From NCBI GenBank assembly GCA_964106915.2, contig OZ066923.1: a stretch of 64,000 bases of DNA. One strand, written 5' to 3'. The notes under the pieces were generated by a model, which saw nothing but the letters and a program-made list of their open reading frames with translations, made no database searches and had not been told where the DNA came from. Positions within the stretch are counted from its first letter, which is position 1; each line of letters begins with the position of its first letter. Positions 1 to 64,000 of this stretch are shown one piece after another. A program made the translations under genes and the position numbers. The stretch is from Podarcis gaigeae. Lineage: Eukaryota.

Positions 1-227
1 TTTCCCCCCAATACATGGTTGTGGGGTGCTGTTGTTGTTTTGAACACTTTACCACAACATATGCATTTTTGCACACATTACCGGGCTGGAGAAATGCATT
101 GCAAAATTCGGAGGAGTGCGAATTTTGAAGGCTCGTTGTGTTTCAGTTTGCGCATTGTTTCAGAAAGTGAGGATTAGGTGGGTGAGCCTTTAACTGCAGT
201 CTGAATGGAATTTCTACCCTATCTCTA
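1..227 (-). mobile_element. hAT-type non-autonomous DNA transposon (TAGGGATG-terminus family), partial at window edge
   Basis: Reverse complement resembles the copies at 23905-24311 and 30854-31204; ends in CCCTATCTCTA. Confidence 0.65.
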
Positions 228-559
228 CCTGACATCTAAATCTCCCTCTATGTGGAAAGACAGCATGTCAGGGAAAGGATGAGACAAAATCCCAACGACG
301 TGCTAACTCTCCATGTGCAGGGGGCTTTTGATATACAAAGGAAGCATCCAAACATACAATCACACCCACACACCCTGCAGTCGGAAGTGGCAAAGTCCCA
401 GGGGTGCTGAATTAATGCACAGATCAGCACAAAGCTGCGAGCATGGGAAGCCATCGTGCAGATGTGCATTTAAACACTAGTGCGCAGCTCCACATATTAC
501 AGAAACAAGAACTGGAAATGAAAAATGGGTTGAAAAGTTCTCTCTCCCCCCCACACCCT

Positions 560-1640
560 CCAAATCCTGGAGGTACTCAGCGGCACATTTTCTATGTGCC
601 TGCGCTGATAAAGTGCATAATAACCTGTTAGCTTTGTGTGCCTAATTTTCCTGTTTCCCTCGATTTCTTCACTGTTTCTTTAATGTAACAATGAGAATTT
701 AAATGACCACTGGGGCTGGATACTCCTTTCTTTCCTGACCTGGTGGGTAATGAGATAGACAACACCCCAAGCCATTATCCCTTCGTGCGCTGAGTGGGAG
801 TGCAGTTAACTTTGATAGCATAGAACTAAGTACATTTTTAATTGCAAGGGAAAAAAATGAGAATAACCTATTCCGTTTAACATTTTTACGGAGTAATTAC
901 ACATAAAATTAGCTAACTATCAAAGTTCTCCGTTCCTCCCCACCCCCCACACCGCATGCACATCACGTTAGCTCAATATGTAGATGTTTCCGTTTTAATG
1001 GGATTTTAAACAAGCCGAGTCAAGAAACCCCACACTCTTGTCATTTTGTTGGTGTCAATCAGTGTATATGTTTTGTCTATCAGTTTTGTAGTGCTAATTT
1101 ATGAAATCGGCCCCGTAAGATTCTCCTTTGTTTGTGCATATTAGAGAAGCTACGTCAGATGATAATATCTTATCTGTTTTCCCCCTCTTTCATTTGCATT
1201 TCATTTTTGTCACAGCACCGTCCCTGCCACCGTCTTCCTGCCATGTGCATCACATCCCCGTATGTAAACAATTTTACCGACTTAGATCGAAGTGATAGTC
1301 TCGTAATTTTTTAATCATAATCCACATATACAAATAAGAGAGCTAAAGCATGCAAGGAAGCGTATTTGGGTCTTGTGACTAACGGTAACCCGGTGCTATT
1401 GAATTACTGAACTGTGTCTGAGAGCTAATGAGAAAAAAAATCCCACGGGAATCTTTAACCAATGCACTTGGAGAGCACCTTAGGGACTCATTCTGTGTCT
1501 GTCACCTTTCCCGTCTCATTGACACAAGACTCCTTTGCCACCATTACACAGTGCAACCATTTCACTTTGCACCTCACGATTAGAATATTAAAAGGAGAGA
1601 ATACTACACGACTTGCTTCAGATAGCCGAGTTGTTTTTGA
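560..1640. promoter_or_regulatory. Candidate conserved non-coding element / enhancer
   Basis: No recognisable repeat; many retained CpGs; inverted pair of TCF/LEF sites AACTTTGATAG (808-818) and CTATCAAAGTT (917-927); Pbx-like GTCAATCA near 1054; TAAT and TTTATGA motifs. Confidence 0.45.
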
Positions 1641-2056
1641 CACTTAAAATAGAAATTGTCACCAAGCTATCACAAGGACCTGGGTGTCTTCACCTTCTGT
1701 GGAACCTTCTAAACCTGATGCCTTATTTTGCAACTAATGAGCTACTTCGTGGGGGGCTTTATCCCCCCCCTTTAATGGCAAAACTTTGTTAGCAGGGAGG
1801 CATCGGGGAACATGCTTTTGTTTTCTATGGAGATTTGATTACTGCATTTGCCAGACAGAATTGTCTTCTATAGGACTGCTGTCGTCCAAGGTGCAGGGAG
1901 CTATTCAATGACCAGTTATACACCCAAGGCACAGTTGAATTAAAAGCGGCCCGGCTGTTTATTGAAGCATGTTCTGGGGAGGAGTGTCCTCCCTAAAGGA
2001 ATTACTTATACAGTCTCACAAAGCTGGTTTTGAGTAGATTTCCATGGAAAATCTGT

Positions 2057-3202
2057 TGTGACAAGCTGTGCTGGGGCCAAGAGAGTGAAGGACAGGTTGT
2101 CAGAGATGGATTGGAGGAGTAATGGGGAGGAGCTTAGCTCCATAACTTTTTTCAGAGCAGGAACAATGATATCATCTGCCAGAGTGCCAGTGTCAGGGAC
2201 TGTGCTGAGGAGGGCTACAATGAGGAGCTATGGTGGGTGCTGCCTCCTCCCCCGACCCTGAATCTCACCAGGAGCAGGAGGGCAGTATAGATTTAGAACA
2301 GTGGTTTCCAGAGGGGCATAGATCAGAAGGGAAAAGCTGGGAAATACAGCTAGATGAAGAGCAGCTAGGAGAAGAAACACACTGGAAGAGAGAGGGTTAA
2401 CAGATTCACAGTCGTTGGAGAGCATCCCCCTTCCCCCCTCCCCATGTTCTAGGAGAGCTGAAAAAGTTACTGAATAGAAAGCAAAGCGGCGTGAAGGTGG
2501 TGTGGATTGAGAGAGGAATGGGTGTAGCCTTAATTGGAAGCACCGCCATTCTTAAAGGGAGACGTTCATTATCCCTTGCTGTGATTATTAAAGAATTCCA
2601 ACCGGTTCACTTTGTTCTGCTTATCTACTGCTGGGGGGGGGGGGAGAGCCAATTCCTTAAAGCCTGACAGCCAGGCAGGTTATTGATGGAGCCCCCTTGC
2701 TCCAGCAAGTGAATGAGGGGATAATGGGGCTTTCCACTTTTCCTATCGTTTGTGACAAAAAGACCGCTTACCCATTTTCCAGGCAACAGCATTTGGTGTG
2801 GCTGCAGGAGAGCTGCCGTGGTTAGCGGGACCTGCTTGCACAGCCTCACTCAGCTGCAGGGGCTGACAGGATTGCCTGCCAAAAATTTAAATATAAAAAG
2901 GACAGTCATGGCCCTAGAGGGCTGGTGGGTGCTTCAGCAATGGACCTGATAGAGCCAGTCTTCAGTCAGGTCCACTTCTGGGGCATACAAGCTGACTGGG
3001 CTGTGAATAGCCAGCACAGCCAGGAATTGGACGTCTCGCCCACCCTCTATGTTGTGGTTATTCCCAAAGGTAAGCAGGCAGTGCATGTGGGTGGCCTTGC
3101 TGTTGAATTACTCAGTTGCTGTATTCAGGGCCAGGGAGGAATTTGCCTGCAGATGAATTGAGCCTATCTGGGGTTTTTGCCTTCCTCATAGCAACTGTCA
3201 CA
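2057..3202 (+). mobile_element. Older LTR-like element hosting a nested solo LTR
   Basis: Inverted termini TGTGACA...TGTCACA; TATAAAA at 2892; interrupted by the TSD-flanked LTR at 2191-2669; no TSD of its own found. Confidence 0.45.
2191..2669 (+). mobile_element. Solo LTR (Gypsy-like) with decayed acidic U3 ORF
   Basis: TGTCAGG...CCTGACA termini; perfect 5-bp TSD GCCAG; homologous to 46951-47457. Confidence 0.85.
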
Positions 3203-3510
3203 ACTTGGGTGGAAAAAGGGTTGGATCCTTTGTCAAAAAGCTGAGGATGGGGTGGGTGCCCCAGCCCAGGATCTAGGATAAAAACTCAGCATAACCTGGT
3301 AAAGGGATCCAGGGACAGAATTCTGTCCTTGGGTTGTGGCTATGGAGTAATGTCATGATGAACTCATGCAGTTCATCTTTCATCATCACTTTGGAACACT
3401 GTTTCTACACAAAGACCTTTAGAAGCTACTGCACAAGCATGACCCTCCTCCCTTGTGATTATTAATCCCCATGGTGGTGCCCCCTGCCCACTGCATGGAA
3501 GGCTCCAGAT

Positions 3511-3600
3511 TGGGGTAGCCAACATGGTGCCCTCTAGATGTTGCTGAACCAACTTCCATCAACTTCAGCCTGTATGGCCAATGGTCAGGGATGATGGGAC
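3511..3600. mobile_element. Squamate hAT-type MITE fragment (GGTGCCCTCCAGATGTT family)
   Basis: Same core as copies near 27833-27971, 34975-35085, 44484-44605, 48013-48153, 51232-51347 and 57322-57860. Confidence 0.6.
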
Positions 3601-3872
3601 TTAGGTCTTAATTATGGAAAGTGCTATATATATTTCAAACCAATAAGTGAAATAAATAGGGTCAGAAATAGGGTCCAGTGTGGCCTTTGTATTTGCACCT
3701 AGATGTCTCTTCACAGGCTTTGGCTGCGTGCCATGGATTGGGTTTTGCCATGACTAAATAGTCATCCACGAACTCTTTGGAAGTATCCAGTCCATACCAC
3801 ACGGGTGGAATTCCATGCAGAGGCCACAGATGACCTTGCTCATGCAAAGTTAGTTATGGTCATACAGCATTG

Positions 3873-4437
3873 TGTCATGGGTCCTGTCCATGGAAAACAC
3901 ACCATCACCTTCTCAAAAACAGTGATGTGCAACTGATGGTCTCAGGGGCTGGTCTGGATCGGAAGATTGGGGAATGCAATCGCAGGAAGATCGGATCCTA
4001 ACAGAAGAGGAGGGTGAATATTCACACCTCCCCCCTTTGCTTCCCACATTTCCAGAAGCAGGGAGACAGAATCTGCACAGTTGAGAGAGGACCTAGCTAG
4101 CTTTGAGATAGTAGCTAAGCAATCAGAAGGGAGGAAGCAACTGGGTGATACATCAGTTGAGAGTGTGTGTGGGGGGAACCCCCTCCCTCCCCCCGAACTA
4201 GGAGGTCTGAGCATGTCAGAGAACAAAGGAGACGCGGGGGGGGGGGACTCCCCATTGGCACGCTTCTTGCTGCGGAAGTGGGGAGGAGTCATAATAGGCA
4301 ACTGATATCCTTGCGGAGAGTTGCCTGTTTGTGCTTGTAACAGAATGCTGTAATAAAAAGACTATAAAGCTACCAAATGCTCATTAATTCTTATCAGTGA
4401 GCCACCGGAAGGGAGAGGGGAACTCCTGTACATGACA
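3873..4437 (+). mobile_element. Solo LTR (Gypsy-like) with decayed acidic U3 ORF
   Basis: TGTCATG...CATGACA termini; AATAAA near 4352; translates ASFEIV..KQLGDTSVESV..PPPSPRTRRSEHVREQRRR across a frameshift; TSD not evident. Confidence 0.7.
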
Positions 4438-5258
4438 GGTGGGGTGGGTGGTCCACTGCAATTTCACTCCAGAAAAAGCAGCTATAGCACTATAGATGGT
4501 ATATCTGGGATGATCCAAAATGTGATATATCACAGAATACTTGGGATATGTAACTGGACTGCTAGAATTTTGGCAGAATTCACAGTAAGTTAGATGCTAC
4601 AGGACCTCGTTTCAGTGAAATTTCCCAGAGTTCTTCATCAGAAGGAATGGGGGGAGGAGAAAAGAGTCAGTACTGAATAAGGTTAGTGACTTAAATCACT
4701 TCAGGAGGCTTGTGTCCCAATAACAAGCCCTTAACACATCAAACATTTGTTGACAGTAGCTTAACCAGCAGGGGATCACAGATTACTGTCAATAAGAAGC
4801 CAAAGTCTCTATTCCAATCATTGATTTTGGCATCCAGCACCGCGATGCATTTTAGTTCCCAGGAACATCTTTCAAAGGAGCTACACAAGTTCCATTTGAA
4901 AGAGAGCCTGGGAAGTCAGAGTTCATATTGAGAGAAGTATTATTCACCCCAGAAATGACAGAGATGAATCCCAAGGACAACATGAAAACATTGGTTCGAA
5001 GAAGACACACTTGCCAATATTATGATTTTATTCTGTTGTTTCTTTGAGTTTGTGTTTAAACTAATGGCCTTCACCAATTTTCTTGTCTTCAGCATTGGCT
5101 ACAGTCCAATTTCAAGTTACGTGTGCTTAAACTCGTTCGTTCTGGTGCCTGATTGTAGTCACAGAGTTTGCTCCGATTCAGAGTACTGTTTATTTGTATT
5201 TTATTTCTATCATGGGAATTGTAAAAATGTAAGATGGTCAGTTCCTAATAGTGTAAAT

Positions 5259-5392
5259 CCACAGAGCTTTGAAAGCAGTGAGCAGTCATGTGTCTTTCTG
5301 AACTTTCCCAAGGCTCAATGAAAAGGAGGGTGATTTCTTGCTCTCAACCTCAGAAAGCAGTACAACCCCTCACTGTTTTCAAAGCTCTGTGG
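5259..5392. repeat. Inverted repeat, probable MITE relic
   Basis: 24-bp arms at 5259-5282 and 5369-5392 match 23/24. Confidence 0.6.
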
Positions 5393-5981
5393 CTCAGTGT
5401 TCCTAGGGGAGTACTAAGTGCTGCTCTATAGACACAAGATCCTGGTCTCCTAATGGCACTCAGGAGTCATTGTATGTCAGCCTGATCAATTCATGCTCAC
5501 TCCAACATGAACACACATTGGCTACATTCCACTGGTACTTTATTCCGTTTTCCTGACATTTTCATACCTCTTAATTTTCAGATTTTATGTGATCTTTCTA
5601 TTGGAAATCTAGTGCAATCTAGCAGAAGGTTACCACTAATTTCCAGGTTAATTGTTTCCAGAAAAAAAGATTTGCTTAACTCGAAAAATCACAAGAATTT
5701 TCAGTTTTAAGTTCCCCACCACTCATGTGGCAAAAATTGGGGCGGTATCCCAGCATGCAGTCCTTCCCTGCCATTTAAAAGTTAGTGCAAGGAATGTTAG
5801 AAATCAGAACAGGAAGAGCTAACATTACAACCTAGCACAATAAATCCCATGTTGGAATACAGCCATTGTTTAGAATAGCCCATTGGATGATATGTTCTCA
5901 AATCTGTCCCTACAGATGGAGGAACCTTGAAGGGGTTTATTCACACATGGGGTTTATTGCATTAGTTTTACTTATTATAAT

Positions 5982-6285
5982 GGTAAAGGTAAAGGTAAAG
6001 GATCCCTGACAGTTAAGTCCAGTCGCAGACGACTCTGAGGTTGCGGCGCTCATCTTGCTTTACAGGCTGAAGGAGCCGAAATTTGTCTGCAGACAGTTTT
6101 TCCGGGTCATGTGGCCAGCATGACTAAGCCGCTTCTGGGGCAACGGAACACCGAAACCAGAGCAGCGCATGGAAACACCATTTACCTTCCTGCTGGAGTG
6201 GTACCTATTTTTCTACTTGCACTGGCGTGTTTTCGAAGTGCTAGGTTAGCAGGAGTTGGGACCGAGCAACGGGAGCTCACCCTGT
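5982..6285 (-). mobile_element. Sauria (Squam1) SINE, 5'-truncated
   Basis: (AAAGGT)n tail and typical body GGGTCATGTGGCCAGCATGACTAAGCCGCTTCTGG; head missing next to a MITE. Confidence 0.92.
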
Positions 6286-6294
6286 GATGATAGC

Positions 6295-6425
6295 CAGGGC
6301 TATTTTTCTATAAAAAGAGGTGCCAGAACTCACTAGGAACCTTGTTCTCTTATAATGTCATTGGCGCCCACCTCAGAGGTGCCAGAAGTCAGTTCCGGCA
6401 AATGCCAGCTGAAAAAAAAGCACTT
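6295..6425 (+). mobile_element. ~135-bp hAT MITE (CAGGGCTTTTTT TIR family)
   Basis: Homologous to 10401-10536, 18256-18387 and 50932-51063; no TSD here. Confidence 0.75.
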
Positions 6426-6910
6426 CTGCTTCTTTTTCAATTTCTTATGTAACTTTCACACAGCATTATCTGCCCCCCCCCCACTATACCGCCATGCCAT
6501 GCTAAATATCATTTGCACCACAGTCACAGGGCTTTTGAGTTCCTGTTTGTCTCTTTTCTTCAGTTTTTTCCTTAGTTTGTTTTCCTCCTCTTACAATTTC
6601 CAGCTGCCTCGTTCTTGTTTCCTCTTTCCTTGTTCTCTTCCCCTCAACTACCCCTCTCCAAATGCTTTCCTGCTCTCATTGTGTTTTCCCGCTGCCTGCC
6701 TGGATCTCTCTCCCTCTCAGCTACTTCCCACATTTTGCTGCTTGCTTCCCCACTCTTAAAGAAAAATCTCATTTGCCTTACCTTTTCCCTCTCACCTCAC
6801 CAGTGGCAGAAAGTGGTGGTGGCTCTCTTGCTAGTAAAATGATTCACCTTCGTTGATTTCTCCTCAACTGCCCAGGTCCACCATGCCTTCTTGTCAAGCA
6901 CATGTGCTGC

Positions 6911-7090
6911 TGCTGCTGCTACGGCGATCACTTGTAGCCAAGTAAGATTGTCTTCCATAAACATGGTCTTAACAGTGAGTCCGTAAGTGACTGTGGAGGC
7001 CAATTCTGGATCCACACATCCTTCCACAGTGGAGACATAGGTTTCCAGACAGAAGTTGATCATGGTGAGGGTTTGCCAACCCTCACCATG
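6911..7090 (-). mobile_element. RTE-clade LINE 3' fragment
   Basis: Minus strand encodes CLHCGRMCGSRIGLHSHLRTHC*, the RTE C-terminal zinc motif; trinucleotide tail; TSD ACATGTGCTGC at 6900-6910 and 7091-7101. Confidence 0.88.
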
Positions 7091-7520
7091 ACATGTGCTG
7101 CACACACACCTCAGCACCCTTGGCTGGCCTGGAATGATGGTCAGCAAACCCTCAGCTGCGACATCTGGTGGCAACAGCCATACAACAGCCCACAAGGTGA
7201 AGGAAAAACTTGCCCCATATTGGGGTGCGGCGGTGGGAAGGCTGCAGGGCCAAACCAGAGAAGAAATACCGTACCTGTTGAAGGGCACTCCGACCACAGA
7301 CTGCTTCAGAGTTACATAACTTATCACACAAAACTTCTGTGATTTCCTAGGTTTCTAGACTTCAAAAAAGATTTTCTCTGGAAGTAATTAACATGGAAAT
7401 GAGCACCAACCTTGCACTATATTCCCCTCGATTTCTGGAAGTGTCTTTGACATCAAGCTGAAATGTAATGCAGAAATTATCTGTTATGGAAATGTCAGGA
7501 GACTGGAATAATGCACCATT

Positions 7521-8381
7521 TTGAATGCAGCCACCTCCAGTTCTTTCCACCCTGTCTACGAGGCATATGTACCTCATTTCCAAGACTACATGACAGTGGG
7601 TGGAAAAGCTCTTCACACATGCCCCTTTGTATGTGCAGAGATGTCTCTTCTATTGAATGGAGCCAGCCTGAAAGAAGAAGCTTTTAAGAATGCAGAACAA
7701 GAGAGTCATGGATGGTCTCTGTCTAGGTTTTTCACACACAGAGCTTATTGGAAAACAACTGCTTTGGGTATTATAAAAAATCAAGTTTCTCAAGCAATCA
7801 AACATTTACAGATTTCCAACAGGAAAATACTGTCATTTGCTCTTGTGCCTGAGTTACTGATGTCCAGACTTCGCTGGCATGGACAACTTTCAAAAGATCT
7901 AAATGATTTTAATGGTGTCACTTGGAGCCACAGCCAAAATAAACCAAGAGTATATGTTTATAGTCTGTGTTTTAGACATGTCTGGGGCAGAGGAGCTTTG
8001 GAAGCAAATTACTTCTCACTCCTGCATAAGGGTAGTCCTTCAATGTCACTTTTTAAAAAAAACAGGTCACTGGCAGGTCAAGAAAGGACAGCAGCCAGGA
8101 GAGCTGGGGTATGTTTTGCACACTGTTCATCTTGGATCTTGAAACAAGATGAAAATAGAATATTAGATGCACCATTGAGCTTTATAGCTACAGATGTATC
8201 AACACATATGACCATCTTCATATGTGAATATCCGTTATATATACCGACAAAAAATGCAGTATATCTATCGGCATACACCCATATGCAATTATTACACAGA
8301 GCATCTATTGAATTAAAACTCTCTGCCATGTGTACAGGGCCGCAGATGGTATGTGTGCTGATTGTATGCAAAAAGCCCTAA
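7521..8381 (+). other. Long ORF (286 codons; first ATG at 7590) of unknown nature
   Basis: From the ORF track; no recognisable domain; AT-rich non-repeat context. Confidence 0.2.
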
Positions 8382-9229
8382 TATACGGCACTGATAATTA
8401 AATTACAACAGCCATGGAAAAAAAATAGGACACCATCTAGTCAAAGTTAAGCAATTTTGACACCCATTGATTTCAATGGGAGAGAGCTAAGCTCTTAACA
8501 CACCCACTGATGTCTATAAGTGCTCATGTCTGAGTGGTTTGCAACTAATAATTATTGCTAAATAATTAAAGCTCTGCGGATGTCTGCATCCTTTTCTCTG
8601 AGTATATTAAAAGGGATTTCAAGACGAAAGGGAGAGGTGCCTCTTTAAAACATTTAACATGTGTGATGCATAACATGTATGATAGATGTGGGCTTTACGG
8701 AACTGCAGCAAACATATTGCAACAGTGTGCAATCCTTTGAGTGGCTAGCCTAATAAATGTTAGAATCTGTAGTTTTAAAATAAGTGTTCAGGGCTGCCGG
8801 TAATATATTGTGCCTATGTAATTCCTTGTTGATGTTGCTATACTGACCTCTTCAGGATATGAAAATTTGGAGCCTTGTTTATTGTTCCCATGCATCTCTC
8901 ACTCAGGGTACAATGCACAATGTCTAGCACTTTCTGTCTGAAAGTTTTCCAGGCACATTGGTTTCTTTTTATAATTTCTGGTGCTAGTAGCCCGTATAAA
9001 ATAGCTTGGGGATAATGATTTCAAAGCTAATCAGAAGAAAGAGAAAGTTCTGAGCACACTGAACTCCTCCAATAAAACCTCTTAAAATCAGGTGGGGAAA
9101 GAGAAAATTCCCTCTGTAGTTTAAATGTGAGTACTTTCCCCACTTTTGGATTTTCCCCTTTATCTTTTTGGAAATCTCACCTAATTATTAATTTGTGCAC
9201 TAAGATACATAGCAGTTTCAGATGAAAAA

Positions 9230-9960
9230 TGTTATTCTCATAAATGAGTGGACCACAGCTAACCTCCTTTAAAATAATCTGTATATTTAATCCCAGTTAT
9301 TACTGTACTGCAGCCTGCGACCAGCTGTAGTTAAATTAAAAGTTCATTTGTTCAGTGTCGATTTTATGAGTCTAACCTTTCTCAACTAGGACAGACAAGC
9401 TCCTCAAAGGATAATGATACACCCAATGATATAAACTAAACTTGCTCCTTTTCTGCAGTTTTATATGAGGAATTAAATTAATTTCATAAATACAGGACAG
9501 CACCTCTCAAGGTTTAGTCTAGGTCGTTTTTCTGCTAAATACAAACGGCTCTCCAGAGCTCGGACAATTTCCTATATTTGTCTGTGACCAACTACAGTTT
9601 CTCAATTAGAGTCTGACGCGCCTTTTATACATATATATCATTTTGTAACTTACAGTCCTCTTTGGCCGGCATTCAAAGCTATGCCCTGTGCCTTGTTTAT
9701 GTTAGAAACAACGTCTCTCTGAACTGCAGCTCTGTTTGTAACTATTTATGGTTTAACAAATGACAAAATACAGAAGACCGAAAAATCTTGGCATGGAAAA
9801 AAGGTCTCAGTCTGGTTTATGTTTTCATCTCCTCTCCTCCACGTTTATTGATTGTGTTAACAACGGCAGCATATTCTGTTTTCACACTTTATTGCGTGAC
9901 ACGAGGCAGGTAACTTAGATTTGAAGACAGGAGATGCTTTAAGAGAAAAGTGATTCCATT
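9230..9960. promoter_or_regulatory. Candidate conserved non-coding element
   Basis: Repeat-free; many TTTAT(G/T) Hox/Cdx-type and TAATT sites; scattered retained CpGs. Confidence 0.4.
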
Positions 9961-10400
9961 CACAACACTTTGTACCTATTATTGTGTTTTTCAGGCATGT
10001 CCAGGGCTATTTAGACACAAGTCCCTCAGGGATCCCTCAGGGATCCCCCTGAGCTAAGGTGCAAAGGATTGCAACCTTACAGCCGAGACTCAAAATTCTG
10101 CTACAGGTCAACTGACTGGTACACAATGACCAGCAGACCAAATATTATTTCATTTCTCACTCATTAAGGTTGCTGCCAGAATTATCCAAGATAGGTAGAA
10201 CTTTCCTTATACCTCACAGTAGTCCCTAAAAACCTTCCACTACAGTGGACTAGAATGTTATCCTCTTCACTTGACCATCCCTTCTCTAACTCACAGCTAG
10301 GGATGTAAGAAGGAATCATTTTCTGTTCTGCTCTGGATTCCTCATATGCAGCACTGCTTTTATTCCAACATAGTTCATCTACTTGTCTGTCTGTAATGGC

Positions 10401-10536
10401 CAGCTCTATTTTTCTAGAAAAAGAGGTGCCAGAACTCACCATGAACCCCTGCCTTGTTCTCTTGCAATGGCAATGGTGCCCACCTCAGAGGTGTCAGAAC
10501 TCAGTTCTGTTGAGTTCTGGATGAAAAAAAGCCCTG
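10401..10536 (+). mobile_element. ~135-bp hAT MITE
   Basis: CAG...CTG termini; 8-bp TSD GTAATGGC/GTTGTGGC (6/8). Confidence 0.82.
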
Positions 10537-10870
10537 GTTGTGGCAAAATTCTGTAATTTATGTAATTTACAGAGAGATGTTTGAGCGACATACGTTATTA
10601 AGTCTGGCTTCCATACTAAAGCTAACAATAGGTCATTTTCCTGTGTTCCCATTCCCTCATCCCATTATCTTATTTTTACTGACATTTACTGGACCATTTT
10701 CACATAGTGAATCTTTATTTTGAATCTTTATTTCCAAGGATCTAAACAACTATGCTTCTGACATGAAAGTAGGAGGCTAGCTGAAAAATAAAGAGTTTTC
10801 CCAGACATGTTAAATAATGGGACTTGCCACACAAAGGTGCATTCTTGCAAAGTACACTATGCAATTGTAT

Positions 10871-10934
<64 letters not shown>

Positions 10935-11080
10935 TATTTATACCTTGCCCATCTGGCTGGGTTTCCCCAGCCACTCTGGGCGGCTTCCAACAAATGATTA
11001 AAAATACATTAAAACATCGCTCATTAAAAACTTCCCTAAACAGGGCTGCCTTCAGATGTCTTCTAAATGTTAGATAGTTA
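10871..11080 (-). mobile_element. L2-clade LINE 3' end with (AAC)n tail
   Basis: (AAC)n at 10871-10933 followed by the 3' UTR; minus strand encodes TFRRHLKAALFREVF. Confidence 0.85.
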
Positions 11081-13117
11081 TGCTAAAGTTATCTCGTGAA
11101 AAACAAAGATAAAAAGAAGTGCGATTTAGATAAGACATTTCTCAGATTTCTGAAGAGAGCTGACTTGAGGTTCCAAATTGCAGACATTACGGAATTACAG
11201 TGTTCTTCTGTTCCCAAAATATTCCCATTTTTAAAGGTTCTGCTGTAGTTGATTTCAGGCTTTATCTATAAAAAGGAATGTTCTAAGAATAAGCTCTCTG
11301 ACTATGGAGCCCTGTTGTTTCCTATTCTAATTCCAGGTAAGTAGAGGCTGGTTGCTGAGCAGATAGGAAAAGGCAGAGATAGGAAAAGACACAAACATAC
11401 AAAAGCACAATTCTATATTCATAGTCCGTATTAACTGAAAACAACTCCTGAGCCCTAAGCCCTGGTTGGCCTTCATTCAGGATAAACCATTCACATAGAG
11501 CTTCCCAACTCCGTCATTTGCAAAGGGGGTTTAGATATAAAAGTATTTCTGAAGGTTTTTTATCTTTTCTGCCATGACTCCAGATAGTAGGCATGGGAGT
11601 CTAATGTGCATTGCTCAAAGTAAACATAAACAGGAGTGGCAGTAAGACAATGCTTTGTGGAAGGGACATGTGGGGGAAGATTTCTGGAAGAAATGGGACA
11701 TGGGTTACTTCCACGTTTGTATCCAAAGATTGCAAGAGCTTGTTTAGAATGCTTTCCTCTGTCCACAAAACTTCCCTGTAACTTACAGTATAAAATTTGT
11801 GTTATAATATTTCAGGACACCTGTGGACATTGCTTTTTATTGTCCATTTATGGTGATTAGTGCTCGTGATGGTGTTGAGGCAGTTATCTGCAATCCTGCT
11901 TTCAAAACTGTGCCTGCAAAAGTTTCGAGGACTGATACGCCGCTCTACTTCCGGTTGGTACATATCCCATAGTTTCCTGCAGCAATCCTGTAACTTTCTA
12001 TCACAGATATTCCAGGGTTTGGTTTTGCCCCATTTTTCTTGCACTACGTTGCAAGAGAGACCCTCCAGTCAGCAACAACACAATATCATTGGGGAAGCGT
12101 TATGAAACAACTTATAGAGCAGAATGGTGTGTGGACAGCCCAATATATATCCACCAGTAACATAACATTACTTTGTCAATGACATATTGCAAAATGAACA
12201 TGCAAAAAAAAATAATAATCACAAAATTACGTCTAATCTGGTGGGACCCCAGTAGATATTTAAGTCTTACTGTTGATGCTCAGAACGAATCTAAGGAGCA
12301 GCGTGTTGTTCCTGGACCTCACCCAAGTGGTGACTGTAACAGAAAAAAACTGGAGGGACATGTACGAGCTGCCCGTCACTGCCAGGAAGGAAAGAATGAT
12401 GCACTTAGTGTGTGCAGTTGATGTGTAACCACACTTCTCTTGTTCTGAAAACCACTGGAGGTTATGATAATCTGCTGACAATGTTCCTGGTTTCAGTCCA
12501 ATGGTCATATATGGTCAAGAACTAAGTCTCTGCATTCTTCACCGCAATGCATTATGATGTCAAGATGATTGCCTGAATCTTCCCAAATGTGTAGGCTTGG
12601 ATCTAGACTTGGTAAGTTGGGCTTAGTTCCAACTGAAAGCAGATGTAAGCTGCCCAATGAATTTTGTTGTACGGGGCAGCAGGCAAATGCTGTGAATAAA
12701 TAAATACACGAGACTTACGTTGTGACTAACTTGTCAATGGGAATCAAGTTTAATGAACATTCTGGATCCAATCCATTGAAAAGTCAGAGTTGAGGAGTGA
12801 CGACTAAGGGACGGTCTTTGCATGTCCTCTCAAGTCACTGTTCATTCTTGACGCAGGCATGGAATGATGAAGAGAAACCAGTTGGCTGACTATGGATCGT
12901 ACCTTCTGAAATACAATGTTTGAAAATGAGATATTTTTTAAAATAATTTAAGTGGATTCAGACTTATGAATGCCTTCTAATTCACAAATCATCAATAAAG
13001 CAGCATGTTAAACTTATGCTGTGATATCTTTCATTCATGCCAGGGGATGCACTGGGTCTCCCCTGCAGCCCATGTGCCCCCAATCTGCTTCAGAGGGTCC
13101 CCCAACTCTGCAGAGGT

Positions 13118-13119
<2 letters not shown>

Positions 13120-13159
<40 letters not shown>

Positions 13160-13427
13160 TTATTTATACCCCGCCAATCTGGCAGTGTTTCCCCAGCCAC
13201 TCTGGGCGGCTGCCAACAGAATATTAAAAATGCGATAAAAGATCAAACATCAAAAACTTCCCTAAACAGGGCTGCCTTCAGATGTCTTCTAAAAGTCAGA
13301 TAGTTGTTTATTTCCTTGATATCTGATGGGAGGGTGTTCCACAGGGAGGGCGCCACTACCGAGAAGGCCCTCTGCCTAGCTCCCTGTAATTCACTTCTTG
13401 CAGTGAGGGAACCACAAGAAGGCCCTA
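13120..13427 (-). mobile_element. L2-clade LINE 3' end with (AAT)n tail
   Basis: ORF 13243-13506(-) RAFSVVAPSLWNTLPSDIKEINNYLTFRRHLKAALF matches the L2 ORF2 C-terminus. Confidence 0.9.
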
Positions 13428-14379
13428 GGAGATTTAGCAAGGGGCTGCAGGCGAGGAGAGGAAGCCCTATTTGCATACGTGGGGTGCCAAAAATATTGGT
13501 TATCACCCCACGTCTTTATTTAGCAGGTGGCAGCTTCCTTATCACCCCGATTTCAGGGCATAATGAAAGAGAGCCGAGATAAAATGAAAGACAAGGCAGC
13601 TAATGACAGTATCATGTAAATAAACTGTCCATTTCAGAAGGGGACAAAACCGCACAAGGTTGCTGTTACTTTTGTGCATCTTTATGGGGGTTGTGCCCAA
13701 TTTATTCTGCATGTCAGCACTCGTGTGTGATATATATATCACATACATGATATATATATATATCACATACACACAACACCATCCTAGTTTTGGTCACTCA
13801 TTAAATACAGTGCTCCTCTTGCTTTATCAGTGATATATTAAACTGTCTGCTTTTCACTTCAGCAATGTATTGTCTCTTCACAATTGATATAAATGTTACT
13901 GATGGACCTTGACTTTCCAGCTCCTGAGATGGATGTCATATAAATGAGAATGCTTGGGAAATTTGGTGCTGACACAGAATGGTATGATTAGGTGCATAAT
14001 GTGGGCATCACAATTTGCAATGCATCCTACAGAGAAATAGCAGAGTTCCATGATTTAACAAGGATTGTGGAAATATGCAGCCCTCAACACCATTTATGAA
14101 TTAATCAGGTGCACAAGCACCTCTTATGAGGACTTCATGCTGAGTAAGGAAGTCGCCTAGGGACATAATACTAAAAGACCCCTACAAAACTCATTAATAG
14201 AAACTACATCTCCTTATTTTTAATTTAAATATATAATAGAAAAAGAAACAAGTTATCACTGGTTATCGCTGGATTGGAATTAGAAAATCATATAATGCAA
14301 AAATTACAAAAGTTTTAAGGGGGGGGGGGAACCTTGAATAAATACATATTTTAAGGGTACACCACACCAATTCCACCAT

Positions 14380-15300
14380 GGAAATGTCAAAAAGTTATAT
14401 TTGTTCAATGATGAAAATATCGTTGCTGTGCTGGGCACTTATTTTGATTATAAAAGCCTTCATTTTATTGCCGTCGTAGGTGCAGGCATTTTGTAGCAAG
14501 CACAATTCACCTAGGTGAAATTTAAATAACCATTAAATACAATAAATGGCTGTGCCCAAGTATTACTGTCTTTGGAAACTGGAGGTGAGAGAGGGGAAGA
14601 GGTAAAATGTTTAGTATAACCTTTTGGTGCTAGCCTCAAAGCAGCCAAAGTTGTGTGAAGTCACTATATTTTTACGTAGCTATTAAGGAAGTACGTTTAA
14701 ATGCTACCAGGCAGTTCAGATAATATAAAATTTCCAATACTGCCTTCGACTCGAGTCAAGGGTACACTTTAAGAGTTATTAGCACCCAGCAAAGTGTGTT
14801 AAGTCTGACATTCATGATGTCTCAGTTATTAAATAGATACCAGTACACGTACTGATTTTCTTATAAAACTTAATAATGATAATGACCTTTCCGTTTAGAA
14901 TCAGGCTTTCAGCGCGGAAAACACTGACAGATTTATAGAATTTAATGCTAGACACAAACTGCAGATCATTGTCAGGTTTTCCCATATAGAGAATTTGAAA
15001 TGTATTTTTCACTCTTGGTCTTGAACATTTCATGTGTCATAATGACCATCAAATGTATATATTTCTATGCATAGCTAGCATAATCGACGTTACACTCAAT
15101 TTATCATTTGATTTATTGCCCCTCTGCACCACTGCATTATTCCACTGAGATTATCTGCACACTATAATGCCTCTTAATAGAAAAGATGAGGTGATTCTGT
15201 CAGAGAATCGACTGCCATTACTAAACAATTAGAGATGTTTTGGTTTATGTCCTGTGCTCCTCAGATAAATTTGCTGTAATACATACCATAGCAATGGGGA
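14380..15300. promoter_or_regulatory. Candidate conserved non-coding element
   Basis: Repeat-free AT-rich block with TTTTATTG, TAAT and ATCAAA motifs and retained CpGs. Confidence 0.3.
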
Positions 15301-15479
15301 ACATAGGAGATGTCCCTGTAACACTCATTTTCCCTCCACCACAAGAACCTGGCTGTGGAGAATTTTTCTCTCGAGGCCTAAATTGAGAGATTGTTGTGAC
15401 TCAACACATGAGCTAATATACTGGCACATAAGTACGTGCCATCAGATTCTAGCTATCTAATAAGCCAGGATGGTGCTCT

Positions 15480-16010
15480 TTTTTTATTTATTTGCTTAAA
15501 CAATTTATATACCACTTAACTACAATGGTCTTTGAACAGTGTATAAGAAATAAAATAGAGAAATGATAAAAATTGGATAAAATGGGGGGAAAACAAAACA
15601 CCAAACAGATTTCAATTAAAATGCCTGCTGGAATAACAACAACAACAAAAAAGGTCTTTGGTAGGCGCCAAAAGTTCAAGGGGTTTGTCTAATCTCAGCC
15701 ATGAGGAGTTCTATAGAATTTGACTCACAATACTGAATGCATGGGTCTTAGTGAATATGAGCCACATATCTGACCTATGGTGAGCCACTAAGTGTGACTC
15801 CCCCCAAAATCTCAGTGACTGAGCAGGGATATAAGGATTATATAATTCTATAGACCAATTTATCATATAAACGAAACATATTATGAGAAATTAAAGTCCA
15901 GCAGGTTGTCCTTGTTGTTAAAGGCCTTGTAAAATAAAACAAGAACATTGAACTAGGCATGATATCATATGGGTAGCTGGTGTGAGCTTTTGAGAACTGG
16001 AGTTATGTGC
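15480..16010 (-). mobile_element. Old L2 LINE 3' fragment
   Basis: TTTATTTA tail; degenerate L2 ORF2 C-terminal pattern (AAGGCCTTGTAAAATAAAACAAGAACATTGAA). Confidence 0.55.
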
Positions 16011-16367
16011 TAGGCAGTGATGGATTAATGCCCACTGACATCAGTTCTGCAAAGGATACCAGGCAGAAATGATCTGGCTACTTAGACTCCCCTGCTTATT
16101 CAATTGGCACAAAAGAAATATGGTGCAAACCTATGCACTGCTTTCTTAGTAAAATACACCTGTGTAGTGATAAATTCTGCTGTGTGGAAGCTCATCGTGA
16201 CAACACCCACAGTCACGTCCAACCTGGAAGAGTCCATAGTCACACCTCTAAGAAGAGTCTAAAATGTACAGAGCTGTGATTATTTATATATATTTCTCAC
16301 CAAAGGAGCAACAATACATAATGCCAATCTTATGAGGTCAGCAGAAATTAACAAAATATTATTTTAA

Positions 16368-16550
16368 CAACAACAACAATCACCACCGCCAGCATCGTAC
16401 ACCACCCATCTGACTGGATTGCCCCAGCCACCCTGGGTGGCTTCCAACATATACAAAAAGTTAATAAAACATTGGACATTCAAAACTTCCCTATAGAGTG
16501 TCTTCTAAAAGTTGCTTATCTCCTTGACATCTGATGGGAGGGCATTCCAC
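16368..16550 (-). mobile_element. L2-clade LINE 3' end
   Basis: Same family as the 10871 and 13120 copies. Confidence 0.8.
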
Positions 16551-18209
16551 ATGCTAATCTGCACAAACAACAGTCAACCCCCAAAGCCCTTTAATCATCT
16601 CATTCGCTTCCCAGAGCAAGAAGGGCCCATCAATCACTTTGATGCTCCAACAGATCAAAGTGGGGTAAAGGGGAAGGGGGGGGCAGCAGCATCAGTGGGA
16701 GATGCCAGTGAGTGGGGTCCTGAGTCATACACATTTACTGCCCCTGACCCTCCACTTCCTGGGGCCTTCACTGAAGTTTGCCTGCTGGGTGGATCAGCTC
16801 TGGCAACACTAGGCCAATCCTCAAAAGCACATTTAGCAACATGCTTAAAAATCACAGATAGAGTGATATACTGAAACGAGTCCATGCATAACCTTTGCCA
16901 TGTTCTCTGGCAAATGTACAAGCTTGGACTACAATGTCTCTCTAGAGGAGAACTGAGATAAGTGGGCTTATTGGTTCGCCTTCACAGTGACCGTCAAACT
17001 ATATTTGTGGTAACAAAAGATTACTGTTTTTCTTTAGGAAAAAGAAACCCCGCTTAAGAAATAAGAAGTGTGCTATGAAATGTATTGCTTAAATTTTACT
17101 TTCCCAAAGCAAAGTCTTCGTGTTACTAATGAGCCAGTATGTAGGAGATCATGAAATAACACTGTGCTGCTATTGGCTGCTGATGCCCCCAAAGGCTCGA
17201 AGTGAGTATGTTTCTCTGTTACGGTTTGGCCCAGGAAATGTTATGTGTCCACAAGTCTCCTTTCAAAATGGCCACATCAGCTCAAAACCTTTCAAGAAAC
17301 TCCTCGATGGGCTATGTTTACATAATTACATAAAACAATGTAATGCTGAAGATCTGGAGGCACAACCTTTTATACTAACATCAAGACTGTAAGAAGCAAA
17401 GAACAGTAAATACTTGGGTTTCAAGGAACTGGAGAATGTAAAAATATTGAACGTATTATGTTTGAGAGGAGCCAGTTTTTCTTGGGCTTTGCAGAGAAAC
17501 TTATGAGTTCTCTTGTTACAGACACTCGGAACTGCTAACTACCAAGAGGCAATGTGATTTCCACTGTGTTGCATACTATCGAAAAATGAACCCTCTCCTT
17601 TAACTATTCTTACTTTTATATTCCTGTGGCTGAAAGTCAAACATAAGAAATACCAGATCAGGATTAACTGTGCCTTGAAATTAATGAGTGAACCTATTTA
17701 CAGTGTGGGTATTCAGGCAGAAGATGTACCTTAGCCTAGCTGGTAAATATCCAGCACCCCAGACAGCAGAAACTATAGGAGGTCCAAATGCAGCTGGGCT
17801 GGCTTAACACATTCAGAAGAACATGGGGCTATGCATGTTGCCATCCAGATAATATCCCCTTCCCATAAGACCATTAAGCCTGGAGACTAAAATTATCTAA
17901 TTGCATCTTTCACCCAGATCCAGCAAGAGCAATCTGCACACTGAAGTAGACCTCCGATAATAGATCTCAGGGATGGGTCATTCTATATGCAAACAGTTGC
18001 CTCAGGTTGTTCTCCTTTCCACATGCAGACCCCAAAATAATTGAAGAGGGAGAACCCTACCTATGGGCCTCCCCTCTGCCTATGTCTCTCAAACAATTGG
18101 ATCAAAGATGGCAGCATCAATATCTCTTTAGCTGTGAGCAACATGTGTGTAACAGTATCACAGGTCGACAAATTTCTTTATATGTATTTTTAGGCTGTCT
18201 GAATGGCGT

Positions 18210-18259
<50 letters not shown>
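18210..18259. repeat. (CA)n(GA)n microsatellite
   Basis: Directly visible. Confidence 0.95.
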
Positions 18260-18262
<3 letters not shown>

Positions 18263-18387
18263 TTTTCCCACTGGAACTTGCCAGAACTCAGTTCCAGCAC
18301 CCCTCAGTTGGGTGCCATTGCCATTATAAGAGATCAAGGGAGGCATTCATGGTGAGTTCCGGCACCTCTTTTTCTAGAAAAATACTG
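18256..18387 (-). mobile_element. ~135-bp hAT MITE
   Basis: Reverse orientation of the 10401 copy; left end merges into (GA)n. Confidence 0.8.
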
Positions 18388-18585
18388 CACGTGTGTGTGT
18401 GTGTCTAATTGCATACAATAGGAAAGAAAGATACAAACATATCACAATACGCGTTGTCAGGTGCTGGTATGGTTGCTCGAGAGCGAACAGGCAAGACTCC
18501 AACCGGTCTTTTCCAGGCTTTATTATCTGTACAAGTAATGGCATTTGTTTAGGACAACATCATGTCCCCACCGGAGATTATCCTT

Positions 18586-18765
18586 GGGAAAGGTTTACAG
18601 CTCAGTGGTAGAGCATGTAGCAAGTTGCAGGTTCAACCCCCATCTTCTCCAGGTAGGGCTGAGAGAGACCCCTTTCTGAGATCCTGGAGAGCCACTACCA
18701 ATCAGCATAGCCAGTACTGAACTAGATAGACCAATGGTCTGTCTCAGTATGAGGCAATTTCCTGT
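18586..18765 (+). mobile_element. Squam3-type tRNA-derived SINE
   Basis: AGCTCAGTGGTAGAGCA A-box, GGTTCAACCC B-box, body CTCCAGGTAGGGCTG...GACCAATGGTCTG. Confidence 0.8.
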
Positions 18766-19903
18766 GACAATCTGTCAATCCAGGATGCATCAGGTTTGGT
18801 AACCTTGAAATTCAAGTGCTCTCTTTATTTTTGCAGTGACACTTACTGGTGTTCACATGTATCATGTGACAAATCACTACAAATGTCATGGGTGGGGAAG
18901 GTGTGTAACACCAAGGAGAAAAATGAATAATCAAAGCACCAACTTATATTTGTTAAAATAAAGTGACAGAAAACAGTTGAGTAGTTTAAGAGTTAGAGGA
19001 ATAACTGAACACCTGTAAATTTCTTCAAATTAAAGGGAACTATTGTACTTTCAAGTCGTCCCCTCGTGCTCAGTCATTGAAGAACACAGAGTTGTGCATA
19101 GATCAGAGGACCACAGTTCTAGCTCAGCACAACAAGGTGAGCGAAACGCTACCTGCCTGCCTTTTGTTAGTTCATGTCACAACCTTAAGATTACTTTCTG
19201 ATGGTGAACTGCTGCCAGGGCATTGAAGCTGCTGTTTGAAAGAGCTTTAAGATTGTGAAAGCCCAGAGCCCAATTGCCTTATCCAGCATTAACAAACTAT
19301 TTTGAAGGGTGGGTGGAAAGGCACGAACCTGTTCACATGAGATCTCATAGCTGATCAAATCCAAATGTATTGGGCAGCTAATTTAATTTCCAGAGGGCAT
19401 GACAGAATGCCCCATTGACAAGAGAGCCTCTCGCCTCATACTGACTCCGTCTTTCATGGATGTTTCATTTATCAGCATTCTGAGAAGAAACCGAAAGACA
19501 AAATTGAAGAGAGTTGCCCTACTATGTGACTGGTTTCTTGAAGTCATTCTCCAAAGCCACCACCTGGCTGCTTCCAAGTCTGCCTACCCATTGCCCTTGA
19601 CAATGTGCTCTTGATGCTTTTCAGCTGCATCGATACCCTGAAAGCCAAACTAGATGCGATGTTAATTGTGAGAATGCAAGACATTTTTTTTTTCTATTAT
19701 GAAAACAAAAACCACTGGCAAAGAAAGTTCCCTTGAGGTTCCCTTGAAATATAAACAGTAGCTTTGAAGAAGTGATTTTTGTCAAGGCTATGAAAGGGAG
19801 ACAGAGTTAAATTTCTCTCCCTTTCCCTATCCAATAGTCCCAAGACTGCTCAGGTTTACCCATAAAGGCCATTTACATAGATAGTTCGGGAGTTGGATAA
19901 TTC

Positions 19904-20039
19904 CATACCCTCCACATTTCTCCAGTGAAAATAGGGACACCCTAAGGAAAAGCGGGACATTCCATGATCAAAACAGAAACTGGAATGGCTTCTCTAAATC
20001 AGGGACGTCCCTGGAAAATAGGAACATTTGGAGGGTATG
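19904..20039. mobile_element. Non-autonomous DNA transposon (MITE)
   Basis: TIRs CATACCCTCCA / TGGAGGGTATG; internal GGGACA subrepeats. Confidence 0.75.
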
Positions 20040-20299
20040 AAATGGGCCACAAAGAGAGCTCAGAGCAGGCCTTGCAAGTACCATCCACTTCTAGGGCAAT
20101 ATTTTCCTGACAAAAGTTGCTCCAGCTGGTCGTTCCCATTTTTTTTTAATTCTCTTCTCTTAAATTCAAGCAATCAAATGTAATGTTTCGTTCACAAAAT
20201 TCATTATTTCCCCCTTCTATTTAGGTTCAAATAAACTGAACTCTGGGATATTTGTTTATATCCCATACCATGGCCTAGGATGCAATGAACTGCTATTAA

Positions 20300-21000
20300 A
20301 TATGTAAGAGAGGGGAGGGAAACACTGCTAAATATTGAAACTTTTAATTGAAACTGATAGCTGATATTTTTACAGTCTCACAATCCTACTGTCATAAATG
20401 CATTTTCAGTGCGGGATCCATTCCCTGATTTAATTGGCATTATCTGTTAATGCCAAGGCAGAGCAGCATATTTAAAATGTCGAGATGGATCGACAAGGAG
20501 ACAGATATATACAGAGGTGGACAAGATGAAAAGAGAAAACAGGATACTGATTGCACAGACTAAAGTCTGATTTCCAGTTATTTCCCAGAGCCAGGATGTG
20601 CATAATCTGAAACAGTTGCCCTTAAAATTACAGGAGACAACTGCTAAATAAATAAAAGGCCATAAAATAACATAAAATAGAGCATCACTGTTGGATGGAA
20701 TAAAATATCAATTTGCCATGTGTTATTAATGCCGACATTTGAATAGATTCCATATGATAATTCCTTCAGTTTAGTTTAACAAGAGCAAAGATTAGAGGCT
20801 TTTCTAAAATCATCATGAAGTTCATGCTGTTTTTTTAGGAGCCAAAATATAGTGCTGAGTTGTGAGCCAATTTAGCTCTGTACTTGAGAACAAAGAGTAA
20901 TTTTTTCCCGCTCAGCGCTTCTCAGTGGATATGTAGATGAGCTGTGAGATGCTGCCTGCCTGAAATATTCAGAAGTGGATTCCCAAACAGAATAAAAACT
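20300..21000. promoter_or_regulatory. Candidate conserved non-coding element
   Basis: Repeat-free; TGATTTAAT (Pbx/Hox-like), CCATAAAA, TAATTG and TGTCATAAA motifs. Confidence 0.35.
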
Positions 21001-21616
21001 GTAATGTAGAACATATCATAGCTTCCCACCCCCCTTTGACTAATTTCTAGCTCTGGGCTTTATTCTTTACAACATTGCTTCTATGACTGCTGGCTTGTGG
21101 AACCTTTCTGGGCCCGGTTGGCTTCTCAGCTGCATAAGGCATACTCCAGTCTCTTAACCATAAGAAGAAAGAATTGCCTGCAGCTCAGCCTAGTCTGAGT
21201 GGCACATATGGCAATTGATTAACTACATGCGCTATCAGAGAATTTCAGCTACATTTGCCTGTTCGTTAATTATCTTTTCTCTTAACCTCCGATAGTCAAA
21301 TGCTCAAATGGAGTTCCGGATCTACTTCGGTGTCGAAACTGGTGTCGGAATGCATGCCCTTTTTAAGATGAAGGGAATACACAAAGGGTTGGAAGGCCCC
21401 CCTACTAGCATCCTCATGTCAAGGTACTTTTCTTGGGTCGTCCCCCCCCCCCAAGTATAGATTGTGGCAACCCATTACATGGACAGAAGAGTGTAGAGTT
21501 TATGCAGTAATGTGGCTAATCCATGCACATCTGTTAATTGTCAAATCATTTATTCAGGTACTCAGAGAAGTCTAGGACACTCAGTAAGGACTTGTTCCTC
21601 CTCTCCTTCCTTTAAT

Positions 21617-21939
21617 GTAAAGGTAAAGGTAAAGGGATCCCTGACCATTAGGTCCAGTCGTGACCGACTCTCATCTTGCTTTATTGGCCGAGGGAGCCTG
21701 CGTACAGCTTCTGGGTCATGTGGCCAGCATGATTAAGCCGCTTCTGGCGAACCAGAGCAGCGCACGGAAACGCCATTTACCTTCCCGCTGGAGCGGTACC
21801 TATTGATCTACTTGCACTTTGACCTGCTTTTGAACTGCTAGGTTGGCAGGAACAGGGACCGAGCAACGGGAGCTCACCCTGTCGCGGGGATTCGAACTGC
21901 CGACCTTCTGATCAGCAAGTCCTAGGCTCTGTGGTTTAA
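21617..21939 (-). mobile_element. Sauria SINE, slightly 5'-truncated
   Basis: (AAAGGT)n tail; B-box GGATTCGAAC on the minus strand. Confidence 0.95.
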
Positions 21940-22230
21940 TTGCTTCCCATCAAATATCTCAAAAGCGGTTTCACAATAAAAGCATCAGCTATAAAAACAA
22001 TTATACAGTTTCTCATACACACACACACTCACACACACACACACACACATATATATAATGATGTGAAAACGATTGGAGGCCCAATACAGACTGGAATAAA
22101 GGTCTCTGCTTAAAAGGCTTGTTGAAAAAGCAAGGTCTTGGACAAAAGAAGCAGGGCCTGTCTGATATGTACCAGGAGGGAGTGACCATTGCACTTCATA
22201 GCTGATATCAGCCAACTTTCTTCTAGCCAA

Positions 22231-22467
22231 GTCAATATGGTGGCTAGGGCCTCATTGATAGAGAGGCATCTTCGAGCTGCCTTGAAAGAGAGAGTGGTCA
22301 ATCCGTTGCTTAAAAGACCATCATTGGACTCTGCTGAAACTGGCAACTAAAGGCCAGTCTCTAATTTGCCATTTCTGAGTGATAGCCAGGCACTTTTGGA
22401 TGAAATTGATCACCTGGATACATATCAGTCTGGTTTCTGTCACAGTTTTGGGATAGAGATGGCCTTG
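22231..22467 (+). mobile_element. L2 LINE reverse-transcriptase fragment
   Basis: Translates VVNPLLKRPSLDSAETGN*RPVSNLPFL...LDTYQSGFCHSFGIEMAL. Confidence 0.85.
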
Positions 22468-23904
22468 AACCCTTTGTAGGCGACTACTACTAGTAGTAGT
22501 AGTAGTAATTTACCTTTACTAATTCATAAATGGAAATAACTAAATAACTCCCGTACACTCTACCAAAACCAGTTACTTCCTTTGACACACCACTGCCCTG
22601 ACCCACCCTTCTGTTGCTCCACCAGGTACATAAATGGCCAACTCACCTGACTAAACACACCAAAGGTTTCTAAGCCTCTCTTTTCCCATCCACATCCTTA
22701 CTATTTCACCAAAGGATGGACGGAAGACCACCCTAGTCTCGCTGTGGGAAGAAGAGGTAACAAAGCCCGCTTGTTAAGCCCCTGCTTCTGTGACTGAGAT
22801 GGGCTAGTCTGCTTGAGGAGGCTAGATAAAAGCCCCCCTCCTCACCAGCAGAACAGAATTCCTGACCTTCAGCCTTGCATCAACCATTCTGGTAGACATT
22901 CGTCTGCACTGTCCTTTGGTCATGTCAAACAGAGCAGAGCAAGGTAGTGTTTATGATCAGAGGGGATACAGGCAGGAAGAAGGTTAGCCTGCCAAAGAGG
23001 CTGTTAGAAGAGGTTCAACACTGATGGAGTCTGTGGTGTCAAAGGGTTGGAGATGCGTACACCCACTCTTCTGAGAAGCCAAGGAACCAGACCTCCTTAT
23101 CACCCAAGTCTCAAGCGCATGGCCTTACCCAGGGCCCAAAATCTCCTAGGGGATTATTGCAAGGGCACTGACACCGCAGATGCTCAGACAGTGCCGTAAT
23201 TTAGGATTAGGATGCTTCTTTCCACCTCGACTAGATTGGTTCCTTCTGTCCCAACACGGAATAAGCTCATCTTAAATACCAAGCTCTTTCCTGACAGCTC
23301 ACAAGCTGTGGGAGGGGAAAAGAAAGCAGCCTGTGTCGTTTTACCGATTGTTCATTTAGCTTCAAAAGGTGGATTTTCTAAACAGCATTTTCTACATTGT
23401 TTTTTTCCCCCTCCTGTTAATTCATTTTAATTCCATACTGCATTTTCCTGGTTTTAGGGCTGGGAGGTATACTGTACATGCACTGCATTTTGCAGGGTTT
23501 TAAAAGGCTGCTTTAATGAATTCTTAATTACATTATTCAAAAGATCCATTATTCAGTATTCATCTCACTTCTAAATGAAAGTCTTTACCTGACATATGAA
23601 TGAAATGAGTCTAAATGCTTTGCATGCCACCTAGGGATTCATAATAGACTCCTTGCTGAATGGCAGCAGCAGGTCCCCCCCTTTTTTCTGCTTTAAATTT
23701 ACAGGGATTGTTTGTGGAGATGAACAGATATGAGCTACTCTGCCAGACCCTAAACTCTCTCCAGGCACATTTTAAACCTCTTAGTGCCTGGGAGATGAAG
23801 GTAACGCCCTAGTTATTGCAGTGGCAGGGCTGGAAGCCGAGAGGCTGATAAATGGGAGCAGATACCAATCTAACAGCACAATCTTATACATGTCTACTCA
23901 GAAG

Positions 23905-24311
23905 CAAAGATGAAGGAGAAATTAAAATTTGGATCGCACATAAAGACAGACCTTCCCAAGTTGCACTTGCTGAACAAATACATAAACTGAAACACAGACA
24001 TTGTTCAAAATCCGAATTTTGCAATGCGTTTCTCCAGCCAACCAGTGTTTGCAAAAATGTGTAGTCTAGGGTAAAGTGTGCATTAAAATGCTCAGATCAG
24101 TGAAATTTACACACAAAAATTCATTACATTGGGGGAAATTGCTTTGCAAAAATGTTTACACTGGACAAAATGGCATACAAAAATGTGAATATTTGGAGAA
24201 TTTCGCCCTAAAATGATGATGAAATTTCAAGAGGGCCAAAAAAATAAACTGATATGGAAATATGAATTAGAAATATGAGAAACCAAAATTGACAGAATAA
24301 CACAATCCCTA
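23905..24311 (+). mobile_element. hAT non-autonomous transposon nested in a palindromic MITE
   Basis: 8-bp TSD CTCAGAAG/CTTAGAAG; ends in ATCCCTA; the host TACTCAGAAGTAA...GGGGCTTA..CCCAGGTAAGT rejoins across it. Confidence 0.8.
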
Positions 24312-26682
24312 CTTAGAAGTAAATCCAAGTGGGTTTGGTGGGGCTTAATCCCAGGTAAGTGAGGAGAAGATAACAAAATGAATTTTGTGGCACCTTAAAC
24401 AGATTAATATCAAACAGATTTATTGTTATACAAATATGTGCTGTAGAATGTAGACATTTGTGCCAAAATAACATTACAATTCTAACCGTGCTTACTCTGA
24501 AGCAAGTATCACTATGGCCTATTCCCAGGTAAATGTATAGAGAACTGAAGTCGATGTATCTACATACCTGACAGTAAATCCCACTGGACATGATGGGGCT
24601 AACTTTTGAGCAAATATGCATTGAATTGCACTGCCAACCTACTATTGGTCTTGCAAGGTACCACACAACTCTTCTTTGTGTTTGCAGCAGCAGACTTAAA
24701 ATAGCCACCCCTTTGGAATTTGCATCCAGATGATTGTTTTACTGTGCAATAATAAAAGACACAGTTGTTGTAAATACCCACATGTTCAAAGCATCTGTTG
24801 CAGGGAAATGACATTTCCCCAATACTGAGCCTGATGGAAAATAAAAGCAACAATGATTTTAATTATGGAAAGAAACAGATGGCAAAAATGCAGTATATTC
24901 ACAACTGGAGCAAGTGTAATGTTTTAGATCAGCCTGACAATGTTGACTTTTCCATTCTGTCCACCATGATACTTTAGTATGAAGCAGAAGAAAATGTAAA
25001 TATTAATATACGGGGTCATCTCTATTTTTTAAAATGAGAGTACAGGAAGATTTCACGAGTGTTAAATGTGAAATCATTTTCTTGCTTGTAAGGTGTGTGA
25101 CAGAGGTGGTCCAATGGGGGGCGCAAAGTGATAAAAATTGGGCAGGAGGTGTTAAGGCCGCTTTGTGCCCATGTCTTAAGAGCAGCAAGGCCGAAGTCCT
25201 AATCTCCCAATGGATGAATTGCTAGCTATAGATGCCACCCATCTTAATGGACCTATTTAAGAACTGGAATCCACACAAGAGACTCAGTGTGTCATGGCTC
25301 CAATTATTATTTTCCTCAATTATTATTTCCTTTCTTTATTCCAATTTTTACCGTGATGAATTTCCCAAAGTCAAAGTACAGGTTTTATTATATGCTGATT
25401 CCTTTCCAAATATTTGCATTTAGTAAATGTACACTTTAAACAAGCAACAATTTGGGAGTCTGACATAAAATGCTGGACCCAATCATAACAGGTGGGGAGA
25501 GATTTTTATTTCATTTAAGAAGTGGCTTATTCCGTGCCCCCTTTGTTAAAGTGAGGAATAGGTGTTGCCTATGTGATCCATACTACAATGATAGAGACTT
25601 TAAATGGTATAATCGTCCTCCCTGAGGAACCTTGGAAATGGAACTTCTGTGCCTGAGGCCAAGTCAGATCAGATCCTGGCTTATTAACCTGGTTTGTTAA
25701 CTGTCATTAAGCCAGAATCTTCTGCTTCAGATGTTTATGGGTGAATGTTGGCTTAATGCAAACCAAGATTTCCATACCAAGACCAGTGTGCAACCAGAAA
25801 AGGGAAGGGGCTTATGAATCTCTGGGGAAATGACTGAGCATGGTGAGAATCTTGCCTTTGTGTGTCTAGATTCAGTAGAAGAAGAAAAATGGTCCATTTT
25901 CCAGTTCTTTCCTTTAAACACCATTGTATTTGGTTTGGGGTTCCTATTAGGTAGGATAGACATCATTGTCAGTGCCAACTATATAGAAACCACGGAAAAT
26001 AATGACTTATTTCTGTAAGTCAATTGCATCTAAGCCTTCTCTGTAGAATACAAATATAACAACATATAATAACACATTCCTTAACTTCCTGGGTACACCA
26101 GTAAGACTAAATGAGGACATCAGGAAGTTTAAAAGAACCATTTGATGTGATAACAGTGTCTTTATACTAATATGGTGTCTAATTTCCTGTCTTTCCCTCT
26201 TAGAAAAAAAATATTAAAATGTATAATCACTTCCTCTTTATAACTGTCATTTGAGCTAAAAAAAAAACCTTCATTTTTTTAAAATGGTGCTGTCTTTTGT
26301 CATTACAACTGCAGGAATTTCAAACTAGTATTTGAAAAGATACAGCCATAGGTAGAATTTATCAACACAAAACTATACCTTGCTCAAATCTCTGAGTGCT
26401 GTTTTCAATGGATTTTATCACTCAGGGGAAAGAAGTGTCATTATATAGATAAAGGATCCAAATGAATGCTCAATAAATAAATAAATGGTCTAATAATAGC
26501 CAAGAAATTCTGAACAATACTGCTCAAGGAGTAACAACTAAAGGATGATTCACGGGACTGAAAATTGTCCTTAACTGTGCAGGGAATTGAATGCCCATTT
26601 TAGCTGGCTGTGCTGTAAAGTGGGTGTCAGATTGCTGCATAATGCGGACAGAAGACTGTGGTGCTATCAGGGTCAAACTTTC

Positions 26683-26847
26683 TTTTTATATAATAATTTT
26701 TATTAGTTTTCAATTACAATAGTCCCATAATAGCCACATTATAACAATGCCAAATTATAATACAATTAATAATACCAATAATTGATACGCCAAATTATAC
26801 AATTTAGGTGGCCTCCCGCGTGATAGAATTGATGGTTTGACGATTTA
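26683..26847 (-). mobile_element. Short 5'-truncated polyA retroinsertion (L1-type 3' UTR)
   Basis: Perfect 15-bp TSD CAGGGTCAAACTTTC; AATAAA plus A-rich tail on the minus strand. Confidence 0.8.
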
Positions 26848-27701
26848 CAGGGTCAAACTTTCAGGCAGAAGCCCATGCCCCCCCCCCCCAATTTAGCAAG
26901 GCTGACTTACCACATTTTGAAGTAAGCAAAGCAATGTGCGTTACAAACAAGAGAGGATCAATCCCTCTAAGTTCATAGTTCATAGTCTGAAATTACCTAA
27001 CAGCACTGCTGTCAGGATATTTTTTCAGCACATATTTAGGAATGGTTAGGGTTAGGGTTGCTGTGTTGGGATGGTGGGGCTGATGGAGGTCAAGATGGGC
27101 AGTAGTGCATCTCCCCACCCTACCCCCCACTGGCCATATGAAGGTATGGAGGCACAGGTCAGCTGGCATGTGCTATTTTAAAGTTTTAAACATGGAGTTA
27201 ACGATGGGTATAAAACTACACGCTCCAAATCACCTAACCTTCTTAGCTGCTTAAAAGGGTATATAATCTGCTCAAATATTATACAACCTTTGAAGTGAAA
27301 CAGTGAAAATCATCCGTGCTACCAGTCTTCACTCTGCCTCAAGGTTTATTTGCCGGGACATTTGGGTCATAGATCTGTTGCTGTTGTTGTTGTTTTTCTT
27401 CCTGAATACTGAGCAGTGGATTACGCACCTGAGCTTTGCTCTAGCCAGGATTTCTGGAGTTTATAAATCTTGAATTCACTTTCAATTTTTCTAGGGAGAG
27501 AACACAGCTATAGTCATAACTTTAGTTGTCAACCTCATGGCACCTGGCTATTCAGAAGCCAATGTACCAATTTTATTCTTTTCTGTTTCTTCTTAAAATT
27601 TCATTCCATACATTATACACATACATGTGCACACACAGTTAGTGATTAACTGCATCCTACCAAGATCCAGAACAAGCTTACCTAAGTTTCTGTTCAATTA
27701 C

Positions 27702-27735
<34 letters not shown>

Positions 27736-29949
27736 CCCATCCATGTCTTTTCATTCATGTAAAAGAACAGGAATTGCTGGTAGTCAATATAACATCTCAA
27801 CAATGCTCAAGAATTCCACTGGTACAGCACAGTAAGAGATAGTCAGTCCCTCTTGTCCCTCCAGATGTTAAACTCCAGCTTCCATCTGCCCCAGCTAGCA
27901 TGGCCAATGCTCAAGGATGATGGGAGTTGTCATCCAGCAATATCTGGAAAGCCATGTGTCCCCCATCCCTATTGTCCAGAGTGAGCTCAGGTTGAAACCT
28001 CTACTCTGCCATGAAGTAAATCTAAGCTACATCACTGGGTCATTGATATGACTAACTCTTGGCCCCTGCTCTGGGTTCTTGAGGTTGAGCAACAAGGGAA
28101 ACTAGAATGCTTGCTGCCAAGACTTTCACTCCACTATGCTGGTGACAAATGAGTAGTCAATGGCCTGGTTCACACTTGATAACTGTGGCGGCAAGGATGA
28201 CTTTCCATTGCCTATTGCCTTAGAGAGACCTTTCATATCACCTCACCTCAAACCCAACAGTTATCAATGGAGTCTAGTTACACATAAGCTCCGAGTCTCG
28301 GAGGCTGTTATAAATCCTAAACACACTTATGGGAGAGTAAGTGCCAGTGAAATAAATAGGGATTACTTCTGAGTAGCTGTAAAAATGTTGAGCAAGGAAG
28401 TGATGAATAGGCATGTATGAAGCCGCCCAATGGAAGAGCAAGGAAATATGTTACACAGGACAGGAAAGCGTGTTACACGGTTAATTTTCAATTTGCAAGC
28501 AAATCGAGGCAACTCATGATTCCACACAGCGCCCTCGACAAGCCCCTCACAATATGCTTCTGATTAGCAGTTGCTCAGTTTTATCCTGCTGGTGCCCTGC
28601 ACTGTGGAGATGTTTGTCTCCCAAATTGTAGATTCCTTTTGAAAATCCTCAGCTGTCTTACTTTTGCACCACACAATCCAATACACAAATAGCATTGTGC
28701 ACATATGGAAGTCTTCATGGCGACGCATATATATTCCCAGTCAAAACTATTTTACAAACCCTAATGCTTTGCAGATGAAAACACAGAAAAGACGACAGTT
28801 TTTAAACGGTAATGTTTTTTGACATTGTTCAATCTTGTTTTAGTAATTGACATAAACATGTTTAAAAAGGACTATTAATAGAACGAGCATGCTTGATTTT
28901 TTAAAAGAAATGTTTTCAGTGCTGTACAGCTGTAGAATTAGCAATCTTCACATTTTTCTGTTTGTGATTATTTGGGTGCTCCTGTAAATAAAGAACCAGC
29001 CTTTAAAATATTCTCATTAATCATAAAAATGCCATTGTCTCAACTGGCTGCAAGAAATTCACACTGATCTCTGCCTTGCCTTGTTGCTGTTATGTGTCTT
29101 CTTTTTCATATGATTAGTATTATTAGTGGCGGTAAAATATGGTTTACCCCACAGGTAATTGAGGAAAATTTTCATATTGTAGCTCATCAACTTTGAACTT
29201 GTGTATTCTGCCTCCAGACCTATGTTATATAACAATCTGTGCCTGAAATGTACCCATAAAATTGGTAGCAGTCCAAAGTATCTGGAGTTGCAGGGCAGAA
29301 AGTTCATATTTGTGACCAGCAAATAGCTGGAATAATCTTGAGCAGTGTTATGTACTGAACAACTTTCCTCAAGACGTTTTGGACTACAAGTTTCATTATC
29401 TTGGAAGACAATGTTCCTGTTTGAGACTTCTGCTTTGTTTTTGTTTTTTTTAAATCAAACTTTAACAGTGCCCTTCATGATAACCTCTGGAAGTATCGGC
29501 CTACAATTTGGCAGGCTAAAACTGCTCTGGAGGTACAGCTAGGCCAGCAAATTTCATCCATTTCCTGATTATAGTTTACTTTGAGCTGTTGTGCAACAAA
29601 TCCCCCCCCAAAAAAGTGAACTTTTTGTGACAAGGGAAATGACAGGGGGATGCAGTGGGAAGTGTGGGATAACACTTGCTTTGAGGCAATGTCATCTAAC
29701 CTGCCCACAAAGAAACCAGAATGAATGCTCATCGAATAGCCAACATTGTCTAATATCTCAGCAAACAAATCAGGATGTCTGCCCAATAAACAGGTTGTCT
29801 GGAAGTGCTCACTATCCCTTCATGCCAACAAGGGAGAGCCATGTGTGGGGCATTGCGAGCTTCAGGACCCAATGGACTACAAACACATTTTTGTGTGTGT
29901 GAACATGGAATTTAAAATCTCATCGCCCCACAGCACCCATTCTATCCTC

Positions 29950-30560
29950 CAGTTCGTTTATCTCGTCTAATCCTAGAAATTATTCACTCTGCCCTTCTTT
30001 TCAATTAGACTCCTTTAAAGGAAAAAGAACCTCAACGGAATAGCAGGGAAGTTAAATTTGAAATCAACTGAATGCCCTCAATTGTAGGGGCATAAGGCGC
30101 TTTTCAGCTCAGCTTCAACTTTGTCCCTAATGAGGGTCCTGTGGAAAAGCTCATTCAAAGATCAGAATAGGCCAGACTGTTGTGCATTTCAGCTCCTTCC
30201 AGGGAGTTCAGTCGAACAATTTCCCCTTGTCAAATGGTAGCAACAAAATTCAGGTGATCTAAAACTGATCATTTTAATTCTGCCATTTAAGTGTAATTGT
30301 AATTTTATTTTATTTGTTTTTATCTTTTCTAAAGCACTCCGAGAGGTCCAAAGAAAGGTGTTTTACAATTGCAAGTGCTGGAAGTGATTGACAAATTATT
30401 TTACAACTGGCACTTATTATTCCTTTTATTAAGAATAAAGTGGCTTTTAGAGCAAAAACAATAGGGTGAAAAGGGGATCTTTTATGCACTCATTACAAAT
30501 AGAAAATTGGAAAGGAAAAGTTGTAATAAAAGCTAAGGGTATAATCCACCAGAAAGTTCT
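29950..30560. promoter_or_regulatory. Candidate conserved non-coding element
   Basis: Repeat-free; TAATCC, CAATTA, TTCAAAG, TAATGA and TAATTG motifs. Confidence 0.35.
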
Positions 30561-30853
30561 CCCCTGAAAGCTCCATTGAAATGAATGGGAACTTTGTATG
30601 GGATCATTTCAGTGGGGTGTGCATAGGAGGAATTTGTGGCAAATTGTGCTCCAAATGGTTTTATCAGTGCCTGCACTTCTCAAGTTGTATGTTAAGAAGC
30701 TGTCAAGTAATCCAATGGACGGACAAGCAGTGGTCCTTTGGTGGGATCAGAGAAAGATTGCCATAAGGAGTAAATGGTAGATTAAATAACAACCCACCTC
30801 ATCATAGAAATCTGTAGGCCCTGATCCAGCTAAGGTCAAGCATAACTAGTAAG

Positions 30854-31204
30854 TAGGAATGGGGGGGGGGGAATTCAATTCACATTTATAGGTAACCTAC
30901 CTAATTAACATGTCTCTGAATTTTGCAGTGCAGTTTTCTAGCCACACAACATGTACAAAAATGCATATATGCCTGAAAACAATGCATTTTATTGCAGAAA
31001 ATTGCTTTGCCAGAAGGGATACGTTAGGAAAAATTGCATATCAAAATGTGTATATTGGGAGATGTTTGCATAAAAATGCTAAGTAATTTTCATGAGGACT
31101 TGCTCAAAAATTGGAAACTGCTGTGGATATATGGAGAACTGAACTTCAGACTGGAAAAAACAGCAACCGAAAGAAACAGAAATTGACAAATTCTCCCATC
31201 TCTA
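30854..31204 (+). mobile_element. hAT non-autonomous transposon nested in a palindromic MITE (host 30817-31319)
   Basis: TAGGAATGG...CCATCTCTA termini; TSD CTAGTAAG/CTAGTGAG; host ends GGCCCTGATCCAGCTA / TAGCTGGATTGAGGCC. Confidence 0.82.
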
Positions 31205-32069
31205 CTAGTGAGTCATAACTCTCATTTAACCCTACTGGAACAAATCAGTAAATATGAATGTCACTCCCTGCTGTTTTCAGTGGGACTTAGTGGTGGCAAA
31301 CATTAGCTGGATTGAGGCCACTATACAGGGAAGCTTCTTTTAAAAGTTGTTTTCACTTAGGATTGTTGTTGAAGAAAATGCATTACATAAAAGGCTCCTC
31401 TTCAACACCTGCCATGTTTCTTTCAAATCACAGTGCACAGGGATGTACATTCCTTTTAGGTGCATGTACGTAACACATCTTGGCCCTACTCTGCGTATAT
31501 GAACATACTGCATTGCATTCCTTCCTGACAATTAAGAAGTCAGATTCTGGCAGCACCAGTCACTTGGGGTCATTGCTGGGTTGCTGTTTTAAAGGGAGGC
31601 AGGAGATGGAGTTGGATTCAGTCCTAGAACCTTCATTTGGCCAGGAATCATCTCTGCATACGGCTGCCAATCCAACAAGATTTATATTCAATAAGGGAGC
31701 TACATTTGGAAACATAAAATCCAATTTAGTGATAAATTAAGGTCTTCAGGGGCAAATATATGAGCTAATCTTCTTAATTGTCAGGTAGGTGTGTGGAGCA
31801 GATGTTGAAAAATCTTCCATCTTTTTTGCAGATGTTGAAAGCAGATGCTGTACAAGCTAACGCAATGCCTAGGTTTCAAATGAAGCTCCCTTCTTGAATA
31901 TAAATCTCATTGGATTGGCAAAGGTATGGAGACACAGTTCCTGAATGAATCCACCTTCTAGGGCTGAATCCAACCCCATCTGTCACCAGAACCCAGGGGA
32001 ATGGTGCTACCAAATGAGTTTCTTTATATGTTTTCCATTTTGGTTACTATGCGAAACGAGAGTGCAATG

Positions 32070-32277
32070 TTAGACAGGCCTTTGAAGAAGCTGACTTGCA
32101 AATATGTGTTTTAGTTGGTTTAAACTGCTTGTTTTATAGATGTTTTACCTGCTTTGTTTTTCTATTTGACTTATTTAGTATGCTACTGCTTTTTTAAAAA
32201 TTGTATTTACATTATTGCCGTTATCTGCCTTGAGCATCATTTGGTGAAAGGCACAATATGAATTTATCTAACAAATT
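32070..32277 (+). mobile_element. Old L2 3' end
   Basis: TTAGACAGGCCTTTG, T-rich UTR, CTGCCTTGAGC...GAAAGGC terminal motif. Confidence 0.5.
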
Positions 32278-32299
32278 TCCTTGGAGGCCTTTTGCATAT

Positions 32300-32960
32300 G
32301 TCTTCAGCAGCATTAGATTTCCCTACCAGTTTGGTGTCATCTGCAAATCTGATGAGCATCCCCTCAATTTCTTCATCCAAGTCATTTACAAAGATGTTGA
32401 ACAACAACAGGCCCTGCACAGAACCCTGTGGCATCCCACTTGTCACTTTCCCCCAAGATTATGAGGAACCATTAGTGAGCACTCTTTGGCTTCAGTCAGT
32501 CAGTCAGTCAGCCAGCTACAAATTCAGCTAACAGTTACCTCATCCAGCCCACATTTTATCAGCTTCTCCACAAGAATAGAGAACTTTGTCAAAACCCTCA
32601 CTGAAATCAAGATACACTACATCCACAGCATTCCCATGATCCACCAAGCTTGTAACTCTGTGGAAAAAAGAAATGTGATTGGTCTGTTGTGACTTGTTAT
32701 TGAGAAACCCATGTTGGGTCTTTGGAACCACAACATCCTTTTCTAAGTGCTCACAGATCAACCATTTAATTATCTGCTCTAGGAGCTTTCCTGACCAGTC
32801 AGTAGTTACACGGGTCTTTCTTTTTACCCCCTTTTGAAGATAGGGACAACATTTGCCCACCTCTAGTCTGCAGTAACCTCACCTCTTCCTCAAGAATTCT
32901 TAAGGGTTATAGACAGCGGCTCTGAGATTACATGCACAAGCCCCTTCAGTACCCTTGGGT
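32300..32960 (-). mobile_element. CR1 LINE reverse-transcriptase fragment (degenerate)
   Basis: QHGF..TNHISFF..VDVVYLDFSEGFDKV and TSGMPQGSV..LFNIFVNDLDE..FADDTKL. Confidence 0.93.
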
Positions 32961-33264
32961 ACTAAATAATCATTGGAGAAGAGAAAGATGGGAATAAGCA
33001 AGATATAAGGGGAGAGAACGAAAAGTGTATTATGACAGAAAGATACACAGCAGGAGCCAAGATCGTAGAATATACACTGACTATACCTTTGGTGACGGAG
33101 CACATCAAAGGATAAACATAGTGAAAAGACAATGGGATTCACAATGAGGAGGAACATGCTGGCACTCGAACTCAACTGAATACGTTACAGGAATAATTTG
33201 TCTCACCAAAGACAGTGATTTGTCTGCCAGGAGTAATGTTAAAGGCAACACTGAGAGGGAACAG

Positions 33265-33266
<2 letters not shown>

Positions 33267-33329
<63 letters not shown>
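33267..33329. repeat. (TG)n(TA)n microsatellite
   Basis: Directly visible. Confidence 0.95.
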
Positions 33330-35914
33330 GCCATAAGATTGCTTCATTTGGAGTGCTGGGTATAAATGACATTAAAGTGGGAGAGGGGGAACATGTTTGC
33401 AAGATAAAACCAAGACATCTTACTTGAAGGGGTGTGGGGGAAATCATATGTTAAAGGGTGCTTTCATGTTTGCACTGCTACTTAAGAGATGACTTTCTGA
33501 TGATGATTAGGGAGTAAATTAATGGTTTTCTAAATGTAGATAGGATGGATATGTGCAACCTGCGGATAAGCAAGAGTGATTTGAAACTAGGGGAGGAGAC
33601 AGGTTGTCTCTTAAAAGAATACAGCAGAGCAGACAACTGCTGAATGGGAAGATGAAGGTGGTAATTATTTAAGCGCTTCCTTGATATCAAAGCAGAGTTA
33701 ACTTAACCCTCCCACCAGTGATCTTGCTGCTTGCTAGAAAGAGTTTTGAGTCATAGTTGCCTACTGGATGAGGAAACCGACAATGTGCTTTGCAAGATGT
33801 AGGCAACGGAGAACATACAGTAGTGGCTCAGTAGCTCTTTTCCTGGAAGCTGTGAATTTGAGCCTCTCTCAAACTAAGGAGAAATTCACACCATGCCCAT
33901 TTGAGTTGGAAAACTCAAAGGCTGTTCTGTGTGATTTTTGTCAGTTCCGCTCACTCATACGGTGTCCAAGATACTAAAATTAACACGTTTCAATGTACCA
34001 CTTCACATATGGCACAATGTTTCACCCTGACACATGATTCCGATCTGCTTAAGAGGAGAGGAATTGGATGGAAAATAGAATTGGCCATTCTCTGATAGTT
34101 GGGAATGAAGAGAATATAATCTCACTTGGTCATTGAGACTTGATGTTGACTCTTCTTTTCTTATCTCTGCAGATGCGATCTCCTGGGTGACGTGGACACC
34201 ATTAGACAGTTGAATGCACATGTGTACTCCATCCATTTTGCTCCCTCCCACGTGGCTTTGGACACTGGCAACCCACGCTATGCCACTGGTCTTGTGGAAA
34301 CAGGGATTCATTTTATATTTCACATTTCACTATTATTATTTTTACACCATTCCCTGTAGGCCAAACTAGGTGTGACATGAAAGCCAGGTGTATTTATTCT
34401 TGTATCCTAAACCTTCATATGTAAAACAGGTGGAGACTGTCTCCTTTTCTAAAATGAAATGGATGGGGTGAATCCTCTCCTACCTCACCTCATTGTGCTT
34501 CATTGCTTCAGCCAATTTTCTCCTGGACCCCCATCACTCGTGCTAGAATGTGCCAGACTGGATAAAAACACTTGAAGCAATGGAGTGCAGTTTGGTAAGG
34601 TGGAGAAGGAGAGGTTTCTCTCACCTCAACCACAGTCTAGCAAGCAGTCTATAAATGCATCCACACAGTATCATACCACTATTTATTTCATAAATAAAAT
34701 ACAAGATGGCATTACTGTAAGGTGGGGTGAGACTTCTCTTCTCACACAGCAGATTTTTGAGTACAATTAATGAATAATAATTTGACAGTTCTTTAGCTTA
34801 TTGTATTTTTTACCGCCACTGGCGTATCATTGGGACTTTCTGCCTCAGGCACCAAAATATATTGGGCTTTACTTTCCAATGTAACTATCATGCTTCCTCT
34901 AATCTTCAGGCCCACCTCACGAGCATGTGAAGTAATGGTGCTGTTTTTATGAGAATATAGAGCTGAATCTACAGCAGGGTTGGTGAATCTCTGGTTCCTT
35001 GGATGATGTTGGACTGACTGCACTGGCTGGGGCTGATGGGAACTGGAGTCCTTGACCTGCAGCAAGGCAAGGTACGAGTTACTGCCTTAAAGATTATGGA
35101 AGTGCTGGTGTATATGTCAATGAACAGAAAAGTGTTTGGGGGTTCAATCGGAGTAACAAGGAAGTGTTCAGAACACTACTGGAACTGACCAGCATTTATG
35201 TTACATATGGCTGTACTACATCATGGAAAAGTACGAACTGATACACAAGTACAAGAAGGGGAAATTGATGGGAAGATGATGCCACTGTTATCAAAGGTGA
35301 ATGGATTTGACTGTAAAAGTTGCTCCATTATTCTTTCATGTGTTGTTCCGGGGTAAATATGACCACTGCACATTTATGGTTTAATTACCAATCAGTGACC
35401 TGAAGCAAACGGCTGCCCACTTCCAAAAAGCATAATGTTCATTCTGCCCTGAACACTATAGAATTGAATATATTGGACGATCGTAGAAGGAACTCTGAAA
35501 ATAGCCAGCATTTCCTCTGTATTTTTGAAATTAAGGGCCAATTGATCTCATGTCTTCATTTCAGAATTGCCATGAACCTTGAGAAGGCCAAAGGTGGCCT
35601 GTTAGGCCTTAATATGCCATGCTTAACTTGCCATTTAAGCAGCCAACCCTCTTCCTTCCACCCACAATCTGGCCTTTTCTCTAAGCTGTCACATCACGTG
35701 ACCAGAATGTATCTGGCCTTAATTTTATCTATTTATACACATGAATTTTATTTTTAATGCATTGGCTATTTCAGTTCCATTTTTAACTAAAACTGAAAAT
35801 TAATAATACTAGGGAAACTTCTGTACAAATCAAGGAAATTGAGTTATTTCTATTTGAGGTATTTTATTATTATTATTAAAAAAGAGATTCTTACCTTGAG
35901 TAATTTTTTTTACT

Positions 35915-36325
35915 GTACTGGCCACCATATCCTTGAAAAGGTTTAATTGCTCTTCAGGGGAGAACTGTAGAGCAATTATACAAATGATACCATAGCTCAA
36001 CGATTTAAGTTATGAGGAAAGACTGGGGAAGTTGATTGTATTCTCAGTGGAATGGAAGAGACTTCATGTAACCCAACTGAAGTTTTAAAAATTATGAAGG
36101 GGATTGATAAAATTGATCCAAGCAAGCTCCTTACACTTGCAAGACCAGAGAGTTGAAAAGATATGATCTAAAAAATGGAAAGGTGGGAACAAGGGGGTGA
36201 GGGGAACGAAGGCAAAACTATTTTACACAAAAAGGGGTTAGGAGCATATGGAATAAATTACTATAAAGGGCCCCTGAAGCAAGGCGCATCACTGAATGCA
36301 AGAGGGAATCGAGGGAATTGCTAAA
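35915..36325 (+). mobile_element. Ancient CR1 LINE ORF2 C-terminal fragment
   Basis: Translates with breaks as LSYEERLGKL..FS...KIMKGIDKID...YFTQK..WNKL. Confidence 0.7.
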
Positions 36326-36899
36326 CAAAGGGAGCATAGAGAATGAGATGGTGGGAGGTAGGCAAATGGAAATAAAGGAGGCAGGGAGTATGAATACACG
36401 AAGCCTTTCATATGCTCTGCTTTCTGCTGTGGCTCCCTGGTTGTTGACGCCCTCTGTATTTCAAGACCAGGCCTCAGAATCACAAATATTGGAATCACCT
36501 CTGTGGTGCTTGCTCATCTGGTTAATCTGCTTTGAGTGGCTTCTTAGATTCACAATCCAGACATTAGATGTGATGTGCGGCAGGAGATAAGGCAGCTGCA
36601 ATTCCTCTTGCCTATCCCCCCTCCACTGCCTGTCCATCGCTTGCATCATTTCCTCACCTGCTGTTCCAAGTATCCAGGTATGTTGCACAGGAGGTGTGGA
36701 AGAGTTGAGAGGTAGCAACCAGGAAGCAGCCTCTGAGCTATAAACTGAGTCATTACTGATGTGTGGAGGTAGGATTGGCCAAAGATAGGAGATCATAAAA
36801 ACCACTCACTCCAGAGGGAGGGAGGCAGGAGTTCCACTGGGGACACCTAGAGGAAGGCCTCTGAGCATGTCTGTAACACCTATGCAAGTTCATGCATAG

Positions 36900-37160
36900 G
36901 TAGGGATGGTACTTGAGGCACCAGGGTCCCAAACTATTAGGAGTTTTAAAGATTAAGGCAAATGCTTTCTAACTGCACTAAGAATTGGACCAGGAGCCAG
37001 TGTAGGCATTCCATAACTGGCAATATATCATTCACACACATAGTTTCAGCAATCTGGTTGCTGCGTTTTTAACTAACTACAGCTTCGGAGGCAGCCCATG
37101 TACAATACATTGCAGTAGTCCAAACAGGATGTAACTAGCACAAGCTGACCACATGTCCTA
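36900..37160 (-). mobile_element. L2 LINE ORF2 fragment
   Basis: Minus strand LVTSCLDYCNVLYMGCL..VKNAATRL. Confidence 0.75.
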
Positions 37161-37328
37161 ATTTACAAAGGACATCCCTCTCTTTGAAGGGCTGCCTGGT
37201 CCAAGTCTGGTTTAAAGCTCAAGAACCAAATGGTGGTGGAGTCTTGCTTGCCCATCACTGTTAACACCCAGAGAGCAAGCTGAGCAGGAACAGAGATCAG
37301 CTGGTCAAAGCCTTCCAATACAGATGTA

Positions 37329-38440
37329 AGGTAAAGGTAAGGGTACCCCGGCCCGTACGGGCCAGTCGTGTCCGACTCTGGGGTTGCACGCCCATCTCGC
37401 TTAAGAGGCCGGGAGCCAGCGCTGTCCGCAGACACTTCCGGGTCACGTGGCCAGCGTGACAAGCTGCATCTGGCGAGCCAGCGTAGCACACAGAAACGCC
37501 GTTTACCTTCCCACTAGTAAGCGGTCCCTATTTATCTACTTTTATATGCCTGTTGTCTTTGTCCATGGAGTTTTCTTGGCAGGGATACTGGAGTGGCTTG
37601 CCGGTTCCTGCTCCAGGTGGATCACGTTTGGTCAAAACTCTCCACTATGACCTGTTCATCTTGGGTGCCCTGCTCGGCATAGTTCATAGCTTCTCTGAGT
37701 TCTTCAAGCCCCTTCGCCACGGCAAGGCAGTGATCCATGAAGGGGAAGAAAACTGAAAACTGGGTTAAATGTAAACTCTCTTGCTATTAGGGATATATTC
37801 TCTACTCAGCATGCACCGGCAACTCCCATTCACACGCAATGAGGAAAGAATAATTCCCAAAAGGGTTTTGGTGTTTTTTTTAAGGCTAAGAACCTTTCAT
37901 CGCTGTAAGGAAGATGCACAGAGATGCCTTTGTTTCTATGCGCAGGCAGACATTTGCCAACTTCTTCCCTGGGCCCTGGGAGTCTCCTCATGGTAACTTA
38001 TGGCTTTACCCAATTTTCCTAGAAGTCCCCCTGGTGTGTTTCTAATTGATGATATATGCTGAGACTGAATTAAACAATGCAGGTGGGAAATACAAAATGC
38101 AGTGTTCCAAACTTTTACTTTCATAAATGATGCCAGGTTTTTTTTCATATATACTTTTTGACCAAACTTTTTGACCAAACTTTTTGACCAAACTGCGGGA
38201 GGCAGTGGAGGACAGAGGTGCCTGGCGTTCTCTGGTCCATGGGGTCACGAAGAGTCGGACACGACTAAACGACTAAACAAATTTATCTACTTGCACCTGG
38301 GGGTGCTTTCAAACTGTTAGGTTGGCAAGCGCTGGGACCGAGCAACGGGAGCGCATCCTGCCGCGGGGATTCGAACCGCCGACCTGACGATCAGCAAGTC
38401 CTAGGCGCTGAGGTTTTACTCACAGCACCACCCGCGTCCC
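37329..38440 (-). mobile_element. Full-length Sauria SINE interrupted by a BovB-derived insertion
   Basis: TSD AATACAGATGTA at 37317-37328 and 38442-38453; the two halves rejoin at ATTTATCTACTT. Confidence 0.93.
37542..38280 (+). mobile_element. Chimeric BovB insertion: inverted BovB 5' end + ~400 bp unique DNA + BovB 3' end
   Basis: 12-bp TSD ATTTATCTACTT; 37553-37746(-) matches the BovB 5' region; 38184-38280(+) matches the BovB 3' end at 57433. Confidence 0.85.
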
Positions 38441-39589
38441 TAATACAGATGTATTTCTACTTAAATTTTAGCAATTATTTCTAAAGTTGTACCTATACAT
38501 ATAAATTTAGCATATGCATATTTTCAGGACACCTGGCTGCTCCTCTGATCTCTTTTTGGGTGATGTATTTCCTTTTTTGATGATGATGAAGATGATGTAT
38601 CTGTGGTCACCCTGTAGCAAAGTTTGAATGCGTATGGCCTCTCTACCTCTTTTTATCAAGGAGGGTCTGCAGATGATGCACCAATCTAATTTGATGGAAG
38701 GTGCTTTCTACCACAGATGTTACATAATGTTAATTTGCCTCTACTACCACCAGCCTATTCAGCAGGGCTTTGCCAAATGTAGAGTGTCCCTTGGGAACAC
38801 CCAGGCAGTTTGGCACAAAACAGGCCAACAGAAAATTGATACAAGTCTAGTCCTAATTTCCCTTTTACATAGATTTTCAGTAATTGTATTTGATGGACTA
38901 TATTAAAATGTTGACTTTAATTTTTCTTTAAAATGCCATGCACTGTGCTTGCACCAGTTAATTTTCTGCAGTTGCTGGTGAATCCTCATTTACTTTCCAA
39001 CTTATTGGTATTAGTTCGGTTCCAACTAACCTCAATAAACAATAAACAACACACAGCTAACTCTAAATATAGAGCAGCAGCACAGTTAAAAATACCATTC
39101 CCTTTTTATTATTAGTGCCAATTGTTCTTCGAAATTATGGTGAGGCAGCATACACAAGTATTTTGTGTATGCAGAGATTAATTTCCAATATGCAGGTTCT
39201 CTAGGGATATTTATATTCTTCCAATCAGCGCAGAACTGTCCATCAAAAGTAACAATGTAAATATGTACATTTTAACTTGCTGCTGGAAAGTTTGAGATCT
39301 GGAGGAGTATTTTTTTCCCCTTTAAAAAAAGATATGTAGTAAGACGAACCATATCCTTCAGCACAAATGACCTGTATTTCTAGCTTGGCAGTTCATTATA
39401 ATTTGAAGGAGAGGGTTTGTTGGCCCCAGTGGCTAAGCAACATTAATAGTGAAGGCTTAAAAATTCATGGGTCTGATGAAATCATACTCCCTTGTGTCTG
39501 TTGTGGGCACAAAATGAAGTTATTTCATTGGTGGCAAGGGTGGCAATAGGACAAGTACATAGGAACATGAGCAATGGCTCAAGAGGCTT

Positions 39590-40030
39590 CTAGTGGGAAC
39601 AGGACTGAGAGAAAAGACAAGATGGCGTCCTCTTCCCCACCCCACCTCACAATTCCGCAAAAAAGAGCTGACTAGATGGGCTGCTAAATCTTACTTCATC
39701 CATCAAATCACACCCAAGCGCAGCAGGCTGGCTTTTTTGGGGAGAGGGGAGAGGCTACATGGTGCACATAACTCTGTCCTACAACACTGCTATTCTTCCA
39801 CCCACAATTATTCATGGCCTGAGGGAACCGCATCATTTTGCTCAGTGGTAGGGCTGGTCTTCTGAGTGGGAAGCAAACATCAGCTGGGCTCACGGGCCAA
39901 CCAGCAGGCTTGTCTCATAGTAAATGGGATCAGGCTCCCCCTGAGTTAACATGTGAGGGTGACACCTCCCTGTGGCTATCTGCTTCTATTATGTGGCCTG
40001 AGGGCTTGCAATAAACCACTCCAAGGGTTA
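39590..40030 (+). mobile_element. LTR-like fragment
   Basis: GC-richer segment with AATAAA near 40009 ending in GGGTTACA; 5' boundary uncertain. Confidence 0.3.
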
Positions 40031-40381
40031 CAGTTTGCAATGGAATCAGGTAGACTGAGGTTTGTGGGAGCCGAGGTATCCAAAAATAGCCAAACACCTT
40101 TTTTTTATTTGACTAATTTCATTTACGCCTCGCTTCCCACAAAATATCCTAAGAAATATATCCTATATATACATATCCCATCTGAAGCCTGAAAATACAA
40201 TTACAGACTGGGATAAAAAAAAAAAATCTACTTAAAAGGCTTCCCACTTTTTTTGCCGGGGGTGGGTGGGTGGGTTAAAATGACTCACCAGGAAGATATT
40301 CAGATGGAGCCAAAATAGAAATAAATGGACATTTAAGAGATAAGGGCAATATAGGGACAGGGACATAGGAAGCTGCCTTAT

Positions 40382-40910
40382 GGGCAGGTGCCCAAAGAGG
40401 TGGATGTGTGGGCAGTAGAGGCAGTTGAGGAGGAAGATTCATGAGGAGCCAAGGACTTGTGGGGAGATGTGCCCCCCATGAGGAAGGTACCGGCGGTGGA
40501 AGAGGGGACCCAGGAGGAGAATATTGGGTATCCAGAAATGGGATAAGGAGACTGGAGAAGAGGCATGGCTTTGGAAATCCCTATGTGTCCGCCCCCCCCC
40601 CCCCGCCCCCATTGTCTCTGAGCTCAAGGGGGGGCTTGAAGGCCAGGAAGAGCTAGAGTTGCCATTAAGGAGTAACCATTGAGTGCTTGAGCACACTGCA
40701 TCAGGCAAGGGAGTTTAAGAAGGCAGGAGAGGGTGGGGCCAGGCTGTTGCTTCAACTGTCTGACAGGGAACACAAGCCTGCAGCTAGTTAGCGCGGAGTC
40801 CTGTTATTTTCACTTGCATGTTAGGAGCTGATGTAGCTGAGTGCTTTGCTAATAAAGAACTAAAAATCCAGCCGCTCATCCTCATTGGTCTGGGCATATT
40901 CGGGACATCA
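40382..40910 (+). mobile_element. Solo LTR-like element (5' end missing) with acidic U3 ORF relic, lying within a Squam3 SINE
   Basis: AATAAA at 40851; ends in ACATCA; acidic frame followed by PPLSLSSRGGLK; splits SINE parts 40363-40381 and 40911-41038. Confidence 0.6.
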
Positions 40911-41038
40911 GCTTAGTTTACACAGACTGGTAGTGGCTCTCAGCCAAGAGGGACCTACGCTACAGGCGATGCCTGGAACTGAACCCAGGACCTTCTGCAA
41001 GCCAAGAAAATGCCCTACCTCTGAGCTAAGGCCCTTCC
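40911..41038 (-). mobile_element. Squam3-type SINE (head part)
   Basis: Minus strand GGCCTTAGCTCAGAGGTAG...GAAGGTCCTGGGTTCAGTTCC. Confidence 0.75.
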
Positions 41039-41499
41039 AAAAGGCAGAGCCATTTAGCACTTCCTCTTTGCTCCTCCTGCCTAGTTCTCCTTTTTCTGAA
41101 AACAGCCAAGTTAAACAAAGTGAAAAACAAAACAAAAAAGTCGATGTCATGAGAAACAGAAATGGTTAAAATCTGGGGAGTGGAGAGGTGATGCCATTGC
41201 ATCGTATTATACATATATTCTTCTCCTTTGTTCTAAGTCCAGTCACTTCCCGCCTAGAAAACAGAGCAATAAGATAAATGCTCCAAAAGGAGCATACTTC
41301 TTTAAAAAAAATAAAAAAGAGAAATACACACACACACACAAACACACACACACACGAATTACTTCCATCATTTCTGAACTCTGCCAAGCATTTTTAATAG
41401 ATATGTGCCCTCAGCTCATCTTTTGCATGCTAACAATTTAATCTGAATACCAATATAGACACAAAATAAACGATTGTTTCCTGCCAGAGGTATCTGCCG

Positions 41500-42480
41500 A
41501 AGAAATCTTGGAGTAAAACATTGTCTTTGCAGCTCATTGTGTCTCTAATTAGAGTGGAAGGAGGCAGAATCTTGGTGGTGTCTGTCTGTGTTTAGCATGC
41601 CCCGGAGCTGGGAGCTCTCCTCTGGGTATCAAAGTGCCCTAATTAAATGAGGGGTCCACAATACAGCACTAAACATCAGAGTGAGAGAAAGAGTCCAGTG
41701 TCCTCAGTGCCTTTGAGAATCCATGGCCCACGCTAATTACCCATTGTTGAATCGACTTCCCCATTCTGTGAGAAATGAATGGCTCTTCTTGCCCTCCCTC
41801 CCTCCCCTCCCTCCCCTCCCTCCTCCTCTGCCCACCCTCCCTTCGCCCCCTTATATGTTACCATCTTTGCTTGGGCCGCCTAATTAATCTTATGGAAATC
41901 TCCCGAAGNNNNNNNNNNNNNNNNNNNNNNNNNNNNNNNNNNNNNNNNNNNNNNNNNNNNNNNNNNNNNNNNNNNNNNNNNNNNNNNNNNNNNNNNNNNN
42001 NNNNNNNNNNNNNNNNNNNNNNNNNNNNNNNNNNNNNNNNNNNNNNNNNNNNNNNNNNNNNNNNNNNNNNNNNNNNNNNNNNNNNNNNNNNNNNNNNNNN
42101 NNNNGAAGTCGAGATGCTTTGAAAGAGAACCTTCAAAGATGTCTCCGGATTGTCTTTTATATGCAGCCTCTGCTTTTTAGATATGAGAGATTCTCAATGA
42201 GGGAATATGCAGAGAATGTTTTGCCCCCTCTCTAATTTCAGTGCAACGAGTTAACATTTTATATTTCATTCTGGAAGAAGTTAACCAAATGTCTCCAGGT
42301 TATATCAGTCCTTATTTTGTCTCTCCTTGGTTTTATTTCGTGAGCATTTCACCAAGTAAAGGAGTGATGAAATAAAGCGATTAAAAACTCAACACCCCCC
42401 CCTTTTACCGTAATACTGCTGGTTTGTGTTGGTTTTTTTATTTAATTATTTGTCAGCATTATTCCTGTTTATGTTGACAA
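41500..42480. promoter_or_regulatory. Candidate developmental enhancer (homeodomain/TCF/SOX cluster) spanning a gap
   Basis: Four TAATTA; ATCAAAG, CTTTGAA and TTCAAAG; CATTGT twice plus ACAAT; repeat-free. Confidence 0.55.
41909..42104. other. Assembly gap (196 N)
   Basis: Run of N. Confidence 1.
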
Positions 42481-43666
42481 AACATATGAGCTACAGAGGA
42501 ATATTCCCTCAGAAAAGCCTGATTACTTAAAATGCTGCAATAAGTGGAATGATGCAGGGACTATACTCCTATAAAAAGCAAACCTGATTTCTGAGGAACA
42601 AACTGCACTCTAAAAAAAATTATTATGTCTGCACTTTTGAGTGCCATCTGCACATTCGAGTTTGAGAGAAGCTAATGGTTAGACAATACTTGAGCAGAAA
42701 TTCCTGCGGAAAATGGAAGCAGATGTAACATTTCACCACAGTACAATAAACAAAATTTCCTATGCACAGGAATCTTGTGTATGCCACTGTCCAGTCCAGA
42801 TTTGAAATGGTGTTATATGACATAACAAAATAATGTGACAAAATTATGCAGGGACTGTTAATTAACTTGGTGTAGGTTGCAAAGATAAAATCATATCCAG
42901 CATTATAGTTAATTCCTTGCTCATCGAGGCACTTTGATAGAGATGCATATGTAAAGATACAGTCTTAAAAGCAGGGAACGGGTTAAGTTTACAGCTTTTT
43001 TACATTCTTGCTAGAATCATTGCGGGAATGAATTCGTGTTTTGCCATTTCTCATTCTCATTACAACCTTTGTTACGAGAATGAGGTATTAGGATTTTAAT
43101 GCCTCATATAGCCTGTGAATTATGTTAGTGTGCCTTACTACTTTGACCTTCTAAGTATTCTATAATTTGATTGGCTGGCAATTCCGGTCCAACTCTTGGT
43201 TGACAGCCGTTGTAACCTTTCATGCAAAGGGGGACTGCCAATCCAATCAAACACACAGAATATTTGGGAGGTCAAAATCCATTGTGTACTGTCACTATAG
43301 AGACTTCTAATCTGTCGGACGCCTAAATGTTTTGATATGTAGAAAACAAACAAATCACTCTAAGAAATGGAGATCAAGATAACAAAAAGAAGTCAAACAA
43401 ATGCAAAGCCAGCTTTATTTCCAGCATTTCTTTTCCTTTTCTTTTTTTGTCATAGTCCTTTGACAGATACACGTTAGAGAGAAACTGATAAGAAAAATAA
43501 ACTCTTGTATTATAATGCTGTCAGGATTCTCTCAAATCTCTAATTAAAACTAAAAGGGAAGAAAACGAAACCCTAAGAGGAAAATATGAAGAAAATGAAA
43601 AAAAGATAATGAAGGAAGCTTTCTGCAGTTTATAGGAATGCATGCGTGTTGCATTGCCCAAAGGAG

Positions 43667-43755
43667 TGCAGTGCAATTCTCTGAATGTTTACTCAGAAGT
43701 AAATTCCATTGAGTTACATGGGCTTTATTTGAAATAGCTTTGTAGGGGATTGCAG
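43667..43755. mobile_element. ~90-bp palindromic squamate MITE (TACTCAGAAGTAA family)
   Basis: GCAGTGCAATT...GGATTGCAG; related copies near 23878/24312, 24477-24635 and 28305-28375. Confidence 0.6.
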
Positions 43756-43913
43756 TTGTAGCTAGACATACAGGCCACGCTAGACACCTAGAACTATAGC
43801 CATCTCTTAGGGTAGCAGTTGCTGCTTGTGCTGGAAGCAAGGAAATAGTTATGTAGCACATTTCCCCAACGTAGAACCCAACATGATTTCCAGGTGATTT
43901 CTTTTCTTCCCCC

Positions 43914-44310
43914 CATAATTTTTTAATCGATTTTCATAAGTTTAACAAATTCAATTTAATTTCAATACAGTATTTCCTTAGTGTTTTGACATCCTATCAT
44001 TACTTCCATGATGTTTCTGTTCAAATCCTTTATCTACTGTCTTGAATACAATACTTCCCTCCCCCCGCCGTAAAACACATATCCTACATTGCATTCCTTT
44101 ATCATTCTCATTCCTTTGCTTGTATTTCAAATCCTGCCTGCAATTTCATTTGACTATAGTATTTTCTCAGACAGTCCGAAAATGGTTTCCACTCTTCCAC
44201 AAGCATTTCATCTGTTTGGTCTCTTTATTTTTGCAGTCAATTTCACCATGTCCACATAGTCCAACTTCTTCTTCTTCTAAAACTTCTTCTTTCCATTTCT
44301 ATTTCTACCC
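43914..44310 (-). mobile_element. L1-clade LINE 3' fragment
   Basis: Minus strand DMVKLTAKI..RDQTDEMLVEEWKPFSDCLRK..AGFE, like the squamate L1 ORF2 C-terminus. Confidence 0.7.
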
Positions 44311-45529
44311 CAGACACTGACTTCTTAGCATTAGCAGACAAGTGGTTTCATACAGCTTCAGAGCATATCGTAGTCACTGTTGTGTTGTCTTTGACTCCAC
44401 AGAGGAGTTGGCAACCTCACCAATTCGTTTACAAGGCAATATATAATTCTAGCTTAGGCCTGTAGCAGGGATTCCCCTAGTCCAAGACTGGGGGAACTGT
44501 GGTCCTCCAGAAGCTGTTGAGCTCCCTCACCCGTCAAGTCCAGTCAGCATAGCCAATGGTCAGGGACAGTGGGAGTTATACTCCAGCCAGTAATTTGTGG
44601 AGGGAGGGCTAGAGTCTTCAAGGAGACACCTGACACAGATTTAGTGTGAACAGTTCACCTGCACACGGTGCCAAGCTGAGAGGGCACCACAACAATGACT
44701 TAGAATAGAATGCAAGAGACACGATGCACCAACTTTTGGCAATGCACAGGGTGCCACTGAAATTTGAAAGCCCAAAGTCTGCTACTGGAGACACCACAGG
44801 GTTCGTTTGCTGTCCCTGAACATAACACGGCTGTCGCAGGCGGAAATGTTCATGTGAGGTTCAGCATTTTTATACTGCTTGCGGAACCCTGCCTGCATTA
44901 ATCTTTAGCACTCCTCTGTGAAGTGTGTGGAGGCAGCCAGAAATTCAAGGGAAGAAGAGGAAGAAGGTCCCTTTACCTCCAGGTAGTTTTGTTTTAATAG
45001 TGACGAACTGAACAACCTGAGAAAAGAGTCCAGAGATGTATAATGGAAGATTGGAGAGGCATGCGCTTGGGTCCTGGAGTATGTTTAAGATTGAGATGGG
45101 ATTTGCAACGTATCTTGGACTGCTTTTTGAGGGATTTACAAGGAAAAGCCCATACTGAAATGTGTCAATCAAAAATGTATTTTATCGCAAATATGTACTT
45201 AAATGTGTTTTGCTATCTCAGTGTATGCAGTATTTATCTTAAAACAGGCATTTTTTAAATGCATGGAATGTATTTTGACTTTATAACTGTATCGCAGGGT
45301 TTGGAGATGTGCAGAACCCAAAGTATGCACATCAGCCTGGGAAGTGTGAAATTGGTTAAGTTGGGCTTAAAATTGAGGGCCAGACAAAATTCTCCTCCCT
45401 CTCTTAGTTCTAGTTTCCCAAATTATCCACACTGCAAGTATCTTTTTTCATTTAAGAAAGATAATTTCTTAATGGCTCCAAAGGAAGAGCATGCATGCTA
45501 TTCAGTTCAGTGAAACTTGGTCCTAGATA

Positions 45530-46260
45530 ATTGTCAATTGCCAAAATAAAAATACAATGTAAATTCCATTCCATTTTTCAAATAAAAAAATCCAATTCAA
45601 ATCTTTATCCATCCAGCCCAATTGCAATATAAATTAAAGTGACAATTGTAATAAAGAATTAGAAGGAATGTATGAAATTTCTCACATTAGTCCCCTCCAA
45701 AGACTTGTAGCTAGTTTTTACATATCACCTAACTTATCAGTAATTGTCCATTACAGGAACAGAAGTCTCCCTCTCCACCCAGGTGAAAACTGCAATTACC
45801 ATTTTAAAACAGGATTGGTTTCCCCTTCTTTTTTCTTTCTTTTTTTGCCAACAGCCGGTCACTCACCAGCCGGTCCTCTGGATGTGATTAGCTTTTCACC
45901 TTAGATATTGTTTGAAACGTTTGCTGTTAAATAAAGAGGGAACACCGCCATGTAATAAATTTTATCTGTTCAATAAGATAATCATCCTATTTCATGTCTT
46001 TCTCATTAGAGTGCCTTTCTATCCTTCAGAAATGACCTGCAAGCAAATGAGCAGTCGCGTTACCTGTATATAGACTTTGTGCTTTGCAGTGTTAATCAAA
46101 CATTCCATTTGCCCATCTTTCTGCTCAGGTGCATGATAATGCAAAGCAGTCCGACCAAAGATAGAAAAGTACATCGGGCAGTCAAGTCTGGGTCTTTGAA
46201 AGTCTGCTTCAAGATGGAGGCTCTTGTTTTTGTTTGAAAACAGGCAGACACATTGCTTCA
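45530..46260. promoter_or_regulatory. Candidate conserved non-coding element
   Basis: Repeat-free; repeated CAATTG/TAATTG, TGACA, GTAATAAA (x2) and GATTAG motifs. Confidence 0.4.
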
Positions 46261-46497
46261 TAAGGGACAGTGACGATCCCTGTGTGGGTCACTGCTGATG
46301 TTGCAAGATCACTGGTTGCACAGTCAAAAACACTGCAGTGTAAACTAGCAGATACCTGACTCTTTTGTGCTGTCCCCATTGCTTTCAGTTCTGATTTAGT
46401 ATTATGCTATGAGAAACACTAGAACCAATGACTTTTCATGCCATGCTGAGTGTACAGTAAGATCTTCAAATAAAGCCCTTTCGCCAAGTAGTATTTG

Positions 46498-46890
46498 GTT
46501 TTTTTTTGTTTTTAAATAATTTTTATTGAATGATTTTACGTTACAAAAAAACAATACAACCATACTACCACTAAATATAATTAAGAAATAAAAATTACAT
46601 ACATCAATATTTAGTTTGTTATTCGTTATTTACCGTCTTATTTCCTCCCAAGCATTCCATACAAAAACACACATATGTGCAGACACCCACACACCCACAC
46701 CCACACACAAAATGATAATAATGAAAGTAAATATTTTCGCCTTTTATCTTCCAAAATCTTTTCTTCAACTTTGACTTCCTTTGCATATATTTTATCTTAC
46801 AATCGAATGTACACAAAACAATAAATCTTTCTATATAATTTTTCCAATACATTCTTAAAACATAATAAATCTTTATTTGTTGTCAATCTC
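46498..46890 (-). mobile_element. L1-type 3' fragment with polyA tail
   Basis: TSD GCCAAGT(A/G)GTATTTG at 46483-46497 and 46894-46908; AATAAA plus A tail on the minus strand. Confidence 0.78.
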
Positions 46891-46950
46891 TTTGCCAAGT
46901 GGTATTTGTTGGTCAAGTGTTGTTTAGATACAGTGGAGAATGCTTCTTCC

Positions 46951-47457
46951 TGTCAGGCTTCAGGGAAATCCGATCCTGCCCACGGTGGGCAGCCAAGAAT
47001 TAGATAAACAAGAAGAGTTCTTACCAAGTCTTTTAGTCAATATTCACAGAGAGAGGTGTCTAAATGCAGCCTCTTTGGTAATTGTGTTGCTCCGAGTAAA
47101 GCCCCATCCCCTCCGTCTCTCCTATTATACGTCATCCCTTCGTTGGCTGATCTGTGCTTTCGGCCTCTGAGCTTTCAGTTCTCCTACTTTCATTGCCTGC
47201 TGAGTTCTGGGATGGGGTGGGGTGGGGTCTGGGATGCTTTCTAAAGACAATGAGTCTGTCAGCTGTTTCTCCCCTGGTGGTGCTTCTTCTTCTTCCTGCT
47301 CCTCTCCCAATATCTCCCAGCTTCTCCCCTCTGCAGCCTCTGAAGTGTGACCTTCTGCAAACCACTGTTCTAAATCTACACTGTCTCCCTCTTCTCTGGG
47401 AAGTGCAGGAAGAGGAGGGATGGTCTCCACCATACCTCCTTAGTCCAGTCCCTGACA
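46951..47457 (-). mobile_element. Solo LTR (Gypsy-like) containing an open 102-aa U3 ORF (47125-47433)
   Basis: TGTCAGG...CCTGACA termini; TSD CTTCC/TTTCC; homologous to 2191-2669. Confidence 0.85.
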
Positions 47458-47461
47458 TTTC

Positions 47462-47613
47462 CATAGAATCAGAGAATTGTAGAGTTGGAAAGAACCTTGA
47501 GGTTAATCTAGTACAACCCCCTGCAATGCAGGAATGCTGCCCACAGCTGTCCCTGGGTGGGCTTGAACCACCAATCTTGTGGTCAACAGCCAGACAAAGG
47601 CCCATTGCTCCAC
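47462..47613 (-). mobile_element. tRNA-headed SINE with CR1-type 3' tail
   Basis: CATAGAATC..GAGTTGGAA..ATCTAGT.CAACCCCCTGC tail; GGTTCAAGCCCACCC B-box on the minus strand. Confidence 0.6.
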
Positions 47614-47699
47614 AAAATGTATAATAAGAAGAGCCCTGATATATCAGGCCAAGAGCCCATCCAGTCCAGCATTCTGTTCCCACAATAGCCAACCAGATC

Positions 47700-47975
47700 T
47701 AATCTAACCCTGTCCTGGAGGGCCCTCCTGACCACCCCCCTTGGTCACTCAAGTCTCCTGTCTCTATCATCTCCCAGCTCGTTCCTTCTGCTGACTGCTC
47801 CTCAATGTCCCACCACCAGGTTCCAGGCTCTAAGGTGTCATCTTTGGATTTGTCCCTGGGAGGGCCTTGGGAGACAGGCCTCCACCAGTCTTCTTCATCC
47901 AGCCAGTCTGAGCTGTCCCTGGGTTGTTCTTGAGCTGGTGGCTCCCACCACTTCCCATCCAGCCTGGCCCTGATA
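47700..47975 (-). mobile_element. Truncated LTR of the acidic-U3-ORF group
   Basis: Starts T(A)TCAGGG; open frame WWEPP..WWRPV..WWWDIEEQSAEGTSWEM. Confidence 0.65.
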
Positions 47976-48012
47976 ACAACCTTTACAATATAAGGAGAAA
48001 TAATACGACTTT

Positions 48013-48153
48013 CAGCACCCTTCTCCAACTTGGTGCCCTCCAAATTTTTCTGGACTACAGCTCCATTATCCCTGATCACTGGCCATATTGGCTGGGGATG
48101 GTGGGAGCTGGAGTCCAGCACTATTTAGAGGGGTACCAGGCTAGGGAAACCTG
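48013..48153. mobile_element. hAT-type MITE (GGTGCCCTCCAGATGTT family)
   Basis: Palindromic GGACTACAGCTCC...GGAGCTGGAGTCC body. Confidence 0.7.
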
Positions 48154-48838
48154 TCTTTTACAGGTTTAGCATAAGGTTGAAAGCTAGATAATGCACCTGA
48201 ATTTTTTTGACCACTTGAAAGTGCTATGCAAATGCTAAAAATAAGTGTCAGCCTGTTGAAATCTCTGCTGTACTTTCCTTTGAGGGTCAAGCTGCAATTC
48301 TACATTAGTGGCAGAAGGACAGATACTAAAAATCTTGACAGGTGTTCTGATCACATTTCAAAAAAAGTCACACAAAGATGCTCAGAACCGCTTCCAATTT
48401 AGTATGATGACAACTTCAGCAGGATTTGACCATAAATTAATCCAGCTATCTGAAACAGGGACTATTCTTTTTGCAGAAAGCCTTGTCACAAGTTAAAATT
48501 AAGTCCACTATTCTCTCAGAGCCTCTGGTTTTACAGCCAGGGCGAAAGCAGCGGGTGAATCGGAACAGGAGACAAGGGAAATAACTCTTCTTTCTTTTGT
48601 ATCAGATTAAACTTGCTTAGAACTCTAACTCCTTCTTCATTAACCATTTACATTTATTTTTCACATATTTCTCACACCATTGCATAAAAGAACAAGACTA
48701 TTCCAAATCCTTAGGTGAAGGAAGGTAGTGAAAAACGCAAAGGGGCAAATATTTTGTTGCAAGAAGCATTTACATTGTTATTCACTAGCTCAATTGGTGA
48801 AAAGTTGCACTATTGCCAGATTTAAGTTTCACCTTTAT

Positions 48839-49764
48839 NNNNNNNNNNNNNNNNNNNNNNNNNNNNNNNNNNNNNNNNNNNNNNNNNNNNNNNNNNNNNN
48901 NNNNNNNNNNNNNNNNNNNNNNNNNNNNNNNNNNNNNNNNNNNNNNNNNNNNNNNNNNNNNNNNNNNNNNNNNNNNNNNNNNNNNNNNNNNNNNNNNNNN
49001 NNNNNNNNNNNNNNNNNNNNNNNNNNNNNNNNNNNNNNNNNNNNNNNNNNNNNNNNNNNNNNNNNNNNNNNNNNNNNNNNNNNNNNNNNNNNNNNNNNNN
49101 NNNNNNNNNNNNNNNNNNNNNNNNNNNNNNNNNNNNNNNNNNNNNNNNNNNNNNNNNNNNNNNNNNNNNNNNNNNNNNNNNNNNNNNNNNNNNNNNNNNN
49201 NNNNNNNNNNNNNNNNNNNNNNNNNNNNNNNNNNNNNNNNNNNNNNNNNNNNNNNNNNNNNNNNNNNNNNNNNNNNNNNNNNNNNNNNNNNNNNNNNNNN
49301 NNNNNNNNNNNNNNNNNNNNNNNNNNNNNNNNNNNNNNNNNNNNNNNNNNNNNNNNNNNNNNNNNNNNNNNNNNNNNNNNNNNNNNNNNNNNNNNNNNNN
49401 NNNNNNNNNNNNNNNNNNNNNNNNNNNNNNNNNNNNNNNNNNNNNNNNNNNNNNNNNNNNNNNNNNNNNNNNNNNNNNNNNNNNNNNNNNNNNNNNNNNN
49501 NNNNNNNNNNNNNNNNNNNNNNNNNNNNNNNNNNNNNNNNNNNNNNNNNNNNNNNNNNNNNNNNNNNNNNNNNNNNNNNNNNNNNNNNNNNNNNNNNNNN
49601 NNNNNNNNNNNNNNNNNNNNNNNNNNNNNNNNNNNNNNNNNNNNNNNNNNNNNNNNNNNNNNNNNNNNNNNNNNNNNNNNNNNNNNNNNNNNNNNNNNNN
49701 NNNNNNNNNNNNNNNNNNNNNNNNNNNNNNNNNNNNNNNNNNNNNNNNNNNNNNNNNNNNNNNN
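48839..49764. other. Assembly gap (926 N)
   Basis: Run of N. Confidence 1.
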
Positions 49765-50029
49765 AGAGAGAGCCCTTACTCAAAAATAGATTTCAGGCAA
49801 TTTACAATGACAAAAGCATCATAGTATAAAACACACAGATGATATAACAGAATAAAGAGGGATAAAACCATTCAACCAGGCAAAAATCTCACAGTCTAAA
49901 ATCTAAAACTTCCATTTCATCCTCTGTCTGTCTGTCTGTCTGACACACACACATAAACAAACACACCCCACCAGTGGTCTAAAAACCCACCCTGCAGTTG
50001 AATTGCTCATTCAAGATAATATATGGTAT

Positions 50030-50290
50030 TTGACCCACAATCACCCAAGGAGTTCCATGGTGGAGTGGGGATTTGAACCCAGATTTCCCCAGTCCTAATC
50101 CAACACTCTAAGTATTACATCATGAGAAGAGCCTGCTGGATGAGGGTGGTGGCTCATCTAATTCAGCATCTTGTTCTCACAGTGACAACCAAATACCTAT
50201 GAGAAACCTGAGGAACCTCATAGCACTGTCCGCTCTGCAGGTTCTGATCAACTGGTATTCAAAAGCATGCCACCTCCGAGATCAGAGGAA
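50030..50290 (-). mobile_element. MIR/Squam2-like SINE head (50030-50122) next to a CR1 3'-end fragment (50122-50290)
   Basis: GGGATTTGAACCCAG..CCAACACTCTAA; AAGAGCCTGCTGGAT..CATCTA.T.CAGCATC motif also at 47620 and 63065. Confidence 0.6.
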
Positions 50291-50931
50291 CACTTTCTTG
50301 TTATTGTTTTCATTTTGGAAGGCCGTCTGTGTTATCTTTAAGCCCCTGCTGTGCAGTATTGCTGTTTTGTTTCCCACCATTCTGGACAGAGGGGATATAG
50401 GACTGGTGTCTTTGGGGCCCAATATTTATCTCTCCTGGGAGACTTGCGAGAGTGAGGTAAACTGAAGGAGCTCTGATTGGTCATTTCACGAGAGTTCAAA
50501 CGCTTTAATCTTGCCTGCAATTTTAGATGCATCACCAAAATCACACATCAGAACTAAATGCTGACTCTAAAACTATCATGCTCCCTGCTCATATAACCAG
50601 ATAAATGCCCGGGTGGCAGAGGTCATGCACCATGTAAATTCATAGGATCCATGACTCACAAAGCAGCTGTGACAGGAGTTTAACGCATAGTGATGAATAC
50701 GAATAAAAGCAGTGTAAATGAACTGTCACTGCTTAATTTACATTTTACCTACTTCATCCTTTCTAACCATTTCTTTGATTTTTCAGCAGGGAAAGGGGGG
50801 GGGGAGGCATGTGGTAGCAGGCATTGTCAAACTGGGGGGATGAAGTTTTGCTTCCAGAGGCTTTCTGGTAATGGGCTAGAACTCAGAACCACTCCAGAAT
50901 TGCAGCCAAACCTCAAAGCTTGCCCTATACT

Positions 50932-51063
50932 CAGGGCTTCCCCCTGCCCCCAGCTGGAACTCACCAGAGCTCAGTTCCAGCACCTCTCAGGTAGGCACCA
51001 TTGCCATTCCAGGAGAACAAAGGAGAAGTTCTGGCACCTCTTTTTCTAGAAAAAAAAGCACTG
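50932..51063 (-). mobile_element. ~135-bp hAT MITE
   Basis: CAGGGC...GCACTG termini; TSD CCTATACT/CCTATATC. Confidence 0.82.
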
Positions 51064-51349
51064 CCTATATCTGCAACACAAAAGAAAAGGTTGAAGACAT
51101 AAGTAGACCACCAGTATATTGATATGCACACAGAAGAATCTTTTGCCCTTGATGAAAAGTACAGAATATGTGAAGGAACTGACTGTATGCTGTTCACACC
51201 GACAGACTTGGATTTTATTTATCTATTTGTTCAGCGGTAGCCAACATGATACACTTCAGATGCTTTTGGACTCCAACATCCCATGAACATTGTCTGTGCT
51301 GGCTGAGTCTGATGGGAGATGCAGTTCAATAATGTCCAGCAAGCATCTA

Positions 51350-51602
51350 CAGTGGTACCTTGGTTTACGAAACTTAATCTGTTCTGGAAGTCTGTTCTTA
51401 AACCAAAGCGTTCTTAAACCAAGGCATGCTTTCCCACAGCAGCAGGGGACTCACTTTACAAACGGAACACACTCAACAGGAAGCGAAACATGTTCTTATT
51501 CCAAGGCGAAGTTCACAAACCAAAACACCTACTTCCAGGTTTGCAGCGTTCTTAATCCAAGTTTTTCATAAACTAAGCTGTTCTTAAACCAAGGTATCAC
51601 TG
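51350..51602. mobile_element. Tc1/mariner (Tigger-like) MITE
   Basis: TIR CAGTGGTACCTTGGTTTA / TAAACCAAGGTATCACTG; TA TSD. Confidence 0.9.
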
Positions 51603-51851
51603 TACTTTGCTTCAGTTTTTCTTCCAAAGGGATTGAGGGAACTCCATAACTCCTTCCTCTTTATCATTATAACTAGGCTAGGTCAAGAAATGGCTATCTA
51701 AAACTAACTAAAAGGCCATCAAGTTTATTGGGGAGGGGAAGAGGCGGTATGAATAGCTGCAACTGAGTTACAGTCTCAACTTTTGCACTGTTGACATGAT
51801 CTTACAGTCAATAAATCTGTGCAATAAATTCATGTAGCGGGGAGAAGGATT

Positions 51852-51890
51852 GCATCTGAAGAAGTGTGCATGCACACGAAAGCTTATACC
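51852..51890 (+). ncRNA. Minimal type I hammerhead ribozyme motif
   Basis: CUGAAGA at 51856-51862; stem II GUGUG-CAUG-CACAC; GAAA at 51878-51881; palindromic AAGCUU; stem I GCAU/AUAC (3 of 4 pairs). Confidence 0.7.
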
Positions 51891-51992
51891 CAGAACAAAC
51901 TTAGTTGGTCTCTAAGGTGCTACTGGACAATTTTTTAATTTTTTAATTTATTTAGAATGCGTCAGACCAACATGGCTACCTACCTGAATCTA
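51852..51992 (+). mobile_element. Penelope-like element terminal (pLTR) fragment
   Basis: CTGAAGAAGTGTGCATGCACACGAAAGC..TTAGTTGGTCTCTAAGGTGCTACTGGA; same family as 54297. Confidence 0.85.
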
Positions 51993-52190
51993 GAGTCGTT
52001 TCCCAAGTTATCTCCTATGTGTATGTGTGATGCACGTCTGCAATGTGCTTAAAGGCATCTGCGTGCTTTGAGACCTTGTAAAAAGCACAGCCTCTTTGTA
52101 CGTGTGCAAGTCTGTGCAGGTGCAGTTTTTTATGCAGAGGGCTATGTGCTGGACATGATGCTTTCCTCCACTACACACTCCCCCACAAAG

Positions 52191-52551
52191 AAAGGTAGAG
52201 ATAAAGGACCCCTGAGTGGTTAAGTCCAGTCAAAGGTGACTTTGGGGTTGTGGTGCTCATCTCGCTTTCAGGCCAGGGAAGCCAGCGTTTGTCCACAGAC
52301 AGCTTTCTGGGTCATGCGGCCAGCATGACTAAACTGCTTCAGGTGCAACAGAACACCATGATGGAAGCCAAAGTGCATGGAAATGCCATTTGCCTTTCCA
52401 CCACAGTGGTACCTATTTATCTACTTGCACTGGTGTGGGAGCTGGGACAGAGCAACAGGAGCTCACTCTGTCATGGGGACTGGAACTGCTGACCTTCTGA
52501 TCAGCAAGCCCAAGAGGCTCAGTGGTTTAGACCATAGTGCCACCCGCATCC
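52191..52551 (-). mobile_element. Sauria SINE (older, more diverged copy)
   Basis: Body and head recognisable; degenerate TSD ACACACT(C/T)CCCCA. Confidence 0.88.
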
Positions 52552-52811
52552 AACACACTTCCCCATCCCATGATCCCAGACCCCTTTCTGTGTGCACAAG
52601 GGCCTGTTATGGTCCCTCTTTTTGTGTGCTCAAACTGCGGATCACAGCAAGGCTGAAGGCACATACCCCTTGCTTGCCTTCCCTCACGGAACGCTGAACA
52701 TGTCACCACATGCTAGCTGGCTTTCTCTTTTCTCATCTTGCTGTTGCAGCTGCACCAGAAGGGAAGGAGAAGCCCAAAAGAAGTGGTAGAGGGAGCAGAA
52801 AAGATGAAGAA

Positions 52812-53358
52812 TGTTATGACACAGTGCCCAACAGCCTTAGCCACCTGCTGGCCCAAGTGGAAGGAAGACTCAGCCAGCATGGAGTGCCACAGGCCCGCTC
52901 ACCTTCGAAGTGCGGCAGCGTTGCAGGCCTGGCAGCTGCTCCCAAAAAAACCCACAGGGGAGACTTGAGGTGGTTCCCTACCTGTGTGGGTGGGCGCAAT
53001 GCCCCCACTGCCTATCAGGTGTTGAATCCAAGCCTGTCTACAAATTTTCCAATTGCGAACAGGCTTGGATCACAGCTTGGGGGTGGTACTGACAGAGCTT
53101 CCCTCAGTTCTGCTCCCAGGCCATTTAAACAACCTGCACCTGGGGGCCTCACCTGGATTTTCCCTCATCACCTGCTCTTCACTGCCCCCTTCACCATGTC
53201 CTTGGCTGCTGCTGCTCGACTGCTCCTCCTGCAAGATATGCCACCAATATCAGGATTTCATGATGCTGAATAACTGTTTACTGTGATTGTATCTTTACTG
53301 CTGGACATGAGTAATTCCCTGGTGGGCCCTTGGAAAATGGAGTTTGAAGCACCCTACA
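52812..53358 (+). mobile_element. LTR-like GC-rich repeat
   Basis: TGTTA...CTACA ends; ATTTAAA box; no TSD found. Confidence 0.3.
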
Positions 53359-54039
53359 CTAGAGCATGGTATTGGACCTTGAGGGTCTATCGGGTAAGCC
53401 ATGGGGGTAGATTTTTTGAGCAAACCTACACTAGAACATGCAGATAGGGCCTGGAGTTTCTCAAGTAGAACCTGGAAGCAGGAAGTTTAAAGCCCCTTGC
53501 ACAGGAGGGTATGTTGAAAGAATGGTGTGGGATGTTAGGAATATGTCCTTTTATTGTTGCAAGAAGCATAACAATCTTGCTTTCTGATCTTTCCCCACAC
53601 TAATTACAGAAATGCGCTCTTTTTTTCACATACACACACGGCTTCACCACATACATTTGGCAAAAAAGCAAACCAACAAACCACCCTGGTTTTACAGCTG
53701 CAGGGCAGGCAAGACAGAGATCACACATAACAATGAATCTTCATCAGCTCCTGAAGTCAATGGAATATACAAGCTTATCATATACTTTCAGAGAGGCTGC
53801 CTAAAATGGTTCAGAATCAGATACCACGGATAGGTCAGTGACCTCTTTTAGAACACCACTTTCATTGAGCCTTGCATTTGAAACATCTTGACATTTTCTC
53901 TTGCTGACCTGATTTCAGCTTCTCTGCGAATCATATTGAATGGGCTCATTCAACAAGTCTAAAATGGTAAAACACCCTACCTGCTATCAAAACTAGCTGA
54001 AATCAACCTGATGGCGTTTTCCCTCCACCTCTCCCTCTC

Positions 54040-54088
<49 letters not shown>

Positions 54089-54215
54089 ATTCCTCCTATT
54101 AATAAATCCATGCTACTATGTGCACTACCAAAGCCTGATTGTATATATACTGGTTGCCCTGTTACAGACTGATGTTTTTGGTGTGGCCCAAGTGCACCAG
54201 CAGAGCCAATCCAGT

Positions 54216-54515
54216 GCTTCTCGGCAGTAGCACCCACCGTGTGGAATGCTCTCCCATCAGATATCAAGGAAATAAACAACTATCTGACTTTTAGAACAAA
54301 AAAAATTCCTTCCAGTAGCACCTTAAAGACCAACTAAGTCAGTTCTTGGTATGAGCTTCAGATACCTGAAGAAGTGTGCATGCACACGAAAGCTCATACC
54401 AAGAACTGACTTAGTTGGTCTTTAAGGTGCTACTGGAAGGAATTTTTTTTGTTTTGACTATGGCAGACCAACACGGCTACCTATCTGTAACTGACTTTTA
54501 GAAGACATCTGAAGT
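54216..54515 (+). mobile_element. L2 fragment interrupted by a Penelope insertion
   Basis: FSAVAPTVWNALPSDIKEINNYLTFR|RHLK. Confidence 0.8.
54297..54490 (+). mobile_element. Penelope-like insertion with inverted pLTR and hammerhead core
   Basis: 13-bp TSD CTGACTTTTAGAA; perfect 64-bp inverted arms at 54295-54358 and 54390-54453; CTGAAGA at 54366, GAAA at 54388. Confidence 0.9.
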
Positions 54516-54714
54516 TCATCAGCCATGCTGGATCAGGTAAAAGGCCCATCTAGTCTGAGACTAAGGACGAGAAAGCCGACAGGCAGTGCCAACCCTTGGA
54601 TTGGTTGCAAGTAGGAAAGCAAACAGGTGGGGGGCTGGATGAGGGCAGACTGAGCTTTGTGGGGCAGCTCCCCATTCACCCTAATGCAGCAGCCTCCACT
54701 GTGTGAGAGAAAGA

Positions 54715-55490
54715 TTATGATGATGATTTTTGACCCCACCCATCTGGCTGGGTCTCCCCAGCCAGTCTGGGTGGCTTCCACACATATAAAGGTAAAGGTA
54801 AAGGGACCCCTGACCATTAGATCCAGTCGTGACCGACTCTGGGGTTACGGCGCTCATCTCGCTTTATTGGCCGAGGGAGCCGGCGTACAGCTTCCGGGTC
54901 ATGTGGCCAGCATGACTATGCCACTTCTGGCGAACCAGAGCAGTGCACGGAAATGCCGTTTACCTTCCTGCCGGAGTGGTACCTATTTATCTACTTGCAC
55001 TTTGACGTGCTTTCAAACTGCTCTAGGTTGGCAGGAGCAGAGACCGAGAAACGGAGCTCACCCTGTCGCAGGGATTCGAACCGCCAACCTTCTGATCGGC
55101 AAGTCCTAGGCTCTGTGGTTTAATCCACAGCACCACCCACGTCCCTTCCCACACATATAGAAACATAATAAAATATCAAACTTTAAAAATGTCCCAATAT
55201 GGGCTACCTTCAGGTGTCTTCCAAAAGTTGTGTAGTTCTTTATCTCTTTGACAACTGATGGGAGGGTGTTCCTGGGCCAGTGTAACTACTGAGAAGGCCC
55301 TCTGTAACATCACTTCTTGCAATGAGGGAACCACCAGAAGGCCCTTGGATCTAGACCTCAGTGTCTGGGCTGAACCATGTGGGTGGAAATGCTCCTTCAG
55401 GTATACAAGACCAAGGCTGTTTAGGACTTTAAAGGTCAGCATCAAAACTTTGAATTGTGCTTGGAAACGTACTGGGAGCAAGCGTAGATC
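54715..55490 (-). mobile_element. L2 LINE 3' fragment with a nested Sauria SINE
   Basis: ORF 55176-55481(-) LPVRFQAQFKVLMLTFKVLNSLG.VYLKE..LRS..RAFSVV. Confidence 0.88.
54789..55145 (-). mobile_element. Full-length Sauria SINE
   Basis: (AAAGGT)n tail through to the GGGAC head; TSD TTCC(C)ACACATATA. Confidence 0.95.
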
Positions 55491-57432
55491 CTTTAGCTAA
55501 GAGTCCTCCTGCATGGACATTTTTAGGTTGCATGGGAAGAGAATGGATGTTTTGGGGAGGAAGTGTGCTTTACAACACTGGGCTTGGCACCTTAGTGCGA
55601 GACGTCTCCTGTTGAGGTAAAAACTACACTGCTTTCAGAATGCCATCTCTGCTGACCTGCCTGGCTGCCCACATCACCTGCTTGCCTATGAAAATGGCCA
55701 CCAAGAAAGCCACATGACTACCAATGTATCCAATAACCCATACAATCTAAGCCAAGTCCTTCCTTTTAGCAGAAAGCATCCTTCAGTAGCAATTGCAATA
55801 TCGGGAGCGACGTGCTTACAATTTTCGAAATGTGTCAAAACACCTGTCTACAAAGTTTGCAATATTTTTCAAGCATCCTGGCATGCGTGTATTTAGCATT
55901 GGGGAGGAGGAGTGATTGGAACATGGAGCGAGAGCTGACGTATGAAAGCTAAGCACCAGCAGGTTGATCTAGGAGGATAATTTTGCCCTTTTGTTGTTTA
56001 TTACATTTAATACTGTATATTTATGTTGGTGGTGTATACAACTCTTGACAGCTCGAGAGTGTTATGAAAGGCTTAAGTGATGGATTAAAATGAAGGAGGG
56101 CTGGGGGAGAGAAACAACTAAAGTTGACTTTGAGACCTCTGAAATGACTGCAAAAGAATCAGCCAGTAAATGACTTGCTTTTATTTTGACTGTTTTAAAC
56201 AAGACTTGGTGATAATGAATGTCTTTAACTCAACTTGATACAAATAAGTTGGCATTTTGGGAAATATAATTTTTCAAAGAACAAGGAAACTATCCCACAA
56301 AAGCACAGTTGAGTTGAACATCAATTTGACAGGCACTGTAATTTCCCTATTATAAGCATTGGGTGTCACACAAAAATCCTCCATGGAGAACACAGCAAAA
56401 TAAGGGAGATTGTTGCGTGGAGTCTTGTTACTGTGTCATTCACAGGGACCAGGAGAAGAGCAAGGCAGGTACTGCAATGTCTTTGATTGTATCAAAAGTT
56501 TTTTCTGAACACACATTAGGGGAAAAAATCCACCCCCCAAATCAGTATGAATATATCAAGGCAGAATGTTGAAGTGTGTGTGTGTGTGTGTGTGAAGTAT
56601 TAGTTCATAATTACAATCTTCCCATAGAAAAAGAGAACATGAAATGCAACTGTTTAAAAAGGGATCAAATCTTGGTAAATATCCTGCTTTGTGTGCATAA
56701 ATGAGCTACAATTATTTATTTATCTATCATTTATTTACTTCTTTTTTTGTATAATGAATGTTCTCTGGCTTTCATGAAACTGCTTCAGGTGAATATAATG
56801 AACAAGAATCTCTACATACTCCCTAATAGTGGATGGTAGTTAGCACATAAGGCAGGTCACAGATCACAAAACTGACTGTAAATGAGAGCACTGTTGGAGG
56901 TTAGTGATAAGGCTAAGTGATCCCGAAGACCAAATGTCATCATGTACTGAATTAATGGTCATGACACCGTGCGATCCACAACCTCCTTATTCCAAACAAA
57001 TTCTGTAAATTTCAATGTGCCTGCTATATTGCAGAGTTTGTGGCCTCTTTGCTCCTCTCTGATTTCTTAGAGCCAGTACAATAACCAGGATCAATAACCA
57101 TTTTGCTCTCTGTTTACTATAACCACAGATATCTGGAGCAACTTTCTGATTGTTACACACACATGCACAGACAAACACGTGCATACACAGAGATGTTTCA
57201 GACTCAATTCAGAGATGTTGGGAAGATTGCTTGTCAGTGGAAGGGCAACAGAAGAATTTCATAATGTGAAAGAAGAACTTCATAATGTGGGAATATAGTG
57301 TTGCCATTGTTAGTTTGGCCCTGCTTTACCCAACCTGGCGCCCTCCAGATATCAAGATTCAAACTTCCACCAGGCCCAGCCAGATAGACCAACCATTAGG
57401 GATAGTGGGAACTATAGTCCCAAAACATCTTT

Positions 57433-57821
57433 GTTGTTGTTGTTTAGTCGTTTAGTCGTGTTCAACTCTTCGTGACCCCATGGGCCAGAGCACACCAGGC
57501 ACTCGTGTCTTCCACTGCCTCCCGCAGTTTGGTCAAACTCATGTTGGTAGCTTCGAGAACACTGTCCAACCATCTCGTCCTCTGTCGTCCCCTTCTCCTT
57601 ATGCCCTCAATCTTTCCCAACATCAGGGTCTTTTCCAGGGATAGGTTTGTTCTTCTTGCAGTCCATGGGACTCTCAACAGTCTCCTCCAGCACCATAATT
57701 CAAAAGCATCAATTCTTTGGCGATCAGCCTTCTTTATGGTCCAGCTCTCACTTCCATACATCACTACTGGGAAAACCATAGCTTTTACTATATGGACCTT
57801 TGTTGGCAAGGTGATGTCTCT
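57433..57821 (-). mobile_element. BovB LINE 3' fragment with an in-frame internal deletion, inserted in a MITE
   Basis: RDITLPTKV.IVKAMVFPVVMYGSESWTIKKA..RIDAFELWCWRRLLRVPWTARR; (CAA)n tail; TSD AAAACATCTTT. Confidence 0.95.
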
Positions 57822-57956
57822 AAAAAACATCTTTAGGGCGCCTAATCTGAGGAAGGATATTTTGACTCTATGGTAGCTAAGCTCATCCTCATACATCTCC
57901 TGGTAGAGCTAGGAATATTATTATTAGTATTAGAATTTTGTGTTTCATTTCTATAC

Positions 57957-58462
57957 TACTGGAATGAAGAGGAGGAGGAATGGTGGGGATCACCCCGCCT
58001 TCTCCTGTAGCTTCGAGAGAGGAAGAAGGCAGTCTCAAATTATAGCAGGGCTTTGAGGAAGATAACAGCTCAGAGACAGGTGAACAGCAGAATTATGAGG
58101 TGTTAGGAGAAGGAGGAGAGGAGGCAGAGCAGCTAGCTGACATGTCACTGGACAGCATAATTGACCCACCTTCTCCCAATACGTGGCATTCGTTAAGGGT
58201 GCAAGAACAAAGGGCACAAAGACAATTGTCCACAAGTGAATGCCGTAGAGTCAGGTGTTGTTGCTAGAAGGGAAAGGGGAGGAGCTCAGTGCGAGCAACG
58301 CCATCATGGAGGAATGACTGGATTTCTTGCCTTTCACCATGTTGACTGAATAAAATAATAAGTAAGCACTTTCTTGTTTCCTGTTGGATTGGCTGTTGCT
58401 GCCAATCCTGCCAGTGTTGGTTCATGGGAGCTGGCAGCAGTGGAAGCTCAGCCTTAATGACC
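57957..58462 (+). mobile_element. Degenerate solo LTR of the acidic-U3-ORF group
   Basis: Translates REEEGSLKL*QGFEE..QNYEVLGE..EQLADMSLDSIIDPPSPNTWHSLRVQEQRAQR; AATAAA near 58349. Confidence 0.7.
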
Positions 58463-58503
58463 TGGGTCTGTGCTAAGAGGCAGCCAAGATGGCAACAAAA
58501 ACT

Positions 58504-58687
58504 CAGTGGCGTAGCGTGGGTTGTCAGCACCCGGGGCAAGGCAAGTAATTTGCGCCCCTAACCCATGGATTTGCGCCCCCTAACCCGTGGATTTGCGCCC
58601 CCTAACCCGTGGATTTGTGCCCCCTAACCCCCAGATGTTACGCCCGGTGCGGCCGGCCCCCCCTGCACCCCCCACGCTACGCCACTG
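58504..58687. mobile_element. Young hAT MITE with internal 22-bp tandem repeats
   Basis: Perfect 17-bp TIR CAGTGGCGTAGCGTGGG; perfect 8-bp TSD CAAAAACT. Confidence 0.93.
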
Positions 58688-58951
58688 CAAAAACTGCAGC
58701 AATTAGCACTTCCATTTCCGTTCATGTGATTTTCTCTAACATCCCTATGCTGGATAACGCTGCTCTCCATGTTCCTAGTGGAGTTATAGAACAACTGAAG
58801 ACAGCATTGGCAGAACCGAAGTGAGGGAGGTAACCCTGCTAATCTGAACATGCCTTATTTGTGAAGGCAACACAAATTCTGTTATGAATAGAGGTGAGAG
58901 ACTCAAACAGAGATGAAGAGACACAATTAAGTAAGGACTAACGTGAAAGGA

Positions 58952-59303
58952 GGGACGCGGGTGGCACTGTGGGTTAAACCACAGAGCCTATGACTTGCCG
59001 ATCAGAAAGTTGGCGGTTCAAATCCCCATGATGGGGTGAGCTCCCGTTGCTCGGTCCCTGCTCCTGCCAACCTAGCAGTTCGAAAGCATGTCAAAGTGCA
59101 AGTAGATAAATAGGTACCACTCCGGTGGGAAGGTAAACGGCGTTTCCGCGCGCTGCCCTGGTTCGCCAGAAGCGGCTTAGTCATGCTGGCCACATGACCA
59201 GCTGTATGCTGGCTCCCTCGGCCAATAAAGCGAGATGAGCGCCACAACCCCAGAGTTGGCCACGACTGGACCTAATGGTCAGGGGTCCCTTTACCTTTAC
59301 CTT
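58952..59303 (+). mobile_element. Full-length Sauria SINE
   Basis: GGGACGCGGGTGGC head; (ACCTTT)n tail; TSD CTAAC(G/A)TGAAAGGA. Confidence 0.96.
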
Positions 59304-59439
59304 CTAACATGAAAGGAAGTAAGTGACCACCAATACTGGGCAACCCAGCTGACTACCAGGCAGAAATCATTGTCAGGCAGGTTGGTTACTAAAATCCCAG
59401 GACATCTGCAAAGCATTCAGAGAGTAAGATCTTTTGTTA

Positions 59440-60050
59440 TCTAATGCTTCACGTTAAACTTTACCGATTGACAGGTTTGAGCCTGAGTCCACAAGTTAGG
59501 TAACTCCACATCCTTGATGAATAATGATGCTGGGTCCCTTGTTTGTTTGCTTATTCTGAAATCAGATCGTGCTTATTCTGTGCCCCTTCCCAGTTCTGAT
59601 AGATAACTAATTGTTGGCAGATGTGGCAAGTATCTGGGGCCAAGATATATTTGTTTGCACAGTTCAGCCATAGACTGTATCAGGCACTCGCAGCTGTTTT
59701 TTATCAAGATCCTGTCCATGCTAGACAGTCCACCTGGCAAAACAAGATTCACTCATGTGACCTTCATCTAAACGCTCTAAATAGGGGCGTTCTGCTTAAG
59801 TAATACTGAAAATAAAAGCCGAAAACACCTAATTAAATTAACAAATTGCCATGAAATGCTAATTTGTGTTTATATATGCAAAAAGTGCCCTATGGTTCAC
59901 ATACAGTCATGTCCCAGCCTTATTTGTCAACTTTGATTTAAAACCGAAATTGCACAATGAGGCCATTAATTTTCCGAGACAACCTTTATTTGTTCTGTGC
60001 AGTGTAATTGGTGAATTGGTTTTAATTATGAAACCTGTAAAATACCCAAA
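59440..60050. promoter_or_regulatory. Candidate conserved non-coding element
   Basis: Repeat-free; GATTGACAG (Pbx/Meis), TGTTTG (Fox), CAGATG, CTAATTAAATTAA, CTTTGAT, ACAATG, TAATTG. Confidence 0.45.
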
Positions 60051-60139
60051 ATGCTTTGTTTCTGTCTACTATTCTAAGTCAAATGGGTGACAGCAGCAGC
60101 AAACAGAATAAATCTTGGTTTGAAGAGTCACACCTAGAA

Positions 60140-60345
60140 GATGCCTATTCCCATCATGGAGAGACAATTCCCAGGGTTCTGTGGAAAGAAGGATTGACTG
60201 ATAACCGCTCAGCGAACTGTAGCCCCACGAAGGGAATTGGGGGGTCTCCTAACAACTTTCTGCATCCTTAACAAACTACATATCCCAGCATTCTTTGGTG
60301 GTAGCCGTGACTGCTAAAATGGTATAATACAACTTGAAATGTTGG
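60140..60345. mobile_element. Squamate non-autonomous DNA transposon fragment (Harbinger-like)
   Basis: GGTCTCCTAACAAC..CCTTAACAAACTACA..CCCAG.ATTCTTTGG motif. Confidence 0.5.
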
Positions 60346-60720
60346 AACAGTTGACGCTTCACTTCACTTGTTGAAAAGTGAACAGGATAAAGAACACTTA
60401 CATAAGATTTCTATCTTGAAAACAAGCACATTAAATGACTGCCATGGAATATATTGCTTCTTTTCTCTCAGTGTTGGGAGTGTAGGTGTGCGCGCACATG
60501 CTCTAAGGTAACAGGTTTCTTTTAATATTATTATTTTTTAAAAAAAATATCTGTATGCATCACATTTAACCTATTATAAATATACTACTACTATTATTTA
60601 TTTTTAATGGAACAGTGGTACTTCTCTCAACTTTCTCCCTGCCATGTTTGGGTTAAGTTGGGGTTGGCTCACCTATTAAAGAGGTGACCTATGGGTGGGA
60701 TGAAGCGCAGCATTTCTGTC

Positions 60721-60870
60721 CAGTCTACTATTGTTCCCGTGGTAATAAATCGTATTTTCATAGGCATGGAGAACAATCGATATACTCAAGCTGCTCTCAT
60801 TGATCTGAAGAAGACCCTTGGTCTAACAAATCACCAATTATGGCTATTTAAAGCAGATTCAATGGTTTTA
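60721..60870 (+). mobile_element. Ancient LINE (CR1/L2/Crack-like) RT fossil
   Basis: STIVPVVINRIFIGMENNRYTQAALIDLKKTLGLTNHQLWLFKA resembles the RT motif ST..A...N.I...M....YT.A.FIDL.KAFD.VNH..LL.KL. Confidence 0.5.
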
Positions 60871-61687
60871 GGCAGACCTGCAAGGACACAGAGTTGTGTG
60901 GTCAGTATCCTGTGCATCCTAGTTATGCTTTGCATAATGGTGTTAAAGGAGAGGTGAAACAGTTGGCAGAGATGGTATTTATGAACTTCTATTTCACCCT
61001 CAAAGAAGCTCTACCAACATGGCTGCTTTCTCTGCCACATGCAGGCATTTATGCTGTGGTCTACACATAGCAAACAGAGGAGCTTCAGAACCATAGTATG
61101 TATGCCTGACAACTGCAGCTGTTATTTAATTAAAAATAATCTAATTTATATGTTGCTGCGCTGTGCCTTAATATTTCCTACACTGGTTAACGTGATCCTC
61201 CCAGTAAAACATACGTTTCTAATAGTTTACTTTACTCCAAGATAATATGATTGAATCCTATGTTGATATTCCTGCTGCCCAAGTATGTGAATTTCAACAG
61301 GACATAAAAGGAGAAACCTGCAATCTTTTTTTCACCCATCTTATATAGCAATATTATTTTTGGTTGGAGTTTGTTCTTGACACACCCTTGAAGGTTCCTT
61401 TAAAGTGCTTTAAACGAACAGGCTCAATGCCATTCTTAATATTGTCTAGATTGTATCATAGTGAGCTATAGCAATATCTCATTTTGCTAACTTTCCATAG
61501 ATATTAAAAAGGAGGTCCAATCCCACTCATGTTACCTCTGCTAATCTGTTGTTTGGTGCATTGGTTCTAAATGGAAAAACAATACTATTGAACGGATACA
61601 GCACTAGGTTTGCTGCTAAAGAGCTGGCTAACTAAAAAAGAAAAGAAAAAAAAGAATTATTTTGATAGTGCAACAGTTTAGCTAATA

Positions 61688-61929
61688 CAGTGGTACCTCG
61701 GGTTACATACGCTTCAGGTTACATACACTTCAGGTTACAGACTCCACTAACCCAGAAATAGTACCTCAGTTTAAGAACTTTGCTTCAGGATGAGAACAGA
61801 AATCGTGCAACGGCAGCGCAGCAGCAGCAGGAGGCCCCATTAGCTAAAGTGGTGCTTCAGGTTAAGAACAGTTTCAGGTTAAGAACAGACCTCCTGAACG
61901 AATTAAGTACTTAACCCGAGGTACCACTG
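61688..61929. mobile_element. Tc1/mariner (Tigger-like) MITE
   Basis: TIR CAGTGGTACCTCGGGTTA / TAACCCGAGGTACCACTG; TA TSD. Confidence 0.92.
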
Positions 61930-61935
61930 TAACTC

Positions 61936-62299
61936 GGGGACGCAGGTGGCGCTGTGGGTTAAAGCCTCAGCGCCTAGGACTTGCCGATCGAAAGGTCGGC
62001 GGTTCGAATCCCTGCGGCGGGGTGCGCTCCCGCTGCTCGGTCCCAGCGCCTGCCAACCTAGCAGTTCGAAAGCACCTCCGGGTGCAAGTAGATAAATAGG
62101 GACCGCTTACCAGCGGGAAGGTAAACAGCGTTTCCGTGTGCGGCTCTGGCTCGCCAGAGCAGCGATGTCACGCTGGCCACGTGACCCGGAAGTGTCTCTG
62201 GACAGCGCTGGCCCCTGGCCTCTTGAGTGAGATGGGCGCACAACCCCAGAGTCTGTCAAGACTGGCCCGTACGGGCAGGGGTACCTTTACCTTTACCTT
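61936..62299 (+). mobile_element. Full-length Sauria SINE (same subfamily as 37329)
   Basis: TSD TACCACTGTAACTC at 61922-61935 and 62300-62313. Confidence 0.96.
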
Positions 62300-63209
62300 T
62301 ACCACTGTAACTCATTCATTGCTTGACAGTTCAGGATGCTGCTGTAATTCATATTTATTCTAATCTTAGGACTGCATCCAATGAGTATCTCTGTTTTAAG
62401 AGGAAGTGTTTCTTCTGGTCGTTTGAGTCAAGCTACCCAATACTCATCAATCCCACCTACCGACTAAATTACCTAGAGGGACCCCTAACACTTAGGAGCA
62501 GTTTGGGAGGGATGACAGGGGTAATCAGTGAAAACTGAGTGTCCCAACTTGCATGAGCTTAAGTTCTTTTCAGAAAGAACTTAAGTCCTCAACAAGAAAG
62601 GCAAAGCCACAACAGGATGCAACAATTCTCCATATCAGATCCCCTTGATGGTCTTGGTCTGACCCCACGTTGCTGCTTTTCTTGAACTTCTGCTTATATG
62701 CTTCCACCTAACTGACAAAATATAGGAAGCTTCAGCAGTGGAGACAGCCCAATAAATAGTTTTCCACCTCCTTTCTGAGCATATACATCTAACCACAAGC
62801 ATATGCTGTTTTTGGAGAGCAAGAATAGGGAGACAATAGGTTTGTGGGACCTAATTTGATTTATGCTAGAACACTTAAGTTCTAATAACTCGAAGCCAGA
62901 TGCAAACAACTGGCTGGAGGTGGAGCCAGATACAAATGAGTGTCTCAGCTTGCGGAGTCCATTATCTATTGCACCCGATGATCCATACACTGGGATGACC
63001 TGCTTGAACAATACATGTGAATTACTACAAATCTGGGATTCTCATTTGGAATGGGGGTAAGAGCTTAAGAGCCTCACTGGATCATGTCAAAGGTCCATCT
63101 AGCCCCACTTCCTGTTCTCTCCATAGCCAGCAACATGCTCAGAGAAATGCTGCAAGCAGGACCTGACAGCACTCTCCCAACTTGTAATTTTAGTCCAGAG
63201 GCATATATT

Positions 63210-63965
63210 GGGGTAGTTTGTACACCTTTGGTCCCCACCCTGCCCCCACCAGTGGCTTCGGGAAGCTATCAGCATGCAATGGCAGCCACACCCCAAGAAT
63301 GGCTTTGACTGGCTGGCTAAACCAGGTGAGGGTAGCTGATGGGTCTCAAACCCTCAATGAGTTAGAGACTTCCCCTGCGTGTGAAGACAGGCTCCAGCAA
63401 GATTGGGCCAACAAAACCAACAGTGGGTCCAATAGTCAAGAAGGGAGTTTCTCCACATGCTGTAAAGGGAAGCCAGGGACAGATGGGGCTCATTGGCCTG
63501 GGAATGTAGCCCATTTTAGAGAAAGAAAACTCTGATCCTAAACCTCCACTGCCTTGTGGGATATTGTCAGGAAAAGAAAATGCTAAGGCATGGGTAGGCA
63601 AACTAAGGCCCCGGGGCCGGATCTGGCCCAATCGCCTTCTAAATCTGGCCCGTGGACGGTCCAGGAATCAGTGTGTTTTTACATGAGTAGAATGTGCCCT
63701 TTTATTTAAAATGCATCTCTGGGTTATTTGTGGGGCCTGCCTGGTGTTTTTACAGGAGTAGAATGTGTGTTTTTATTTAAAATGCATCTCTGGGTTATTT
63801 GTGGGGCATAGGAATTCGTACACCCCCCCCCAATATAGTCCAGTCCCCCACAAGGTCTGAGGGAAAATGGACCGGCCCCCCGCTGAAAAACTTTGCTGAC
63901 CCCTGTGCTAAGGAGTGAACCCTGCACAAATCCAGAGTGGAATCCCTAAGATAGTTGGATGCAGG
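63210..63965 (+). mobile_element. RTE-related retroelement 5' region interrupted by a hAT MITE
   Basis: GAAAACTCTGATCCTAAACCTCCACTGCCTTG...GCTAAGG|AGTGAACCCT is continuous across the MITE. Confidence 0.5.
63589..63905. mobile_element. hAT (Charlie-like) MITE
   Basis: CATGGGTAGGCAAA / TTTGCTGACCCCTG TIRs; perfect TSD TGCTAAGG; internal ~60-bp duplication. Confidence 0.92.
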
Positions 63966-64000
63966 GGAGTACTAAGGGGTGTGTGGTCTGCCCCAGGTGC

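Follow-up and report, generated by a model that had tools for sequence, protein, structure and literature searches.

The U3-encoded peptide of abundant lizard LTRs: a C-terminal Pol tail of a chromodomain Ty3/gypsy element and possible nucleosome tether

What kind of protein, if any, is encoded in the U3 of the LTR at positions 46951..47457 (minus strand) of the 64-kb stretch of Podarcis gaigeae contig OZ066923.1 that was analyzed here (the window)? A preliminary description, made from the sequence without database searches, had read an acidic peptide in five, possibly six, diverged LTR copies and had proposed a self-standing LTR protein resembling nef or sag. The window contains five or six LTR relics of the focal superfamily. 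The focal copy is a solo LTR of family c1 with 7 bp inverted ends (TGTCAGG..CCTGACA) and a 5 bp target duplication in which four of the five bases match. The others are a solo LTR of family c2 (2191..2669, plus strand) with an exact 5 bp duplication, GCCAG; a c3 relic (57958..58382, plus) with decayed or truncated ends; a solo LTR of family c4 (3940..4437, plus), in whose duplication four of five bases match; and the 5' part of a c5 LTR (47700..47975, minus), which has an apparent in-frame repeat of its WW unit and lacks the 3' part. An old LTR-like relic assigned to family c6 (40380..40909, plus, ends approximate) retains only an SP-RR..EQ block that is recognizable. With nhmmer the focal copy matches 2191-2669 (E 7e-31) and 57973-58395 (E 2e-22). 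Between 46951 and 47975, LTRs of two different families share a strand, with a gap of about 240 bases between them. The window also carries a dispersed family beginning GTAAAGGTAAAGG, which we take to be Sauria SINE-like, at 5971-6289, 21606-21939, 37302-37541, 52204-52526, 54775-55146, 58951-59329 and 61957-62301.

A genome search with the focal LTR gave 2,367 DNA candidates, 40 of which were scored, and whole copies are 80-87% identical; a peptide search gave 5,753 protein candidates, with 150 scored. Focal-type copies are spread over many contigs. Among the 16 with both ends, the 5 bp target duplication is exact in seven and matches at four or more of the five bases in 13, and the flanks have nothing in common between copies except widespread repeats; these copies are therefore solo LTRs. 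The earlier suggestion that solo LTRs scatter the peptide through the genome holds, and so do LTR identity, U3 position and Ty3/gypsy lineage.

The same peptide layout had been reported from separate LTR relics, and its blocks are present at the places given, but the WW and acidic blocks had been joined across frames at 47457, 2191 and 57957. In natural copies (L004, L075, L085, L090 and L094, among others) these blocks occur in one frame free of stops, so that the layout is no artifact and it is frameshifts that have disrupted the window copies. In the focal copy the frame runs on the minus strand from LTR base 2 to a TAA at 47127-47125 (47125..47456) and is disrupted by a frameshift in a proline-codon tract after the WW block. 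The fourth copy, said to start from 3873, spans 3940-4437 instead. A profile built from 17 natural copies gives 13-97 bits for five window copies and at most 0 bits on 10 locally shuffled windows, although these scores are partly circular because relatives of the window copies built the profile; the non-circular support for the peptide is provided by the selection tests. Five of the proposed copies stand. The sixth (40382), which has no profile match, is weakly supported: it and at least four of its relatives contain a PP-L-S-x-x-x-RR-GLK..EQ block visible by eye.

In the focal family and three sister families one frame stays free of stops from LTR base 2 onward, over about 105-133 codons. When stops were counted per alignment column within each family, the first family-wide stop in this frame was at base 320 in c1 (56 copies), 335 in c2 (30 copies) and 401 in c4 (30 copies). 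A single half-filled column shifted the phase of c3, whose openness rests on individual copies and on dN/dS, and the c5 start was off register. Other sense frames are blocked early in the families, with the exception of the base-1 frame, which is open in c1 alone. An ATG-initiated frame from LTR base 1 was rejected as a candidate, being blocked in c2-c4 and without selection. In 20,000 base shuffles of one U3, a 110-codon open frame arose in 0.5% of cases in a given frame and in 1.4% in any sense frame. In solo LTRs the frame is upstream of a TATA-like box (47124..47129, minus strand, in the focal copy), which overlaps the stop codons closing the frame and whose putative promoter role is drawn by analogy with the spacing in the young relative L208.

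Between families the base-2 frame evolved under purifying selection. From DNA alignments of 25 copies per family, pairwise counting by the Nei-Gojobori method (net between-family values, bootstrap intervals) gave dN/dS of 0.17 for c1-c2 (95% 0.08-0.33), 0.15 for c1-c3 (0.10-0.39) and 0.36 for c1-c4 (0.21-0.76), compared with 0.72-1.38 in the other sense frames; the coding constraint that had been suspected, and for which this comparison had been recommended, is therefore real. Synonymous sites are saturated in the c2-c3 pair. The antisense frame that has third positions in common shows 0.37-0.60, which is only the expected echo. Past the stop codon dN/dS is around 0.4-2, and since the bootstrap P (ratio of 1 or more) falls below 0.03 in two of 24 after-stop controls and below 0.05 in two more, this control region is noisy. 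A third-position bias in one frame contradicts purine-rich composition as the sole cause of the similarity, which had been named as a way in which the proposal might fail.

Variation within families indicates where this selection acts. Non-CpG nonsynonymous and synonymous variants number 179/33 (private) versus 26/23 (shared) in c1 (p=8.6e-6) and 151/43 versus 27/28 in c2 (p=7.3e-5), a skew that is absent from other frames; c4 has no such skew (183/65 versus 26/9, p=1). Private variants are thus mostly nonsynonymous and shared variants about half synonymous, and therefore selection operates in the active parents while inserted copies decay, single copies doing so neutrally. The CpG-type decay remarked on earlier is evident. 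Nearly all alternatives at the arginine positions of the motif are of CpG-decay types. Shared indels are few, with two of four being multiples of three in length, and the corresponding private counts are 26 of 71, 12 of 36 and 12 of 49.

The position of the frame relative to pol is informative. A search pattern of purines before the LTR start gave seven matches with a polypurine tract (PPT), and upstream of the PPT are an SH3-like GPF region and a chromodomain (Pfam PF24626) that keeps its aromatic residues. The frame from the chromodomain reads E-G-G/S-D across the PPT and V-R-D-W where it passes into the LTR. Of seven focal-type loci that retain a chromodomain remnant, six show this continuity (L159, L166, L167, L176, L177 and L207, of which L166 and L207 may represent a single old duplication); the seventh, L323, is out of frame. 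All focal-type loci are truncated relics with only RNaseH-IN and IN-end remnants (L332, L326), and nine longer stretches (of 17) around focal-type PPT junctions yielded no full-length element, so that the pol link of the focal family itself rests on truncated relics. Of 12 3' LTRs picked across an integrase tree (elements of the P. gaigeae genome only; 53 rows, 36 different), some of them belonging to one lineage, 10 have the base-2 frame as the longest of their frames open from the LTR start; tails of distant lineages vary widely and do not align by eye. Five elements (L214, L222, L223, L224 and L225) have 40-100 extra acidic codons between chromodomain and PPT, including repeated F/W-x-x-[IV]-F-E-[ET]-T-D blocks. 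The notion of a self-standing LTR protein is contradicted by the frame being the in-frame end of Gag-Pol past the chromodomain, and we are highly confident that the U3 peptide is the C-terminal Gag-Pol tail, the final 105-117 codons of that frame, and not a separate gene; the element is probably a Tf1/sushi-type chromovirus.

Younger relatives were found by a genome search with the SH3-like and chromodomain region. L208 has a single unbroken Gag-Pol frame of 1,632 codons, the last 117 of which are inside the 3' LTR, encoding capsid, zinc finger, protease, RT, RNase H, integrase, SH3 and chromo domains (PF00385, PF24626), and the LTR pairs of its sister copies reach 98-99% identity. The full-length provirus called for at the outset to define the internal region thus comes from a young relative and not from the focal family. 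In L208, L209 and L210 gag and pol are in one frame; Tf1/sushi elements outside fission yeast mostly use a -1 frameshift, according to the available part of a preprint (bioRxiv 10.1101/2022.12.06.519325). In five of seven relatives a stretch of 10-13 nt past the 5' LTR is complementary to part of the LTR of the same element, in the young family about 30 bases beyond the TATA-like box, with a matched change in L210, as would suit self-priming; a search for focal-family 5' LTRs with such a site returned four pattern matches, none of them a real LTR. LTR length in the young family (L208-L213, L227) varies through tandem repeats near the 3' end, and a conspicuously large share, by impression, of the best 150 internal-region matches is on the 29.5 Mb contig C32, which would fit a non-recombining sex chromosome.

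In the L208-L210 pair dN/dS is 0.49 for the tail, with 0.26 in the motif part and 0.56 in the acidic part, and 0.89 and 1.37 in the control frames of the tail; on this one young pair constraint is looser in the tail than in the integrase core (0.10). The young tail ends PRRSARL, and RSARL is present in 29 of 30 young copies, a constancy that is inflated as the copies were chosen by similarity to L208. Four RNA runs mapped to L208 gave thin internal coverage (mean depth 0-6), with reads mostly from relatives 90-99% alike, and showed no splice-type joint at this low depth; in two bulk runs nearly all reads were in one orientation, which weakly suggests an unspliced sense RNA. A Podarcis muralis protein, UniRef100_A0A670IJD3, is 95% identical across the chromodomain and the whole L208 tail; it is an automatic model named 'Gypsy retrotransposon integrase-like protein 1' in which the tail is unannotated.

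The order of elements in the tail is common to the focal families: an acidic stretch with the WW block, LxQxF (c1-c3), S-[WYF]-x-x-[LIV] (c1-c5; SWEIL, with a LIR/AIM-like core, at 47308..47322 on the minus strand), L-[ED]-S, prolines, and SP followed by [RK]-[TS]-R-R-[AS]-x-[RK]-V-x-E-Q. The SP-basic motif and the predicted helix occupy 47128..47214 (minus) in the focal copy, where the arginine positions have decayed. Of the HMGN-like core RRS[AS]R[LI], the young family has an exact version, RRSARL, and c1-c4 have the variant RR[AS]x[RK]V; the focal forms RRAL[KR]V and RRA[QE]KV deviate from RRSARL, and short runs of arginine are a frequent occurrence. The motif is absent from the tails of L192, L195, L204, L221, L223 and L225, and several motif-less lineages have polybasic and F/L-x-x-L-x-C-W blocks in its place. 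Basic-aromatic-Cys-Trp-basic blocks are present in the 3' LTR tails of L185, L195, L221, L223 and L225, and three c3 copies (L094, L104 and L106) end in three cysteines ahead of the stop; a lipid or membrane anchor or an import signal is a possible role for these. AlphaFold2 predicts residues 1-81 of a natural copy to be unstructured and residues 82-109 to form a helix, with block pLDDT values of 93-95 over residues 81-100. When 42 residues from a natural focal tail were modeled in complex with H2A-H2B, without alignment, the score was 0.14 against a mark of 0.34, which counts neither for nor against binding. The focal peptide has no meaningful Pfam match and no match among PDB sequences, and its profile found no longer proteins among 7,996 candidates. 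The nine proteins that the profile did find are eight short unnamed ORFs and one P. muralis SPARC gene model (P0011, UniRef100_A0A670IGM5); the latter includes about 39 residues of c2-type LTR peptide, which is probably a gene-model error and possibly an exonization.

A plausible scenario is that the full-length RNA is translated and Gag-Pol is read through the PPT into the 3' LTR, and the tail stays on integrase once protease has cut, as a flexible acidic linker (predicted disorder, then one helix) with a terminal arginine motif. The RR-x-x-R/K motif would then bind the H2A-H2B acidic patch as HMGN does and tether the integration complex to nucleosomes, acting beside a chromodomain with its aromatic residues retained. 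Each transposition copies U3 to both ends, so that a silent copy of the tail is present in every LTR and solo LTR. The chromatin or nuclear targeting role suggested in the preliminary description is accordingly retained as plausible. We put the joint reading, a Pol tail of a chromodomain Ty3/gypsy element acting as a likely nucleosome tether, at about an even chance, and tethering as the main job of the tail, which is suggested by motif, predicted structure and analogy, at somewhat less than that. More tentative still is the proposal that the U3 of lizard chromoviruses encodes a second chromatin-reading module, an HMGN-mimic anchor used with the chromodomain, which would be the animal counterpart of the plant CR motif and be swapped between lineages as LTRs turn over; were this so, promoter and targeting module would evolve as one piece of DNA.

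The Ty1 integrase C-terminus is reportedly a nuclear localization signal, and the lizard Pol tail could similarly serve import, with an acidic spacer leading to basic clusters that form an integrase NLS. In nine of the 12 3' LTRs the second half of the tail has a net basic character, and dense K/R runs are present in L185 and L225, but the focal families are without a dense K/R cluster and keep the specific SP-R-T-RR..V-x-EQ spacing and a predicted helix, and we regard import as unlikely. Next in order is docking of a host protein, either through S-[WYF]-x-x-[LIV] as an ATG8-binding LIR or through LxQWF as an acidic activation-type motif. The first block recurs as WEIL in 31 of 56 c1 and 21 of 30 c2 copies, Y-x-V-L in c3, YEIV or FEIV in c4 and W-x-L-I in c5, and its [WFY]xx[LIV] core matches the LIR consensus given in the available part of PMC7615515 and lies in an acidic stretch predicted to be disordered. 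A four-residue motif is nevertheless frequent by chance and this one is missing from the young-family tail, which makes docking improbable, though it is not exclusive of tethering.

There is little chance that the tail is a separate accessory protein, made from spliced or LTR-driven RNA or released from Pol by protease. Four window copies have a pyrimidine-rich tract with a final AG before the acidic block, and in the young LTR an ATG in the same frame occurs near the start; yet there is no stop between the frame and pol, the pyrimidine tract encodes the proline run, the frame is upstream of the TATA-like box, and the four low-depth RNA runs contained no splice-type joint on L208. The weakest alternative, a functionless read-through peptide whose similarity reflects purine-rich promoter DNA, could accommodate the fast-changing acidic half in the young pair and the distant tails that do not align by eye, but it is largely refuted by the selection tests, as composition or promoter constraint predicts no third-position bias limited to one frame and the antisense frame with the same third positions carries just the echo.

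The constraint on the frame has consequences beyond this locus, as a tether would. LTRs are treated as non-coding; in the very abundant lizard families studied here protein constraint covers about two thirds of the LTR, which affects LTR dating, neutral-rate estimates between subfamilies and gene models that absorb fragments. Should the motif prove to be a nucleosome anchor, it would offer a small testable handle on integration-site choice by vertebrate Ty3/gypsy elements and would inform the job of LTR-encoded integrase tails such as the CR motif. Overlap of pol with the LTR is already known in plant CRM and pufferfish V-clade elements, to judge from the accessible portions of those reports, and the young tail is in UniRef, unannotated; the overlap may be better documented than the literature searched shows. 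We did not find in print selection on the tail or the common layout of acidic linker, SP-RR-x-x-R/K motif and helix. The terms 'ORF' and 'open reading' do not appear in the available part of a study of LTR models that include Sushi (PMC3601003), the corresponding part of PMC11011659 contains nothing on an LTR-overlapping frame, and the mostly open-access literature searched had no account of selection acting on a lizard LTR-encoded tail or of motifs within one, nor any that combined acidic patch, arginine anchor, retrotransposon and integrase.

Comparison with known systems places these elements more closely. Coding sequence overlaps U3 in HIV nef and MMTV sag, which are separate genes on their own mRNAs, whereas the lizard LTR frame is continuous with pol. 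The focal-type elements have the TG..CA LTRs, PPT and 5 bp duplication of Ty3/gypsy chromoviruses, and L208 has the same SH3 and chromodomain at the integrase end as V-clade and Tf1/sushi elements such as Sushi-ichi and Amn-like, the V-clade being the vertebrate chromovirus clade (PMC2774666 and bioRxiv 10.1101/2022.12.06.519325, available parts); self-priming is described for the Tf1/sushi group in the latter, and the putative primer site of the young relatives would be alike. In pufferfish V-clade1 pol partly overlaps the LTR, an overlap that the available part of PMC11117352 only mentions, without length, selection or motif. The acidic-patch anchor of HMGN2 is RRSAR (PMC12487698), and with the motif given for HMGN, Dsup and Dot5 (PMC12487698 and PMC13347269, both as far as available) the young tail agrees exactly in RRSARL, while in the focal families RR-[AS]-x-[RK]-V opens the predicted helix, after an acidic stretch predicted to be disordered; the likeness is at the motif level and not one of homology, and several lizard lineages are without the motif. 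There is also a parallel in layout with plant CRM, in group A of which the polyprotein frame likewise extends into the 3' LTR (PMC3059260, PMC3605345 and PMC12786077, available parts) and in which the targeting CR motif is encoded in the same LTR-overlapping place (PMC3059260). CRM relatives use tRNA primers according to the same sources, whereas five of the seven lizard relatives have a putative self-complementary primer site; and in CRM the CR motif replaces the chromodomain, whereas the lizard elements retain a chromodomain upstream of the PPT and have the LTR module in addition.
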